Below are positions 1 to 64,000 of a DNA stretch of 64,000 nt, piece after piece. The stretch covers positions 20,004 through 84,003 of IMG/VR virus record IMGVR_UViG_3300038974_000542. One strand, 5' to 3'. The notes under the pieces are model-generated. The model had not been told where the DNA came from and made no database searches. It saw only the letters and a list, made by a program, of their open reading frames with translations. The number at the start of each line of letters is the position of its first letter. The stretch's first letter is position 1. The translations under genes were made by a program, and so were the position numbers. Source of the DNA: a virus. Its lineage: Duplodnaviria > Caudoviricetes.

Positions 1-2
1 CT

Positions 3-1643
3 GATTTCTTATATAATGCTATAGTTAACGTTGTAAAATTTGGTGCAGATAGAACTGGGGGTATTGATAGTACTCCATATATTCAAAAAGCTTTTGATGC
101 TGCTTATAAACTATATTCTACTTCTGCTGCTGCAAATAATGGATATTTAGATTTTACTATACCTACAATTATTTTTCCTAGTGGAAGATATAAATGTGGA
201 CAAGTAAATATTTATTCAAGAATTAAAATAATAGGTGAAGGACAAGTTATAATAAAAAGTTTAACTGGAACTGAAACTACATATGCAGGTAAATTTGTTG
301 ATAATGCTGTAACAAATATTGAAATTGAAAATTTATCATTTTTTTATTTTGATACTGTATTTAGAGTTCCAACTGGAAATGTTGATTTTTCCTTTATGAC
401 GTTCCGAAAATGTCATGTTGCAGCATGTAATTTATTCGTTGACACAGTAGACTATAATTCATCAAGGAGTACAACCGTATTATTTGAACGTTGTATTGGA
501 AATTATAATTTGAAACAATTTGCGAAAATATATACTGATAAGTCCGTTTTTAGAGAAAATTGGTTTACACATAACCAAAATACAAAATTCATTGAAGTAG
601 ATAGTTTTGCGCATTTTCACGATAATGTTTGGGTCCCGTCTGCAAGTACTCCAAACAATGCACGTTGTTGGATATATTTTACAGCTTCGGATGAGGCAAG
701 AAGTTTATTATTTACTAATGAAAGGTTTGGAGCAGAAAGTGGTCAATGTCCTATTCTTGTTATTGGTGATGTAAATAAAAAATTAACAATACCCGCATAT
801 AAAAATCAAGGTGTTAAATTTGTTAACTGTCAACTTTCAAGTTACAATCCTTGGAATGCGAATAATATTTCTGACGGTGCAATTAGGAGTGTTGTGATTT
901 TAGAAGAGCCAACACATATTCCTACTGATGGTAAATATACATCTATTGATTATATTAGTTTTGAAAATTGCAAAATATCTCCAAATGTATATGCTGTTGC
1001 TACATATAATGCTCCTAATTTTCAATCAAAAGTACATGGTGAATTTACTATTGATTTTGACAGAACAACTGCATTATCTACAACAAGAGGTATTAGTTTT
1101 ATTACAACACCTGATTTAATGCTTTATGTTAATCATCCTATTCTTAATAAACATACTATTGGATTAAATAAAAATGGTAAAGCTACAAAGGCATTGGATA
1201 CAACAACGGTTGGTATTAAAAAAATTACATTTAAAGTAAATAGAGCTGCAAACAACCACCCATCAAATCCTACTTATAATTGGCATACAGGTATTGCTTA
1301 TCTTGCTACATTTATAGGTCAAGGCGATAGTTCATATCCGAACGGAATATATGGTTATTCCTCAACTTATATATTGACTATTAGTGGTGGATATTCTAGT
1401 TATGGAAGAAGTAAAATTACAGCAACTAAACTTCAAGGAGATTTAGGTGGTGCTTCTTTAACTGCAAATGCAGATATAGTTTCAGCTCATTGGGGTACTG
1501 ATGAAACAGGAAGTGATGAAGATATAGTAGATGGTAATACAGTTGATGAGTGGAGAGATATAACTATTACATTTGGTAATAAGATACAATATGGTTATGT
1601 TATACTTACCCCTTTATATGATTTTGATTTAAGAATGGGATAA
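3..1643 (+). CDS. Tail fibre/spike with pectate-lyase-like beta-helix (5'-truncated at window edge)
   Basis: Frame is open from base 3 and continuous with the 396..1643 ORF. It reads VNVVKFGADRTGGIDSTPYIQKAFDA...IIFPSGRYKC, the typical N-terminus of pectate_lyase_3-type beta-helices. Confidence 0.7.
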   Translation, partial: DFLYNAIVNVVKFGADRTGGIDSTPYIQKAFDAAYKLYSTSAAANNGYLDFTIPTIIFPSGRYKCGQVNIYSRIKIIGEGQVIIKSLTGTETTYAGKFVDNAVTNIEIENLSFFYFDTVFRVPTGNVDFSFMTFRKCHVAACNLFVDTVDYNSSRSTTVLFERCIGNYNLKQFAKIYTDKSVFRENWFTHNQNTKFIEVDSFAHFHDNVWVPSASTPNNARCWIYFTASDEARSLLFTNERFGAESGQCPILVIGDVNKKLTIPAYKNQGVKFVNCQLSSYNPWNANNISDGAIRSVVILEEPTHIPTDGKYTSIDYISFENCKISPNVYAVATYNAPNFQSKVHGEFTIDFDRTTALSTTRGISFITTPDLMLYVNHPILNKHTIGLNKNGKATKALDTTTVGIKKITFKVNRAANNHPSNPTYNWHTGIAYLATFIGQGDSSYPNGIYGYSSTYILTISGGYSSYGRSKITATKLQGDLGGASLTANADIVSAHWGTDETGSDEDIVDGNTVDEWRDITITFGNKIQYGYVILTPLYDFDLRMG

Positions 1644-1943
1644 TATCATATTATAGAATATGATTTTTAATTTATCTACTATAAATTAATTATCTTATAA
1701 AACTTTACTAAAATGAATGATAGTATACAAGTCAATATTTAACAGATAGACTCCTCTAACTTCTGGATTGCAGATGACAAAATAATTTTATATTTTATCC
1801 TATAATTAATTATTTTAATTAAGATATAAGATTCAATTCTAAGATATAAGAGTATCTCCAACATATTTATAATAGTAAAGAATATTTATCATTATTGACA
1901 ACATATTCTTAGAATGTAGTTTTAAACAATTAAAATTCTATAT

Positions 1944-2897
1944 ATGACTAATAAGAAATATACTCTTAATGAATCTCAGATGAATTTTATAGCCTCTTTA
2001 AGAGGACATTCTATAACAAAGTATAGTAAGAGAAAAGATAGACCAAGTTATAGAATTAGATTAAAGCCAAGAGAAGTAGAGTTACTTCTTGAGTATAAAA
2101 AAGAACATCAGAACTCAGATGCTAAGTTTCCTAAAATTTTGATCTTTGATATAGAGACAGCCCCACTAAAGGCTTATGTTTGGAGAAGATGGAAACAAAA
2201 TATTTCTATAGACCAAACTGTATCTGAGTGGTTTATGATAAGTTGGGCAGCTAAGTGGTTAGATTCTAAAGGAATAATATCTGAGTGTCTTACCCCACAG
2301 GAAATAATAGAAGAGGATGATAAGAGGATTATAAGACAGCTTTGGACATTATTTGATGAGGCTGACATAGTAATAGCACATAACGGAAGAAGATTTGATG
2401 TACCCCATGCTAATGCTAGATTTGTATTACTTGGACTATTACCTCCTTCTCCTTATACTCAAATTGATACTTTAGAAGTTGTTCGTAAACAGTTTAATTT
2501 CTCCTCTAATAAACTTGATGCACTTGCAAAATATTTTGGTATAGAGAATAAAGATGGAACTGATTTTGAGTTATGGAAAAAATGTATGGAAGGAGATCAA
2601 GAATCTTTAAACTATATGAAAGAATATAATAAGAAGGATGTAGTTATCCTTGAGAAGATATATCTAAAAATAAGACCCTGGATCAAAAATCATCCAAATG
2701 CAGGATTATATTTAGAAAATGAAGAAGAAACGTGTCCTTACTGTGGTTCAACTGACTTAGCAGATACTGGCACGTTTTCTTATACTGGAGTATCAAAGTT
2801 TTCAAATGTAAGATGTTCCAAATGTGGTGGTATAGCAAGAAGAAGAACTTCAGATTATCCTAAAGAAAAAAGAAAGAATTTAATTAAATCTACATAA
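1944..2897 (+). CDS. DEDD/RNase H-like 3'-5' exonuclease with C-terminal Zn ribbon
   Basis: Motifs ILIFDIETAP, HNGRRFD, YNKKDV; C-terminal CPYC...CSKC. Confidence 0.8.
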   Translation: MTNKKYTLNESQMNFIASLRGHSITKYSKRKDRPSYRIRLKPREVELLLEYKKEHQNSDAKFPKILIFDIETAPLKAYVWRRWKQNISIDQTVSEWFMISWAAKWLDSKGIISECLTPQEIIEEDDKRIIRQLWTLFDEADIVIAHNGRRFDVPHANARFVLLGLLPPSPYTQIDTLEVVRKQFNFSSNKLDALAKYFGIENKDGTDFELWKKCMEGDQESLNYMKEYNKKDVVILEKIYLKIRPWIKNHPNAGLYLENEEETCPYCGSTDLADTGTFSYTGVSKFSNVRCSKCGGIARRRTSDYPKEKRKNLIKST

Positions 2898-2944
2898 GAT
2901 GAAAATTAAAATTTAATTTTTCTCTTTAGAATCAAAAAATATCC

Positions 2945-2952
2945 TATATTTG
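2945..2952 (+). promoter_or_regulatory. Bacteroidota sigma70 -7 element (TATATTTG)
   Basis: Matches TAnnTTTG, 4 nt before the ATG at 2957 in an AT-rich intergenic gap. Confidence 0.5.
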
Positions 2953-2956
2953 TAAT

Positions 2957-3652
2957 ATGAAAACTGCAAATGAAATAATAGATTTTTTTAAAGACCTTGT
3001 CTTTCAGGAAGAAGGCCATCTTTACTATGTAAATGGTGTACCAATAAAAGACTCTGTCTCCAGTAAGATAAAACAGTTTTATCTTCCTTTTAATAAGTAT
3101 GAGAAGAGTCTTGGAACAGCACAAAGAACTGGTCTTACTCAAGCTGAAGTTTTAAGAAGTTGGAGTGAGAAAGAAAATATTTCTATTATAAAAGGTAAGA
3201 AAGCTCACTTATTTGGTGAGTTATATCCTTTTAATAGAGATCTTAGACCTCAATCTCCTTTTGACATAGCTATAATGAAATTTTGGAATGATCTTCCTCC
3301 TTATGTGATTCCAATATTAACTGAAGCTAGAATGTATCATAAGGAACAATTATATGCTGGTACTGCTGATGCAATATTATATAATACTCTTACAGGAAAA
3401 TATATAATTACTGATTATAAGACTAATATAGATCTCTTTAAGAATTACAAAGATCAAAAAATGTTAGGACCTTTCTCTCATCTACTAGATTGTCCATATA
3501 ATAAGTATCAACTACAGTTGTCTTATTATCAGATATTACTGGAACAGATAGAATCTATAGAGGTATCCTATAGGAAGTTAATTTGGCTAAGACCTAATGG
3601 TGAGTACATTTTATATGATACAGAAGATTTTACAAATATATTAAGAACATGA
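2957..3652 (+). CDS. PD-(D/E)XK exonuclease-like protein
   Basis: Motifs E-x-R-MY, AGTAD, ITDYKT and YQLQLSYY of the PDDEXK superfamily. Confidence 0.75.
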   Translation: MKTANEIIDFFKDLVFQEEGHLYYVNGVPIKDSVSSKIKQFYLPFNKYEKSLGTAQRTGLTQAEVLRSWSEKENISIIKGKKAHLFGELYPFNRDLRPQSPFDIAIMKFWNDLPPYVIPILTEARMYHKEQLYAGTADAILYNTLTGKYIITDYKTNIDLFKNYKDQKMLGPFSHLLDCPYNKYQLQLSYYQILLEQIESIEVSYRKLIWLRPNGEYILYDTEDFTNILRT

Positions 3653-4347
3653 AATTATTTGAAATTATACAACGTGTTCAGTCTCTTTACTCTAAAGGAG
3701 TTCAAAGTGATGACAGTAGATTATCTGCAAGACATATCTATAATAAACTTCTTACAGTAAGAACAAGACTTTTATCCCAAAAATCTAAACAGAAACAAAA
3801 GATAAGTGACTGGAGTTATCAGGTAATACCCTGTATTGAAATGATAGAAGTTTCTGAGCATGATTGTCCTTGTGCTCCTCCAACTGCTTGTACTGTAAAG
3901 AGAAGTAAGTATAAAATTCCCAGAGTACTTACAGATTATAATAGGAATCTTATAGATTATGTAATGACAATTGATGGTAGTGATAAATTTGATTTTACTA
4001 CCAAATCTGAGTTGCTTCATATTAATGGTAATAAGTATACAGCTTTAAAAAGAAGATATATTATCAGTGATGAGTACCTTTATGCTTATGGTAAAGATGT
4101 ACCTAAACTCTTACAGATGAGAGCTTTATTTGAAGATCCAGTAAAAGCTTCAGAATTTATCTCATATTGTCCTTCAGAGACTGCAGATTGTATGGATATC
4201 TTTGATATTGAATTTCCTATGGATGGAGATATGGTTGATGTAGCTATAGAATTTACAGTCAAAGAACTTATAGACTATTTCAAACAAAATATAGAAGATC
4301 AAACTAATGATACAAGAGATAATCCAACAGTAATATCACAAAGATAA
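3649..4347 (+). CDS. crAss-like tail ring/structural protein
   Basis: Sits just before the IHF-like, ring and muzzle genes; Cys-containing PCIEMIEV...CPC segment resembles crAss ring proteins; ATGA overlap with the upstream gene. Confidence 0.55.
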   Translation: MKLFEIIQRVQSLYSKGVQSDDSRLSARHIYNKLLTVRTRLLSQKSKQKQKISDWSYQVIPCIEMIEVSEHDCPCAPPTACTVKRSKYKIPRVLTDYNRNLIDYVMTIDGSDKFDFTTKSELLHINGNKYTALKRRYIISDEYLYAYGKDVPKLLQMRALFEDPVKASEFISYCPSETADCMDIFDIEFPMDGDMVDVAIEFTVKELIDYFKQNIEDQTNDTRDNPTVISQR

Positions 4348-4823
4348 TGAGACAGCATAAGAATCTTACTGACAGCTATACTCTTTTTAAAGAGAGGTTT
4401 AAGGATACTACTATAAGTAAATCTGATTACGTAAAGATTGCAGGTGCATTTCTTAAGTATATAATGAAAAGAGTTATCTATAACAGTGATACTGTTCATT
4501 TACCTTTTAAAACAGGTGTTATAGAAGTTATTGGATTAAGAAGTAAAATTACTATTGGAGAGAATGGAGAGATAAAAGGATTATCACCTAACTGGAAGAA
4601 AACAAAAGAACTTTATGAGAAGTGTCCTGAGTGCAAGGAAAAAAGACAGATAGTTTATAATACTAATGAACATACTGATGGTATAAGATATAAATTTAAC
4701 TGGGGATTAAGGAATATGGTAATGAAGAATAAACTCTACTATGTTCTAAAGATGACCAGAGAAAATAAAAGAAATTTATATAGAGCTATTTTAAATGGTC
4801 AAGAATATGAGGTAAAACAATGA
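4347..4823 (+). CDS. IHF/HU-like DNA-binding protein
   Basis: Basic 158-aa protein with VHLPFKTGVIEV beta-arm-like segment; IHF-like genes occupy this position in crAss-like tail modules. Confidence 0.5.
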   Translation: MRQHKNLTDSYTLFKERFKDTTISKSDYVKIAGAFLKYIMKRVIYNSDTVHLPFKTGVIEVIGLRSKITIGENGEIKGLSPNWKKTKELYEKCPECKEKRQIVYNTNEHTDGIRYKFNWGLRNMVMKNKLYYVLKMTRENKRNLYRAILNGQEYEVKQ

Positions 4824-5806
4824 GAAATTTACAATATACTTCAATAGAAACAATCTTCTCTAAATTTCAAAGGGATTTAAGAGAAACAGATATCTCAGAA
4901 GCAGATATAGTTGAATGGACAGCTGAGGCTTTAGGTTTTATGAAGATTCCTGAAATACAAGAGGAAGCTGTTGCATTCATAGAGGTAGAGAATTATCAAG
5001 CTGATTTACCTTGTGGATTTCAAGGTGTTATACAAATAGCAAGAGATAATGAATGGACACCTTTGGATAAGGAATCAGGAACTACTGCTGCCGATGTTGT
5101 AGAGACTATGGAAGAACCTTCAGCTTCTGTACCTATAATAGTAGATTGTCAAGGTAATCTTGTAGGTGAGGCAGAATTGGCTTATTATAGACCTTATTTT
5201 GATCTCAGGTATGAGTATGCAGCATGGTCAGGTTCTGGATATTACAGAGAAAGATTTACTCCTGTAAGACTTGCAAATCATAGTTTTATAGGTTCTCTTG
5301 TAGCAGAACTCAATAAAGAATATCCAAGTGGTATTTATAATAATTCTACTGATGAATATACTATTGCTGGTAGTTTTCCAAATCTTGTATTAAGATTTAG
5401 CTTTAAAGAGGGCTTTATTGCACTCTCTTATCTTAGAACAGCATTAGATGATACTACTGGTTATCCATTAATTCCAGATGATATAAGATTTATTACAGCT
5501 ATTACTTACTATATTAAATGGAAGATGGCTGAAAGATTAAGATGGAATGGAAGAGAAGGTTTTGCAGCTGAGGCTCAAGATGCTGAAACTAAATGGAATA
5601 AATATGTAAGACAAGCTCTTAATTATGCTAAGATGCCTAGTGGTATTGATCAGTATCAAAATTTTATGGAGAATAGTTTATACCTTATACCAAGAACAAG
5701 AAAGTATTATGGTTATTTTGGAAAACTTGGTAGAGAAGAAGATAGATTATTTAATAACCCCGACATGAGAAGGAAATATAGCTTTAACAGATATGGCAGA
5801 TGGTAA
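4820..5806 (+). CDS. Tail tubular/ring protein (P22 gp4-like position)
   Basis: Directly upstream of the stabilization/muzzle gene; size and synteny fit crAss-like phages. Confidence 0.55.
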   Translation: MRNLQYTSIETIFSKFQRDLRETDISEADIVEWTAEALGFMKIPEIQEEAVAFIEVENYQADLPCGFQGVIQIARDNEWTPLDKESGTTAADVVETMEEPSASVPIIVDCQGNLVGEAELAYYRPYFDLRYEYAAWSGSGYYRERFTPVRLANHSFIGSLVAELNKEYPSGIYNNSTDEYTIAGSFPNLVLRFSFKEGFIALSYLRTALDDTTGYPLIPDDIRFITAITYYIKWKMAERLRWNGREGFAAEAQDAETKWNKYVRQALNYAKMPSGIDQYQNFMENSLYLIPRTRKYYGYFGKLGREEDRLFNNPDMRRKYSFNRYGRW

Positions 5807-8800
5807 TGGAATAAATTCAAAAGAAGTTAAGCAGTTTGGAAAAGGATTACATACAGATAATTCTCCACAAGCTCAACCTGAGGGTACTCTTAGGTTTGCT
5901 CTTAACTGTGTAGATGAAACTGAGGTAGGAGATATGATGTTCCCTACCAACCTTGAATCTAATATTGAAGCTGGAGCTTTGCCTGATGGATATATTCCTA
6001 TTGGTAAAGTATATATGGTGAATGGAGAAACTTGTTTATTTCTTGTTGGTCCTAATGGGGAGTCTGAAATTGGAGTTTATAATGATAATGGAACTTATAC
6101 TACATATGTAAATGATTCTCAATCTACTAATAAATTAAATTTCAGAGTAACCCATCAAATAGATGCTGTATATAGACTTAGAAGAGGTTGTGATAAAACA
6201 GTTTATTGGACTGATAATCTTAATCCCGTAAGACAATATATACTGAATAAACCTGAGGATTATTTATCTGATAATAATTTAGATATAGATAAATTTGAAC
6301 TTTTTAGATTTACAAAGAAAATACCTTTCTTTCAAGGATTTGAAATTAGAGAAGAAGGAAATTTAGAATCTGGAAGCTATAATTTTTCAATACAATATTT
6401 AGATGAAGATTTAAATCCTACTCAATGGATTATATTATCAGATACAATAAATATATACAAAGATAAGATTACAAATAAATTTTCAGAAGTACGAGGTTCT
6501 ACAAATGAAAAAAGCTATTATCATCAATTTGGAAATACAGGAAAGTGTATAGTTATTACAATTAGCAATGTAGATGAATCTTTTCCTTATTATAGAATAG
6601 CTACAATAAAAGCTATTGCAGGGACAGGTTTTGTAAGTGAAGTTACAGTATCTGAACCAATATCAACTATTGTACATACTTATATTGAAGATGGTGCTGA
6701 AAAAGAAAAAATAAGTGTAGAAGAAATTTATCAAGAGCCTCTTATTATTGAGACTGCACAAAGTATAGAACAAATTGAAAATAGATTATTACTTGGTAAT
6801 GTAAAAAATAAGCAGATTGATTTATGTGATTTACAAAAATATGCAAGTAGAATAAGGTCATACTGTGTTGTAAAAAAAGTAAACCTTACAGATTTAAAAG
6901 ATCCTTCTAATGGAAAAAATCCTACTAAAAGATTTGTAGGCTATACGCCAGGTGAAATATATTCATTTGGAATAGTATATCTTTTTAAAGATGGTACTAC
7001 ATCACCTGTGTACCATATACCTGGTGTAAACAGTCAAGACTATAGTTCAAGTGGAATGGACTTAACACCAGAAATAAATAATAGAGAGCTGAAAAAATTT
7101 GGAATGAGTTCTAATAATACTATATCCACATTTTATACTGAATCTAACAGTTGTGAAGATAAAGATTATTGGGGAACTGATTCTTTCTTTATATCTCCCT
7201 CTGTAGAAAGAAATCTTCCTTTAAAGAATACCCCTGTAAGACATCATAGATTTCCAACAAGATCTGAATTAAATTCTAATTTAGTCAATAAATTAGTACC
7301 AGGTACAAATAGAAAAATAACTAAAATATATGATAGAATCACCATTCCAGAAGATTCTACAGTAGATTACAACCAGTATAAAGATGAAAATATAAGAATA
7401 GTATATTCAGCAAATACAGGTGTCTCTGAGACATATATGCTTCATGCAATAGGAAGAACTTCTAATACATATACATTTGAAGATATTAGCAATTTACATA
7501 TAGGTGATAAGATAAGTGGATATAGAATAGGTGGTAACTTAATTCCAATATCTGAACCTACAAATACTGTTATAGATATAGATACTGTAAATAAAATTGT
7601 AACATTTAGTGAAGAAGTTCATCCTGCAGATCCTTCTCAAATCTTTGTAGGTGTATATCTTATGTATATTCAAACTCAAGAATCTATATTAGGTGAATTT
7701 AACTTTACACTTGGAAATATTCTTGACTTAGATGGAAATATAATAGATAATGAAATACTTATAGATACATTAGAATATGACATAGCTTCTAAGGTAACTT
7801 TTACTATATATCAAAATATATCTTTAGATTTAATTCATACTCCTTCCATACGAAGTCAATATATACAAATAGAAGGTGTAGAATATGAATCTGAAATATT
7901 AGGTATTAGATTTGAAAATATTGAAATACCTGAATTAGAAAATGAAGAAATAGTTGGGTATTATATTGTAAGAAATGAAAGAAAAGAAGAAGATAAAACA
8001 ATACTTGATACTGCTTTACTATTTCCATTAGTTGAGTATGAAAAGTTTATAAGTTTTGGAAATATATCTCCTTCAAATATAGCTCCCAATAGTAATGCTT
8101 TTGTAAATAGAGTTTTAAGAGGTGAAGATGGATTAGTTAGTTTTAACATAGAGGAAGAAGATAGAAAAGCTTTAGAAAATCCAGTATTAATAAGAAAAGA
8201 TATGTATGGCTTTATACATCCAAAGCATCTCTTTGAGAAAAAAGAGTATACAAATAATGTAGAATTTTATACTGAAGGAAATTTTATACATAAAGACGGA
8301 AATATCTTTGAAGTTTCTTCAAACTTAGTAGAAGATACTTATCCTGGAACTACTTATGATCCAGCTTATCATAAAGGAAAAGAGAAAGATTCAGATGGTC
8401 TTACATTACATACATTATCAAAGTATAGAGATTTCTCTTATGAAAATAGTAATAATAGAAACATTAATTTATTTGGTACAGATAATATAAAAGATATTTT
8501 TTACTTAGATGCGTTAGGTAATAAAAATATAAAGATAAATGATATCAGCAAAGAAATTTTTAATATTTCAAGTGACAATAGAATTGGCATTATACAGTTA
8601 AATTCTAATATTGATATTTTTAATGAAACTAAAAATATAATAGAAAAAGCTTATACTTGGTATAATAAAGATGATGGGGATACAGCTAATTATAGTAGTA
8701 GAGTAGAAACTTCCAACATTTCAAAATATCCTTATGTTATTTTAAAAAGAAATATTTCAACTTCATATCAAGATTTTAGAACAAGAGCATATTATAAAGA

Positions 8801-10790
8801 AAGTTCTAACTTTAATATTGAGAGTTCCTGTAATATATTTAATGGTGATTCTTATATTTCTCCTTTAACTTATAATTCAACAATATATTATGGTACTGTT
8901 CCTAAGAAGAGAGAAACTAAGAATACTACTTGGAGATTTATATTAGGAGGAATACTCACAATAGTTGGAATAGTAGGTGGCATATTTACAGCTGGAGCAA
9001 CAACAACCTTAGTTGGTATTGGTGTTGGACTTATTGTAGGTGCAGCTGCAGTTACTGCTTTTAAATCTGGATTAGTATTAGAGAAACTTGCTGATGTATA
9101 TAGAGATAAATATGAAGAAGGTTTAAGGGAAACTACAAAAGATGCTACTACAATACTTAATTTTAGAAAGAATACTTTACTTGATGATGAGATACAATGG
9201 TATAATAATATATTTGCAAATTTATGGTTTGAATCAGGAGTAAATATAAATTTAAGACAGGGAAATACAGTAGGTCTTCCAGATTTTATAGATGCACCTA
9301 CCGAATATAATGAAGAACAGATGAATTTAAGAGCTGTTAATAAAATCTCTTCTTTTGATCCAGAACAAGATCAAGGAAGACTTTACCAAGGATTTGCTAT
9401 TGCAGAAGATTATGAAATAAATAAAGATTATAATAGATTTCCAAAGGAAAAATTCTTCTTTCATCTTGGTCTTGAATATGATTGTTGCTCTGACTGTATA
9501 GAAACATTTCCTCATAGAATTCATTATTCGGAACAGAGTTTCCAAGAAGAAAATGTAGATAATTACAGAGTTTTTCTACCTAATAATTATAGGGATATAA
9601 ATGGTGAAACAGGAGAGATAACTAATATATTCAGAATACAGAATAATTTATTTGTACATACTGAAGAAGCTATATGGAAACTTCCTAAAAATTATCAGGA
9701 AAGGATTACAGATGAAATTGTATCTTTTATAGGTACAGGAAGCTATTTTTCTATTCCTCCTCAGAAATTAGTTGATGATGAAACTGGTAACTCTTATGGA
9801 ACTGTACATAAATGGTCAAGATTAAAAACACCTTATGGTTATTTCTTTGTATCTGAAAATCAAAATTGTATTTGTCAATTTGATGGAAATCAAGTAAAGA
9901 ATATTTCCCAGTTAGGAAATTACTATTGGTTTTATAATCATATTCCTATCTTATCGGATACTCTATATAAGGATAATCCTTCAAACCCTAATGGTGCTGG
10001 ATTTTTAGCTGCTTATGACAGTAAAAAAGATTTGATTTTTTATACCAAGATAGATAGACTCCCTACAGGTGAAAATAATTCCTGGACTATTAGTTTTAAC
10101 TTAAAAAAGAATGCTTGGGGAAGTTGGCACTCATTTATACCAAACTTCTATATACAGACAACCCAATGGTACTTTTCTTGGATAAATGGGAATAATAATA
10201 TATGGCGACATAATGTTCTTGGAAACTATCAAACATACTATGGGGAACTCAAGCCATTTATTATAGAATATGTACTTACAGATAATGTACTCTCTAATAA
10301 ACTCTTTGATACGATAATGTTACAATTAGAGTCAAAGAAATATGACCCGATTTCAAAAACATTCTTTGACACAGATAGAGATTTCTTCAATAAAATAATA
10401 GTATATAATTCAAGGCAATGTACAGGAGAATTAGATATCATTGTAAAAGACAAGGAAGATTTTGATTTCCTCTTTAATCAAATACAAAATAATAATTTAC
10501 AAAGTATTGTAGTTGATAGAAATGAAAGAAATTGGTATATTAATGATTTAAGAGATATGGTAGTAGCTAAAAATGCTCCTATGTTCATAACCGATATAAA
10601 ACAATTTCAAGATAAATACTTTATTGATAAAGTTTTAAACAACGCTGTTATAAACTTCAATAAAGATTGGACACAGATTGAAAATTTTAGTGATAAATAT
10701 TTGGTAGTAAGATTAATATTTGATAAATTTGCAGATATAAAACTTATTACTAATTTTACAGTAAATGATGAAACTATTTCTCTAAGATAA
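5793..10790 (+). CDS. Tail stabilization/muzzle protein (P22 gp10-like)
   Basis: 1665 aa; N-terminal KGLHTD...RFALN, internal VYWTDNLNP and C-terminal WGSWHSF motifs typical of crAss-like muzzle proteins. Confidence 0.7.
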   Translation: MADGNGINSKEVKQFGKGLHTDNSPQAQPEGTLRFALNCVDETEVGDMMFPTNLESNIEAGALPDGYIPIGKVYMVNGETCLFLVGPNGESEIGVYNDNGTYTTYVNDSQSTNKLNFRVTHQIDAVYRLRRGCDKTVYWTDNLNPVRQYILNKPEDYLSDNNLDIDKFELFRFTKKIPFFQGFEIREEGNLESGSYNFSIQYLDEDLNPTQWIILSDTINIYKDKITNKFSEVRGSTNEKSYYHQFGNTGKCIVITISNVDESFPYYRIATIKAIAGTGFVSEVTVSEPISTIVHTYIEDGAEKEKISVEEIYQEPLIIETAQSIEQIENRLLLGNVKNKQIDLCDLQKYASRIRSYCVVKKVNLTDLKDPSNGKNPTKRFVGYTPGEIYSFGIVYLFKDGTTSPVYHIPGVNSQDYSSSGMDLTPEINNRELKKFGMSSNNTISTFYTESNSCEDKDYWGTDSFFISPSVERNLPLKNTPVRHHRFPTRSELNSNLVNKLVPGTNRKITKIYDRITIPEDSTVDYNQYKDENIRIVYSANTGVSETYMLHAIGRTSNTYTFEDISNLHIGDKISGYRIGGNLIPISEPTNTVIDIDTVNKIVTFSEEVHPADPSQIFVGVYLMYIQTQESILGEFNFTLGNILDLDGNIIDNEILIDTLEYDIASKVTFTIYQNISLDLIHTPSIRSQYIQIEGVEYESEILGIRFENIEIPELENEEIVGYYIVRNERKEEDKTILDTALLFPLVEYEKFISFGNISPSNIAPNSNAFVNRVLRGEDGLVSFNIEEEDRKALENPVLIRKDMYGFIHPKHLFEKKEYTNNVEFYTEGNFIHKDGNIFEVSSNLVEDTYPGTTYDPAYHKGKEKDSDGLTLHTLSKYRDFSYENSNNRNINLFGTDNIKDIFYLDALGNKNIKINDISKEIFNISSDNRIGIIQLNSNIDIFNETKNIIEKAYTWYNKDDGDTANYSSRVETSNISKYPYVILKRNISTSYQDFRTRAYYKESSNFNIESSCNIFNGDSYISPLTYNSTIYYGTVPKKRETKNTTWRFILGGILTIVGIVGGIFTAGATTTLVGIGVGLIVGAAAVTAFKSGLVLEKLADVYRDKYEEGLRETTKDATTILNFRKNTLLDDEIQWYNNIFANLWFESGVNINLRQGNTVGLPDFIDAPTEYNEEQMNLRAVNKISSFDPEQDQGRLYQGFAIAEDYEINKDYNRFPKEKFFFHLGLEYDCCSDCIETFPHRIHYSEQSFQEENVDNYRVFLPNNYRDINGETGEITNIFRIQNNLFVHTEEAIWKLPKNYQERITDEIVSFIGTGSYFSIPPQKLVDDETGNSYGTVHKWSRLKTPYGYFFVSENQNCICQFDGNQVKNISQLGNYYWFYNHIPILSDTLYKDNPSNPNGAGFLAAYDSKKDLIFYTKIDRLPTGENNSWTISFNLKKNAWGSWHSFIPNFYIQTTQWYFSWINGNNNIWRHNVLGNYQTYYGELKPFIIEYVLTDNVLSNKLFDTIMLQLESKKYDPISKTFFDTDRDFFNKIIVYNSRQCTGELDIIVKDKEDFDFLFNQIQNNNLQSIVVDRNERNWYINDLRDMVVAKNAPMFITDIKQFQDKYFIDKVLNNAVINFNKDWTQIENFSDKYLVVRLIFDKFADIKLITNFTVNDETISLR

Positions 10791-10820
10791 ATATTAATCT
10801 TATAAAAGCTAAAGAAAATT

Positions 10821-12452
10821 ATGAAGAAGTATAATAATAAAATTAGGAAGTTTACTACTGGAGGTAAGATTAATACTTATGTAGAGAATCCCTCCACAGA
10901 GTTAACCAAGAATGATATCATGATGGCACAGGCTGCTTATGAGGCATCTCAAGATCCATTAGTAGTGGGATTAAGTATAGCTTCAGCTCTAATGGGAACT
11001 GCTGGAGATATGCTACTTAATGCAGGAACTAAAAATTCAGGAAGTAAAGGTTATAGTGATACATTTTCAAATATATCTCCTATAGAACCAGGCTTATTAG
11101 ATACAGATAATTCTATAATGGAGAGAATTAAAAACTTAAACATAATAAATCCAATTAAAGCTGCTAATGGTGGTACTATACATATAAAGCCAGAGAATAG
11201 AGGAAAATTTACAGAGTATTGTGGTGGGAAGGTTACTGCTGAATGTATAGCTAGAGGTAAAAGAAGTCCTAATCCTAAAATAAGGAAGAGGGCAATCTTT
11301 GCTGAAAATGCCAGAGAATGGAATAAAAAAGCTTTAGGTGGTGAAGTACCAGTAGAAGTTGAAGGTGGAGAAGTAGCCGAAACTCCTTTTGGTGATATAT
11401 TAGACTTTGTAGGTCCAGATCATAATAATGGTGGAATAAAAACATTGTTACAGCCTGGAACTGAGATATACTCAGATAGGATTAAAGTAGGAGGTAAGAC
11501 TATGGCAGAAAGAAAAAAGGCAAGAGAAAGAAAAGAGTCTAAATTTCAAAAGCTGTCAGATAAAGGAGATGGTGTAGGAAAAAATACTCTTAATAGAGTA
11601 CAAGCTGCCAACTATGCTGAAGATGTAGCCGATAGAAAAATACAGAATATTATATCTATTATAGATAATACTAAAAAAGATATACAGAAAATGGCTAATG
11701 GTGGAGAAGTAGATTTTAATGTAGCTTTAGGTGATATTCTTGGTATGGCTGGAAATTTATATCAATCCATAGCACCCTATTTTAATACTCAGAGAAGTAG
11801 GGCTACAGACACTCCCAATATCAATCCTTATGAAGGTTTTGGTGAAGATGCTTTAAGAGCTAATGATCAAGCCAGAGCTATTGCACAATCACTATTGGAT
11901 TCACAACTTCAAGGTTTGGAATCTTCTGCTATTTCTGCAAGAAAAACAGCAAGAAATTCAGCTACTGGAATTAATACCCAAAGAGCTTTAGATTTAGCTA
12001 TAGAATCAAACAAAAATAAATCTGAAAGAGATATATATAATAACTTCGCTTCTCAATTGATTAATCTTCTATCTTCAAGAAGTGCACTTGAAAATCAACA
12101 AGATTTCTATCAGATGCAAGGTAGGGGTATTCAAGACATTGCTAATAGACAAGATAAGGATGCTTACTTTACTCAACTTGGTCAAGACAAAGTTAGTATG
12201 GGTAAGGGTATTGCTCAAACTGGAAAATCTCTCAATAATATAAAAGAAAGAAATACTACAGAGAACCTATTAAATGCTCTATATCAATATACAGGAGTTG
12301 ATTCTATGAGTGGTATTCTTGTAGGAAAAGGAAATAAAGATTTAGCAATATCTCTTATCAATAATGGTAAATGGAAGGAAGTAAAAAATCCTAAAACAGG
12401 AAAACCTTTTGATAATCTTTATGAATATCAGAAATACTTTAATATAAAATAG
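10821..12452 (+). CDS. Virion cargo/ejection protein
   Basis: Contains GG-repeat segments, IHIKPENRGKFT, VEVEGGE and GPDHNNGGI; lies between muzzle and vRNAP genes. Confidence 0.55.
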   Translation: MKKYNNKIRKFTTGGKINTYVENPSTELTKNDIMMAQAAYEASQDPLVVGLSIASALMGTAGDMLLNAGTKNSGSKGYSDTFSNISPIEPGLLDTDNSIMERIKNLNIINPIKAANGGTIHIKPENRGKFTEYCGGKVTAECIARGKRSPNPKIRKRAIFAENAREWNKKALGGEVPVEVEGGEVAETPFGDILDFVGPDHNNGGIKTLLQPGTEIYSDRIKVGGKTMAERKKARERKESKFQKLSDKGDGVGKNTLNRVQAANYAEDVADRKIQNIISIIDNTKKDIQKMANGGEVDFNVALGDILGMAGNLYQSIAPYFNTQRSRATDTPNINPYEGFGEDALRANDQARAIAQSLLDSQLQGLESSAISARKTARNSATGINTQRALDLAIESNKNKSERDIYNNFASQLINLLSSRSALENQQDFYQMQGRGIQDIANRQDKDAYFTQLGQDKVSMGKGIAQTGKSLNNIKERNTTENLLNALYQYTGVDSMSGILVGKGNKDLAISLINNGKWKEVKNPKTGKPFDNLYEYQKYFNIK

Positions 12453-12454
12453 CT

Positions 12455-14848
12455 ATGGCAAGATTCTATGAAACATCTGTACCAGAGTTTGTTGAAGACT
12501 TTATATACCAACCTCCTTGGGAACTTGCACAAGAAGTAATGAAGACAAATGAAGAAGGTATTCAGAATACTCTTGGTGCTGCTTCTCTACTGCAAAATAT
12601 CGATATTAACTATATTCCAGATCCTGTTGAAAAAGCAAAAGTAGAAGAACTCCAGAAAAAATATGGAGATGCTGCTTCTTCTCTTGCTACAAATCTTCAA
12701 ATAGGTTTACAGAATAATCCACAAGCCTGGAGAAAGACCTTGCCTGAATTGTCTAATTTAAGTTCTGAGCTTAGTAGGGATATAAAGTCTGGGGAAATAG
12801 CAAAGATTACTCAATCCTATAATAATTATACAAAATGGCTTGAGGACAATAAAGATATAAAAGAGAAAGATCCTATTTTATATAATGCTGCTCAGAATGC
12901 ACTTATGAGAGAATGGCAGAAAAATCCTAATAGATCTCAAGATGCTGTTTGGCAAGGGGTTGATCTTGTGGACTTTGATATTCATTCTAAAGATATTATG
13001 GAAGGACTAAAGAATTTTGAGGCCGATATTCAAACTCAGATTGCAAATGGCTACATAGTTCAAGATAAATTTCTTACAAAAGATAAAGTAATTCAAGCTT
13101 ACATGGATAGAGTTTTAACAGACCCAAAAGCAAGAGCTTATTTACAGCAAGCTGTAGCCTTTAGAGTTCCTGGATTTGTGGATGAAGAAGGTAATCCCTT
13201 AAGTATTATGATACCTGTAAATACAAAAACAGGAGAAACTTTATCCAGTGAAGAATATCAGAAAGAAATTGAAAGATATAATTCAATGACTCCTAAAGAA
13301 AGAGCTGAGAAAGGTTTATCTGAGGATACATATTCAGTAGTACTTAATCCAAAACATACTTGGGCTCAAGCTTTTGAAGGTTATGGAAGTCAAAGAAGTT
13401 TTAGTCAGACAACTGTAAAGACAGATGCTACTTATAATGCAGCTATGAATAGAGCTTGGCAAAAAGAAAGATTTTATGTTGAAATGGCTTTTAAAGAAAA
13501 AGGTCTAGATTTAAAAAAGGAAGCTGAAAAAACAAAAGAACAGAAAGAGATAAGAAATGAAATAGATAAACAAAGAGATATTGTAGCTGCTTATGGACCT
13601 ACATCAAGTAAGGGAAAACTGGCTTTAGCTACAATAAACAGATTGGAAAAAGAGTCTTTAAACTTAAACCAATCTTCTGATATAACTGACTTAGAACCTT
13701 TTACAGCTGCTTTTTTTCCTAATTTGTCCTTAGAAGAAATTCATAAAAAACTGCTTAATAGTAATAAAGAAAAACCTACTTTACAGAGTCAACTCTTAAG
13801 AGCTTATGACAAAGGTATCTCGGAATCTGTCATAAAGGATATGAATATCTCTAAACCAGAACAGATAGCCCTGATAAATTATGTAAGTAATAATACAGAT
13901 GGGAGTAAAAGAAGTATTAATGAATTAGCTTCTAGATGGTTAAAAAATCATGGCTATGAACCAAAAAGAGATGAAACTGTAGCTGAGTCAATCAGTACAA
14001 GAGTATCTGGTAAATTTATTCCAAAAGTACTTCCAACCACACAGCTTAATCAAGAAGAAGACTCCTATTCCAGTATGCTATCTCTGGTGAACGAATATTT
14101 TAAAAATAAAGAAGCTAAGATTCAGAAGATGAATACTGAACAACCTAAATTAACGGGTTATAGATTAACAGATGCAGGTAAAAATATCTTGAAAAATGAA
14201 TTTATATCTAACTCCAGTGCTTATTCTGTTATACCATTAGATATGGTAGATAATGGAAAAGTACCTAAGGATGTCAATCCAAAAGTTTTAGCTGAAAATG
14301 GGGATATTGAAGCAGTAGCTCCTAAAACTATATATAATCAGGGTACAATTATAGAATATAAGGGTAGACAATATCTTCTTGTAAATAATGGTACAGTAGA
14401 GGATGCTAACAATAAAAATTATAGTCTTTACAGTAAAACTGGAATGTACCTTAATAAAGAAGAAGAAGACAAAATGAAAATAAGAGGAAGAAACAGTATA
14501 GCACAAGCTGTAACAAGTATTATCTCAAGTTTAAATACAGAAGAAGGCACAGCTCTTATAGATAAAGATAATAATCCATATTATCAAATTGAATATCCTC
14601 TTGCAGGAGCTTCTGCTTTACAAATAAGACACTATCTTAATGACAGTTCTTATAGACTTTATGTATCTGGAGAGACAGAACCTTCTTATATTATAAAGAG
14701 AGAGGAAGGAGAAACACCAGAGAGTTACTTTCAAAGGCTACTTCCAGAAATGGAATGGGCTATAGAGAAATCTCTTGAATACTCAGAAAAAGAGTTTGAA
14801 ACAGCAGCCGATAGAGCTTTTAGCAATATAAAAAATAGTAGAAGATGA
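12455..14848 (+). CDS. Virion cargo/ejection protein
   Basis: 797-aa helical protein directly upstream of the vRNAP gene; N-terminal FIYQPPWEL. Confidence 0.5.
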   Translation: MARFYETSVPEFVEDFIYQPPWELAQEVMKTNEEGIQNTLGAASLLQNIDINYIPDPVEKAKVEELQKKYGDAASSLATNLQIGLQNNPQAWRKTLPELSNLSSELSRDIKSGEIAKITQSYNNYTKWLEDNKDIKEKDPILYNAAQNALMREWQKNPNRSQDAVWQGVDLVDFDIHSKDIMEGLKNFEADIQTQIANGYIVQDKFLTKDKVIQAYMDRVLTDPKARAYLQQAVAFRVPGFVDEEGNPLSIMIPVNTKTGETLSSEEYQKEIERYNSMTPKERAEKGLSEDTYSVVLNPKHTWAQAFEGYGSQRSFSQTTVKTDATYNAAMNRAWQKERFYVEMAFKEKGLDLKKEAEKTKEQKEIRNEIDKQRDIVAAYGPTSSKGKLALATINRLEKESLNLNQSSDITDLEPFTAAFFPNLSLEEIHKKLLNSNKEKPTLQSQLLRAYDKGISESVIKDMNISKPEQIALINYVSNNTDGSKRSINELASRWLKNHGYEPKRDETVAESISTRVSGKFIPKVLPTTQLNQEEDSYSSMLSLVNEYFKNKEAKIQKMNTEQPKLTGYRLTDAGKNILKNEFISNSSAYSVIPLDMVDNGKVPKDVNPKVLAENGDIEAVAPKTIYNQGTIIEYKGRQYLLVNNGTVEDANNKNYSLYSKTGMYLNKEEEDKMKIRGRNSIAQAVTSIISSLNTEEGTALIDKDNNPYYQIEYPLAGASALQIRHYLNDSSYRLYVSGETEPSYIIKREEGETPESYFQRLLPEMEWAIEKSLEYSEKEFETAADRAFSNIKNSRR

Positions 14849-17800
14849 TAGAAAAAGATGGATTAAAAAATTATCTACAGAGTTTAAAAAGTTCAGAAGA
14901 TAATTATAAAGCTTTAGAACGTAGTAAAGATGTTCAAGACTTTATACAGCAAACAGATGAAGCTACATTAGAAACTCTTGGTATGCCTGTAAAGACAGGA
15001 GATATGTCTAAAAGGTATGCCAAATACTCTAATATTATAAGTCCATTTATTCCACAATCTGAGATGGAAAAACAAGCAGATATACTTCAAGGTACAGGAG
15101 AATCTTGGAGGAATGCTGTTATAGGTTTTGGAGCTAATACAGCTGCTGGATTTTTAGATGCTCTTGGTGCTACTGTATCTCCAGATAAAATATCTAATAT
15201 GTTTCTTGGAAATACAGAGAAGGATTTTACAAATAGTCTTAGTAGAACTGCAAATAGTATCAGAGAGTGGTCTAATGAAAATATACCTATCTATAATGGA
15301 AATGAGAGCATGTGGACTTCTGCATATTGGGCAAATCAATTTTCTCAACTTGGAACTACTGCTGGAATTATAGGAGAAGGTTTTGTTGAACAAGGAGTAT
15401 TAGCTCTTACTACAGGTGGTTTTGGTAATGTTGTAGGTGCTGGTGCAACAGCTACTAAGGTAGCTAAACTTTTAAATAGAGTAAAAGCTTTAAATACAGC
15501 TAATAAGGTAAATAGAGCTGGTAATTATACTTTTGGTATGTATCAAGGGGTTAAAGAAGCTTATATAAATGGTCTTGAAAATCTCAACAATGTCTATCAG
15601 AATTATTTACAAAAAGGTTATTCTGATGAAGAAGCAAGAAGAGTTGCATCTGAAGCAGCTTCAAGAAGTTTTAAATATGAGATAGGACCTGTTATGTTTC
15701 TTAATGCTTTACAATGGGGAAGTATAGGAAGTAGATATAATCCATATTCAAGAAAAGCTGTAGGTGGTGGAATAAGTGGTTTTACAGAAAGTGTATTCAC
15801 TAAACTAGCACCAAAAACAACTTCTAAGGGAGTTAAAAAAGCAACAGATTGGGCTGGTAATATCTTATCTGAAGGTGTAGAAGAAGGTTTTCAGACTGCT
15901 GTACAAGGAATTTCTCAATATCAAGCTGATAAGGAGAGGAATCTTACAAAAGGTACTCCCTTATCTGACTATATATTTACTAAAGAACTTAGAGACTCTG
16001 TTATTGGGGGTATGATAGGTGGAGGTATGTTTAAAGCTCTTGGTTCAGTAAGAAGAGGTATTATAGATGGAAAAGATAGAAAAGCAGATGAAAGGTTTAT
16101 AGAGACTTTTATAGACACTACTGCTGAAAGAACAAAAGAGAATTTAAAGAAATTAGATGCAGCTGTAAAAAGTGGAGATACAAAAGCTGCTGAAGCCATA
16201 AAGAAACAAATGGGTTTTGATAATATTGAAGCTGCCCTCCTATTTGATTACATGAAGAATGATGAGAAGATGACTGCTTATAATGCTCAAGTTGATCAAC
16301 TTAAAGAAATATCAAGAATTATAAAAGAGGGGGATATTAGAGGTTTAGAACTTCTGGAACTTAGAAATGAGAAAGATGAAAATGGAGAAAACACCTTTGC
16401 TTATCTAAGAGATAATATAGATAGAATGATTTCTGATGCTGAACTTCAGAAGGAAAATCACATCAAGAATCTTCAACTTCAGATGGATTTAACTGGAGTA
16501 GAGAATTATGATTTAGCTGAGAGAACTACAAGACTTCAAATGATGCAAAATGAGAATAATAGAACTCTTGAAAAACGTAAAGAAAGTCTTGATAGTCTTT
16601 TTAATATAGAAAGAAATGCAACTAACAATGAGGATATTCTTGAATACAAAAAGTTACAGAGTCTCGTAACTGCTTATAATTCTACTACAACTAAATTTAG
16701 TAATCCTGAAATACAAAAAGAAGTAACTGAAGCCAAAGAAAGGATAGAAACTTTAGAAAGAGACAATCCTTCCTTTATGTTTGATGAGAAGGAATATGAA
16801 AATAAACAATTGATAGATGTTCAATCTGATATATTGAAGATAAGGGAAGCTAATTTTGAGATTAATAAGGATATTAAACAACTTACTACTAATCAAGGTA
16901 TTAATGAGTATAGGAGAGATCAGATAAGACAAAGTATCCTTGATTATGATCAGATTAATAGTACTACAAAACTCAATAGTATAAAGGAAACTCTTCAGAA
17001 AGATGAAGAGATAAATAAGTACTTCTCTAAGAAAGAAATAGAAAAGATAAGTAAAGGAATAGATAATAGAATATCTAAATTACAGTCTATAGAGAAAGCA
17101 CAAGCTGCTGAAAAATTAAGAAAAAATAATGAAGTTATTAAAACTAAAACAAAACCTATTATTACTCCTGAAGGTAAACTCAATACAGAAGTAGTTACAG
17201 ATGATAAAATACAGAAAGAGGTTCAAATAAATATTGATAAAATTGATAAAATCAGGAATAATACTTCTGTAGGAATTGTAGAAGATGCTAGATCTCTTAT
17301 AGAAAATAGCAAAGATATTCCTGAAGATAGTTTTGTTCTATTTCAAGAACAAGAAGAGAATATCTTTTTTGAAGCTCCAAGAGAGTTTAATGACAGAAAT
17401 TCTATTGTTAGAGGTAACATGAAGAAAGGTGCAACTAATTTCTTAAAAAGAAATAAGGATGCTACTTTAAAAGATTATATTACAGCTTTTATAAATACTC
17501 CTGGTGTAGAAGTAGGAGATGTAGAAGCTTTATATTACTATATTGCTGATGGTTATTATGAAGCTAAAGATCAGAGATATTCAGATAACAGAGAAGAAGT
17601 TGAGGAAGTATATAGAGATATTTTTGAACCTTTTAATGCTCTACAATTAATACAGGATAATATAAATTTAGTTCCTGAAACAAAACCAACACCTAGTGAA
17701 CAAGTTGAAATAGAAAAGAAGATAGATACCACAATTGTTGAAAAGCAAATAGAAAAAGCACAGCCAGTCAAAGTTGATAAAAATGGAAGAAATATATATT

Positions 17801-20800
17801 ATATTGGTCCTAAAATTGCAGTTCCTGCAATAAAAGTTCCTTTTCCTGGAAATCCCTATAATGTAGTCTATAATAAAACAAAGAGTGGTTCTACTGAAGT
17901 TCTTTTCATAAGAGATAAAGAAGCAGAAACTAAGGAAGTCTTAAGTGGGGCAGCTGGATTAGAAGCTACTAAAAGAGCTTTTATGATGAACCCATTTCTG
18001 GCAAAAGCAGGTGTTCCTATACAGGTATATATCCCACCATTACAAGAATTACTTGATGATTCTAAAGGTTTTATAGTTTCTACTTGGACAAGAAAAGGTA
18101 AAGATGGTCCTTTAGAGAAGGGTACTGAATCTTTTTCAATATGGTATAATAGAGAAAAAGAAAAATTTGAAAAAGAAAATCCAGGTAAAGAATTTATTGG
18201 TTCTGATAAATTTTTAGAAAAAGTCCCTATATTCTCTTATGTTGAGATTAATGGTGAAAGAGTACAGATAGGTTCTGCTATTCATGAAACTGCTTGGTGG
18301 AATGAACTTAATGTTGCTGATTTTAGAAACTCTGAAGATCTTAAGGCGGCTCTGAATTCTCCTAATGAAGAAGAGAGAGAGATAGCAAATCTTACAGCAA
18401 AATCAAGACAGCAAGCTGTAATTAATGAAGGAAGAGAACAAACACTTGAAGTTAGAAGAATTATATGGAATAATACAAATAAGGAAGATTGGAATGATGG
18501 TATAGGTACTCTGGTTAAAATGAAAATCAAAGAGGTAACAGATGGCTTCTCACTTAAGATAGATCCTAAAGAACCTAAGAGAAAAATTAGGGAAGCTAAT
18601 AATGATTTAAGACTTGGAATTATTTTAGTTGACAGCAATAAAAGTATCTCAGTAGCTTATGATTCAAAAAATGGAAAAGAAAGGTATATACCACAGAAAT
18701 ATATTTATAATCCTTCTGTACTTAGTGGAGATTATGTAGGATATGCTGTATCTCTTATTCCTTATGCTATACATGAAGATGGAAAACCTATGTATCTTGT
18801 TCAACTTGTAGATACAGGATATACTAATGCTCAGGAAACCTTAAAGTATCTTTATGATACGAGAGGTAAAATAAGACAGCTTAATCAGGATTATCAGACT
18901 GCAAGAGCAAGAAATAATATCCCTGCAATGCAAAAGCTTGAAAAACAGCTTAAAGATATTATGACTGTTGCAGGTTTCTCTGAAGAAAAGATAAACACTT
19001 ATTTTAAACTTGAGGATAAAGATGCAAGGTATAAAATTCTAAGAGATAATCTTCTAAGATTTTATCCTAAAGAGACTGAACAAGGCAATCTTAAAACATC
19101 TTTTGAAAAAGATAATATTAGTGGGGATATTGCTAATATTGTAGTCTTTGATGAACAGGGAAATCCTAAAGTATATAAACCTAATCCAGAAAGTCAGGAA
19201 TCCTCCTACGTTCAGATGCTAAAGGAAACTATTTATACTCAAAATGATTATATAGAAATAAGAGATTTAAGAAAAGAAGATCCAAATGCTACTATAAAAA
19301 TAGCTAATGCTCAACCTAGAGTACATCTTGTTTTTGATGAAGAGGTTACTACTGAAAAATTAGAATTCAAAAGAAAAGAACTTGAACAAAGACAACAAGA
19401 AGAAGCTGAAGAAAAAAAGGAGGAAAATCTTGTTGCCACTTCAGAAGAAATTATACAAGATTCCCCAAAGTTTGAACTTACTCCTGAAAGAAAATATACT
19501 ATTGTAAATCATCTTTTCAATAAAATACTCCAATCCTTTAAAGAAGATAAAACTTCAAGGAAGAATATTGCAATAGAAACAAGAAGAGCTATTGAAACTC
19601 ATCTTTCAGATTTAAAAGAAACCAATCCTGATTTATATAATGGTATTCTTGAGAATAAGGGTGAAATTTTAGGTCTTGGAGAATATAGAGATAAATCTCT
19701 CACTGTAAGAGAAGCCTTATTAAACCATTTTAATATGGAAACTCTTGAAGAAATGGATGATGTAGATTTAGATACAGAATCAGTTCTTGAAAAAGATCAT
19801 TCTAAAATTGCACAAGAATATGATGTAAAAACAAGTCTAAGCTCTAAGATAAAAAGAGTTTTCTCTGGAATACCTGTAAATGATAAGAATAGAAGAGGTG
19901 AATATATTGAAGGTATTACTGAATATATGGAACTTGATGATGTATTTTCTGCTTTACAGGATTTATTGTCTGATGTTCCAAATGATTTTACTGTACTTAA
20001 AGAGAGAGTAAGAGAGAGAATAAAATTAAATCCAGAAGAATTTGAATTCTTATCTTATATACAAGATATACTTGAAAATATTGATCCTCAACTTCAACAT
20101 GAAGTTCTTTTTAGACTTAATCAAACTAAGAATAGGATGTACTTTATTTATTCTAAAGAGAATAAAGGGAACTATGTATTACAAGTTTTAGATGCTAACA
20201 GCAGACATCCTTTTATTTTTACTAAGAATACTATACTTGAACAATTTAAGAATTCTGATATAGTAGAAAATCTTGGAAATGGTGAGTACTCTCTTAATAA
20301 AGAAAGAGCTCAAGAATTTATCAACATAGCAAATCTTATATCTAAATCTGGTAACATTGGCTATGAAACAATTAGAAACTTCTTTGCAACTGTAGGTATT
20401 TACGTTGAGGAAAGTACTTTAGAAGCTATGGATAAGAATGATCCTGGAGCTTTTAGAAACATAGTTAAGAATCTTACAGAGCAATTAAAAAAGAATGTCA
20501 TAGCATTAAAAGACTATACTAAACCTTTAAATTTTGATGAGAAAGTAGAAAATGTAGTTTTAAGAGAGAATAATAATTACTTGAATAACTTCATTGGAGA
20601 AATTATAAAATTTACTTTTAATGTTGATCAGTCAATGTATGTTGGTGGGAAAATAATTAATAGTTTTTCACAGCCAAATTTCTTTACTGAACAACTCAGA
20701 AAAATTTCTTCTTTGAAAGGTTCTGATTTAAGTCAAAATAATAAACATTTAATTAATAAGCTACTAAATAATGGTTATACAAAAAATAATCTTTTAGTAA

Positions 20801-23800
20801 AACTTATTACTCAAGTAGATGAGGAATTTGAAGAGCTTTTAAAAGAGTCAAAAGAAATTTTAGAAGAACTTAGTGTAGGATATACTTCTTTAGAAGTTTT
20901 AAAAAGAAAAGGTTTTAGAAGTAAGGACCAACAGATTACTGAACTTTCTCCCTCTGATTATGATACAGCTCTTATAGGATACTTTGGTAACATGGATAAG
21001 AAGTTATCTGCTACAGAGAAAGGTATACCTTTAAGAATGTCCTATATGACTTCCCCTACATTATCAGATTCTTCCCAGATGTTTTTGATGAAAACTGTAG
21101 TACTGGATTTAAATAGAAGTCATTTTAAAATATCTAACAGTAATATAGATAGTTATAATAATACAGTAGCCGAGATTCTATATGAACAGTTGGTACTTCC
21201 TGAACTTACAAGAATGATTGAAGTTAAGGGTACTGAAAGAGATACTGTTGAAAATCAATTATTCTATGGTGTTCCAGCACTTAATAGTATAACTACTGCT
21301 GATGGAAAGAATATTCTCTATTATATCAGAGAAAATGATTTTGATACTGAGGAGATGTTATCCAAGATTAAAGAAAACTTTGGAGAAGCAATTAATAATA
21401 TTATCAGAAACGTTGTAAAAAATGAAGTAGAAGAAAAACTTAAAATAGATTCTGATGGAAACTTTTCTGGTAATTGGGTAAAGAATGGTTTTATCTATAA
21501 AGAAAAAGATAAAGTAAAAGTAGAAGTTCTTGATACCAAATATCTTAACAGTAAAAATCCTGATGGTACACCTTTAAGTAAAGTAGAAACAGCTGCTTGG
21601 GAGTATGCTATAAACTATCTTGTTACACAAGCACAGATGCAAGCTTTATTTGCTGGAGATCCTGCCAATTATTCAAAAGCTAAAAGTAGTTTCTTTGAAA
21701 ATAAGGATGTTGCAGTACCTAAAACAGAGAATAATACAGCTGAAGAAAAACTGAAAGTTTATATTGGAATTGCAGAAGAGACTTCTATAAATCTCTCTAA
21801 AAGATTAAAGGCTTTAATATCTCCAGGAAACAGGATTGCATACTCTGCAAGTAAACAGTATATTCAGTTAATGTTGCAAGATAGCTCTTCTATATCAGAT
21901 GCTTATAAAGAATATTTAAAAGTATGGTATGGAAATATACCTTCTAATGATATGTCTATGGTTGATAGAGCCATTGAATTAAGTGAGAAAAAAAGAGATT
22001 TTGAAGGAAAACTTAATCCTACAGAAGTAGAAAAAAAAGAATACTTGGCAGATCTTATAGAACTCTCGGATATAAAGAAGGATTTATCAAAGAAATATCC
22101 TGAGGTATCTGGTTATCTGGAAAACATTGCTACTGATGCCCAAGAATATACTACTTGGAAAGAACATCTTGAAGTGGCTTATAATATGGGAAAAATTTCT
22201 GAAGAAGAGTATAATAATCTTAATAGAAAACTTACAGAGCAGTCAAAAGGAAATATTGAAGGTAATAGACTTTCTTCTGAAGAAAAATTTATATTTCAAC
22301 CTATGAAGCCATTACACTCTGGAATGTATTTCAGAGGTATGAATAATGGTAAAACATATCAGGAATTTGTATATGTAAAAACTTCTTCATTTCCATTAAT
22401 ACCTGAAATGACTAAAGATCTGAAGATAGATAATCTCCGTAAAAATATGGAGAGACTTGAAGAAACTAAAGGTCTTACAGTAAGAGCAGCTTATGAATCA
22501 GGTATTAAAGTAGGAAAAACCAAGACTTTAGCAAATACAAATCAACTTCTTGATAATGACAATGTTATTATTAGTGATAGTTTTTCTATATTAGATAGAG
22601 AGAATTTCTCTATACAACAAGAGAAACCTTTTAAAACTGATAAACATCTTGCTAATAATGAAAGAGATGAAATTGGTAGAGGTACTCAAATGGAAAAAAT
22701 ACTTCTATCTAATGGAATTAACAAAATATCAAGAAAGATATTCCCCAATATTTTTGGAAAAGAACTTCTTAGTAGATTAAATATTACTCCCGAAAATGAT
22801 AAAATATCTGGAGAAGATTTATACAAGATATATACAGATCTATCAATTACTGAGCAAAATCTCAAAAAAGACTTTTTCTTAAAATCTTTAGATGTAAATG
22901 AAAATGACTACCAGATAGGTTCTGTTAGTTCTATGGAAAAACTCCAAGCTGCTCTAAATAAAAGATTAACTAATAGACAGGATAAAGAGATTTTGGAGCT
23001 TAAGTATTTTGTAAAAGATGAAGAAGGAAATGGAAAATACTATACTAAAGATGAAATAGAAGCTTTTAACCTCAAACCAGTATCTGCTGAATTTACATTT
23101 CCAATCTGGTTATCTCCAAACTCAAGAAAGTTTGAGAGTGTATTAAACTCAATGATTACCAATGAGTTTATTAAACTTAAATTTCCTGGAAATTCTTCTC
23201 CTGTAGCCTCTGCAGAAGGTTTTGTATCTGTTAAAACTATAGAGGAACTTTCTCAAGAAGATGTTAATGGTATTGTATTTACAGACAGTTATAATGGTAA
23301 AGGACTTTTACCAGAAAGAGTTGAATATGGTATTGTAAAGCCAGCTCAAGTTCTTGTTGCTTCTAAGTTTAGAGTAAAAAGAAAAGTAAATGGGGAATAT
23401 ATTGAGGAGATAATTGATTTCAATACTCCTGAATACATAAATCCTGAGACTAAAAGAATAGATAACAGTAAACTTCCTCCTGAAGTAAGACAACTGTTCT
23501 CTTTTCGTATTCCTTCTTCTGCACACCAGTCAGGTTCTTTGATTGAAATTGTAGGATTTTTACCACATCATATGGGAGATCTTATGATTGTTCCTAAAGA
23601 ACATACAACTAAAATTGGAGAAGATTATGATATTGATGTAAGATATTCCTATAGTGGTAATTATGTAGTTAATGAAGACGGTTCTATAAGATTTCTAAGT
23701 GAAAAAGATGTACCTGTATACCCTAAAGAAGAGCTTGATAGAATATATAATGAATATAGAGATTACAAAGTTTCCTTAATTGAGTATATCAAAAAGAATA

Positions 23801-26800
23801 GACCTAACAGTCCAAACAAAGAGAATGAAATTAGAAGCGAAATAGCTACTACTCAATTTCTTATTAATATATTGGAAGCTAAAGGTATTGATGAAAATTC
23901 AGAAGAAATAGAAGCTCTTAATTTAGAACTTAATACTCTTATAGGGAGTCTTAATGAAAATAAAGAAGAGATAACTCCTGAAAGAAGAAAAGAAATTCAG
24001 GGTGAAATCAAAAACCTGCATGATAAGTTTCTTGAGGAGAAGAAATATAAAATTGAAGAGTATCTCAATGCAAGGAAGTTTTTTGGGACCAAACTGGCAT
24101 CTATAGAGAATGAACTTATAAATCTTTATAAATCTGTATATTCCTCTACTGATAGTGAAATTCAGAGACTAATAACTACTACTATCAACACGGATATGGC
24201 TCAAGAGACAGCCAAAATGATAGATACTAAAATTAAATCATCTCAAAAGAAAGACAACTTTACTATATATGGGTACGAACATCAGAAATCTACTCTAAGA
24301 CTGGGGGCTTCTGGTAAACTTGGTATAGGGGTACACTCCAATTGGGTTGTATGGAATGGTCTTGTACAACAGTCTGAGAAAGAAATAGCTCTTATAGATG
24401 ATGGAGAACTATTCTCTATGAGAATAGGTAATTTCGTTTCTGATGGTAAACTTGGAAATATATATGCTCTAAGACCTAATTTAGAGAATGTCTCTGAAGA
24501 TTATAAAAAGAGATATGAAAGTTTTAAGCCAAGAAGAATTTCTGATATAAATATGGAAAATCAGAATTCTGCTACTGATAATCAGAAGTTACAAATTATG
24601 GGTAGAAGAAATGAGAACAAATATACTATTAATGTATTTGCTCTTATGAATAATCTTGGATTTGACAAGGATATTGTAGTTGTAAATGGTGAAGAAAGAG
24701 AAATACTTATTCCTTCTCTATTTATAAGTCAACCTATAATTAGAAGATATGTAGAACTTAAAGAACAATACTCTTCAACTTTTGCAGATTTTACAAGGGA
24801 TATTGAATCAGTAATTACTGAGCAATTAAGGGTTGAATTCGCAAATAATGTAGAATTTCCTGTAGATCCTCTTACAAAAGAATTAATACCTTTTCTTGAT
24901 ACAGAGACAATGTCTAAAGTTTCTAAGGAACTTACAGGACAACTCTTATATGATAGTCTTGTGACTCCTTATAGTCAGATAACTCAATGGGCTGTATATC
25001 AAAAATTTGTAGAATTACAAGGACATTCAAATAATGTCAATAAGGTAATACAACTTATGAATATTGATAAAGGTCTTGGTGTATCTTATTTTAATATTAT
25101 CTCTAAGAAAAATTCTCTGATAGATGAGATGAACTCTATAAATCTCAATATTAGTAATGTAGAATTTTTATTCGGAGAAACTCCTCCTGAGCCTATTTAT
25201 GACAATGAAGAATCTGCTGAAAAGATTAAGGAACTTTTGACACAAAATTATATTAAGATAGGTAAGGATGAAAATACAGGAGAAATCTTCTTAATGAAAC
25301 CAAACAGCCCTAATAGTGCTAAATTACTAAATTCTATTTCAATAGGGTACTATTTATGGGGGAATATTTTTCCTTTTGAAAATAAATACTTAAAAGGTCA
25401 AATAGATGAGATCATAGGTGACAGACCTGAGATAGAAAGTACTATGGAGTTGAGATACAATATACTTTCTGCTATGAGAGAGTATATGTACTCTTCAAAT
25501 ATGTTTAACTTATATGATGGTATTGCTGATATAAATCAAGAGAGGAGGAGACTCTTAATGGATGAAGAGGGTAATGAATCTCTTGCAAGTTATCTTATGA
25601 GATTAAAGAAATTGTCTACTACAGATGACACATTAAAAAATCTATTCAATAAGCATTTCTTTAGAAACTTAGAGTTTTCTATTAATAAGAAAGAACCTTC
25701 TATTATCAAATATAATGTAAATAGTAATAACTCTTTTAATAAAAATCTCCCACACTCAGAACTACTTCTGATGTCAGATTCCTTGATTGAACTTCCAGCT
25801 TATAATGGAGATGAAAACTACACTTATGAAAAGCTAGTTAAGGATCTTACCAAATATGCTATGCTTACAAATACAGAAAATGGAGCTATAGGATTTAGAA
25901 ACTATATTCCAATGGCTGTATTTCAGAAGTATAATTTTGATAGTCAATTACATTATCTTGCAGATTTAAATACTGATAGTGGGAAATATTTTAATATGAC
26001 CTATAATGGTACTTTAAGTACTATTACATCTTTCTTAGGAAATAATGTTATAATAGAAGATGAGTCAGGAACTTATATTGAAGTTCCAGAAAAATTCTTA
26101 TCTTCAAAGGAAATATTGGAGGAACTTATAGATAATGTAAATAGTAGCTTTGGATCTGAGAAGAAAGCTGTAGAACTTGACTCAAAGAGGGGTAGAGTAA
26201 TTATTAACAGACCCTTAAGTGAAGTTAATAAGAGAAGATTTATAAGACAATTTTATCAACATAATCCTGAGCAAGCTACTAAACTTAGCTATAAAGACTT
26301 AGGCATTAATAACAGAAATTTAATCAATAGTGTAAGTGAATTTGAATATACTTTCAAGGAGGAGATTCCTAACTATGTTTCAATAAAAGGAATTAATGGT
26401 GAAGTATTTCTATATGAACTTGTAGAGACAGATATTAATAAGAGTAGCAAATACAGAAGAATTAATAAGTTAGGTGGATTTGGTGTTAATGAGTATAATA
26501 CTAATAGTGATGTTAATATCTCTATGTTTGACTCCAATAATCCAAAAATATCTGAGTTAAAACCTGTAGGTAAGAAGAAAGGGACAATTGGAAGAAATGC
26601 TATCTTTAATCTCCCTACTACTCCTGAAGCTGCTATTACTATTAATGAAGTAATGACTATATTTGAGAACGCAGAACTTGACATAAACAATAAAGAAGTA
26701 ATAACACTTAGTGGATTACTTGCAGATATTCAGAAATTTATAGATCCAAATACTAAAGTATATAAAGGACAATTAGAGAGTGGTTCTCCAGGAGCTTATA

Positions 26801-29800
26801 ACTCTAAGACTAATACAATTATATTAGACACTACACAATTCTCAAAAGATAGAAGAGTTAATGATTTATACAGAGTATTTTCTGAAGAAGTTTTCCACTC
26901 CATTACAGCGAGAGAAGTAGATAAATATATAGTTGGTAATAATACTACTTTAGAGGTAGGTATTGACAGTGTTGAAGTAAAAGCAGATTATCTTACAGAA
27001 AATACCCCTGCTCATATTACAAAACTTGTGAGATTATATAAGACAGCAGCTGAAGCTTTAATTAAGGAAGAATCTCAGGAGAAAAATATCTCCTGGTCCC
27101 AAGCTTATGAAAATATCATTAAAAGGTATAAGGAAAATCCTACTAATACAGATGCTTATAGAATCTCTAATTTACATGAATTTATGGCGGGTATCTTTAC
27201 CGATGATACTTTTAGAAGCAAAATGTCTAAAATTCAATTTAAAGATACTAATACATCTATCCTACAACAATTTGCAGACTTTGTAAGAAGAACTCTTCAA
27301 TTTATTAGTGAAAGAATAGAAGGAAATATATCAGAGCAAACTTTGAGTACTGTATATGATTTTATATCTTCTATACATAATAATGTAGCCTCCTCTAAAG
27401 TTAAAACCACAAAAACTTTTGATGAAATGAGGAAGACAGATAATAAAGCTAAAGCTCTTGTTTCAGATCTTAAGAAGCCACTAACTTCAAGTTTATATAG
27501 TAAATTATATAAGTCTGATAGGATTAAGTCTTTATCCCCTACCAATATAGTTTCTATACTAAATAAGAATAATAGAGAGGTTATTGCTCCTGAAGGTATA
27601 ATAACTGCAACTATTATAAATTCTGAAAGACATTTTGGAAATCCTTTTACCCCAAATCAAAGTACAAAAGATAAAAATCCTGGGATGGTTAAAGTGAAAG
27701 ATACTCAGGAAGCGACTGAGAAATATATGAATTGGGTATTAAATGGAGGTCTTCCACAATTTGAAAACAGAAGACAGTGGATGCTTGAGCAATTTAAATC
27801 TGGAAACTTAAAAGGTAAACCAATACTTGTAAATCAAGGAAGTGAGGATATATCCTACAATAATGCTATTGATTACTTCATTAATGAACACCAATGGAAA
27901 CAAACTCAAAAACCCGTAGAAAAAATTCAAACTCAAACTAAATCTAATATTAAATTTGAAGAAGGAAATATTCTTGATTTATTCAAAGTGGAAACTCAGA
28001 ATGAAACTATAAACATTTATGCAGGTACTAATGAAAATGCTGAGTTAAGTAATTTCGCAATAAGACCTTTTACAGTTAATGTAGAAACACCTTCTGGTGA
28101 AAAACAATACACTTTTCAAAGTGTAGAACAAGGGTTTCATTTTTACAAAGCTTTAGTAGCTAATAATCCACAAGTAGCTAAACAAATATTAGCAACTACT
28201 AACGGAGGACAATTAAAAAGATTAACTAGAAGTAATCTTAAAATGACTCCTGAACAAGTTAAAGAGTGGGATGATACATCTAAAAGCATCATGTTAAATC
28301 TAATGTATGAATCCTATGCTCAAAATCCAAAAGCTGCTTCAAAATTGTTGGCTACTGGCAATGCTAAAATAACTCACACACAAGATAACACAAGATGGAA
28401 AACAGATTTCCCTGAAGTTGTTATGACTGTAAGAGATATGTTGAGAGAAGAAGGTTTTGGTAATAACAATACTACTAAATTTGAAGAAGATCAATCTACT
28501 GGCTATAAACAGAGAACAATTAAAAATGCTTCTGCTGATGCTACCATAGCTATTGCAGTTGATTTTAATAGTGCTGGAGAAATTCTTACTAAAAACTCTG
28601 TATTAAATCAAGGTAAAGTTTATATGCCTATAGATGGTAATAGACTTGAAGTTACAAAAGAAAGAGTAGATAAAATTGTTAATGCTCTTAACTCTATAGG
28701 TAAAGATGAAATATCTCTTAATATAGCTGGTAATGGGATATATACTATGAGAGATAAATATACTCAAGAGCAAGTTGATAAATTTACCTATGATTTACTT
28801 AAGGCTATTGTTGAGTCTTCTGATTTAAAAGTGAAAATTTCATCTATAAGAACTGGTGGACAAACAGGATTTGATGAGGCTGGTGCTAAAGCTGGTATAA
28901 AATTAGGAATACCTGTTACTGTCTTAGCTCCCAAAGGTTGGAAATTTAGAGATATAAATGGAAAAGATATTTCAAATGAAAAACTTTTCAAAGAAAGATT
29001 TAATAATGAGAACCAAAATGTTAAAGAACAGGGGAATGAAATAAAATCTACAGAAAAAAATGAAGATCCTAACAGAAATATTACAGGAAAGTCTAAATTT
29101 AACTTTGCTCCAAAAGAAATTAAAAAAGAAGTTTTAGAACTGTTTGATTCCAATCCTAAGTTGGCTAATCAAGTATATAAAAAGTTTTTAGGGATTGACC
29201 ATGATTTTTCAATGGATTCATTTATGCCTAAAAAACATTGGAAAATAGGACATATTATAGACAACCCGACGGAAGCTGCAAATATATGTGATAATACTCA
29301 AATAAAAGTATTAAATTATATTTTAAATAAATATGGCAAACCTTCAGAGAGAGGAACGTTTTATGCAAATCCTGTAACTATTTGGACAAAATCACCTATA
29401 AATGATAAACAAATTTTTCATCATACAGTTGCTGTAAGATTAGAAGATGGTGTTTATTTATATGATATGCCACAATCTGAATTTATAGAATACATTTCAG
29501 AAAATGTAGGTAGAGTAATAAAAGAGTACTCTCCAAGATTAATAAAATATACACCTGAAAATTTAAAAAAATATTATGGAACTTCTGAAGAAAATCTACA
29601 TAAACAAGACTCTGTTATATTAACAGATGATTTAAAAATTATTCCTATTCAGGTAACTCCACAGCAAAAACAACAAGCAGTACAAAGTTATTCTGAATAT
29701 GTAGAACAAACAGGTAAGCGAGATATTGAAGGATTTAGACAGTTTGTAGATAAAACAATTCAAAAAAATCAAATAGAAAATAAAAAAGACATAGGTAAAG

Positions 29801-29895
29801 AAAATAATTATGTATCTGCTCCAAGAGAAATAAACTTAGATTTTAGTATCTTTACAGAATTAAAAGATGATATTTTTTCAAATTGTAGAAATTAA
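14845..29895 (+). CDS. Giant virion-associated DNA-dependent RNA polymerase with polyvalent C-terminal domains
   Basis: 5016 aa; two-barrel catalytic DYDID at 23623-23637 preceded by FRIPSS; C-terminal zincin-like, DUF4326-like, NADAR, SLOG and papain-like motifs. Confidence 0.85.
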   Translation: MIEKDGLKNYLQSLKSSEDNYKALERSKDVQDFIQQTDEATLETLGMPVKTGDMSKRYAKYSNIISPFIPQSEMEKQADILQGTGESWRNAVIGFGANTAAGFLDALGATVSPDKISNMFLGNTEKDFTNSLSRTANSIREWSNENIPIYNGNESMWTSAYWANQFSQLGTTAGIIGEGFVEQGVLALTTGGFGNVVGAGATATKVAKLLNRVKALNTANKVNRAGNYTFGMYQGVKEAYINGLENLNNVYQNYLQKGYSDEEARRVASEAASRSFKYEIGPVMFLNALQWGSIGSRYNPYSRKAVGGGISGFTESVFTKLAPKTTSKGVKKATDWAGNILSEGVEEGFQTAVQGISQYQADKERNLTKGTPLSDYIFTKELRDSVIGGMIGGGMFKALGSVRRGIIDGKDRKADERFIETFIDTTAERTKENLKKLDAAVKSGDTKAAEAIKKQMGFDNIEAALLFDYMKNDEKMTAYNAQVDQLKEISRIIKEGDIRGLELLELRNEKDENGENTFAYLRDNIDRMISDAELQKENHIKNLQLQMDLTGVENYDLAERTTRLQMMQNENNRTLEKRKESLDSLFNIERNATNNEDILEYKKLQSLVTAYNSTTTKFSNPEIQKEVTEAKERIETLERDNPSFMFDEKEYENKQLIDVQSDILKIREANFEINKDIKQLTTNQGINEYRRDQIRQSILDYDQINSTTKLNSIKETLQKDEEINKYFSKKEIEKISKGIDNRISKLQSIEKAQAAEKLRKNNEVIKTKTKPIITPEGKLNTEVVTDDKIQKEVQINIDKIDKIRNNTSVGIVEDARSLIENSKDIPEDSFVLFQEQEENIFFEAPREFNDRNSIVRGNMKKGATNFLKRNKDATLKDYITAFINTPGVEVGDVEALYYYIADGYYEAKDQRYSDNREEVEEVYRDIFEPFNALQLIQDNINLVPETKPTPSEQVEIEKKIDTTIVEKQIEKAQPVKVDKNGRNIYYIGPKIAVPAIKVPFPGNPYNVVYNKTKSGSTEVLFIRDKEAETKEVLSGAAGLEATKRAFMMNPFLAKAGVPIQVYIPPLQELLDDSKGFIVSTWTRKGKDGPLEKGTESFSIWYNREKEKFEKENPGKEFIGSDKFLEKVPIFSYVEINGERVQIGSAIHETAWWNELNVADFRNSEDLKAALNSPNEEEREIANLTAKSRQQAVINEGREQTLEVRRIIWNNTNKEDWNDGIGTLVKMKIKEVTDGFSLKIDPKEPKRKIREANNDLRLGIILVDSNKSISVAYDSKNGKERYIPQKYIYNPSVLSGDYVGYAVSLIPYAIHEDGKPMYLVQLVDTGYTNAQETLKYLYDTRGKIRQLNQDYQTARARNNIPAMQKLEKQLKDIMTVAGFSEEKINTYFKLEDKDARYKILRDNLLRFYPKETEQGNLKTSFEKDNISGDIANIVVFDEQGNPKVYKPNPESQESSYVQMLKETIYTQNDYIEIRDLRKEDPNATIKIANAQPRVHLVFDEEVTTEKLEFKRKELEQRQQEEAEEKKEENLVATSEEIIQDSPKFELTPERKYTIVNHLFNKILQSFKEDKTSRKNIAIETRRAIETHLSDLKETNPDLYNGILENKGEILGLGEYRDKSLTVREALLNHFNMETLEEMDDVDLDTESVLEKDHSKIAQEYDVKTSLSSKIKRVFSGIPVNDKNRRGEYIEGITEYMELDDVFSALQDLLSDVPNDFTVLKERVRERIKLNPEEFEFLSYIQDILENIDPQLQHEVLFRLNQTKNRMYFIYSKENKGNYVLQVLDANSRHPFIFTKNTILEQFKNSDIVENLGNGEYSLNKERAQEFINIANLISKSGNIGYETIRNFFATVGIYVEESTLEAMDKNDPGAFRNIVKNLTEQLKKNVIALKDYTKPLNFDEKVENVVLRENNNYLNNFIGEIIKFTFNVDQSMYVGGKIINSFSQPNFFTEQLRKISSLKGSDLSQNNKHLINKLLNNGYTKNNLLVKLITQVDEEFEELLKESKEILEELSVGYTSLEVLKRKGFRSKDQQITELSPSDYDTALIGYFGNMDKKLSATEKGIPLRMSYMTSPTLSDSSQMFLMKTVVLDLNRSHFKISNSNIDSYNNTVAEILYEQLVLPELTRMIEVKGTERDTVENQLFYGVPALNSITTADGKNILYYIRENDFDTEEMLSKIKENFGEAINNIIRNVVKNEVEEKLKIDSDGNFSGNWVKNGFIYKEKDKVKVEVLDTKYLNSKNPDGTPLSKVETAAWEYAINYLVTQAQMQALFAGDPANYSKAKSSFFENKDVAVPKTENNTAEEKLKVYIGIAEETSINLSKRLKALISPGNRIAYSASKQYIQLMLQDSSSISDAYKEYLKVWYGNIPSNDMSMVDRAIELSEKKRDFEGKLNPTEVEKKEYLADLIELSDIKKDLSKKYPEVSGYLENIATDAQEYTTWKEHLEVAYNMGKISEEEYNNLNRKLTEQSKGNIEGNRLSSEEKFIFQPMKPLHSGMYFRGMNNGKTYQEFVYVKTSSFPLIPEMTKDLKIDNLRKNMERLEETKGLTVRAAYESGIKVGKTKTLANTNQLLDNDNVIISDSFSILDRENFSIQQEKPFKTDKHLANNERDEIGRGTQMEKILLSNGINKISRKIFPNIFGKELLSRLNITPENDKISGEDLYKIYTDLSITEQNLKKDFFLKSLDVNENDYQIGSVSSMEKLQAALNKRLTNRQDKEILELKYFVKDEEGNGKYYTKDEIEAFNLKPVSAEFTFPIWLSPNSRKFESVLNSMITNEFIKLKFPGNSSPVASAEGFVSVKTIEELSQEDVNGIVFTDSYNGKGLLPERVEYGIVKPAQVLVASKFRVKRKVNGEYIEEIIDFNTPEYINPETKRIDNSKLPPEVRQLFSFRIPSSAHQSGSLIEIVGFLPHHMGDLMIVPKEHTTKIGEDYDIDVRYSYSGNYVVNEDGSIRFLSEKDVPVYPKEELDRIYNEYRDYKVSLIEYIKKNRPNSPNKENEIRSEIATTQFLINILEAKGIDENSEEIEALNLELNTLIGSLNENKEEITPERRKEIQGEIKNLHDKFLEEKKYKIEEYLNARKFFGTKLASIENELINLYKSVYSSTDSEIQRLITTTINTDMAQETAKMIDTKIKSSQKKDNFTIYGYEHQKSTLRLGASGKLGIGVHSNWVVWNGLVQQSEKEIALIDDGELFSMRIGNFVSDGKLGNIYALRPNLENVSEDYKKRYESFKPRRISDINMENQNSATDNQKLQIMGRRNENKYTINVFALMNNLGFDKDIVVVNGEEREILIPSLFISQPIIRRYVELKEQYSSTFADFTRDIESVITEQLRVEFANNVEFPVDPLTKELIPFLDTETMSKVSKELTGQLLYDSLVTPYSQITQWAVYQKFVELQGHSNNVNKVIQLMNIDKGLGVSYFNIISKKNSLIDEMNSINLNISNVEFLFGETPPEPIYDNEESAEKIKELLTQNYIKIGKDENTGEIFLMKPNSPNSAKLLNSISIGYYLWGNIFPFENKYLKGQIDEIIGDRPEIESTMELRYNILSAMREYMYSSNMFNLYDGIADINQERRRLLMDEEGNESLASYLMRLKKLSTTDDTLKNLFNKHFFRNLEFSINKKEPSIIKYNVNSNNSFNKNLPHSELLLMSDSLIELPAYNGDENYTYEKLVKDLTKYAMLTNTENGAIGFRNYIPMAVFQKYNFDSQLHYLADLNTDSGKYFNMTYNGTLSTITSFLGNNVIIEDESGTYIEVPEKFLSSKEILEELIDNVNSSFGSEKKAVELDSKRGRVIINRPLSEVNKRRFIRQFYQHNPEQATKLSYKDLGINNRNLINSVSEFEYTFKEEIPNYVSIKGINGEVFLYELVETDINKSSKYRRINKLGGFGVNEYNTNSDVNISMFDSNNPKISELKPVGKKKGTIGRNAIFNLPTTPEAAITINEVMTIFENAELDINNKEVITLSGLLADIQKFIDPNTKVYKGQLESGSPGAYNSKTNTIILDTTQFSKDRRVNDLYRVFSEEVFHSITAREVDKYIVGNNTTLEVGIDSVEVKADYLTENTPAHITKLVRLYKTAAEALIKEESQEKNISWSQAYENIIKRYKENPTNTDAYRISNLHEFMAGIFTDDTFRSKMSKIQFKDTNTSILQQFADFVRRTLQFISERIEGNISEQTLSTVYDFISSIHNNVASSKVKTTKTFDEMRKTDNKAKALVSDLKKPLTSSLYSKLYKSDRIKSLSPTNIVSILNKNNREVIAPEGIITATIINSERHFGNPFTPNQSTKDKNPGMVKVKDTQEATEKYMNWVLNGGLPQFENRRQWMLEQFKSGNLKGKPILVNQGSEDISYNNAIDYFINEHQWKQTQKPVEKIQTQTKSNIKFEEGNILDLFKVETQNETINIYAGTNENAELSNFAIRPFTVNVETPSGEKQYTFQSVEQGFHFYKALVANNPQVAKQILATTNGGQLKRLTRSNLKMTPEQVKEWDDTSKSIMLNLMYESYAQNPKAASKLLATGNAKITHTQDNTRWKTDFPEVVMTVRDMLREEGFGNNNTTKFEEDQSTGYKQRTIKNASADATIAIAVDFNSAGEILTKNSVLNQGKVYMPIDGNRLEVTKERVDKIVNALNSIGKDEISLNIAGNGIYTMRDKYTQEQVDKFTYDLLKAIVESSDLKVKISSIRTGGQTGFDEAGAKAGIKLGIPVTVLAPKGWKFRDINGKDISNEKLFKERFNNENQNVKEQGNEIKSTEKNEDPNRNITGKSKFNFAPKEIKKEVLELFDSNPKLANQVYKKFLGIDHDFSMDSFMPKKHWKIGHIIDNPTEAANICDNTQIKVLNYILNKYGKPSERGTFYANPVTIWTKSPINDKQIFHHTVAVRLEDGVYLYDMPQSEFIEYISENVGRVIKEYSPRLIKYTPENLKKYYGTSEENLHKQDSVILTDDLKIIPIQVTPQQKQQAVQSYSEYVEQTGKRDIEGFRQFVDKTIQKNQIENKKDIGKENNYVSAPREINLDFSIFTELKDDIFSNCRN

Positions 29896-29906
29896 ATATA
29901 AATAAT

Positions 29907-32900
29907 ATGGCTTGTAATGTAGTTGAATTAGCCACAGTAAATTTTTTAGAAAAAGAAGGTTACATAAGATGGCATGAAGTAGATGGTTATCCTGGAGAAT
30001 ACAGAATACCGAAGAATAAAGTAGAGAAGACAAGAAAAGCTATTAAGGAATTGACTATAGCTGCAAGAAAATATGGGGTAACTAATCCTTCTCAAATGTT
30101 TCATATAGTAGAAAAGCCTTATAATTTAACTCCTGGGACTTCAGAAAGAGTAGATAATATGATTGCTAAAGGAATTACTTCCTACTATGTATTAGAGGAA
30201 GATATACCTTTTGTTACAGAGTTTCAAGAGAAGTTTGATAGATTTCAAGAAGAGAGAAAAGTAGTACAAAGTAAGATTGATTTTGATGCTCCATTAAAAG
30301 ATAAAATTAAGATAATGTTCAGTAATAATCCAGAGTTTTTTGACATAGGAAGTCAAGAAGATTATTTAGAGTATCTTAAAGCAACCAATAAAGGAGATGT
30401 AGTAAATGAGAATGATTTTGAGGACTTTCAGAAATTTGTTGAGAATAGAAATAGAGAAATTCAATCTGAGGAAGATTTTAGAAGATACACTATGAATGCT
30501 CCTGGTTCTTATACTAATACAAGAACAGGAGAAACTGTAGATACTACAAATCTTGCTGCTAATTCTGCTTATGTAAATTCTAAGAGACAATTATTAGAAA
30601 ATCTAAAGACCCATTTAGAGGATTACTATAAACTTAATAAAGGAAAAGAACATACAGAACTTTATAAAAAAAGGGTCAAGGAATTAAATGAGGTAATTAA
30701 TGAAGTATCTGATGAACTTAGTTTACTTACAGCTACAGATGCCAAGACAATATTCAGAAGTGTTATTAATGAAATAGAAATACTTTCAGAGATATTGGAT
30801 AATCCTGATACTTTTAATGCAGAAAATTTTGAGCTTATTCAAAGATTAAATATACTATCTAATTTAATTCTAGGTCAGAATATTGATGGAACATCTATTA
30901 TAGGTGATAGAATAATGTTTAATGGAGAAGGTATTGAAGGTTTTAATGACTATGTTGTTGAACCTATGACTAAACTTAAACTTAAATATGATGACTATCT
31001 ATATAATGTAGCTGAGAATGCTTTCCTTAATAATCCTATCTTCATAGAAAACAGAGATAAGTTTACAGATGAACAAATACAAGAGATGTTGAAAAGTATT
31101 AGAGAAAAAGGCAATGATATAAATTTTTTTCAGGCCTACTTTTTAGGAGTAAATTCTAATGCTGATTCTATATTGTTTAAAACTGTAAATGATTTATTAC
31201 AGACTAATGTAAGAAAAGTAGAACAGTCTATAGGTAAAAAAGAGAGAGCTCTTTCAGAAGTTCAGGAAAGACTTAGAAAAAAGAAGTTTGATATTGATAA
31301 ATTCTATGCTAAAGATGAGAATGGTATTAAAACAGGAAGATTAATCTCTAAGTATACAGCTAAATGGTTTAGAAGTATAAATGTTCTTCAGAACTTAAAA
31401 AAGGAATTTGATTCTGCACATAATCAACTAAAACCACAAAAATATAAAGAGATTGTATCTTGGTATGACAACAATGTTTCTTTTATAGATATAAGAAAAC
31501 TAAAAGTCTTTAAAGATAGGTATTCAGAAGGATATGGGAAATACTTTAAGTTCTCTGATGAAGAGATGACCCAATATGAAAAATGGTTGAGAGAAGAGTT
31601 AGGAAAAGGTTATGATGAAGCTATAGAAGCTCAGATGGAGAACATAGAAAGATTTATATCTTATAGTCTCTCTGAGAGTGATAAAAATACTATTTGGACT
31701 CAAAAAAATATTTCTGCTGCAAGCCCTTTCAAATTTTTGGAAAATTATGATAGCAAGAATAAAAGAAATGCTATACCTACTGTTGTAGGAAGCCAGACTA
31801 CAAGTGTTTTTAATATAGGTAAATATAATCACTTTATTCCAAAGAGATATATTGTGGATAAAACTACAGAGGACCTAATAGATAATGAATATTATGACAA
31901 GATCTTCGAAAAAGATATTGAGTCTGACCCTGATGCTTATGAAGCTCAAAGATTACTTCAAGATCTACTCTCAAATCATATTAATCCAGCTTACAGCCTT
32001 AATGGTAATGTTATATCTTCTCTTCAAATTCCTATGTTAAGAAAAGAGTTTAGTGAAACTTGGGCAGAATCTAAAAGGAAAGGTATTTTATCATTGATAA
32101 AAGCAATGGTACATAATGTTATAAATAACTGGAAGGATATTTGGTTTGATCAAACTTATAGTTCTGATAGGAAAGGTGTTGTAGCTAATTACTCTAATGC
32201 AGCTCTAAGAGAAATAAATAACTATAAAAGAGTACTTCAATTAAAATCTTTAGAAGACCTTCTAAAAAAAGCAGATGAATTGGGTCTTCATTTTAAATCA
32301 AATGAAACTAAGGATAGAATAATAGATGGAATTGCAAGAGCTGAAGTGTTACCAGAATTCTCTAATGACATATTTCAAAATGTACTTACAGTATCCTCTT
32401 ATGCTACCTTACACAGGGCAAGACAAGACACTTCTTTTATTGCAGAATTATTATATAAGGTACATATTAAGCCAAACTTAGATGGTAAAGTAAGGGAGTT
32501 ATCCAGTAAGAAATTTAGAGCTTGGATAGACACCAATGTATATGGAAAAAGAAATGAAAAATCTCAAGAAAATAACGTAATTACTAAAGCAAACTTGAAA
32601 AGACTCTCTGATGCCGATAAAAAATTAAAGAAGGTTCTTCAAGAAATTAATGCTGATAATCTTGGAGAGGATGTTGTTTTTTATTTGGATGGTATCAGAT
32701 ATACTTCCAGATTAGATGATAATAATAACAGAGAATTTGTAGCTATTAAAGAGAATGAATCTGAAGAGGGTTCTGAATATAAAATTATAAGTTCTGAAGA
32801 ATTTGAGGAGAAGCTTGATACTTATCTAAAAAATCAAATAGATAATTTGGGGATATCTATGACTTTTAGTAGTTTAGTTAGTGGAGTTCTACATAATCTT

Positions 32901-34886
32901 TCTATAAAATTTTTAGGTTTTAATATCAAATCAGGTATAAAAAATAGAATTGAGGGTGCTGTAATGAATTCTATTATAGATGCTGAAGGAACTAAATGGA
33001 CAAGAGGTAATAACAGAAATTCTACAAGAATACTTTCTTTAGCAAATATTTTTAGATTATCTAATGGTAAACTTGATAATATTGCAAGAAAAAAAGCTCT
33101 GCAATTAAAGACTATAGATCAACTTGTTCAAAGACTTGGAGTACTTCAGGATAGAAAAGATTTTAGAGACAAGAAAAATCAAGTTTCTGCCTATGATAAA
33201 TATAAGGATTTTTTAGATGTATATAATTTTGCAATAGGTATGCCAGAGTACAGAAATCAGGTTGAAATTGTTCTCAATATACTTCAAGATCAAAAAATTA
33301 CTAATTATAAAGGAGAAACTGTAAGTTTTGTAAATGGTACAGGTATTGTAAAAGATTCTGAAGGAAGAGTAATTGAAACAGGACAATATATGTCTGCATA
33401 TATCCCTGGAACTCTCACACTTAAAGATGAATATAAATATACAGCTGAGGCTTTTAATGAGGATGGTACTTTAAAAGATAATATAAATTTGAATGACTAT
33501 ATTAATATGGATAATATTGGATATGAGACATTTCAAGTTTTTGATGCTATTGGTGGTAAAACCGAAGGTAGTAATGCTATACATCTTATAAATGAAAAAA
33601 TTCAGGATACTATTAATAAGACCCAGGGTAACTTTTCAAGTATGGATAGTATTCTTGTTATGAGGAGTACTTTGGGAAGATTTGCTATGTTTTTTAAAAG
33701 ATATTTACCTGAACTTGTAAACCAAAGATTTGGAACTTTTGGAAATGATATTATTCAAGGAAAATATAAATCCGAAGGTAGATATAGAGTACTCTTCAGA
33801 AATCCTGGTGCTTTAGGTGTATTTGCTTCTACAGTTGCTACTGTATTTTTCGGACCACTTATAGGTGGAGGATTTCTAGCTACAGCATTTCTTCCTTACT
33901 TATTCCACAGTGTTTCAAATAGATGGTTTAATCGTGAGATTAATGTAAGTTTAGCAGATAATCTTGAAGAATCTGTGGGGATGTTGAAAGAAATTTTAAT
34001 AAGAACTATGGATTTCCCTTTGGGAATAGTACATTCTAAGTGGAGATTCAGAGATATAAAATCTCTTGGAGATAATCAGTTTTTTGAAAAACTCAAAGAT
34101 AAAGAAGTACTTACAGAAGATGAGGCTGGAGCTTTAATAGCTTGTGCTGAGGAGATAGCTATAACTATAGGAAGTATGTTATTTATAATGTTGGCTAAGA
34201 ATGCCTTTGGTGGTGGAGATGATGATGATGAAGATAAAAAGCAACTTAGAAATTTTATTGACAATTATGGAAACCAGATTATGAGTAACTTAACACAATT
34301 CTATGATCCAGTAGGTTTTGTTAAAGACAACTTTTCAAGACTTGTATTATTTTCTACATTAGAGGATACTGAAAAATTTCTAACTGCTTTTAGAAAGTAT
34401 ATTGACTATGATGAAGGTACTCTAAGGGAAGTCACTATGAAGGGTCTCAAGGCACAACCTCTTGTACCTATAATTAATTTCGCAGCTAAACCTATTGAGG
34501 TTGGAGATATTTCAGGTATTTGGAAAGACGAAAAAGAATATGATTCTGGACAGTGGTTTGATAAGGTTGTAAAATCTAAAGAGGCAATTTCGAAGGAAAA
34601 ACTCACTAACAGAAGAGAATCTTTGAAGAAAAAATATATTGATTTACTTTCTGATAGATATAGGGAAGAATTAGGTTTTAGTAAATCTGAGGCAGATGTA
34701 GTAGCAGAAAAGACAGCTAGGAAGATGATGAATAATCCTGAAATTTCAAGGCAATATAGAGAAGGTGAAACCTTTGAGGATGCCTTAGAAAGAATAGATT
34801 TCAAAGAGGCTACTAAATTAGCTGAGGAAGCTGTAGCTGAAGTTGAGTTAGAAGAACCAGAAGAGGAAGAAGAAACTACAGAATAA
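29907..34886 (+). CDS. Large virion cargo/ejection protein with predicted transmembrane segments
   Basis: 1659 aa; follows vRNAP; hydrophobic segments GALGVFASTVATVFFGPLIGGGFLATAFLPYLF and IAITIGSMLFIMLA; acidic tail. Confidence 0.6.
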   Translation: MACNVVELATVNFLEKEGYIRWHEVDGYPGEYRIPKNKVEKTRKAIKELTIAARKYGVTNPSQMFHIVEKPYNLTPGTSERVDNMIAKGITSYYVLEEDIPFVTEFQEKFDRFQEERKVVQSKIDFDAPLKDKIKIMFSNNPEFFDIGSQEDYLEYLKATNKGDVVNENDFEDFQKFVENRNREIQSEEDFRRYTMNAPGSYTNTRTGETVDTTNLAANSAYVNSKRQLLENLKTHLEDYYKLNKGKEHTELYKKRVKELNEVINEVSDELSLLTATDAKTIFRSVINEIEILSEILDNPDTFNAENFELIQRLNILSNLILGQNIDGTSIIGDRIMFNGEGIEGFNDYVVEPMTKLKLKYDDYLYNVAENAFLNNPIFIENRDKFTDEQIQEMLKSIREKGNDINFFQAYFLGVNSNADSILFKTVNDLLQTNVRKVEQSIGKKERALSEVQERLRKKKFDIDKFYAKDENGIKTGRLISKYTAKWFRSINVLQNLKKEFDSAHNQLKPQKYKEIVSWYDNNVSFIDIRKLKVFKDRYSEGYGKYFKFSDEEMTQYEKWLREELGKGYDEAIEAQMENIERFISYSLSESDKNTIWTQKNISAASPFKFLENYDSKNKRNAIPTVVGSQTTSVFNIGKYNHFIPKRYIVDKTTEDLIDNEYYDKIFEKDIESDPDAYEAQRLLQDLLSNHINPAYSLNGNVISSLQIPMLRKEFSETWAESKRKGILSLIKAMVHNVINNWKDIWFDQTYSSDRKGVVANYSNAALREINNYKRVLQLKSLEDLLKKADELGLHFKSNETKDRIIDGIARAEVLPEFSNDIFQNVLTVSSYATLHRARQDTSFIAELLYKVHIKPNLDGKVRELSSKKFRAWIDTNVYGKRNEKSQENNVITKANLKRLSDADKKLKKVLQEINADNLGEDVVFYLDGIRYTSRLDDNNNREFVAIKENESEEGSEYKIISSEEFEEKLDTYLKNQIDNLGISMTFSSLVSGVLHNLSIKFLGFNIKSGIKNRIEGAVMNSIIDAEGTKWTRGNNRNSTRILSLANIFRLSNGKLDNIARKKALQLKTIDQLVQRLGVLQDRKDFRDKKNQVSAYDKYKDFLDVYNFAIGMPEYRNQVEIVLNILQDQKITNYKGETVSFVNGTGIVKDSEGRVIETGQYMSAYIPGTLTLKDEYKYTAEAFNEDGTLKDNINLNDYINMDNIGYETFQVFDAIGGKTEGSNAIHLINEKIQDTINKTQGNFSSMDSILVMRSTLGRFAMFFKRYLPELVNQRFGTFGNDIIQGKYKSEGRYRVLFRNPGALGVFASTVATVFFGPLIGGGFLATAFLPYLFHSVSNRWFNREINVSLADNLEESVGMLKEILIRTMDFPLGIVHSKWRFRDIKSLGDNQFFEKLKDKEVLTEDEAGALIACAEEIAITIGSMLFIMLAKNAFGGGDDDDEDKKQLRNFIDNYGNQIMSNLTQFYDPVGFVKDNFSRLVLFSTLEDTEKFLTAFRKYIDYDEGTLREVTMKGLKAQPLVPIINFAAKPIEVGDISGIWKDEKEYDSGQWFDKVVKSKEAISKEKLTNRRESLKKKYIDLLSDRYREELGFSKSEADVVAEKTARKMMNNPEISRQYREGETFEDALERIDFKEATKLAEEAVAEVELEEPEEEEETTE

Positions 34887-34925
34887 AAAAAATAAAGTGG
34901 GGTGTAAAACCCCACTTTTATTATT
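34887..34925. terminator. Bidirectional intrinsic terminator between the convergent modules
   Basis: Perfect 9-bp stem AAAGTGGGG/CCCCACTTT with a 7-nt loop, flanked by A- and T-rich runs at the strand switch. Confidence 0.85.
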
Positions 34926-34998
34926 CTACCTTTATCAAGAAATCAATTCTCCAAAACCTTCAGCATATGCAAATGCTATCTTTGTGTTCCACTCTATT

Positions 34999-35712
34999 TT
35001 ACCATTCTATTATATTATAGTTAATCCCTAAACCTACATATGGACCATAATCAAGTTTTCTACTATTTAATCCATAGTTTATACCAAAACCTAAATCAAT
35101 TCCAATACCACATTTCTTCTGTTTTGGAACAGCTACATTAAAAACTCTTATATCCTTAGTGGTAGAATAGGGATTTAGATTAGTTATTTCAGCATAGTAA
35201 CCCTGCTTTGAGTCTTTTATAGCTATAGTAAATTCATCTCTGGATTTCATTGTAAAGTAACTTTTCCCATATTGAAAACCATATCTTGCATTAATCCAGC
35301 TATTGTTTATACTATCCAGAAGAATTGATTCTGAGAAAACTATGGTATCCCCACCTATAGGATAATAGTCTCTAATTGTATCTATATATGTAATTTGATT
35401 AGCAATATATAAAGCAGTTTTCAAATCTTTTATTTGTTTACCCTGAGAATTAATAAAGTTTTGAAGCTTTAAATTTCCATCTTTAAGATTTTGTATTTCT
35501 AGAAAATCTTTAGCTTTGTCCATTTGCATTACAAAAATTCGAGATACATTAAGACTATCTTTATTCCTATAGGTTTTAAGGGAATCTGTAATAGAATTAT
35601 ATAAACTTACTTGTTCTTCATAATTTTCCTTATAACTATTCCCTCTTCTAATAAAGAAAATAATAAGAAAGAAAGCAAACAAAGAAATAAAATACCAATA
35701 CTCTTTTTTCAT
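34999..35712 (-). CDS. Membrane-anchored spanin-like (Rz-like) protein
   Basis: N-terminal TM helix, coiled-coil, and C-terminal Gly/aromatic beta-strands ending YNIIEW. Confidence 0.45.
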   Translation of the reverse strand: MKKEYWYFISLFAFFLIIFFIRRGNSYKENYEEQVSLYNSITDSLKTYRNKDSLNVSRIFVMQMDKAKDFLEIQNLKDGNLKLQNFINSQGKQIKDLKTALYIANQITYIDTIRDYYPIGGDTIVFSESILLDSINNSWINARYGFQYGKSYFTMKSRDEFTIAIKDSKQGYYAEITNLNPYSTTKDIRVFNVAVPKQKKCGIGIDLGFGINYGLNSRKLDYGPYVGLGINYNIIEW

Positions 35713-36032
35713 TTTGATCTAAGTGTTTTGGGGGAGGCTTCTTTTAAGGCTACCCAAATAGCCTTTCTTACTTTATGACTTGGGACATTCTTTAGTACTT
35801 TTTCAAGAGAACGTTTTCTTCCAATATTCTTATTGAAATTATCTAATGGAAAACAATAAGATTTCTCAGAAACCATTACTCCAGTATTTTCATTTACAAG
35901 AATACATTCAGTGAAACTTGTTGATTCTGGAAGTGCAGTTTTATTCTTCTTACTCTGAAGATAATTATTTCTATCTACAGAGTTATTATTTACATGTCTC
36001 CAGTAAATTCTTAAATTGTTAATCTTAATCAT
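35709..36032 (-). CDS. Small protein resembling the N4 gp49/Sf6 gp66 family
   Basis: TECILV...G..V...SYCFPLDNFNKNIGRK resembles the family pattern T.C.L..G..V.G.S.C..P.NF...IGRK. Confidence 0.4.
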   Translation of the reverse strand: MIKINNLRIYWRHVNNNSVDRNNYLQSKKNKTALPESTSFTECILVNENTGVMVSEKSYCFPLDNFNKNIGRKRSLEKVLKNVPSHKVRKAIWVALKEASPKTLRSK

Positions 36033-36718
36033 AGTGAAAATTCTTTTTCTACAAAAATATGAAAATCTTTGTGTTGTTGTATGTAATTTAAAGGATGAGC
36101 TTGTTTTAGAGAAAAAGTAACATGGTTATATAAAGACCATAAATTTTCATCTCTAAACTGTTCAAACTGAGGTTCTTCAAATTCTTTTTTAATAATGTTA
36201 AGTTGAGTTGAAGTGACTAAGTTTTCTTGGAAATACATTCTTCCAAGTAGTTTTGCCATCTCTTCTTTTGGGAGCTCAATCCTCTTCATTTCTTCAGAAT
36301 GCTGTATCATCCTTTGGAAGTGCTCATCCAAGTGATTTATTGCTGTAACAACTTTCTCGTGAAGCTCTTGATTTACTGAACCAGTATGTTTTCTAAGAAA
36401 ATATTCCTCCCCTGAAATCATACCATTACTGCAAATCCACACTGAAGCTCCACTCACAAATGCTACACTCATAGATTTATCATAGCTATTTCTAAAAGCT
36501 AATCTCATACCTAAATCAGAGTTATCTGGATGTCTTATATCCATATAACCAATAACCTGAGTACCCTGTCTATTTGTATTATACTTTTCATTTACAGGTA
36601 CTAAATTGTGTCTATCAAGTTCCTCTTGAACAACCTCAATAATAGCTCTATGTGGAACTGCTGAATAAGTATCAGTTGAGGGAGGAACTTGTACACATAG
36701 TAATTCTTCTCTATTCAT
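36029..36718 (-). CDS. DUF932/DUF945-family protein
   Basis: Motifs YSAVPH, FRNSYDKS, VWICSNGM, RKHTG. Confidence 0.7.
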   Translation of the reverse strand: MNREELLCVQVPPSTDTYSAVPHRAIIEVVQEELDRHNLVPVNEKYNTNRQGTQVIGYMDIRHPDNSDLGMRLAFRNSYDKSMSVAFVSGASVWICSNGMISGEEYFLRKHTGSVNQELHEKVVTAINHLDEHFQRMIQHSEEMKRIELPKEEMAKLLGRMYFQENLVTSTQLNIIKKEFEEPQFEQFRDENLWSLYNHVTFSLKQAHPLNYIQQHKDFHIFVEKEFSL

Positions 36719-37044
36719 TTTCTTTTCTTTTTTAATAAATTGTTTTTTTCAAGAGCTTTTATTCTTTTTAAAGTAATCTCATCTTTAAAAACAGAAGCAA
36801 GAGTATCTATAGTAGAAACTCCTCTATAGTACTCACTTCTGTTCTTTCTAAAAATAAACTTTGTTACATTTTCAGGAGATATCATAGGAAATCTTTTACT
36901 ACAAGAATAATAAAAGAGGTCCTTATAACTAGATACTATCCCATCAACCCTTTTCTTATGGAAACTATCCTTATCCAGGAAAAATAAATCACAGAACTTC
37001 TCAAAATGTTCCTCTAATTCTTCTATATAATTCATCATCAACAA
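36715..37044 (-). CDS. Hypothetical protein, possibly a DnaA C-terminal-like HTH
   Basis: Gene-sized, overlaps neighbours in the operon; weak resemblance to DnaA domain IV. Confidence 0.35.
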   Translation of the reverse strand: MLMMNYIEELEEHFEKFCDLFFLDKDSFHKKRVDGIVSSYKDLFYYSCSKRFPMISPENVTKFIFRKNRSEYYRGVSTIDTLASVFKDEITLKRIKALEKNNLLKKKRK

Positions 37045-37393
37045 AAATTTTTATTTTATTATTTTCTATCATAAAAAAAGATATTGCCTTATTTTTTGAT
37101 AAAGCATATTTTATCTCTGCTTGAACACCATTAGATTCCTTCGTTGTATGCCAGCCTTCTTTGGGAACTAATACCCAAACTTCATCAGCCCAATCAATAA
37201 ATTGAAAATCCACTTTCTTCCAAAAATTCCAGTTAGTAGGAAGATTATATTCTCTTGTAATAATATGACAATGACTAATAGGACTAAAAACATTATACCC
37301 CTCATTAAGAAGTACTGCAGCTGCTTCATTAGCCTGTTTAAAAGAACTTTCTGTCATACCTGTATAAGGAATAGCCAAATATATCTTCTTCAT
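37001..37393 (-). CDS. DUF1937 / nucleoside 2-deoxyribosyltransferase-like protein
   Basis: Motifs KIYLAIPYT, VFSPISH, DWADEVWVL, SNGVQAEI. Confidence 0.7.
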   Translation of the reverse strand: MKKIYLAIPYTGMTESSFKQANEAAAVLLNEGYNVFSPISHCHIITREYNLPTNWNFWKKVDFQFIDWADEVWVLVPKEGWHTTKESNGVQAEIKYALSKNKAISFFMIENNKIKIFVDDELYRRIRGTF

Positions 37394-37554
37394 ACTTTAT
37401 TCTTAATTTGATAAATACAAATGCTCTTTACTGGTTTAAACTTTGAATACCACATATATTTATTATTACCTTTATCAATAAATCTTAAACAACTCTTCTT
37501 TAAATGGCAGGTAGTATTTTCACACCTTGTACAATCATTAGACAAATCATTCAT
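37390..37554 (-). CDS. Small Cys-rich protein (54 aa, below ORF-track cutoff)
   Basis: Hand translation MNDLSNDCTRCENTTCHLKKSCLRFIDKGNNKYMWYSKFKPVKSICIYQIKNKV; fills the gap exactly with ATGA-type overlaps at both ends. Confidence 0.6.
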   Translation of the reverse strand: MNDLSNDCTRCENTTCHLKKSCLRFIDKGNNKYMWYSKFKPVKSICIYQIKNKV

Positions 37555-37781
37555 ACCATTAAAACATATTTAATATCAACTTTGTATGAAGCAAAATCAT
37601 CAGGATCTTCTGAGAAGAAAACCATCTCAGCTCCCATATCTTCATAGGCCTTTTTAACTGCGAGATCTTCTACTTTTTTAAAAGAAAGGTCTTCTCCTTT
37701 TTCTCTTAGCTCTTCTTCTAAAGAGCTTGAAGTATACTCATATACTCTACTTAGAGTTACTCTTAGTATCTTGTCCATCAT
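37551..37781 (-). CDS. Hypothetical protein
   Basis: Co-oriented ORF tiling the operon. Confidence 0.55.
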   Translation of the reverse strand: MMDKILRVTLSRVYEYTSSSLEEELREKGEDLSFKKVEDLAVKKAYEDMGAEMVFFSEDPDDFASYKVDIKYVLMV

Positions 37782-38568
37782 ATAAAAATTCTTTAACTTT
37801 TTCTAATAAAGATAGGATATCAGAGTCATTATTAATAATATAATCAAAATATTGATAATTATCTAAAGCTATTTCTGAAGGATGAATATCATTATCCTCA
37901 AATCCAGACCTATTAACTCTAATTACAATTCCACCTCTTTTCTTTATTGCTTTAACTTCATTAGGAAATCTTACATCTGGTATAATATAATTAGGTTGTC
38001 TTATACCATAAGAACCATCAGTTTTAGAGTTTAATTGTTTTATTAATTCATCAGAAGGATAATTAACAAATAAAGCATTAACCCAAATATTAGGATGTAT
38101 AATATTTCTTCCACAATCAGTACCAAGAAGTTGAAGCAACAATCTGGGAGTAAGTTTTACTAGTTCATGCCCAAAGAAATTTTCAGGAGATTCATGAAGC
38201 TGTTTATAAACATCTAATTCTCCAGTAAAAGGAACTAATTCATAGTCATGATAGTAATATTTAGTATCTAGATAAACTTTCCAACACCACCATTCTTCAG
38301 GTAATTCTTTCTCCTTAAAATCTCTATCTTCAAGTTGCTCTCTTGTACAACCTAAAAGAATACAGACTATATCTTTAAGTTTATCTGCAAATCTTTTAAT
38401 ACAAAAAGAAGAATCAGTAACACTTTGTTTGTTTTCTTTTAAATATTGAAGAAATTCCATCTTTGGATAATAAGAAGAAGTAAGATACTGTATCATATTA
38501 GCTACCAGGTCTTTACCCGAATTCTTATGTCCTGAAATGCCAATAAGATTATATTTAATCCCCTCCAT
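37747..38568 (-). CDS. Deoxynucleoside monophosphate kinase (T4 gp1-like)
   Basis: P-loop GISGHKNSGKD, FADKLK, PRLLLQLLGTD, DVRFPNE, HPSE. Confidence 0.85.
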   Translation of the reverse strand: MEGIKYNLIGISGHKNSGKDLVANMIQYLTSSYYPKMEFLQYLKENKQSVTDSSFCIKRFADKLKDIVCILLGCTREQLEDRDFKEKELPEEWWCWKVYLDTKYYYHDYELVPFTGELDVYKQLHESPENFFGHELVKLTPRLLLQLLGTDCGRNIIHPNIWVNALFVNYPSDELIKQLNSKTDGSYGIRQPNYIIPDVRFPNEVKAIKKRGGIVIRVNRSGFEDNDIHPSEIALDNYQYFDYIINNDSDILSLLEKVKEFLYDGQDTKSNSK

Positions 38569-38812
38569 TTTTGTATATTATTTTAGAGTCTTCATATACT
38601 TCAATAGTAGAATAACCATCATTCTCTTCCACAGATAAATGACTCTCTGTATCAAACATAGTTTCTTCTTCTTTAAAGCCTAAATTTTCATCAAAGATAC
38701 TATATATGTCTCCTTGTTTAATAAGATCAATTATTTCCTGCATATTTGCCTCATCTGAAAAATAAGCTCTATTCCAGACTTTTACCTTTATATCTACAAA
38801 ATTTTTCAACAT
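38555..38812 (-). CDS. Hypothetical protein
   Basis: Co-oriented ORF with AT-rich leader. Confidence 0.55.
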   Translation of the reverse strand: MLKNFVDIKVKVWNRAYFSDEANMQEIIDLIKQGDIYSIFDENLGFKEEETMFDTESHLSVEENDGYSTIEVYEDSKIIYKNGGD

Positions 38813-38891
38813 AATACTTAATATTTAATGTTTAAAAAAAGAAGGTTTTTCAGTATTATGGGTAACCTACAACCATTAGTGATTTACAATA

Positions 38892-39476
38892 CTAACTATT
38901 AAAAATCTCTTCCTTTAAATTCATAGTATAAGGAAGTTCCAACTCTGAGTCTTCAAGATCTCTATCACTAAGATTTTTTAAATCAAAGATCTTCCTCAAC
39001 TTATTAGTAAAATCAGGTAGTAGTAGTTTATTCTTAGTTAATACTTTGTACTCTTTACTGTCTTCTTTAAAGAGTTTCAAAATCTCTTCTTTTGTAAACA
39101 TTTCAGAGTATTTGCCTTCTAAAAATTTATCATAAGCATTTTTATATTTCTTAGGAAAATCAAGAATTATCATATGTCCTCTTCCTTCCATATCAGCTAT
39201 ATAATCATAGATATAATAGTCCTGATATCTTATCCAATATATAAAATCCTCTGATTTTCTCTTATTAGCAAAGGTATCTATAAGAATGAATATTGGTGAC
39301 TTATTTCCTATAATAAAATTAGGATTTTCTTCAATAACTTTATCACCAATACCATAAGCTAATACAAACATTTCTTTAAATTTCACTTCAAAAATTCTGC
39401 TATAACCTTCTTTTAAACAAGGAGAAAGGTATTCTGAAGTTTTATTCTCATATTGTTCTCTATACTTAATAACCAT
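38892..39476 (-). CDS. Hypothetical protein
   Basis: 194-aa co-oriented ORF overlapping the upstream nuclease stop. Confidence 0.6.
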   Translation of the reverse strand: MVIKYREQYENKTSEYLSPCLKEGYSRIFEVKFKEMFVLAYGIGDKVIEENPNFIIGNKSPIFILIDTFANKRKSEDFIYWIRYQDYYIYDYIADMEGRGHMIILDFPKKYKNAYDKFLEGKYSEMFTKEEILKLFKEDSKEYKVLTKNKLLLPDFTNKLRKIFDLKNLSDRDLEDSELELPYTMNLKEEIFNS

Positions 39477-40533
39477 GAATCTTATCCCAATCTAGTACTA
39501 AAACTCCATTACTATCATAGATTAGCTTTTCTTTTTGCCAACCTTGCTTTTGATAATAACTATAAAGCTCAAGTAATTGTCGGTATCCTAAGATTTCTTG
39601 TCTTACTACTCTACCATCTATTACAATTTCAGGTAATCCATTTCTACCAATCTCTAAAAATTCATCTGAAGACTCTAATAACAATGGTGTCCCTGTCTCT
39701 GTATAAGATTCTACTACAAATTTGAAATTTCTAATAGTATTCTCATTAACTTCAAAAGGTAGACTATTAGAGAGTAAAAGTCCATCAGTATAGTAAGAAC
39801 CTTGGATGTCATATCTTCTTAATCTGGCATTATTATGAAAGTTAAGAACTTTATCCATAATAATTTTCAAATCAATAGGAATAACATCTTTCACAATTCC
39901 ATCTTCTTTCCTTACTATAACTATATCTAATAAACCTTTACAATCTATACCTTGATAACTCCAATATATAGGAAGCTGATAATAAATATCCCAATTTAGA
40001 TTATTTGCATATTTCTCTCTTGCAAAGAAACTTTCTGTAGTCATATTTGTTCTAAGAGAGTCTACAATAGAAGTAATAATAGACAATTGTTCTTCTGAGA
40101 TGACAACTTTATCAAGACTCTTCTGTAAAAACTCATAATAAGCAGCATTCTCTAAGACTTTATTAACTCTTGTAGCTATTTTCCAATTTGGTTGATAACT
40201 AAAAGCTTCAATAACTTCTTCAAGTATTTGTTGATTATCTTCCAGTGGAAGCTGCTTATCCTGACTTCTGTCTAACACCTCTTGTAGTATAGAACATAAT
40301 AAATCTGATGGTTTTGGACAACTTGAGATATAAAACAATTCCTCAAAATCTCCCTCCTCACCAGTAAGTATTGTATCTACTGCACTCCCAATAATCATTG
40401 GTTCTGTTATTTTTTCTTCCCTTTCACTAAGAAACTCTTTCATACCAGATAAAAGTTTCTTTAAGCTACTCTGATCGATAGCTGGGCTATCTCTATACTC
40501 CTGTATCTTCTGTCTGTTTGTTATGTATAGCAT
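39466..40533 (-). CDS. PD-(D/E)XK exonuclease (RecE/exonuclease VIII-like)
   Basis: Motifs QSSLKK, GSAVD, CKGLLD, DLK, YDIQGSYY. Confidence 0.7.
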   Translation of the reverse strand: MLYITNRQKIQEYRDSPAIDQSSLKKLLSGMKEFLSEREEKITEPMIIGSAVDTILTGEEGDFEELFYISSCPKPSDLLCSILQEVLDRSQDKQLPLEDNQQILEEVIEAFSYQPNWKIATRVNKVLENAAYYEFLQKSLDKVVISEEQLSIITSIVDSLRTNMTTESFFAREKYANNLNWDIYYQLPIYWSYQGIDCKGLLDIVIVRKEDGIVKDVIPIDLKIIMDKVLNFHNNARLRRYDIQGSYYTDGLLLSNSLPFEVNENTIRNFKFVVESYTETGTPLLLESSDEFLEIGRNGLPEIVIDGRVVRQEILGYRQLLELYSYYQKQGWQKEKLIYDSNGVLVLDWDKIHGY

Positions 40534-41047
40534 CTTTTAATAAGATTAGGTTTTTAAAATTTTCAAAAGTTATACTCACTATTGTACTATATTCACTATT
40601 ATACATTCCTTTCCTTTGTTTATAAGTTTCATATCTTAGATCTGGACTAACTTCTTTAAATCTAAGATGTTGCCTATGAGTCATATATACAATGTCCTCA
40701 TTTGTATTATTGCTAAAAGGATTTAATCTATGAATAAGTATAATGGGATATTTTCTAACTTCTGAATCTTCTGGGAATAAAGCTTTAATCTGATTTTCAA
40801 TATCAAATAAAACTTTACCAGGAGACATGTTTTTTTGAGTCCCAGCTTTTATCTGAATATTATAAGGAATATTCATTAAATCTATTCCTGCATTATCATA
40901 AATTCTACCACCTTGTCTTGAAGTTATACAATAATTATAACCTAAACTTCTAAAGAGTTTTGCATAAAACCTCTCAGCATGTGAACCTTTGTGTTTATTT
41001 TTTGCTCCTACACTTCTTACTTTTTTACTTTGTTGTTCATTACTCAT
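40493..41047 (-). CDS. Holliday-junction-resolvase-like PD-(D/E)XK nuclease
   Basis: Motifs KG..AER, GIDL, IQIKAG. Confidence 0.6.
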   Translation of the reverse strand: MSNEQQSKKVRSVGAKNKHKGSHAERFYAKLFRSLGYNYCITSRQGGRIYDNAGIDLMNIPYNIQIKAGTQKNMSPGKVLFDIENQIKALFPEDSEVRKYPIILIHRLNPFSNNTNEDIVYMTHRQHLRFKEVSPDLRYETYKQRKGMYNSEYSTIVSITFENFKNLILLKDAIHNKQTEDTGV

Positions 41048-41050
41048 ACT

Positions 41051-41713
41051 CTATAAAATAGTATTCTTAAAAAAGTCAATAAAAGATTTCTTATCTTCTA
41101 CTGTTTCCAAATTTAATGAACTTTCAAACTCATTTCCATACACCACTTTTTCAATACTTTCTGAACTCATAATGGATAACTCACAACCACTATCCAAATA
41201 ATCATCGAGAAAGGTTTCTTTGACCTTTTTATATACCTTCTTATAAGATTTTAATTCTGTAGAGATATATATTTTTTTATCTCTAATTGAGAGAGTATCA
41301 AAACTAACTCTCCCCAACTCTACTACTGTCTTCAGAAAAGCTTCAGAACTTATTGCTGTTAGAAATAGTATTTTACCCCTTTCATCTAAAATAGTTCCAA
41401 AAGCTGCATATATTGTTTTTTCAACTTTATCTTCCTTGAAACTTATTTTTCCAAAATAACGAAAACCTGTAAGAAAATTTACAAGTTGAGTAAAATACAC
41501 ATGATAACTAATATATAGACTATTATCTCTACTAAATAGACTTATCTTTGGATAGGCATACTTATAATCCTCTAAATAAATTGTATTATGAAGTAAAGCT
41601 AAAGGTATATATTTATTATAAGAAACAGTTGATAAACTATAGTTATCTACGGAAGTGAGACTACTACCAGGATCTCTGAAGAGTTTTTCTATAGGTTTCT
41701 CATATCTACTCAT
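41051..41713 (-). CDS. Hypothetical protein directly downstream of the E1/ThiF gene
   Basis: 220-aa ORF whose ATG overlaps the ThiF exon 2 stop. Confidence 0.6.
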   Translation of the reverse strand: MSRYEKPIEKLFRDPGSSLTSVDNYSLSTVSYNKYIPLALLHNTIYLEDYKYAYPKISLFSRDNSLYISYHVYFTQLVNFLTGFRYFGKISFKEDKVEKTIYAAFGTILDERGKILFLTAISSEAFLKTVVELGRVSFDTLSIRDKKIYISTELKSYKKVYKKVKETFLDDYLDSGCELSIMSSESIEKVVYGNEFESSLNLETVEDKKSFIDFFKNTIL

Positions 41714-41973
41714 CTTGAAATCAAATTAAGTGGTGTAAAGACTTCGAATTTAAAAGGTACATCTCTTACATATTCCTTATATCGAATATTAGTAACATGA
41801 TTAGTAAACATGACAGTCATAAATGAGGCTATCATAGCTGCTACATGAGATGTTTGTTTCATTGTACAGGCAACATCTTCTACCTCAGAATCATCAAATA
41901 AATATTTCTCTTCATATTCTTTAATTCTTTCTTTAGTAACACAAAATATTTGAAGCTGTTCGGATTCCAATCT
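41710..41973 (-). CDS. E1/ThiF-like adenylating enzyme, exon 2
   Basis: Begins AGA TTG GAA (RLESEQLQIF) after the intron terminal G; carries candidate catalytic Cys in VACTMKQ (41866-41868); 88 codons, in frame with exon 1. Confidence 0.75.
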   Translation of the reverse strand, partial: RLESEQLQIFCVTKERIKEYEEKYLFDDSEVEDVACTMKQTSHVAAMIASFMTVMFTNHVTNIRYKEYVRDVPFKFEVFTPLNLISR

Positions 41974-42163
41974 CACATTACCCACTACTTTCATAATGGT
42001 GTGGACTATATCTTTATCCAATTACTTGGATAGAGGACACTTTTTCACTTATATACTACTATAAGTTACTTCCTGTTATTAAGCAAACTTTATTGCTCAG
42101 GTAGTCTCTGAACCTTCATAAGGTGTACCTTATGCTTGGCTGCTGATTAGCATAGATTTCTCC

Positions 42164-42979
42164 TTAGCTTTCCAGCAATTCATCCTCTTCAGACAAAGTA
42201 TTACTACTTTGAGGGGCAGTTTTAAGTGTAAAATTATTTTTACAGTCTTTGCATAATACTCTAGGTAATTTAATACCTTTGTAAATATAATTACCATTGA
42301 ATACTGTATTACTTGAATTACAAAACTTACAATTTGGGGTTACTCTTTGAATAAATAAATTAGAGTCTAATATCTTCTCAAATAAAATTCTCTTTCTTAA
42401 TAAATATATTTCACAATCTTGATAAAGAAGATTATAAAATCTTTTATAACTAAGACTGAATATAGTTAATTTATAAACAGATTTTGCATCTGTAATACTA
42501 CAATCTATATTATTATCATTAAGAAAATCTCTTATCTCTTTAATAAAGATCAAAGAATTAGAGTAAATATAAACTCTCTTTTGCTCTTTTCTTGAATTAT
42601 TGATATAAGTACAACCCCCATCACCATCAAAAAAACCTCTAATAAAATGTCTTGTTAATTCATTTTTAAAAGGTATATGAAGGTTAGTTTTATTTTCAAA
42701 AGATTTATCTGGAAGACAACCATTAGATATAAAATGTTCTTTTAAAACTTTTAATCCAGAATATAAATAATGCATATTTTGTCTATTCCCAATATATTCT
42801 ACTATATAATATCTAAAGAAAGGAAATTTTTCTTTTAATAATAGAATTAAATCTTCATCTGTTAAACCTAATCTTATATGATGTTGATTCTTACTTATAT
42901 TCCCATCTGCATAAAATAATCCTAACAAATAAGCTTTGTTCTGATTATCGATACTTTGTAATTCATTATTATAATCCAT
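42164..42979 (-). CDS. Double-motif LAGLIDADG homing endonuclease with C-terminal Zn ribbon
   Basis: Motifs LLGLFYADG and FIRGFFDGDG; C-terminal CKFC...CKDC; lies inside the intron. Confidence 0.9.
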   Translation of the reverse strand: MDYNNELQSIDNQNKAYLLGLFYADGNISKNQHHIRLGLTDEDLILLLKEKFPFFRYYIVEYIGNRQNMHYLYSGLKVLKEHFISNGCLPDKSFENKTNLHIPFKNELTRHFIRGFFDGDGGCTYINNSRKEQKRVYIYSNSLIFIKEIRDFLNDNNIDCSITDAKSVYKLTIFSLSYKRFYNLLYQDCEIYLLRKRILFEKILDSNLFIQRVTPNCKFCNSSNTVFNGNYIYKGIKLPRVLCKDCKNNFTLKTAPQSSNTLSEEDELLES

Positions 42980-42996
42980 ATCCTTGTATTTTTGTA

Positions 42997-43004
42997 CAAA
43001 GATA
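42997..43004 (-). promoter_or_regulatory. Intron-internal Bacteroidota -7 element (TATCTTTG) upstream of the endonuclease
   Basis: TAnnTTTG match 17 nt before the LAGLIDADG ATG. Confidence 0.5.
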
Positions 43005-43026
43005 GTAAAAATTATTTTACTAACCT

Positions 43027-43647
43027 ACCATCAATAAATATAGGAACATTCTTTATAGTACTATTTTCATTACTTAACTCACAATCCTGAACATTTCTCT
43101 TCCAGACATTAAAGAAATTTTTTCTTGCTTCCATATTGTCAAAAGCTGAGAAGAAGTATGGTCCTAATATTTTTGTATTGGAATCAATTCTTTTAGTAAT
43201 AGTATAAATAGTAGAGCTTGGAGAAAACTCTTTTACATTATGATAAACAGCAGTTGTTTTATACTCCCCTATATTAGAATTTTTAAAAAATTGACCAGAC
43301 AAGTTTACCTTTTCAACCATATCAAAATCATAAATGCTAATAGTAAAACCAGCTCTTGCAAGAAATAAAGCTAAGTAACTACCAATTCCACCAGCACCAC
43401 CTATAATTAATGAATTATCAATAAAATCAAACCAGGGGAGACCTTTAAATCTAGTAAACTGTTCATCATTATTACTTGGTTCAAAGTCATCCTCTATAAT
43501 ACTATTTTCTTCATCTTCTACTAAGGGTTCTTGAACTGTCTCATTGTTTTCTTCTTCAGTTTCTGGTTCTTCTACAGAAGAACTCCTTAGACTTTCACCA
43601 AAGATTTCTTCAAACTCTCTTTCCAAATTATCAATTTCTCCACTCAT
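43027..43647 (-). CDS. E1/ThiF-like adenylating enzyme, exon 1
   Basis: Motifs GAGGIGS, DFDMVEKVNLSGQ, DNMEARK, IDG; 207 codons up to the predicted 5' splice site. Confidence 0.85.
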
Positions 43648-44785
43648 TTTCTATTCCTATTAAAAAGTTAATAATATCCCCTAAGAATCCAAATTGTTTT
43701 CTATATTCTTGAAGCTTTTTCCTCATAATCTTTACTATAACAAAATCATCCATTGCAATACTTCTGAAATAAGTATCAAATTCATTTTGAAAATTAACAA
43801 TAAAATCCTCAAGGATCTCTGGAGGAGTGAACTCTCCACTTACAATAGATTCATCAATAGAACTAAGCACATCTTCTAGAGATAACTCAAAGAAATCATC
43901 ATAGTCAAAACAAACTTTAATGAAGTCCTCACAGTTACTCTCAACAAATATTGAGAAATCTTCCTCAGATGTTTTACTTTTTGGCTTTTTTTTATTCTCT
44001 ACTATAGGAAGAACTCTTGATTTGTTCTGTAAAGAAGTAACAGGATTATTATAGCTTCTCCAATTATTCTCCCAATCTCCAAAAGGATATTCAAATCCCT
44101 CCTCTTTATCCTTTTGATATGAAGTACTTTTAGTCTTAGGATATAATCTCTTATCCTCTAAAATAGTACTTACATTATCAAGGAATTCTTTATCCTGATA
44201 AACTTGTGGTGTATCATATATCATTTCACATTCATAATGATACAGCTTATCTTTTTTAATCTTAAGATTTCTTGAGTCTACTATATAAGGATCTCCATTC
44301 TCATCTAAACCATTAAAGTCTGCTTTTATAGTAGCTTCTACAGAAGAATTAATAGCAATTCTACCTATAATGTCTAATCTATTATTTACAACTACAGATA
44401 AATAATAGTTATGAGCTTTAGAATTTATAGATAACTCTTCATTATCTACACCTGAAAAGAACACTCCCATATTATTATGAGAATGAATTAGCCCAGATCT
44501 CCATTCAAGTCTTTCTTCATTGTTCATAAGAAAGTCTACATATCTTTTATCATAAGTAAATTCTGTAGATCCAGCAGTTCCTCTATCCATAGGAAGAATA
44601 TCTTTTAAATTTATACTAAATCCAGAAGGTTCTTTTATAGTACCTTCAACAGTATAAAACAGTACGCCTGACCATTCCAAATTAGGAATTACCGTACACA
44701 GATATTTTATTTTATTAATTACACTCTCAGGAATATTTACTTTTATTTTACTGAGTAATTGTGTAGAATCTGATACATTGTTCAT
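43631..44785 (-). CDS. JAB/MPN+ metallopeptidase (DUB-like)
   Basis: Motifs EWSGVLFY and IHSHNNMGVFFSGVD (HxH..S..D). Confidence 0.85.
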   Translation of the reverse strand: MNNVSDSTQLLSKIKVNIPESVINKIKYLCTVIPNLEWSGVLFYTVEGTIKEPSGFSINLKDILPMDRGTAGSTEFTYDKRYVDFLMNNEERLEWRSGLIHSHNNMGVFFSGVDNEELSINSKAHNYYLSVVVNNRLDIIGRIAINSSVEATIKADFNGLDENGDPYIVDSRNLKIKKDKLYHYECEMIYDTPQVYQDKEFLDNVSTILEDKRLYPKTKSTSYQKDKEEGFEYPFGDWENNWRSYNNPVTSLQNKSRVLPIVENKKKPKSKTSEEDFSIFVESNCEDFIKVCFDYDDFFELSLEDVLSSIDESIVSGEFTPPEILEDFIVNFQNEFDTYFRSIAMDDFVIVKIMRKKLQEYRKQFGFLGDIINFLIGIENEWRN

Positions 44786-45863
44786 ATAAAAAAATATTAA
44801 TTCTATTTATTAAACCTCGATAAGTTGTTGGATGAATCATAAATGAAGAAGACATTCCTTCTTCTTCCTTTTCTTTTTTTACATAGTTATTGTATATTTT
44901 AAAAGGTATCTCTGTATTTTTGAAACTAAATTTATAGTCTACTGGAACTATGACCTCACTATCATTTTTAAAGACTTTAAAAAAATCATTCCCTACTCTT
45001 GAACAAAAAAGTTCTGGACACCTTTCCTTTACTACTTTGTATAAGGTTTTATAAAAAAAGTCATTTTCTATTACTCTTACTTTACTATCAAGCATGTCAA
45101 AATCAAAAGTTTTGAACACATTCTCTTGTAGTAGGTAAACAAATATTAGCTCAGCGTCATTTTCTTTTCTTCTAAAAAGGTTACGATCATCTGAGGCAGC
45201 ATATTGAGAGATATTACTGATTCTAAAATAAGGACCTCCTTCAATACTTTCCCAACATACAAAGGATTTAAGAGTTAAGAGAAGAAGTTCAAAAATTTCT
45301 ATATCATGATTATCATTATATAGACAGATAAGTTCGGGTATTTCATTTACTCCTAAACAAAAATCTCCTGCTCTTACATCTATTGAGTTATCCTCTCTTA
45401 TAGTAAAGTATTCACTATAATTTTCTCCCACTGAATGTAAGTGAGAGTGTAAATAACCTGAAATATACTCTTCTCTTGTAACAGTTAGTCTAAATCCTCC
45501 TATAGTACTATGAATATACAAAGAATTATTGACAATTTTCATTGAAAGTCTTACTACTAAATTCCTAATAGTATGATGTCTGTCCTCACTATTAGTAATA
45601 TCTATTTCAGGAAAAAGAATAAGTATAGAAGGAAGAGAGTACATATTCCTAAATTGAAATGCCCAATTCTCCCCATAAACTCCTTCCAAAACTTCAACAA
45701 ATGATTCTATAGTATCCGCAAGTTTTTTTATTTTCTCTTCTGTTCTTTCCATACCTCCTAAGAAATACCCTTTCTCCATATATCTATGAAACCATCCTTT
45801 TCTTTTGTACAATACATCTCTATTTATCATAGAGATAACTTTCTCTTCATTATTACTTCTCAT
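44748..45863 (-). CDS. Prokaryotic E2-like (UBC-fold) protein
   Basis: YLHSHL followed by GDFCLG (Cys at 45357-45359), the Prok-E2 pattern; lies between the Ubl and JAB genes. Confidence 0.6.
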   Translation of the reverse strand: MRSNNEEKVISMINRDVLYKRKGWFHRYMEKGYFLGGMERTEEKIKKLADTIESFVEVLEGVYGENWAFQFRNMYSLPSILILFPEIDITNSEDRHHTIRNLVVRLSMKIVNNSLYIHSTIGGFRLTVTREEYISGYLHSHLHSVGENYSEYFTIREDNSIDVRAGDFCLGVNEIPELICLYNDNHDIEIFELLLLTLKSFVCWESIEGGPYFRISNISQYAASDDRNLFRRKENDAELIFVYLLQENVFKTFDFDMLDSKVRVIENDFFYKTLYKVVKERCPELFCSRVGNDFFKVFKNDSEVIVPVDYKFSFKNTEIPFKIYNNYVKKEKEEEGMSSSFMIHPTTYRGLINRINIFLYEQCIRFYTITQ

Positions 45864-45912
45864 AATAAAAAAATAAAATAAATCCCCCTCTATAAACAGA
45901 GGGGGATTTTAT
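45864..45912 (-). terminator. Intrinsic terminator after the Ubl gene
   Basis: 11-bp stem AATCCCCCTCT/AGAGGGGGATT with a 6-nt loop, followed on the - strand by a U-rich tract. Confidence 0.8.
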
Positions 45913-45917
45913 TACTA

Positions 45918-46445
45918 TCAATCAATATCACCAAAGATTTCTTGAGCTTCCTCTTCTAAAGCTTCTATATCATCTTCTTCGTCTTTAAAAGAGAGACTTA
46001 CAACGATATCTTTGTAACCATGCTCTTCTAACCAAGAGGAAAATCTATTTTTAAGATCTTCCAATATGTAGACTTTTGAAAAATTCTTAAATCCATCAAC
46101 AGCTTCATTCAGTGTTTCTGTACTTAAATTTGTATAGTTTTTACCATATACAGACTTAATATAGCTCTGTAGCTTTATATCCTTTGATATAATACCTCTT
46201 ACTTCTTTATATGAATAGGAAGTTCCAGATTTTGTTTTGATAGGTCTCAGAAATAGAGTAAAGTCTTGCTCAGGAAGAATGGCAGAATCAACAGTTAAAT
46301 CTGTCCTTCTGATATTCTCAGTAGCTTGTAATGACGCAAAGTCATACTTATTACTTAGTTCTTGTTTTAACTCTCCCCAAGTTCTGGCTTGAGTTTCATG
46401 GGTTGCCTTTTGTGAACCCTTTGTTGAAAAAATTGTAACTTTCAT
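45918..46445 (-). CDS. Ubiquitin-like (beta-grasp) protein with C-terminal extension
   Basis: MKVTIFST...TWGELK...LP..DFTLFLRPIKTKSG matches the Prok_Ub-like pattern; Gly74 is followed by about 100 further residues. Confidence 0.65.
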   Translation of the reverse strand: MKVTIFSTKGSQKATHETQARTWGELKQELSNKYDFASLQATENIRRTDLTVDSAILPEQDFTLFLRPIKTKSGTSYSYKEVRGIISKDIKLQSYIKSVYGKNYTNLSTETLNEAVDGFKNFSKVYILEDLKNRFSSWLEEHGYKDIVVSLSFKDEEDDIEALEEEAQEIFGDID

Positions 46446-46472
46446 AAAAATTTAATTTAAAACGTTTTAATA

Positions 46473-47168
46473 TTACCAATTAATTGTACTTTTTCTTAGT
46501 TTACCTAAGATGTAATTTGAGTAAATAAAGTGATTACAACCATAAAAGCCAGATTTACCGCCAGAATAAGCTTCTGATGCTGGGTGTGGGGCTTTAAGTA
46601 TATAATTGTAATTACTAATAGGGATTTCTTTAATATTTGAAGCAGCATAAGGAGTAGCATTAAAACTATTATATATGTCTCCTTCAAACTCTTGAGCCTT
46701 TTTACCCCAAAGAAACCAGATACAAGGATTCTCATAAGAAATAAATCTTATAAGATTAAGTGTAAAGTCTCTCCAGTAGTTAATATGACTAAGTGGCTTT
46801 CCTGTTTCAACAGTTAGTGCAGAATTTAATAGAAATACTCCTTGTTCCTCCCAAGTATGTATATTTGCTTCTTTTCCTGTACTGTTTAATATCTCTTTAT
46901 AAATTACCCTAAGAGATGCTGGAGTTTTAGTAGTTCCATTAACAAAACTAAGACCTATTGCATCTCCAGGAGTACTATAAGGATCTTGACCTAACAAGAC
47001 TATCTTAATATCCTTCAGGGGCATTTTGAAAACCCTAAAAATATTTTCTGCTTTTGGCTGAAAAGATATATTAGGTAAGATATTGTTGTTAAGTGCACTT
47101 ATAGGTTCTTGATAAAGTTTATTAAGAATAGGTTTCCAACTGTCATGAATTATGTCTAATGGTCTCAT
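46473..47168 (-). CDS. ung: Uracil-DNA glycosylase (family 1)
   Basis: Motifs LGQDPY, GLSF, QGVFLLN, LWG, HP. Confidence 0.9.
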   Translation of the reverse strand: MRPLDIIHDSWKPILNKLYQEPISALNNNILPNISFQPKAENIFRVFKMPLKDIKIVLLGQDPYSTPGDAIGLSFVNGTTKTPASLRVIYKEILNSTGKEANIHTWEEQGVFLLNSALTVETGKPLSHINYWRDFTLNLIRFISYENPCIWFLWGKKAQEFEGDIYNSFNATPYAASNIKEIPISNYNYILKAPHPASEAYSGGKSGFYGCNHFIYSNYILGKLRKSTINW

Positions 47169-48186
47169 ATAAAATTACTTTATTCTTAATTAAGAAAGAC
47201 TTAAGTTCTTCTTCTCCTTTGTGAAGATACATATCTGAAGAATCTTTTATACCTTCTTCTAGTAAAGGTATGGGCAAAAATATCTTTCTCGATTTTAAAC
47301 CTATTAGATTAGTCAATCTATTAGCTGCATCAAGACCTGCTCTATCATTATCGAAAAATACTATAACTTCCTCAAATCTGTTTGTAATTTCTTCTAAGTT
47401 ATCTGGGAACATACCTTCATTTTGAAACCAAATTACGTTAGCTCCTAAATTTCTAAGTACTCTGTAATCCTTATAACTTTTAGTTATTACAAGTTGTGAG
47501 ACATCAATGAGATGTTTAGTAATTATATCGTTTTTTGTACAGGTTGAAAGAAATCTCTTATGACCTTTTCTATAAGGAAAATAAAGTTTTTTTCTGTTTT
47601 CAGGAAAATCTGTATAAGCAAAACATTTGGTATATAGAGTTATTTCTCTATCACCTTTTCTACTATTTAAGATTTTCATTCTACTCACAGCAAAAACTTT
47701 ATCATCCTTAAGATTTTGTCTGGATATTCCATACTTACTCCAAAATAAACCATCTGTTTGATTAAAAGATCTTGTCTCAATAAGAATCTCAACTTTTTTT
47801 GTCTGTTTATCTATTCTTTCTATTAACTCTTTATCCCTTTTGAATTCTTTATTATTTACTATATTCTCCTCTATAAACTTCAATGTAGAATAAAAGTTAG
47901 GAAGATTATAATATTTTTTTATAAATTCAAAACAATCATAATGAGTATTTGAAGAATCAGCCCAATCAACAAATAATAGTTTATTGGTATATATACTTCT
48001 CTGAAAGAAAGCACCTGGATGTTTATCCTGTCTTAAAGGAGAACAAATATAATCAAACTCTTTTGGTTCAAATTTAAGGACATATTTAAATATCTCTTCT
48101 TCTGTAATTTTTCTTAATATACTTCTCTTATCTATATATCCTCCTACTTCAATGTTGTCATCTTGTAGATTAAATAAATTATTCAT
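47143..48186 (-). CDS. DNA primase (TOPRIM)
   Basis: Motifs CSPLRQDKHP, VITKSYKD, FFDNDRAG, KDSSD. Confidence 0.8.
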   Translation of the reverse strand: MNNLFNLQDDNIEVGGYIDKRSILRKITEEEIFKYVLKFEPKEFDYICSPLRQDKHPGAFFQRSIYTNKLLFVDWADSSNTHYDCFEFIKKYYNLPNFYSTLKFIEENIVNNKEFKRDKELIERIDKQTKKVEILIETRSFNQTDGLFWSKYGISRQNLKDDKVFAVSRMKILNSRKGDREITLYTKCFAYTDFPENRKKLYFPYRKGHKRFLSTCTKNDIITKHLIDVSQLVITKSYKDYRVLRNLGANVIWFQNEGMFPDNLEEITNRFEEVIVFFDNDRAGLDAANRLTNLIGLKSRKIFLPIPLLEEGIKDSSDMYLHKGEEELKSFLIKNKVILYETIRHNS

Positions 48187-48218
48187 AATATATAGTTTTA
48201 AGAAGTCTATTAATTAAA

Positions 48219-49013
48219 TTACCAAGCAGCAGCTGGCATTCCACTTCCAGAATTCATAGCAGCTCCTGCTTCTGAAACACTCTTTGTTTGTTTGTTAGCT
48301 TTATTGCTTTCCATATAAGACTGACTTCTTTTGAACTTATGGACATTCCCAGCATTATCTACATACCTAAGTCCTTTCATTACTATCTCATTGCCCTTTT
48401 CATCTTTTTCTTTCCAAGTTCTTTCTTCTTTCCATTCTCCAACTGGGTTCATATGAGGAACTAAGAAAGCCCCATCCTTTAAGTTTTTAGGAACTTCAAG
48501 ATATGTTTGATTAGCATTTGGATTAATGTTCCATTGGTATTGTAAGAATAAATCTAAAGGGACTTTATTTGCAATACCCTGAGACATTAATTTAGAGACC
48601 AATTTAAAATAGTCTACAAAATTACTTGGAGGTGTTGCAAAAGCAGCTTTAAGGACCTCTTCAGGATTGAAAGCCTTCAAATAATGAGTCATAACAGCTT
48701 TAAAGTGCTTCATCTGTTCATTATATGCAGCTATATATTCTTCGGAAGAGGTATCAGTTATCTCACCATTCTTACCAAACACTCTTACAATAGGAAACCA
48801 TCTCTGACGTTGCTCAGTTTCTCCTATTTTGAAAGCAATATCCAAACAATCAATAGCTTCTTCATTAGCACCACCATTAGGGTTATACTCACACCTTACC
48901 ATTAAAACATTCTGATTTAATCCAAAAACTCCAAAACTTGAATTTTTTGACTTTAAACTTTCGTCTTGGTCATCTTGAAAACCAAAACCAATCATTACTT
49001 TTTCTTCTGACAT
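48219..49013 (-). CDS. Replication-module protein, possibly ssDNA-binding
   Basis: Lies between the AAA ATPase and primase; flexible tail ending in W. Confidence 0.4.
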   Translation of the reverse strand: MSEEKVMIGFGFQDDQDESLKSKNSSFGVFGLNQNVLMVRCEYNPNGGANEEAIDCLDIAFKIGETEQRQRWFPIVRVFGKNGEITDTSSEEYIAAYNEQMKHFKAVMTHYLKAFNPEEVLKAAFATPPSNFVDYFKLVSKLMSQGIANKVPLDLFLQYQWNINPNANQTYLEVPKNLKDGAFLVPHMNPVGEWKEERTWKEKDEKGNEIVMKGLRYVDNAGNVHKFKRSQSYMESNKANKQTKSVSEAGAAMNSGSGMPAAAW

Positions 49014-49015
49014 AA

Positions 49016-49321
49016 TTACTTATAATTAGGAATTAAATTATTTATTTCTGAAGTTTCTTCAACTTCGTTTTCTTCTTGTTCTACTTCTAATGTAGTTGTA
49101 TTATCCTCAAAATCTACTTCAGATATGACATCATAAATAAGTTCATACTGAGGATTCCTAAACTTCCTGATCTTTAGACCTGCTTCTTTAAGAACTCTCT
49201 TCATTTGTGCTACAGGAAGGTTATAGTACTCAGCTAAAGGTTGTAATTTCATTCCTTCTTCTACTTGTTGTTTTAGAAAAGAAAGAGAAATCTTTTTTAC
49301 TTGTTTTGTTTCTTTTTCCAT
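49016..49321 (-). CDS. Small HTH-like protein with acidic tail
   Basis: LQPLAEYYNLPVAQMKRVLKEAG resembles an HTH. Confidence 0.45.
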   Translation of the reverse strand: MEKETKQVKKISLSFLKQQVEEGMKLQPLAEYYNLPVAQMKRVLKEAGLKIRKFRNPQYELIYDVISEVDFEDNTTTLEVEQEENEVEETSEINNLIPNYK

Positions 49322-49343
49322 AAAAATTAATTTTTAATATAAC

Positions 49344-50069
49344 TTATAAATCTTCATAATAAGCTCTTACAGCTTTTTCCACATACCCTAAGTCATTAGG
49401 TATGTATAATTCTTTGAACATACCTACAGGTGTTTTAGCAGGAAATCTCCCATCAAAATTAGTTACAAATTCTTTTGATATTTTTTTAGTTTGTTCATCA
49501 AAAGATTGTTTACCAAATAAAACTACATCAAACTTTCCTTCAGGCGTAATATAGTCTTGAACCATCTTTCCTACAGTTTTAAATCTATATGATATAGTAT
49601 CCTCATTACTATCTCTATATTCTTCATAGTGAGCCATCATATAAAAATTTACGGTGGAAGAAGTCTCCATTGCAGTAAATACAGCATTCATACTTGCACC
49701 AATTTCTTTGAAAGTATCATAACCTTTCTTTGATGCATTTGTCATATAGTAATCCTGCATAATATAGTTAGCATCGTCTATTACTATACTTTTAATTTCA
49801 GATCTGTTAGCAAGTATAAAATTAATAGTCTTAGCTATAAAAGGGCCACTATTACTTATCAATCTATTTCCATTCTCTGCCGTAGGTGGAGATAGTGGAT
49901 CAACCACTTTATAAACTTTACTACTACCTCTAAAAGGTAAAGGTTTTGATGTAGCACTTATAACAAAAGTTTCTTTAGGGTTTAACCCCTCAATACCTAA
50001 TTCTGGTAGATTTCCAATACTGGTAGTTTTACCAAATCCACTTGGAGCTAAAATTAAAATCTTCCCCAT
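49344..50069 (-). CDS. AAA-family ATPase (AAA_24/Sak4-like)
   Basis: Walker A APSGFGKT, Walker B IVIDD, late FPAKTP. Confidence 0.75.
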   Translation of the reverse strand: MGKILILAPSGFGKTTSIGNLPELGIEGLNPKETFVISATSKPLPFRGSSKVYKVVDPLSPPTAENGNRLISNSGPFIAKTINFILANRSEIKSIVIDDANYIMQDYYMTNASKKGYDTFKEIGASMNAVFTAMETSSTVNFYMMAHYEEYRDSNEDTISYRFKTVGKMVQDYITPEGKFDVVLFGKQSFDEQTKKISKEFVTNFDGRFPAKTPVGMFKELYIPNDLGYVEKAVRAYYEDL

Positions 50070-51220
50070 TATTTCTTTTCTTCAAATTTTTTAAAATCTT
50101 TTAATGCTCCGTTCATATTAACTCTGAAATGTTGAGGGTATGGAGCATATCTACACTCAACAAGATGAATAGTTCTCATATTAGGGTAATACTCATTTCT
50201 CTTAGCATCTTTAATAGTTAATCCAAAATGTTTTGTGAGATTATATCTCTCATCATTAGGATTAAACATAGTAAAAATATGGGTAGCTTCTTCAGAGAGA
50301 TTACCTGTGTCTTTGATCGTTTCTGGTTGAGGGTATATCATATCTCCCATAAACTTAAGTCTTTCTATGTCAGCCATATCTCTATTTAAATGTACTATTG
50401 GGACAAAGGAGTAATTTAAAAGATTCCTTAACTCAGTAATATATTCAATAGTTTTATCTACTGTCTCCTTTATACTAAATTTCTGCTCTTTCCTAACTTT
50501 TCTTATAGTATCCAGGATAACTATAACATACTCATTAGGATTATTGGGTTTATATCCAATAAGTTTCTTTTCTGTCTTCTCTGTTTTTTCAGAAAAGTAC
50601 TCTTGAAATAGGAATTCTCCCCTTTCAGAAGCAAAGTTAAGAACTTTCTTATAAATTCCAGTAGGATTATCAGGCTTATCAATAAAATCTATAAGTCCTT
50701 TTTTTACTAATACTCCAGATTCTGTATACTGTCCAAATAAAGGTATTATCCTCCTATCATAAGTATCTTTTATCTTTATAAAGAGATCTTCTGGAACTAA
50801 AATAGTTTTGTTGTTGTCATCTTGTTTTTGTCCTCTTAAGAACCCACTTGAGATATCAATATAATTTTTTCCTTCATGTGTAACATTATTGGGTAAATTA
50901 ATTCTTGATATCCCATAATCTTTGTACAAGAAATGACATACATAGTCAAACTCCATAGTTACTCTATCCATTTCCCAAGAATAATATATCCATCTGATAT
51001 CTATTTCGGGATGTTTTAGTAAATACAAGTAAGGACTTATAACAAAACCATAGTTTACAAATGTACTCTTACCAGTTTTAGGAGGGGATGCAATAGCATA
51101 GGTCATTCCTCTTTGAATACCGTCAATAGCTTTAGATATATTTTCTAAACCTTCTCCCATAGGAAGACCTCTATTTTTACCAGATTGACCTCTCTTAAAC
51201 TCTACTATAAAATTACTCAT
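50069..51220 (-). CDS. DnaB-like replicative helicase
   Basis: Motifs SPPKTGKST, ILDT, HLNR, DTGNLSE of RecA-fold SF4 helicases. Confidence 0.7.
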   Translation of the reverse strand: MSNFIVEFKRGQSGKNRGLPMGEGLENISKAIDGIQRGMTYAIASPPKTGKSTFVNYGFVISPYLYLLKHPEIDIRWIYYSWEMDRVTMEFDYVCHFLYKDYGISRINLPNNVTHEGKNYIDISSGFLRGQKQDDNNKTILVPEDLFIKIKDTYDRRIIPLFGQYTESGVLVKKGLIDFIDKPDNPTGIYKKVLNFASERGEFLFQEYFSEKTEKTEKKLIGYKPNNPNEYVIVILDTIRKVRKEQKFSIKETVDKTIEYITELRNLLNYSFVPIVHLNRDMADIERLKFMGDMIYPQPETIKDTGNLSEEATHIFTMFNPNDERYNLTKHFGLTIKDAKRNEYYPNMRTIHLVECRYAPYPQHFRVNMNGALKDFKKFEEKK

Positions 51221-51757
51221 TTATTTCATTGTATTTGAGAGACTTGTTCTATCTTCTTCTGAACTCCTAATCTCATAAACCCTCTCAAGCCATACTTCTA
51301 ACTCACTTGTCTTGGATGTACCTTGACCCATAAAGATAAAATTATGTGACTTCATGAGATACTGAGGACTCTTTAATGATCTAAAATACAAATTCACTGC
51401 ATCTTTTACGTCTTCTACTCTTACTTCAGGATTGTCTGCGAAGAATTTTCTGAATCTTGCTACACAAGTCTTCAAGTTTCCTGATCTCTCTGGATTAATC
51501 TTCTTGAAAGCATCCCTATATTCTTTAACCCATTCAAAATGTGTTATCATATCACTGAATAAAGGTATCTTCCATTCAATACCAGTATCTTTTGGTATAA
51601 TTATTCCAGAGATAAGAATTTGAGTCTTTAGAATATCAGGAATAAAAGTAGGTTTAAGCCCATAATGTAAAGATAGTAAATATGTAAGGCCATCATCAAC
51701 AGAGATACCATTCTCTTTTAAAATTTTGATTATTTCTTCATTCATACAAATATTCAT
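51221..51757 (-). CDS. Replication-module protein (possible helicase loader/initiator)
   Basis: Directly upstream of the helicase; helical domain RFRKFF...VKDAVNLY. Confidence 0.4.
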   Translation of the reverse strand: MNICMNEEIIKILKENGISVDDGLTYLLSLHYGLKPTFIPDILKTQILISGIIIPKDTGIEWKIPLFSDMITHFEWVKEYRDAFKKINPERSGNLKTCVARFRKFFADNPEVRVEDVKDAVNLYFRSLKSPQYLMKSHNFIFMGQGTSKTSELEVWLERVYEIRSSEEDRTSLSNTMK

Positions 51758-52877
51758 TAATCATTTTATAAGTTATTTTATTGCTATCCAGATTTTTAAT
51801 AGCATTTTCTAACCAAACTTCATCTTGAGTTCCTTTACAAACAAGAATAGTAATTCTTGCTTTATGATTTGGTCTAATTCTTAAAGTTCTTCCAAGTCTC
51901 TGTATAAGTTGAATTTCACTACTCTTAATCTGAACTACAAGAGCACCATCAAGATCAGGAATATTAACACCTTCATTTATAGCATCTACACAAGAAAGTT
52001 GATTAATCTCTCCTTTCTTGAACTTGATTAAGTCTGTGTCACTTGTCTTAGAATGATATCTGTATTCACATAATTCATTAGCTTGATCTATACTACCACA
52101 AAATATCAAATTCCTTTCTGAAGCATTTAAGACTTTTTCTTTTATGTACTTTGCTGCTATTAACTTAGATCTTAAATTATAAATTAAATGCATTCTCTTA
52201 AGAATAAGAAACTCTCTTTTTCTTTCATCTGTAGGACTTAGATAAGGAAGGTTCTTTAGCTCTTCTAATTTACTGGTAAGATAATCATAGTTCTTTTTTT
52301 CTGTAGTTTTAAAAGGTTTCTTTTTAGAACCAGCATCTATATATTTAAGAGAACTATTAAGTTGAGTGTATACTACTGTAATTTCATAGTCAGCAATAAT
52401 ACCTTTCTCAATAGCTTCATCTAAAGTTAATACATGTTTTGCTTTAAAGTTTAATTGTTCAAAAAGAGTAATCTTATTTAGCTTCTCAGGTTCTGTAGCT
52501 GTAAGAGCAATTACTTTGTCAAAAGTATTATCTATAAAAAATTCATAACTTAAATCTGTTATTCTATGAGCTTCATCCATAATAATTAAGTCAAAATGTT
52601 TACCTTTAATTTTAGATGCAGAAGCATAACATAGAGCTTCAGTATTATTCTCCCATAAATCTATAGCCCCCCATTTCTCAAATTCCTCCTTCCAGTTATT
52701 GTCTCTTAAGTCCTCTGTTGGAACTAATACTGCTATACTTTTTACGCCTTTCTTTCTGGCATATTCAATAGGTACTCTGGATTTACCAGAACCTGTTGCC
52801 ATAGATAATAGTATATTCCCTTCAGTTTCTAAGCATAATTTAAGAGCTTTTTTCTGTTCTTTATCTCTTGCTGTCAT
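51738..52877 (-). CDS. SF2 (DEAH) helicase
   Basis: Motifs ATGSGKS, DEAH, TAT, EGVNIP, QRLGR. Confidence 0.85.
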   Translation of the reverse strand: MTARDKEQKKALKLCLETEGNILLSMATGSGKSRVPIEYARKKGVKSIAVLVPTEDLRDNNWKEEFEKWGAIDLWENNTEALCYASASKIKGKHFDLIIMDEAHRITDLSYEFFIDNTFDKVIALTATEPEKLNKITLFEQLNFKAKHVLTLDEAIEKGIIADYEITVVYTQLNSSLKYIDAGSKKKPFKTTEKKNYDYLTSKLEELKNLPYLSPTDERKREFLILKRMHLIYNLRSKLIAAKYIKEKVLNASERNLIFCGSIDQANELCEYRYHSKTSDTDLIKFKKGEINQLSCVDAINEGVNIPDLDGALVVQIKSSEIQLIQRLGRTLRIRPNHKARITILVCKGTQDEVWLENAIKNLDSNKITYKMINEYLYE

Positions 52878-52926
52878 TTTTATAAATATCTTTTTGTTAG
52901 GGATTCTCTTGCTGAATATAGTATTA

Positions 52927-53331
52927 TTAATCTGTACTTAAAGAGCATGTGTAAGAATAAGCTAAATCACTATATCCTATAGTAATTATTACTATATTCT
53001 CCCCAGTTGTACTAACACTTATATCAAAGGATATATTCTTATATTCAGAATCAGTTGCTTTACACTCTACTTCATAATACCCATCCTTAAAATATTTTCT
53101 ATCTACGAGAAAATCTATTATTTGAGTTTCATTAGAATAAATAATACATCTTTGTCTTGATAGATCCAAAGTTATTGGGAAGTCTACAAGTTTACTATCT
53201 ACATTTTTATAAGCATCTACTATGACAATTCTCTTTGCTCTAAGTGTAAAGAAGTCTCTTTCTTGGGCTTCTATAAAAAGAGTCGTTACTCCAAGTAATA
53301 GAATTATTACCGATAAAATTTTAGTTTTCAT
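52927..53331 (-). CDS. Predicted exported protein (signal peptide)
   Basis: MKTKILSVIILLLGVTTLFIEAQ has a basic N-region, a hydrophobic core and an A/Q cleavage-like site. Confidence 0.55.
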   Translation of the reverse strand: MKTKILSVIILLLGVTTLFIEAQERDFFTLRAKRIVIVDAYKNVDSKLVDFPITLDLSRQRCIIYSNETQIIDFLVDRKYFKDGYYEVECKATDSEYKNISFDISVSTTGENIVIITIGYSDLAYSYTCSLSTD

Positions 53332-53365
53332 TTTATTTTTTTATTATGTTTCTTTTTTTATTTAT

Positions 53366-53815
53366 CTATCTATCAACTTCTATAATAGCATTAGGATATC
53401 TACAACAAGCATTCAATAGATTTTCTACAAATTCCATTAAAGTTTCATAACTACCCCACCCATTTTCAGGATTAAACTCTTTATATTTTTCTGGATCTGA
53501 TTTTAACCTATGTAATCCTTCTTGTAAAGGATCAATTAAATCCCTAGCTACAGCTATCCCAACTTCTTCAGGTTTCCATAGTACTTCATAAATCTTTGCT
53601 TCATAAGCCATATCAATAAGATTATGAGTTATATTACTTCCATATAGAATATTGTTACACTCTTCATAAAGATGTATATCTACATCAGGATACATTTCTT
53701 GAGCCTCTTTTAAAGTAAGCTCTACATTTTGACCATTCTTTCTTACAAAGATTCCAGTATGTTGTTCAGTAGCAACTTTTGAATCAGGATCTCTTAGTTT
53801 TATATCTAAACTCAT
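53366..53815 (-). CDS. Hypothetical phage protein
   Basis: Co-oriented ORF with NITHNL and FNPENGWGSYE segments. Confidence 0.6.
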   Translation of the reverse strand: MSLDIKLRDPDSKVATEQHTGIFVRKNGQNVELTLKEAQEMYPDVDIHLYEECNNILYGSNITHNLIDMAYEAKIYEVLWKPEEVGIAVARDLIDPLQEGLHRLKSDPEKYKEFNPENGWGSYETLMEFVENLLNACCRYPNAIIEVDR

Positions 53816-53858
53816 TTTTATTATCTTTCTTTTGATTATATTTTTTCATTTGAAATAA

Positions 53859-55799
53859 TCAGTGAATTTCTGAATATCTTAATCCAAAATCAATGCTTAC
53901 AGTTATAGGAACATTGAGCTTTAATTCTTGATTTACTTCTTCCATAGATTGAGTAATATATTGTCTATAGAGTTCTTTATCCTCTTTTTTAAGATAAGTA
54001 GCTACTTCATCATGATACTGAAGGATCATTTTAATCCCTTTCTTTCTCATATGAAATATCCATCTATCTTCTACGTATGAGCCTGTACCCTGGTTCAAAA
54101 CCGAAAAAATATCCTTTTCAACTCTTAAAGAATACCAGAACTTACTGATAGGATTAAATAACCAAAGTTGTCCATTAGCTCTCTTGGTAATTACATTAGC
54201 AGCAACTTGTTTTACAGCTTTATTTCTTTTCCAATAAGTAGAGTGTAGATTTTTAGCAAATTCAAGACTCTTCCCAAGAGATTTTGCAATCTTTGGTGGT
54301 CCAGCTCCATATACAGCACTAAAGTTGAGAGTCTTAGCAGCATATCTTATTTCTGAAAGAGATAAAAACTCTCCCTGTTCCTCTTCTGTTTTATCTCCCT
54401 TCTTTTTTAATTCTTTATATCTTTCTACTTCTTCTTTTGACATAAGCCCAGCTAATAGTGCAATATCAAGATGAGGATCAAATCCAGGAACACGCATTTG
54501 ATTTACATATTCAGGATCAAAGAAATACATATAATGCTGTTTTGTGGTATCCTCAAGAGCATGTACATCACTACCACAAATAAGATAATCTTCATTAGGG
54601 ACTTTAATAAGATCTCTAATTTCCTTTCCAAGATAAGTACCAACCTTAGGGAGATTGACTAGTGGTTTCCTATGCTGCATGCGTAAACTGTTGGTGAAGC
54701 CACCAATAGAAGCTACTGCTCTGTTTTCAGAGTCTATAGATCCTAAAAAAGATTCAAATATACCTTTTCTATGATTCATTAAAGCAAGATTCTCAAGATT
54801 CTCAAGATAAGGATAATCCTTATACATTGCTCTTATATTGCTACATATGTTTCCATCATCATCTGTAATCTGTGGTATATCAGAAACCTTCCCTGTAGTC
54901 TTACTCTTAACTTCTTTGTATATCGTAGGTTTCCAACCAAGAGAAAATAACCAGTCTTTGACTTGCTGTATAGAATTAGGATTTCCCCTTTCAATTTTCT
55001 CAAGCATTTTAAAACTCTGAATTTCTGAATTTAGATTATATTCTCTCATATACTGTAGCCACTTTTCTCCAGCTGCTGAAAGAGTCCCATCTTTTTTATA
55101 AAACTTCTCAGGTTTAGTGATAGTCTTATAAAATTTCTGTACTGGCATATGTTCAGATAACTCTGTAATCTTTTTCTCTATTTCTTCTTCAAGGTCCTTA
55201 AGAGTTTTTTCACAGAGTTCTCTATCTATATAACAAGGGTTTTCTTCTTGTTCTCTTGCACAGTCTAATTTAAAATTGAGGTAGTTTATAATTCTGAATA
55301 TCTGAGAATTCTCGCTCCCATATAGATTAACTAAGAATTCCATTTCATCTTTCCAAAGAAGACTATTTATAAGTACGTCAGTCTCACATCTATTAATGTA
55401 GTCTTTTATGTCCAAGTTCTTCCAGTCATTTATGACAGGTTTAGGTACATTATAATATTCCCCCCAAGATTCAAGGCCATGTTTCTTTCTAGGAACAAGG
55501 ATTTTATTCTTAATCTCAGTTGAATACAAATACCAAGAAAGACCAAGAGTATCAATAAGAAGCTTGTTTATTTCAATATTGAGTATCTTTTTTAACACAG
55601 GTATGTCATATCTGATAATATTATGACCTACTAGACATTGAGGTTCAGAAATAAAATTTTCTATCTCCTTATAATCTGTGATAGAACCTTTATTTACTAA
55701 CTGAAAATCTGAAGTAAAGTTTCTATAAGATAGACAATGTATTTTTGTAGCATCTTTTATTAAACCATCTGCTTCAATATCTAATACAGTATATATCAT
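53859..55799 (-). CDS. polA: Family A DNA polymerase with 3'-5' exonuclease (T7-like architecture)
   Basis: ExoI DIEADG, HNIIRYD; motif A GSDVHALE; motif B RYAAKTLNFSAVYG; motif C YHDE. Confidence 0.95.
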   Translation of the reverse strand: MIYTVLDIEADGLIKDATKIHCLSYRNFTSDFQLVNKGSITDYKEIENFISEPQCLVGHNIIRYDIPVLKKILNIEINKLLIDTLGLSWYLYSTEIKNKILVPRKKHGLESWGEYYNVPKPVINDWKNLDIKDYINRCETDVLINSLLWKDEMEFLVNLYGSENSQIFRIINYLNFKLDCAREQEENPCYIDRELCEKTLKDLEEEIEKKITELSEHMPVQKFYKTITKPEKFYKKDGTLSAAGEKWLQYMREYNLNSEIQSFKMLEKIERGNPNSIQQVKDWLFSLGWKPTIYKEVKSKTTGKVSDIPQITDDDGNICSNIRAMYKDYPYLENLENLALMNHRKGIFESFLGSIDSENRAVASIGGFTNSLRMQHRKPLVNLPKVGTYLGKEIRDLIKVPNEDYLICGSDVHALEDTTKQHYMYFFDPEYVNQMRVPGFDPHLDIALLAGLMSKEEVERYKELKKKGDKTEEEQGEFLSLSEIRYAAKTLNFSAVYGAGPPKIAKSLGKSLEFAKNLHSTYWKRNKAVKQVAANVITKRANGQLWLFNPISKFWYSLRVEKDIFSVLNQGTGSYVEDRWIFHMRKKGIKMILQYHDEVATYLKKEDKELYRQYITQSMEEVNQELKLNVPITVSIDFGLRYSEIH

Positions 55800-56086
55800 C
55801 TTTTTAACTTTATTTTCTTGATAATGATATTATTATACTTCATATCCCCTTTTTCAGAGCCTTCAAATATAAATTCAATAACTACATGAGAATTTATCTC
55901 AATACCCTCTCTTTGAAGTTCTTTGATATTAGAATTTCTAATCTCCATAAAAACAGTTTGACCATCTTCTGTCAGAATAGTTATCATAACTTTCAACAAA
56001 TCTGGTTTAGTTGTTCTCCTAATCTGAGTAATGGAACTTATGTCTTTTACATAACCTTCCATTATAAGTGCTTTTTTTTCTTCCAT
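55796..56086 (-). CDS. Small OB-fold protein (DUF3127-like SSB)
   Basis: Beta-rich 96 aa with EFIFEGSE and YNNII segments; adjacent to the polymerase. Confidence 0.5.
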   Translation of the reverse strand: MEEKKALIMEGYVKDISSITQIRRTTKPDLLKVMITILTEDGQTVFMEIRNSNIKELQREGIEINSHVVIEFIFEGSEKGDMKYNNIIIKKIKLKR

Positions 56087-56088
56087 AA

Positions 56089-57399
56089 TTATACCTTATA
56101 TAAAATTACTAATTCTTTTGCTCTTGTAATAGCCGTATAAAGAAGTTTGTTGTATTCATTGATATCTTTATTATATGATAAGTCTCTCATATTAATAATA
56201 ACTTGATTATAACTACTTCCTTGACTTTTGTGTACCGTAATAGCATGATTATATTTAATATCAGCATATCCTTCCATAAAATTATAAAAATCTTTCCATC
56301 TTAAAAGTCCTGCTTTAGCTTTCGAAGATAAATCCTTACATATTTCTTTGAAAAGTTTTTCCGAGTCTTCATGTATAATAGGAATTTCTCTATTAACTAT
56401 ATACATTTTTAATTTCTCGTATCTTTCAAGAAATTCTGGTTGGTCTATATTTTCAGCATTATGCTCAGGATTAATAATTTTATAGATACATAAATTTCTC
56501 TCTACTACTTCAAGAGTTATAACAGTAATTTCTTCATTAGTAAAAAACTTATCATAGGGGGTATTAAAAATTAATGACTCTCCTATTTCTACCTTTTTTG
56601 GGTTTCCATAGATTCTTCTTCTTACTTGAGAATTTATGTAATCTACCTCTTTGTTAGTCCATGCTAAGTATTTTAAATCATCTGTACCATTTATAGCAGC
56701 TAATGTTTCTATTACTTTGTCAGTATCATTAGAAAATATATATCCACCAATATTTTTTCTATTATCTTTTCTACTTTTTATAAGAGAAAAGTCTCTACTA
56801 AGATCTATAATAGGATTTCCTTCTCCTTGTCTGATAATTTCTGTAAGTTCAACTTTAGGATAACCAGCAGTAAATACAGGTGAGACTGGTTCACCAACTG
56901 GGGGTAGTTGAGCCTCATCTCCAATGAAAATTACTTTAATTTTTTCAGAATACTCCTCAATATATTTCAAAAGTTCAGTATTTAACATTGAAGCTTCATC
57001 AACTATAAGTATATTTACTCCTTGTAAAGGTTTTTCTCCATACTTGTCAGGTTTAAACTCCACTGTACCATTTCTCTCATTTATATATCTCTGAAGTCTT
57101 AAGGCAGAATGTGTAGTCTTAAAATCATTATATTTTCCAAATTCTTCTCCTATCTTTTCTTTTAAAACTTTCACAGCTTTATTTGTAGGTGCTGAACACA
57201 CTGATTTTAAATCAGAAGAATATCTTCTTTTATCCTCTCTTTCTTTTCTTTTAAGCTCTCTTAGAAGAAATTTCATCAATGTTGACTTTCCTGTTCCTGC
57301 CTTCCCCGTAATCAAAAGTCTATTACTTCTTGAAAGGACATCAAGACTTTGGTATAAAATTTCAGACTGGTGCTCAGTTAGTACTATTTCATTCATCAT
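56089..57399 (-). CDS. dda: Dda/RecD-like SF1B helicase
   Basis: Motifs GKAGTGKS, APTNKA, VDEASM, GDEAQLPPV, IIRQ, TVHKSQGS, YTAITRA. Confidence 0.85.
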   Translation of the reverse strand: MMNEIVLTEHQSEILYQSLDVLSRSNRLLITGKAGTGKSTLMKFLLRELKRKEREDKRRYSSDLKSVCSAPTNKAVKVLKEKIGEEFGKYNDFKTTHSALRLQRYINERNGTVEFKPDKYGEKPLQGVNILIVDEASMLNTELLKYIEEYSEKIKVIFIGDEAQLPPVGEPVSPVFTAGYPKVELTEIIRQGEGNPIIDLSRDFSLIKSRKDNRKNIGGYIFSNDTDKVIETLAAINGTDDLKYLAWTNKEVDYINSQVRRRIYGNPKKVEIGESLIFNTPYDKFFTNEEITVITLEVVERNLCIYKIINPEHNAENIDQPEFLERYEKLKMYIVNREIPIIHEDSEKLFKEICKDLSSKAKAGLLRWKDFYNFMEGYADIKYNHAITVHKSQGSSYNQVIINMRDLSYNKDINEYNKLLYTAITRAKELVILYKV

Positions 57400-57701
57400 T
57401 TCATTTCAGTAAGTTCATTAAAATGCTTTTTACACAAGTTTCCAAATATAGGATGATGATAATACATTTTGTTATTACAATCTCCTATTTCACATCTTTC
57501 AATAGCATTAAAGCCAAGTTTAATACTATTCTCTTTAGAGTGTTCATTAGTTAATGAGATTAATCTATTAATTTCATTAATCATATTAACTTCTTCTTCA
57601 GTAAGAACACTAGGATCTGGTTTTATTATTATACCTTTAACTCTCCATAAGATTTTACTTCTAATTAACCATTTGTTCTGTTTATCAGATAACTGTTTCA
57701 T
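57396..57701 (-). CDS. Hypothetical protein with C-terminal Cys/His cluster
   Basis: Motif CEIGDC...LCKKH. Confidence 0.55.
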   Translation of the reverse strand: MKQLSDKQNKWLIRSKILWRVKGIIIKPDPSVLTEEEVNMINEINRLISLTNEHSKENSIKLGFNAIERCEIGDCNNKMYYHHPIFGNLCKKHFNELTEMK

Positions 57702-57733
57702 AATATATTTATTTAATTATTAGTATCAATAAA

Positions 57734-57801
57734 AAGCTGTATAGATAGTAGTGCTCTACATTACAATCCTCGATAACCCATTAGGAAAAACTATACAGCT
57801 T
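57734..57801 (-). repeat. Long-range hairpin (11-bp perfect stem) upstream of the 57701 gene
   Basis: AAGCTGTATAG at 57734-57744 and CTATACAGCTT at 57791-57801. Confidence 0.6.
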
Positions 57802-58038
57802 AAAATATGAGAGGAATAGTCTTCTCACCTCTCTATGAGCATACCCACGGGCCTATATGTGTGTTCTTTGATACTTTTTTAGCCATCATATTAAGTATCT
57901 TTTGACTATCCTGGAATTTTACATCCTTTGTTAAGTACTATTATCTATATCTACTTTATCAACCCTAAGGAAATCCTTAGCACAACAATTCTTTGTTTAT
58001 AACTTTTATATTTTTTTTGTTTTTAGAATTATAATTTG

Positions 58039-58160
58039 TTAGGGACACGGGAATCGAACCCGTACCACATCAACCAAATTGAAGTAACTCTTACTATCAC
58101 TACAATATCTGAGAACAGGCATAAGAGCTAATATGTGTACTTCCGTTACACTAGTCCCTA
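58039..58160 (-). ncRNA. tRNA-like RNA with a Y-RNA-like module in the anticodon arm
   Basis: Acceptor TAGGGAC/GTCCCTA, D arm GTGT-AACGGAAGT-ACAC, T arm ACGGG-TTCGATT-CCCGT. The anticodon loop is replaced by about 54 nt containing both halves of the neighbouring repeat motif. Confidence 0.75.
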
Positions 58161-58163
58161 AAG

Positions 58164-58246
58164 AATAGGAAGAACATTATAAACAGTTTGTTTATCGAGA
58201 TAATTTACACATTTATTGATGAAACTGTTTAATACACTATCCTATT
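58164..58246 (-). ncRNA. Y-RNA-like hairpin unit 3
   Basis: Outer stem AATAGGA/TCCTATT; TAGTG...AAACAGTTTCATCA and AAACTGTTT...TGTTCT. Confidence 0.6.
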
Positions 58247-58254
58247 AAAAGTAT

Positions 58255-58331
58255 ACTTCCAAGAACACTAGAAATGGTATTTTAGTTTAGTAAAGATAAA
58301 TTGATGCAACCACTTCATACACTATGGAAGT
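58255..58331 (-). ncRNA. Y-RNA-like hairpin unit 2
   Basis: Outer stem ACTTCCA/TGGAAGT; TAGTG...GAAGTGGTTGCATCA and ACCATTTC...TGTTCT. Confidence 0.6.
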
Positions 58332-58388
58332 TAAGAATGACTCGAAGGCAGATCTTATGGTATGCACAACGAGTACTGTTGAAATTTT

Positions 58389-58464
58389 CTTCTAAGAACA
58401 ATTATAAGAGTTTCTATAAACCAGTTACTAAATAGTGAAGTAACTCTTATTATCACTATAGAAG
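58389..58464 (-). ncRNA. Y-RNA-like hairpin unit 1
   Basis: Outer stem CTTCTA/TAGAAG; TAGTGATAATAAGAGTTACTTCA and GAAACTCTTAT...TGTTCT; starts 12 nt after the Ro60 stop. Confidence 0.6.
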
Positions 58465-58476
58465 TAAAATTATTTC

Positions 58477-59874
58477 TTATTCTGATTGAAAAGTATTTTC
58501 TATACCTTCATAAGCTGCTATAAAAGTAAGAAAATGCTCTGACCATCCAGAAATTTCTGCTGTCCAAACACCTTTATAGTTTATACCTTTCGTATGTGCC
58601 GAAATATCACAAATATAATTATATTTACCAAAAGGTTTTGGGATATTTTTAGATGGAAGATCACAATCTTGTGAATCAGAAAAGATGATAATTCTATCAA
58701 AATCTGTTCCAAGAGTTTCTTTACACCATTCTAAGCATTGTCTAGTAAAAATCCCACCATATCCAAGATTACCTTGAGTAATTTGATCAAATACACCAAA
58801 TCCTTTCTTAGGATATTTAATTAAAGCATGTTTTCCTCGATAATCACTATCACTTCCAGCTGTGATGACCAGTTCATAATTCTCACATTGATTAATAGCT
58901 AGCATAGCCATAGCACAAGCTAAACTTAGCCTTGAAAAGTTAGAGCTTTCTGAAACTAAACTTTTCATACTTCCAGAAACATCTACAATAAAAAGAGTTT
59001 TTCCTGGAAGTTTAGGTAATTTAGAATAAGACGCAAGCATAGCATCTTCTATCTCTCTTGAAAATTCAAGATTAGTTATTGCTGCTTTTAAGAAATCAAG
59101 TGGTAAAAGCATAGAAGATTTTAGAGTAGATAGACCTTGATCTATTACCTTTTTATCCACCCCTGCTTCCTGCATATTTCTTAAATTTCTGAGCATAGCT
59201 AATCCACCAATTTTACCTTCTAAGATTAATCTTGTCCAAGTCTCTTTTTTATCTTTACCAGTAGACAAAGCAACTTCCCAAGTATCAGGAGTAGCTAATG
59301 TTCTATTGGCTACTCTTTTAAATAACTCCTCTTTTCCTTGTTCAGGTTTAGGATGAGTTAGAAACATTACATCCCTAAGTTTAATAGCAGCATTTCTATC
59401 ATACTTAGCGAATTGATACTCATTAAAATTATTAAAAGAAGCTGCTAAACCTTTCTTAAGTTGTGCAGATAGTTTCTTTTTACCATCTTTCCAATAGATA
59501 GCTAACATATCTGTAATCATATCAGCTCTTGTAATAATTTTAGGAAGGACTTTACTTACATATTTGGAGTGGTCTTTATACTTACACATCTCACTTACTA
59601 TAAGTAAAGGGGTATGTCTAAGTTTTTGAAATGTTCTAGCTTCAACAGCTAAATCAGCCACATCTTTAGGATCACAAAGAGGAATTAGTCTTTTAATTTC
59701 TTCAGATACTGATTCCCCATCCATGTAAGCAATATCTTCCCATAGAAGATTTGCTAAAACTGCTCTTCTAAGATGAGCAATATTAGATTGTTTAGCTGCA
59801 AGGTTTCCCTTGCCACCAGCCAATCTTTCCTCCTCAAACTTAGAGGTTTTAATTAGCGGATTAATTTTACTCAT
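58477..59874 (-). CDS. rsr: Ro60/Rsr-like TROVE-vWA RNA-binding protein
   Basis: TROVE motifs FAKYDR, TPDTWEV, GGLAMLRNLRN, and vWA MIDAS VDVSGSM plus IIIFSDSQ. Confidence 0.85.
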   Translation of the reverse strand: MSKINPLIKTSKFEEERLAGGKGNLAAKQSNIAHLRRAVLANLLWEDIAYMDGESVSEEIKRLIPLCDPKDVADLAVEARTFQKLRHTPLLIVSEMCKYKDHSKYVSKVLPKIITRADMITDMLAIYWKDGKKKLSAQLKKGLAASFNNFNEYQFAKYDRNAAIKLRDVMFLTHPKPEQGKEELFKRVANRTLATPDTWEVALSTGKDKKETWTRLILEGKIGGLAMLRNLRNMQEAGVDKKVIDQGLSTLKSSMLLPLDFLKAAITNLEFSREIEDAMLASYSKLPKLPGKTLFIVDVSGSMKSLVSESSNFSRLSLACAMAMLAINQCENYELVITAGSDSDYRGKHALIKYPKKGFGVFDQITQGNLGYGGIFTRQCLEWCKETLGTDFDRIIIFSDSQDCDLPSKNIPKPFGKYNYICDISAHTKGINYKGVWTAEISGWSEHFLTFIAAYEGIENTFQSE

Positions 59875-59956
59875 ATTTTTTTGATTTAAATAAGTTTAAA
59901 TATCATTGGTTATTCACTCCAGCCGCACAGTGTTACTTAAGTACATGTTTTAAGTA

Positions 59957-60160
59957 TTAATCCTCAATATTAAACCATCCTACAATACTTCCTATTCCTG
60001 TAAGGAATGAAGCTGTATATATTATTTCTCTTTTTCCAATTGGGTCCCAATCTGATTTTATTGCTTTTACTATACATTGAATTTCTCCAAGAACCATTAG
60101 CAATACTACAAACAATGTCAAATAACTTCCAAAACATCCATTATTCTTTTTCATAATCAC
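59957..60160 (-). CDS. Small membrane protein
   Basis: Two hydrophobic segments; start may be the second ATG. Confidence 0.55.
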   Translation of the reverse strand: MIMKKNNGCFGSYLTLFVVLLMVLGEIQCIVKAIKSDWDPIGKREIIYTASFLTGIGSIVGWFNIED

Positions 60161-60332
60161 TTCTTTTTAAAAATGGATAAACACTTCTATCATAAATAAC
60201 ATAACAAATATTATTTGGAAAATCAGATACAAATATTTTACAAGCTTCAAGCATACTTTCTGCTCTAATTATAACATATTTGTAGCTAATATCCTCTTCT
60301 GAATCCTTGTAAATAATGTAAAACTCTTTCAT
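60141..60332 (-). CDS. Small hypothetical protein, paralogue of 61484..61672
   Basis: Shares MKEFY..YK..E.DISYK...I.A.S...A...F....P......YD....PFLK with its paralogue. Confidence 0.7.
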   Translation of the reverse strand: MKEFYIIYKDSEEDISYKYVIIRAESMLEACKIFVSDFPNNICYVIYDRSVYPFLKRSDYEKE

Positions 60333-60360
60333 ATTGTTTATTTAAAAATTAATTTTAAAA

Positions 60361-60433
60361 AGAAAGCATAGTTAGAGCTAACTACATATTCTGATAATTC
60401 TTACTATCTAAAAAATCTCTAACTATACTTTCT
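60361..60433 (-). repeat. Long-range hairpin (17-bp stem, one G-U on the - strand) upstream of the 60332 gene
   Basis: On the - strand AGAAAGTATAGTTAGAG pairs with CTCTAACTATGCTTTCT around a 39-nt loop. Confidence 0.65.
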
Positions 60434-60760
60434 CAACACTCATCTTTATAGCACCCTCTTGTCTTATATTATTATGCAACATCTATATTATTAAGATATT
60501 AAAGTATATAAGAGTAGGGTCTTGCTGAGAACTCATTCATACTGTGTAAAACATACAATTACAATTCAGTCCAGCCCTTAAGCTATCTTGCATCACTTTC
60601 TCAAGGTGACAGTACGTCTAGGATTACTCCAACTATTCATAAGGAATAGCTATCTTGCCAATTCAAGATTAGTATCTTCTATAGAATAAGTCTATAAGGT
60701 ATCAATGTTTAGCCTTTTATCTTTATATAAATGAGTTTCATAATTCTAACATCTTAATAG

Positions 60761-61282
60761 TGGAGCTGGAGGGATTTGAACCCTCGTCTTACATAGTTCT
60801 TAATAATAATCTCTTACATGTTTATCTTGTTTTTAAAAACAAGCAAAAAGGGTTGACTGGATAGTCAACTACCACCATCTTATTTAATCTAATAAGAAAA
60901 TCTGTGATAATCCTAACAGCACTCCTGGAGAATTACCTCGTGGACTGTTGCCTTGACTACTTATTAAATATACAGGAATAGAGCTTAAGGTTTTGCTAAT
61001 CTCTATTGTGACCTGTATTTTAATAGTAGTCCGTGATACCTTTCACATGCTTAAGGCTCAAGGATTCTGGTTTGATTATCTTAATACAATCCTTTGTTAA
61101 ATCTTCAACTATTATGTTCCATGGTTAGTTGACAACCAGATGAACTAAGCTACAGCTCTTAAAGAACTATAAGAGTTCATGGAAATAGTTTTACTATTGC
61201 CTTCTGTTGTTTTGAGTATAAGCTCTCCAGCTTACATGAATTATTATTAATACTGTATGCAATCAAATGCCATAACAGCCCC
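60761..61282 (-). ncRNA. ssrA: tmRNA (522 nt) with tag peptide (A)GNSKTISMNSYSSLRAVA
   Basis: 5' GGGGCTG pairs with 3' CAGCTCC-A including G3-U70; T arm GAGGG-TTCAAAT-CCCTC; helix 2 TTAATAATAA/TTATTATTAA; tag ORF 61201..61145 ends AVA-TAG. Confidence 0.9.
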
Positions 61283-61284
61283 AA

Positions 61285-61494
61285 TTAATCATATTCTACT
61301 CTTATAAACTTTGAGTAGTATTCTTCAGCCTTATCATAGAAGTTATCAAAGACTTCTTGAAAATCTTTCATTAATACTTCAGTTCCATCTTCAGAAACTT
61401 CAAGCATTTCTGCATAGGGAATATCCGAATACTCTTCAACTAATCTTGCTGTAGCTATATCACAGCAAAGTTTTGAAAAAATCTCACTCTTCAT
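61285..61494 (-). CDS. Small acidic hypothetical protein
   Basis: Stop codon lies 2 nt before the tmRNA 5' end. Confidence 0.6.
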   Translation of the reverse strand: MKSEIFSKLCCDIATARLVEEYSDIPYAEMLEVSEDGTEVLMKDFQEVFDNFYDKAEEYYSKFIRVEYD

Positions 61495-61672
61495 TTTTTG
61501 GAGATTTTAGAAATGGTAAAATGTCTTTATCATACATAGCTGCAAATATTACATCTGGATGTGTATTATAAAAATAGTCTATAGCATATATGTAACTTGC
61601 TGCGTCTATTATTTCGTGTTTATAGGAAATATCAGTCTCTTTTTCCTTATAAAGGAAATAAAATTCTTTCAT
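61484..61672 (-). CDS. Small hypothetical protein, paralogue of 60141..60332
   Basis: Shared motif pattern with the paralogue. Confidence 0.7.
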   Translation of the reverse strand: MKEFYFLYKEKETDISYKHEIIDAASYIYAIDYFYNTHPDVIFAAMYDKDILPFLKSPKNEE

Positions 61673-61677
61673 TTTTG

Positions 61678-61685
61678 CAAAGATA
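61678..61685 (-). promoter_or_regulatory. Bacteroidota -7 element (TATCTTTG)
   Basis: TATCTTTGCAAAAATG directly before the 61672 start. Confidence 0.55.
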
Positions 61686-62120
61686 TTAATTTTGTTCTGA
61701 ATTGGCTCTAAAATTTTCCTCTATATTTGTAATAATCTTCTTTAAAATATATAGATCTTCTTTATTAAGAGAGTCTGATATCTCTTTAGAGGTTTTTCCA
61801 TATATTTTGTATATCTCTTCCTTTTTATTGATACTTGGTAATATATTTAGAAGAAGATCTTTCTCTGTAAAAAGATATATTAAATATATACTTAAGATAG
61901 GAATAAATATCAGTCCTTCTTTTTTGTATATAAAATGTTTTAATCCATCCTCTGAATTATAGAGAACATAAATATCCCTTACTAAAGGATTCATTTTTAT
62001 ATAGTATTTTTTGTCAAAAAATTCTTTGATATTGAATTTTCTTCCTTTATTATATCCTATTAAATAGGAACATATTGCTATAATTATAGCGAAAAAAGAT
62101 ATTAAGATAAGAGTTGTCAT
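61686..62120 (-). CDS. Membrane-anchored hypothetical protein
   Basis: N-terminal TM helix plus a second hydrophobic segment. Confidence 0.55.
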   Translation of the reverse strand: MTTLILISFFAIIIAICSYLIGYNKGRKFNIKEFFDKKYYIKMNPLVRDIYVLYNSEDGLKHFIYKKEGLIFIPILSIYLIYLFTEKDLLLNILPSINKKEEIYKIYGKTSKEISDSLNKEDLYILKKIITNIEENFRANSEQN

Positions 62121-62159
62121 TATTTCTTCTTTTTAATAGTAGAATATTTCTATTAATAA

Positions 62160-62199
62160 AATATAGAGTTAGAGTGGATTAACACTCTAACTCATATAT
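62160..62199 (-). terminator. Hairpin terminator after the 62202..62804 gene
   Basis: 11-bp stem GAGTTAGAGTG/CACTCTAACTC with a 6-nt loop. Confidence 0.7.
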
Positions 62200-62201
62200 C
62201 T

Positions 62202-62804
62202 TTAAGCATTCACAAGGATGCTTTCATTGTATTCTACCTCTAATTCAGGAGATAGATACATTCTTTCATCTTGTGTTCTTAAGTCAATATCTTCATGACC
62301 CTGACTTGCAAAGTAAACAGCTTTGTACTGTACTTTACCATTAGAATCAAGTAATAATTGACCTGCTTTCTCAGTTCCTTCACCATAGCGAAGAACTTGA
62401 GAATTTGCAAATTCGTCCAAAGTTCTCAAGCCTCTTTCAATGGCATTCTTCTGATTGTTAGTCAGAATTGGCTCATTGCTGAGTACTCGATACAATGAAG
62501 CTTTTGGAAATTTTGCAAGTTGAGCTGTTACACTCTCTACTGTAGCATTTTCTGGAACAGCTATGAAAGCAACATAAGTTCTTTCAGAGACGAAATCTTG
62601 TGTTTCAAAACCAAAGTCTTGAAGACTGAAGATACTGTCCTGCATATCACTTGTTACAGTCTTTGTTGGATAAGACGAAATAGTCTTAATAGACTGTTTT
62701 AATACTGCTGTTTTAGTCCCAGCCTTTTGCCAATCACTGACTCTAATTTCAGCTACAGTAATTGGACTTTTTCCTACCTTTGTGATCACATTGGAAGTTG
62801 CCAT
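62202..62804 (-). CDS. Hypothetical protein (200 aa)
   Basis: Clean ORF with a long AT-rich leader and its own terminator. Confidence 0.7.
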   Translation of the reverse strand: MATSNVITKVGKSPITVAEIRVSDWQKAGTKTAVLKQSIKTISSYPTKTVTSDMQDSIFSLQDFGFETQDFVSERTYVAFIAVPENATVESVTAQLAKFPKASLYRVLSNEPILTNNQKNAIERGLRTLDEFANSQVLRYGEGTEKAGQLLLDSNGKVQYKAVYFASQGHEDIDLRTQDERMYLSPELEVEYNESILVNA

Positions 62805-62919
62805 AATGTTTTGAATTTAATGTTTTAATTTAATGATTTGAATTTATTTAAACATCCATTTAAGAGCATCTGAAGTTAATTTGTTTTATACTCAAATGGA
62901 AGGTAAAAATCTAAAAGTA

Positions 62920-62995
62920 AGCACCATAACCTGTGAAATTTATAATAGTACCATGCTCTGGATAGATGTATTAATAGAAATTTGGTTATGGTGCT
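62920..62995. repeat. Long-range hairpin (12-bp perfect stem) upstream of the 62804 gene
   Basis: AGCACCATAACC at 62920-62931 and GGTTATGGTGCT at 62984-62995. Confidence 0.65.
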
Positions 62996-63769
62996 ATAGT
63001 ATATAGGACTACTAATATGTAATAAAGACTTATATCCCACGTTCTATGACTAAGTGGTTCTCGCAGCTAAGAAATTCTCTAGGTTACTGCATATCCATGC
63101 CTATGGAAGTGACTCAAGAAAGAGTTAGAGAATATAATATATAAGTTTTTTTGGCTATATTAATTATTATAGGAATTTTTGATATTAGAAATATGTTAGA
63201 AATCTGGGGGATGAGGGTGTGTAATACACTCTCTTACAATCACTTACTAAACTATAAAAAGTGATTTTCCCTAAATAATTTCTCCGAAGTAATATACTTA
63301 TGACAAGTACTTCCCTATTACTTCTAAATATTAGTGGGGGCTTGAAATTGGAAATACTACTAGAATAATAAATATATCACTAACTAAGTTTCCAGTATAT
63401 TTCCTTTCTAAAGGTAAAGGTTAAACAAATCTTAAATTTATCTGTAGTCTATATCTCTTTTTAGGTGGATTATTTGTTGATAATTGGCTCTAAGATTTTA
63501 GGATAAATTAAGGAAAATCTGGCTTTATTCTAAGGTATTTTTCTGTATCTGCTTGAAAATCAAAGGGAAAAAACTTTTTTCGGTTTAAAGAAAGTACCAA
63601 AGAAATTTTATATATATACCCTATAGATAAAAGATGAATAAGTTTGTATTTTTTGGGCGTGTTTGAATAAGTTTGTGCCAACAAAGTTAGACTTTTTTTT
63701 TGACACTTTCAAGTGTTTATCTAAATATTATAGTTAATAATACATAATGTAATACTAAATAAATATAAA

Positions 63770-63798
63770 GAGAAGGTGAGAAAACTCTCACCTTACTC
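63770..63798 (-). terminator. Hairpin terminator
   Basis: 9-bp stem AAGGTGAGA/TCTCACCTT with a 4-nt loop, overlapping the stop of the small ORF. Confidence 0.65.
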
Positions 63799-63871
63799 TG
63801 AATCTCCTTCTTGGAAATATTAGCTTGCCGTCTATACAGCTGCAAACTAACAATGATCTTTTTGCTTTCAT
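63788..63871 (-). CDS. Small basic ORF (27 aa)
   Basis: Hand translation MKAKRSLLVCSCIDGKLIFPRRRFRVR; starts 3 nt after the upstream stop and ends in a terminator. Confidence 0.35.
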   Translation of the reverse strand: MKAKRSLLVCSCIDGKLIFPRRRFRVR

Positions 63872-63874
63872 AAA

Positions 63875-64000
63875 TTATTGATTTTTTCTGTTACAGATAA
63901 TCTTACGAATATCTTTTTTACTTATTTTCCTTATTTCTTTTGGATACTCATAGTGTCTATTTTTACCATGATTATTCCAACCTGATATTATCATTAATAT
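63875..64000 (-). CDS. 3' end of a gene truncated by the window edge
   Basis: Open frame ILMIISGWNNHGKNRHYEYPKEIRKISKKDIRKIICNRKNQ ending in TAA. Confidence 0.4.
   Translation of the reverse strand: MLMIISGWNNHGKNRHYEYPKEIRKISKKDIRKIICNRKNQ

What the first reader, a model, noticed from the sequence alone, without database searches (positions are those of the whole stretch)
58039..59874. Phage Ro60 gene followed by a tandem array of four related Y-RNA-like ncRNAs
Seen: four units follow the Ro60/TROVE stop on the same strand (58389-58464, 58255-58331, 58164-58246, and one inside 58039-58160). All share a 5' half TAGTG...GTTNCWTCA and a 3' half ...TGTTCT. The inner stems differ in sequence but stay paired (ATAAGAGT/ACTCTTAT, GAAGTGGT/ACCATTTC, AAACAGTT/AACTGTTT), and the outer stems of units 1-3 are unrelated but perfect. 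This covariation points to a conserved RNA structure. Known: Ro60/Rsr binds Y RNAs through a bulged helix, and bacterial rsr loci often encode adjacent Y RNAs. Inference: a phage-encoded Ro60 ribonucleoprotein with a diversified cassette of interchangeable RNA partners.
Basis: partly seen in the sequence, partly recalled or inferred. Interest (0 to 1): 0.88.

Follow-up and report, generated by a model that had tools for sequence, protein, structure and literature searches.

The report
crAss-like phage Ro60 with Y-RNA array
A crAss-like phage from wastewater sludge encodes a Ro60-type ring protein, and right after the gene come three small hairpin RNAs and one tRNA-shaped RNA that share one conserved "handle"; this is a new, rewired variant of the Ro60/Y-RNA particles already described in bacteria and a few phages.

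Summary
A Ro60-fold TROVE+vWA gene lies at 58477-59874 (-). Its stop is followed on the same strand by U1 (58389-58464), U2 (58255-58331), U3 (58164-58246) and U4 (58040-58160).

U1-U3 share one design: variable outer stem, bulged U, UAGUG/UGUUCU internal loop, variable 8-bp inner stem, then U(A/G)C(U/A)UCA and a variable loop. U4 is different. It is a tRNA-shaped RNA with open acceptor ends, a D-like arm and a T arm. The same handle sits in the anticodon position in reversed strand order, capped by a 9-nt loop. This is YrlA circularly permuted.

Covariance models built here found 125 units in 45 of 54 TROVE loci, all on the TROVE strand. Pairing was 92.6% against about 45% in slid controls. 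In five whole phage records (579 kb) all 23 hits lie beside TROVE.

Rfam YrlA (RF02553) does not match the window, but it gives sub-threshold hits on the CcrColossus units that my model also hits.

Phage Ro60 with Y-like RNAs is already published (Chen 2014; Hu 2025). I therefore rate this a new variant of a known kind. Binding and discrete transcripts are untested. This scan has noted similar handle RNA arrays on other phage DNA.

The parts
58477..59874 (-). Ro60/Rsr-type protein gene (465 aa; TROVE HEAT-repeat ring plus vWA domain with a DVSGS MIDAS motif)
   Evidence: ORF. Pfam TROVE 3.2e-16 and weak vWA_Ro60. PHROG 850 'RNA-binding protein' 1e-30. phmmer to Thermus phage phiLo Ro60 9KOP/9L5Y, E 1.9e-20 over residues 25-457. 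AF2 model pLDDT 81.8; the top 13 Foldseek PDB hits are all Ro60 (9KOP TM 0.67, 2NVO 0.65, 1YVP 0.63).
58389..58464 (-). U1, small Y-RNA-like unit. Outer stem CUUCUA/UAGAAG, handle UAGUG...UGUUCU, inner stem AUAAGAGU/ACUCUUAU, UACUUCA, 24-nt loop.
   Evidence: R1 70.1 bits, R2 64.3 bits. Parse. Begins about 12 nt after the TROVE stop codon.
58255..58331 (-). U2, small Y-RNA-like unit. Outer stem ACUUCCA/UGGAAGU, inner stem GAAGUGGU/ACCAUUUC, UGCAUCA.
   Evidence: R1 71.5 bits, R2 62 bits. Fold z -2.24.
58164..58246 (-). U3, small Y-RNA-like unit. Outer stem AAUAGGA/UCCUAUU, inner stem AAACAGUU/AACUGUUU, UCAUCA.
   Evidence: R1 75.5 bits, R2 64.4 bits. Fold z -1.94.
58040..58160 (-). U4, tRNA-shaped Y RNA with native tRNA connectivity. 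Acceptor UAGGGAC/GUCCCUA (58154-58160 / 58040-58046), D-like arm 58135-58151, handle in the anticodon position, variable region 58064-58079, T arm 58047-58063, discriminator A at 58039, no encoded CCA.
   Evidence: Cloverleaf-like MFE -34.7 kcal/mol, z -2.0. Parse. Levitt pair A15:U48. Rfam tRNA only 17.1 bits. ARAGORN finds nothing.
58080..58128 (-). Permuted handle inside U4: GCUCUUAU-GCC-UGUUCU, 9-nt cap CAGAUAUUG, then UAGUG-AUA-GUAAGAGU-UACUUCA. The 5' half differs from U1 at 1 of 23 nt.
   Evidence: With filters off, R2 aligns only the 5' half (16.5 bits), as expected for reversed strand order.
58334..58388 (-). Spacer between U1 and U2 with no convincing structure
   Evidence: Fold z -1.67, 13 of 200 shuffles fold at least as well. 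No model hit.

Best explanation
The locus encodes a phage Ro60 ribonucleoprotein system: a Ro60-fold protein and, immediately 3' on the same strand, four partner RNAs of the bacterial/phage Y-RNA (YrlA/YrlB) kind.

Shown here:
- The protein has the Ro60 fold.
- The RNAs belong to a structured family with covarying stems around a conserved handle.
- That family occurs only next to TROVE genes and only on their strand.
- U4 carries a tRNA-like body.

Inferred:
- The array is probably co-transcribed with the Ro60 gene. The orthologous gene is an early gene in crAss001, and no terminator was predicted between the stop codon and the array.
- The precursor would be cut into separate RNAs. U2, U3 and U4 lie 1-7 nt apart, and the 7-bp acceptor of U4 would suit RNase P and 3'-end enzymes.
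- The handle (bulged U, A:U/G:C pairs, UG.../...UGU internal loop) would dock on the Ro60 ring, as the bulged helix of animal Y RNAs does.
- The variable loops (U1-U3) or the tRNA-like domain (U4) would tether Ro60 to host factors such as PNPase or tRNA-binding enzymes.
- The net effect would be to redirect or blunt host RNA decay, repair or defence early in infection.
For: Protein. Four of the eight basic residues that Hu et al. mutated in phiLo Ro60 align to basic residues here (K140, K141, R167, K176). DVSGS and THPKP are conserved.

RNA family:
- Seed MAFFT alignment of 17 units: 85% of cells paired against 42-48% in slid controls; covariation 0.751 against 0.229 in shuffles, 0 of 500 shuffles as high.
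- 125 distinct hits at E<=1e-3 in 45 of 54 TROVE loci, all on the TROVE strand.
- On those hits: 92.6% paired against about 45% slid, and 17 of 17 pairs show double changes. Handle pair 11:254 is G:C x87 and A:U x33, so UAGUG/UGUUCU switches to UGGUG/UGUUCC. G:U pairs are present, which fits RNA read from this strand.

Linkage: all 23 hits in five whole phage records (579 kb) lie beside TROVE. The own 84-kb genome has only U1-U3.

tRNA-like class: 13 native-topology units with 9 different acceptor sequences; the acceptor pairs 7/7 in 12 of them and the T arm 5/5 in all; the Levitt pair 15:48 is G:C x9 and A:U x4, after correcting L013_t for one extra U. The crAss001 homologue scores 46.6 bits with Rfam tRNA.

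Bridge to YrlA: RF02553 gives sub-threshold hits of 30-42 bits on the same CcrColossus units that R2 hits, just upstream of its TROVE gene.

Precedent: phage Ro60 binds adjacent Yrl RNAs and host PNPase (PMC12135203). YrlA occurs beside Ro60 in 254 bacteria and 22 phages (PMC4201824). The crAss001 TROVE gene is an early gene (PMC8375218).
Against: - No direct evidence of binding.
- No read-level evidence of discrete transcripts or their ends. Only metatranscriptome contigs cover the array, and DNA carry-over cannot be excluded.
- The published Ro60-binding motif (GNCGAAN0-1G / CGAA) is absent from all four units.
- The Rfam Y_RNA and YrlA models do not match the window.
- The model did not match the experimentally verified Yrl region of phiLo.
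- Nine of 54 TROVE loci had no hit within the fetched flanks.
Confidence: 0.85

Rival explanations
1. The units are tRNA-derived decoys or processing elements that act without Ro60. They might soak up host tRNA-targeting nucleases or tRNA enzymes, and their place beside TROVE would only reflect a shared early RNA-biology gene cluster.
For: - U4 and its relatives are close tRNA mimics.
- Other loci carry real tRNA genes beside the arrays, for example L031 and L045.
- The published Ro60-binding motif is absent.
Against: - U1-U3 have no tRNA features, yet they share the handle with U4.
- The handle family is found only next to TROVE genes in 579 kb of whole phage genomes. It keeps that position whether the array is upstream or downstream of the gene.
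Confidence: 0.07
2. The hairpins are cis-acting parts of the TROVE mRNA, such as 3'-UTR stabilisers, attenuators or terminators, and not separate RNAs.
For: - The array starts about 12 nt after the stop codon.
- No promoter or terminator signal separates it from the gene.
- Metatranscriptome contig 1 of run X1 spans both gene and array.
Against: - In more distant phages the same units lie upstream of TROVE, or more than 2 kb away.
- Conserved internal-loop sequences and tRNA-like domains are not expected of stabiliser hairpins.
- The terminator scan finds none in the array.
Confidence: 0.05
3. The repeats act as DNA, for example as protein-binding inverted repeats, an origin, or recombination sites.
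For: The units are tandem imperfect palindromes in an intergenic region next to replication genes (helicase, PolA).
Against: - The conserved motifs are not self-complementary (TAGTG versus TGTTCT).
- They are always on the TROVE strand, 125 of 125 hits.
- Stems tolerate G:U pairs, which would be mismatches on the other strand.
- tRNA tertiary-pair covariation is present.
Confidence: 0.02

Closest known systems
Bacterial and phage Rsr (Ro60) with YrlA/YrlB Y RNAs (Chen et al. 2014, PMC4201824; Wang et al. 2018, bioRxiv 10.1101/312249; Rfam RF02553)
   Same: - A Ro60 gene with one to several small RNAs on the same strand nearby.
- A two-helix Ro60-binding module around an internal loop.
- At least one RNA per locus with a tRNA-like D/T/acceptor domain, and a conserved UA just after the stem that takes the anticodon-stem position.
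- Small partner RNAs without a full tRNA domain, as in YrlB.
   Different: - The handle sequence is UAGUG...GUUACUUCA...UGUUCU, not GNCGAAN0-1G.
- RF02553 does not match the window.
- In YrlA the RNA ends form the Ro60-binding stem and the acceptor is a closed loop. In U4 the ends form the acceptor and the handle is capped by a loop.
- The array has four units here, and five to six in crAss001.
Thermus phage phiLo phiRo60 with Yrl1/Yrl2 (Hu et al. 2025, PMC12135203; PDB 9KOP, 9L5Y)
   Same: - Closest solved protein: E 1.9e-20 by sequence, TM 0.67 by fold.
- A phage Ro60 with adjacent small RNAs of stem-bulge-stem design.
- There the RNAs bind the protein and host PNPase in vitro.
   Different: - About 22-25% protein identity.
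- The phiLo RNAs lie upstream and carry CGAA.
- My models do not match them.
- No tRNA-like RNA is described for phiLo.
Caulobacter phage CcrColossus and Xanthomonas phage Tenjo TROVE loci
   Same: - TROVE proteins 37-39% identical to the window's.
- Arrays of 4-8 units with the same handle, in the form UGGUG...UACUUC...GUUCC, hit by R2.
- The CcrColossus units also give sub-threshold RF02553 hits.
   Different: - The arrays lie upstream of the gene.
- The tRNA-like units I read there keep the standard YrlA connectivity.
Animal Ro60 with Y RNAs (X. laevis Ro60-Y RNA structure 1YVP)
   Same: - Ring protein of the same fold (TM 0.63).
- An RNA with a stem carrying a conserved bulged helix and a variable effector loop.
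   Different: No detectable sequence or Rfam Y_RNA match. Animal Y RNAs have no tRNA-like domain.

Membership tests
Ro60/Rsr proteins (TROVE + vWA ring) | TROVE domain | tested here: met
   Pfam PF05731, 60 bits against a cut-off of 23. Own-genome family search 60.4 bits.
Ro60/Rsr proteins (TROVE + vWA ring) | C-terminal vWA domain with a MIDAS DxSxS motif | tested here: met
   DVSGS at residues 298-302 aligns to the phiRo60 DVSGS. D298, S300, G301 and S302 are invariant in 20 homologues. Pfam vWA_Ro60 scores only 16.6 bits, below its cut-off.
Ro60/Rsr proteins (TROVE + vWA ring) | Overall fold like solved Ro60 structures | tested here: met
   AF2 pLDDT 81.8. Foldseek ranks 1-13 are all Ro60: 9KOP, 9L5Y, 2NVO, 2I91, 1YVP and human Ro60.
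Ro60/Rsr proteins (TROVE + vWA ring) | Binds Y RNA or misfolded RNA | not testable with these tools
   Only 4 of the 8 basic residues mutated in phiRo60 are conserved here.
Y RNAs (Ro60 partner RNAs) | Encoded next to the Ro60 gene on the same strand | tested here: met
Y RNAs (Ro60 partner RNAs) | Helix with a conserved bulge or internal loop, supported by covariation, plus a variable effector part | tested here: met
Y RNAs (Ro60 partner RNAs) | Discrete stable small transcripts | tested here: inconclusive
   Contigs from activated-sludge RNA libraries cover the array. In run X3 the array contig has depth 10 and the only TROVE CDS piece has depth 2. Contigs cannot show ends, strand or level.
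Y RNAs (Ro60 partner RNAs) | Bound by Ro60 | not testable with these tools
   No tool here models RNA-protein binding.
YrlA (Rfam RF02553) | Match to the Rfam model at or above 69 bits | tested here: not met
   No hit at E<=1 in the own genome or in crAss001. Nothing at E<=10 in 57700-58520.
YrlA (Rfam RF02553) | tRNA-like domain with D arm, T arm, acceptor-type stem and tertiary pairs | tested here: met
   Met for U4 only. U1-U3 lack it and resemble YrlB in that respect.
YrlA (Rfam RF02553) | RNA termini form the Ro60-binding stem and the acceptor stem is a closed loop | tested here: not met
   U4 has the reverse connectivity. Standard connectivity is seen in relatives L014, L009, CcrColossus and Tenjo.
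YrlA (Rfam RF02553) | GNCGAAN0-1G / CGAA motif in the 5' strand | tested here: not met
   No CGAA occurs in U1-U4 (sequence read). UAGUG stands in the corresponding place.
tRNA (RF00005) | Model score of at least 29 bits and an anticodon loop | tested here: not met
   U4 scores 17.1 bits over part of its length. ARAGORN finds none. The anticodon arm is replaced by the handle.

The most novel reading that the evidence does not exclude
In crAss-like phages the tRNA-like Y RNA has been circularly permuted back to native tRNA connectivity. It could therefore be matured like a tRNA, with RNase P cutting at the acceptor 5' end, 3' trimming and CCA addition, and it might even be charged. That would let the phage Ro60 particle be carried to tRNA-handling machinery such as the ribosome, EF-Tu, synthetases or tRNA-targeting defence nucleases. 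The three small handle RNAs would then be alternative adaptors that compete for the same protein.
Probability: 0.2. Interest if true: 0.75.

Novelty: new variant of a known kind. Interest (0 to 1): 0.55.

Why it matters
Crassvirales are among the most abundant phages of the gut and of wastewater, and their early genes are poorly understood. crAss001 can be grown in culture. It carries the same unannotated RNA array in the 900-nt gap after its early TROVE gene gp96, so the idea can be tested directly. The rewired tRNA-like RNA gives the tRNA-mimic domain a free acceptor end, which the described YrlA lacks. The handle family extends far beyond the Rfam YrlA model and points to an uncatalogued branch of Y RNAs.

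Tried and rejected
- Rfam at gathering thresholds over the whole window finds only a tmRNA. At E<=10 over the array there are only chance-level hits and a partial tRNA match.
- ARAGORN finds no tRNA or tmRNA in the window.
- R1 and R2 find nothing in the phiLo locus, and only a weak hit (22 bits) in Gordonia phage Rabbitrun.
- The U1-U2 spacer and the 320 nt downstream of U4 fold no better than shuffles. A possible long-loop terminator near 57730-57800 was not called by the scan.
- A weak R2 hit at 59891-59978, upstream of TROVE (16.3 bits), is treated as chance.
- The sequencing runs are Logan contigs only, so they give no ends, strand or level. Parts without cover carry no weight.
- The genome-contig scan returned phage contigs binned into unrelated MAGs, not bacterial rsr loci.
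- I considered that UAGUG is a diverged form of GNCGAA(N)G. The RF02553 alignments to the CcrColossus units match only the tRNA core, not the handle, so handle homology is unproven.
- From memory, human Y1 and Y4 RNAs also contain UAGUG and UUGUUCU-like strings. The Rfam Y_RNA model gave no hit, so I dropped this lead.
- Not available: the supplements of Chen 2014, the review PMC10870794, and a 'relatives' search for a virus record.

Full report
**What is there.** On the minus strand an ORF at 58477-59874 encodes a 465-aa protein. About 12 nt after its stop codon come four structured units.

U1 (58389-58464), U2 (58255-58331) and U3 (58164-58246) share one plan:
- a 6-7-bp outer stem whose sequence differs in each unit;
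- UAGUG, a 3-4-nt linker, and an 8-bp inner stem that also differs in each unit;
- U(A/G)C(U/A)UCA and a 23-28-nt loop;
- the return strand of the inner stem, a 3-4-nt linker, UGUUCU, and the return strand of the outer stem.

U2, U3 and U4 lie 1-7 nt apart. A 52-nt spacer between U1 and U2 shows no convincing fold. The 5' motif pattern occurs four times in the window, all within the array, where 0.67 are expected.

**Unit 4 is a different object.** The stretch 58040-58160 folds as a cloverleaf. It has:
- a 7-bp acceptor UAGGGAC/GUCCCUA;
- U8-A9 and a D-like arm whose loop contains GG;
- a canonical T arm, ACGGG-UUCGAUU-CCCGU;
- discriminator A and no encoded CCA.

The anticodon arm is replaced by the handle in reversed strand order: stem strand, then UGUUCU, then a 9-nt cap, then UAGUG, then stem strand, then UACUUCA. 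The UAGUG at the 5' end of U4 is only U8-A9 plus the D-stem.

**The protein is a Ro60 homologue.**
- Pfam TROVE scores 3e-16 and PHROG 850 scores 1e-30.
- The best solved relative by sequence is Ro60 of Thermus phage phiLo, E 1.9e-20 over residues 25-457, with the MIDAS DVSGS aligned.
- An AlphaFold2 model built from 20 homologues has pLDDT 81.8. Its 13 best Foldseek PDB matches are all Ro60: phiLo, D. radiodurans Rsr, X. laevis and human.
- Four of the eight basic residues that Hu et al. mutated, and whose loss lowered RNA binding, are conserved here.

**The RNAs are a real family linked to TROVE.** The TROVE protein retrieved 38 IMG/VR loci at 39-80% identity, and later 13 contigs from MAGs.
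- A MAFFT alignment of 17 small units supports the two-helix structure. Cells are 85% paired against 42-48% when partners are slid. Covariation is 0.751 against 0.229 in shuffles, with 0 of 500 shuffles as high.
- Model R1 found 77 hits, and the broader model R2 found 125 hits at E<=1e-3 in 45 of 54 loci. Every hit is on the TROVE strand.
- On those 125 distinct sequences 92.6% of cells pair, against about 45% slid. All 17 pairs show compensatory changes.
- The handle itself covaries: UAGUG/UGUUCU in crAss-like phages becomes UGGUG/UGUUCC elsewhere, A:U x33 and G:C x87. That alignment is fitted to the model, but the independent seed alignment agrees.
- In five whole phage records totalling 579 kb, all 23 hits sit beside TROVE. 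The window's own 84-kb record has only U1-U3.
- In crAss-like phages the array follows the gene. In more distant phages, including CcrColossus and Xanthomonas phage Tenjo, arrays of 2-8 units precede it.

**The tRNA-shaped class.** Thirteen native-topology units were compared, from crAss001 and its relatives and from two distant contigs.
- There are nine different acceptor sequences. Twelve of the 13 pair 7/7, and all T arms pair 5/5.
- The tRNA tertiary Levitt pair 15:48 covaries, G:C x9 and A:U x4, once L013_t is shifted by its one extra U.
- One crAss001 unit scores 46.6 bits with the Rfam tRNA model, yet the record annotates nothing in the 900-nt gap after gp96.
- The relatives L014 and L009, and the proteobacterial phages, keep the YrlA connectivity: handle at the RNA ends and a closed acceptor. 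Both wirings therefore exist within one protein family.

**Relation to known families.**
- Chen et al. 2014 found YrlA RNAs beside Ro60 in 254 bacteria and 22 phages, with a GNCGAAN0-1G motif.
- Wang et al. 2018 stress that YrlA has a closed acceptor and no anticodon loop.
- Hu et al. 2025 showed that phiLo Ro60 binds two adjacent CGAA-bearing RNAs and host PNPase.
- Rfam YrlA (RF02553, cut-off 69 bits) gives no hit in this genome or in crAss001. It gives 30-42-bit hits on the CcrColossus units that R2 also finds. The match is carried by the tRNA core, not the handle.
- The locus therefore works like Rsr-YrlA/YrlB, but it fails the YrlA membership tests on the Rfam model score, the motif and the connectivity.
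- I found no paper linking crAss-like phages to Y RNAs. The crAss001 papers call gp96 an early 'TROVE domain protein'.

**Expression.** Contigs from activated-sludge metatranscriptomes cover the gene and the array.
- In run X1 a 2334-nt contig covers 58067-60000.
- In run X3 the array contig has depth 10, and the only piece in the TROVE CDS has depth 2.
- Contigs cannot show ends, strand or level, and DNA carry-over is possible, so this is only a weak hint.

**Mechanism and verdict.** The most likely reading (0.85) is a phage Ro60 particle with four alternative RNA partners. They would be made from one early transcript. The handle would dock on the ring, and the variable loop or tRNA-like domain would engage host factors. 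Binding, processing and function are all inferred. The kind is already known. What is new here:
- the Crassvirales setting;
- the handle sequence;
- the multi-unit array;
- the permuted YrlA with a free acceptor end.

This scan has reported similar handle RNA arrays next to Ro60-like genes on other phage DNA.

Noticed in passing
window 60758-61282 (-): A phage-encoded tmRNA of about 525 nt lies 0.9 kb upstream of the Ro60 gene (Rfam RF00023, 52.5 bits, full model). ARAGORN did not call it. With U4 it makes two tRNA mimics in 3.3 kb.
   Followed up: partly
window 57834-58066: In contigs from two activated-sludge RNA libraries, a closely related strain replaces these 233 nt with 182 other letters. 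The replaced stretch includes the T arm and 3' acceptor strand of U4 (table 5).
   Followed up: no
L043 4420-5325 (NC_049977.1 about 95964-96870): The cultured phage crAss001 has an unannotated 900-nt gap after gp96 (TROVE). It holds two small units, two tRNA-shaped units and one long-loop unit.
   Followed up: yes
L051 (CAZEMX010000008.1): A 41.6-kb contig with a 100% identical TROVE protein is filed in a MAG labelled Nitrososphaerota archaeon. Other close relatives sit in MAGs labelled Melainabacteria, Clostridia and Bacillota. These are probably phage contigs placed in the wrong bins.
   Followed up: no
window 41710-46445: Earlier notes of this scan place a Ubl/E2-like/JAB/E1 set 12 kb from the Ro60 locus. 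Other notes report Ro60-like RNA arrays joined to ubiquitin-like modules elsewhere. The two are not adjacent here, and I did not examine the link.
   Followed up: no
control genomes: Bacteroides thetaiotaomicron has a TROVE-domain gene, so the probable host phylum has its own Ro60.
   Followed up: no
L040 2122-2189 (CcrColossus): A tRNA-Gln annotated in the record lies inside the Y-RNA array upstream of TROVE, within an R2 hit at 2115-2285. Real tRNAs and handle units may be interleaved or fused there.
   Followed up: no
window 56089-57399 (-) and 53859-55799 (-): An SF1 helicase (AAA_30 / UvrD_C_2) and a family A DNA polymerase follow the array after a 101-aa ORF of unknown family.
   Followed up: partly
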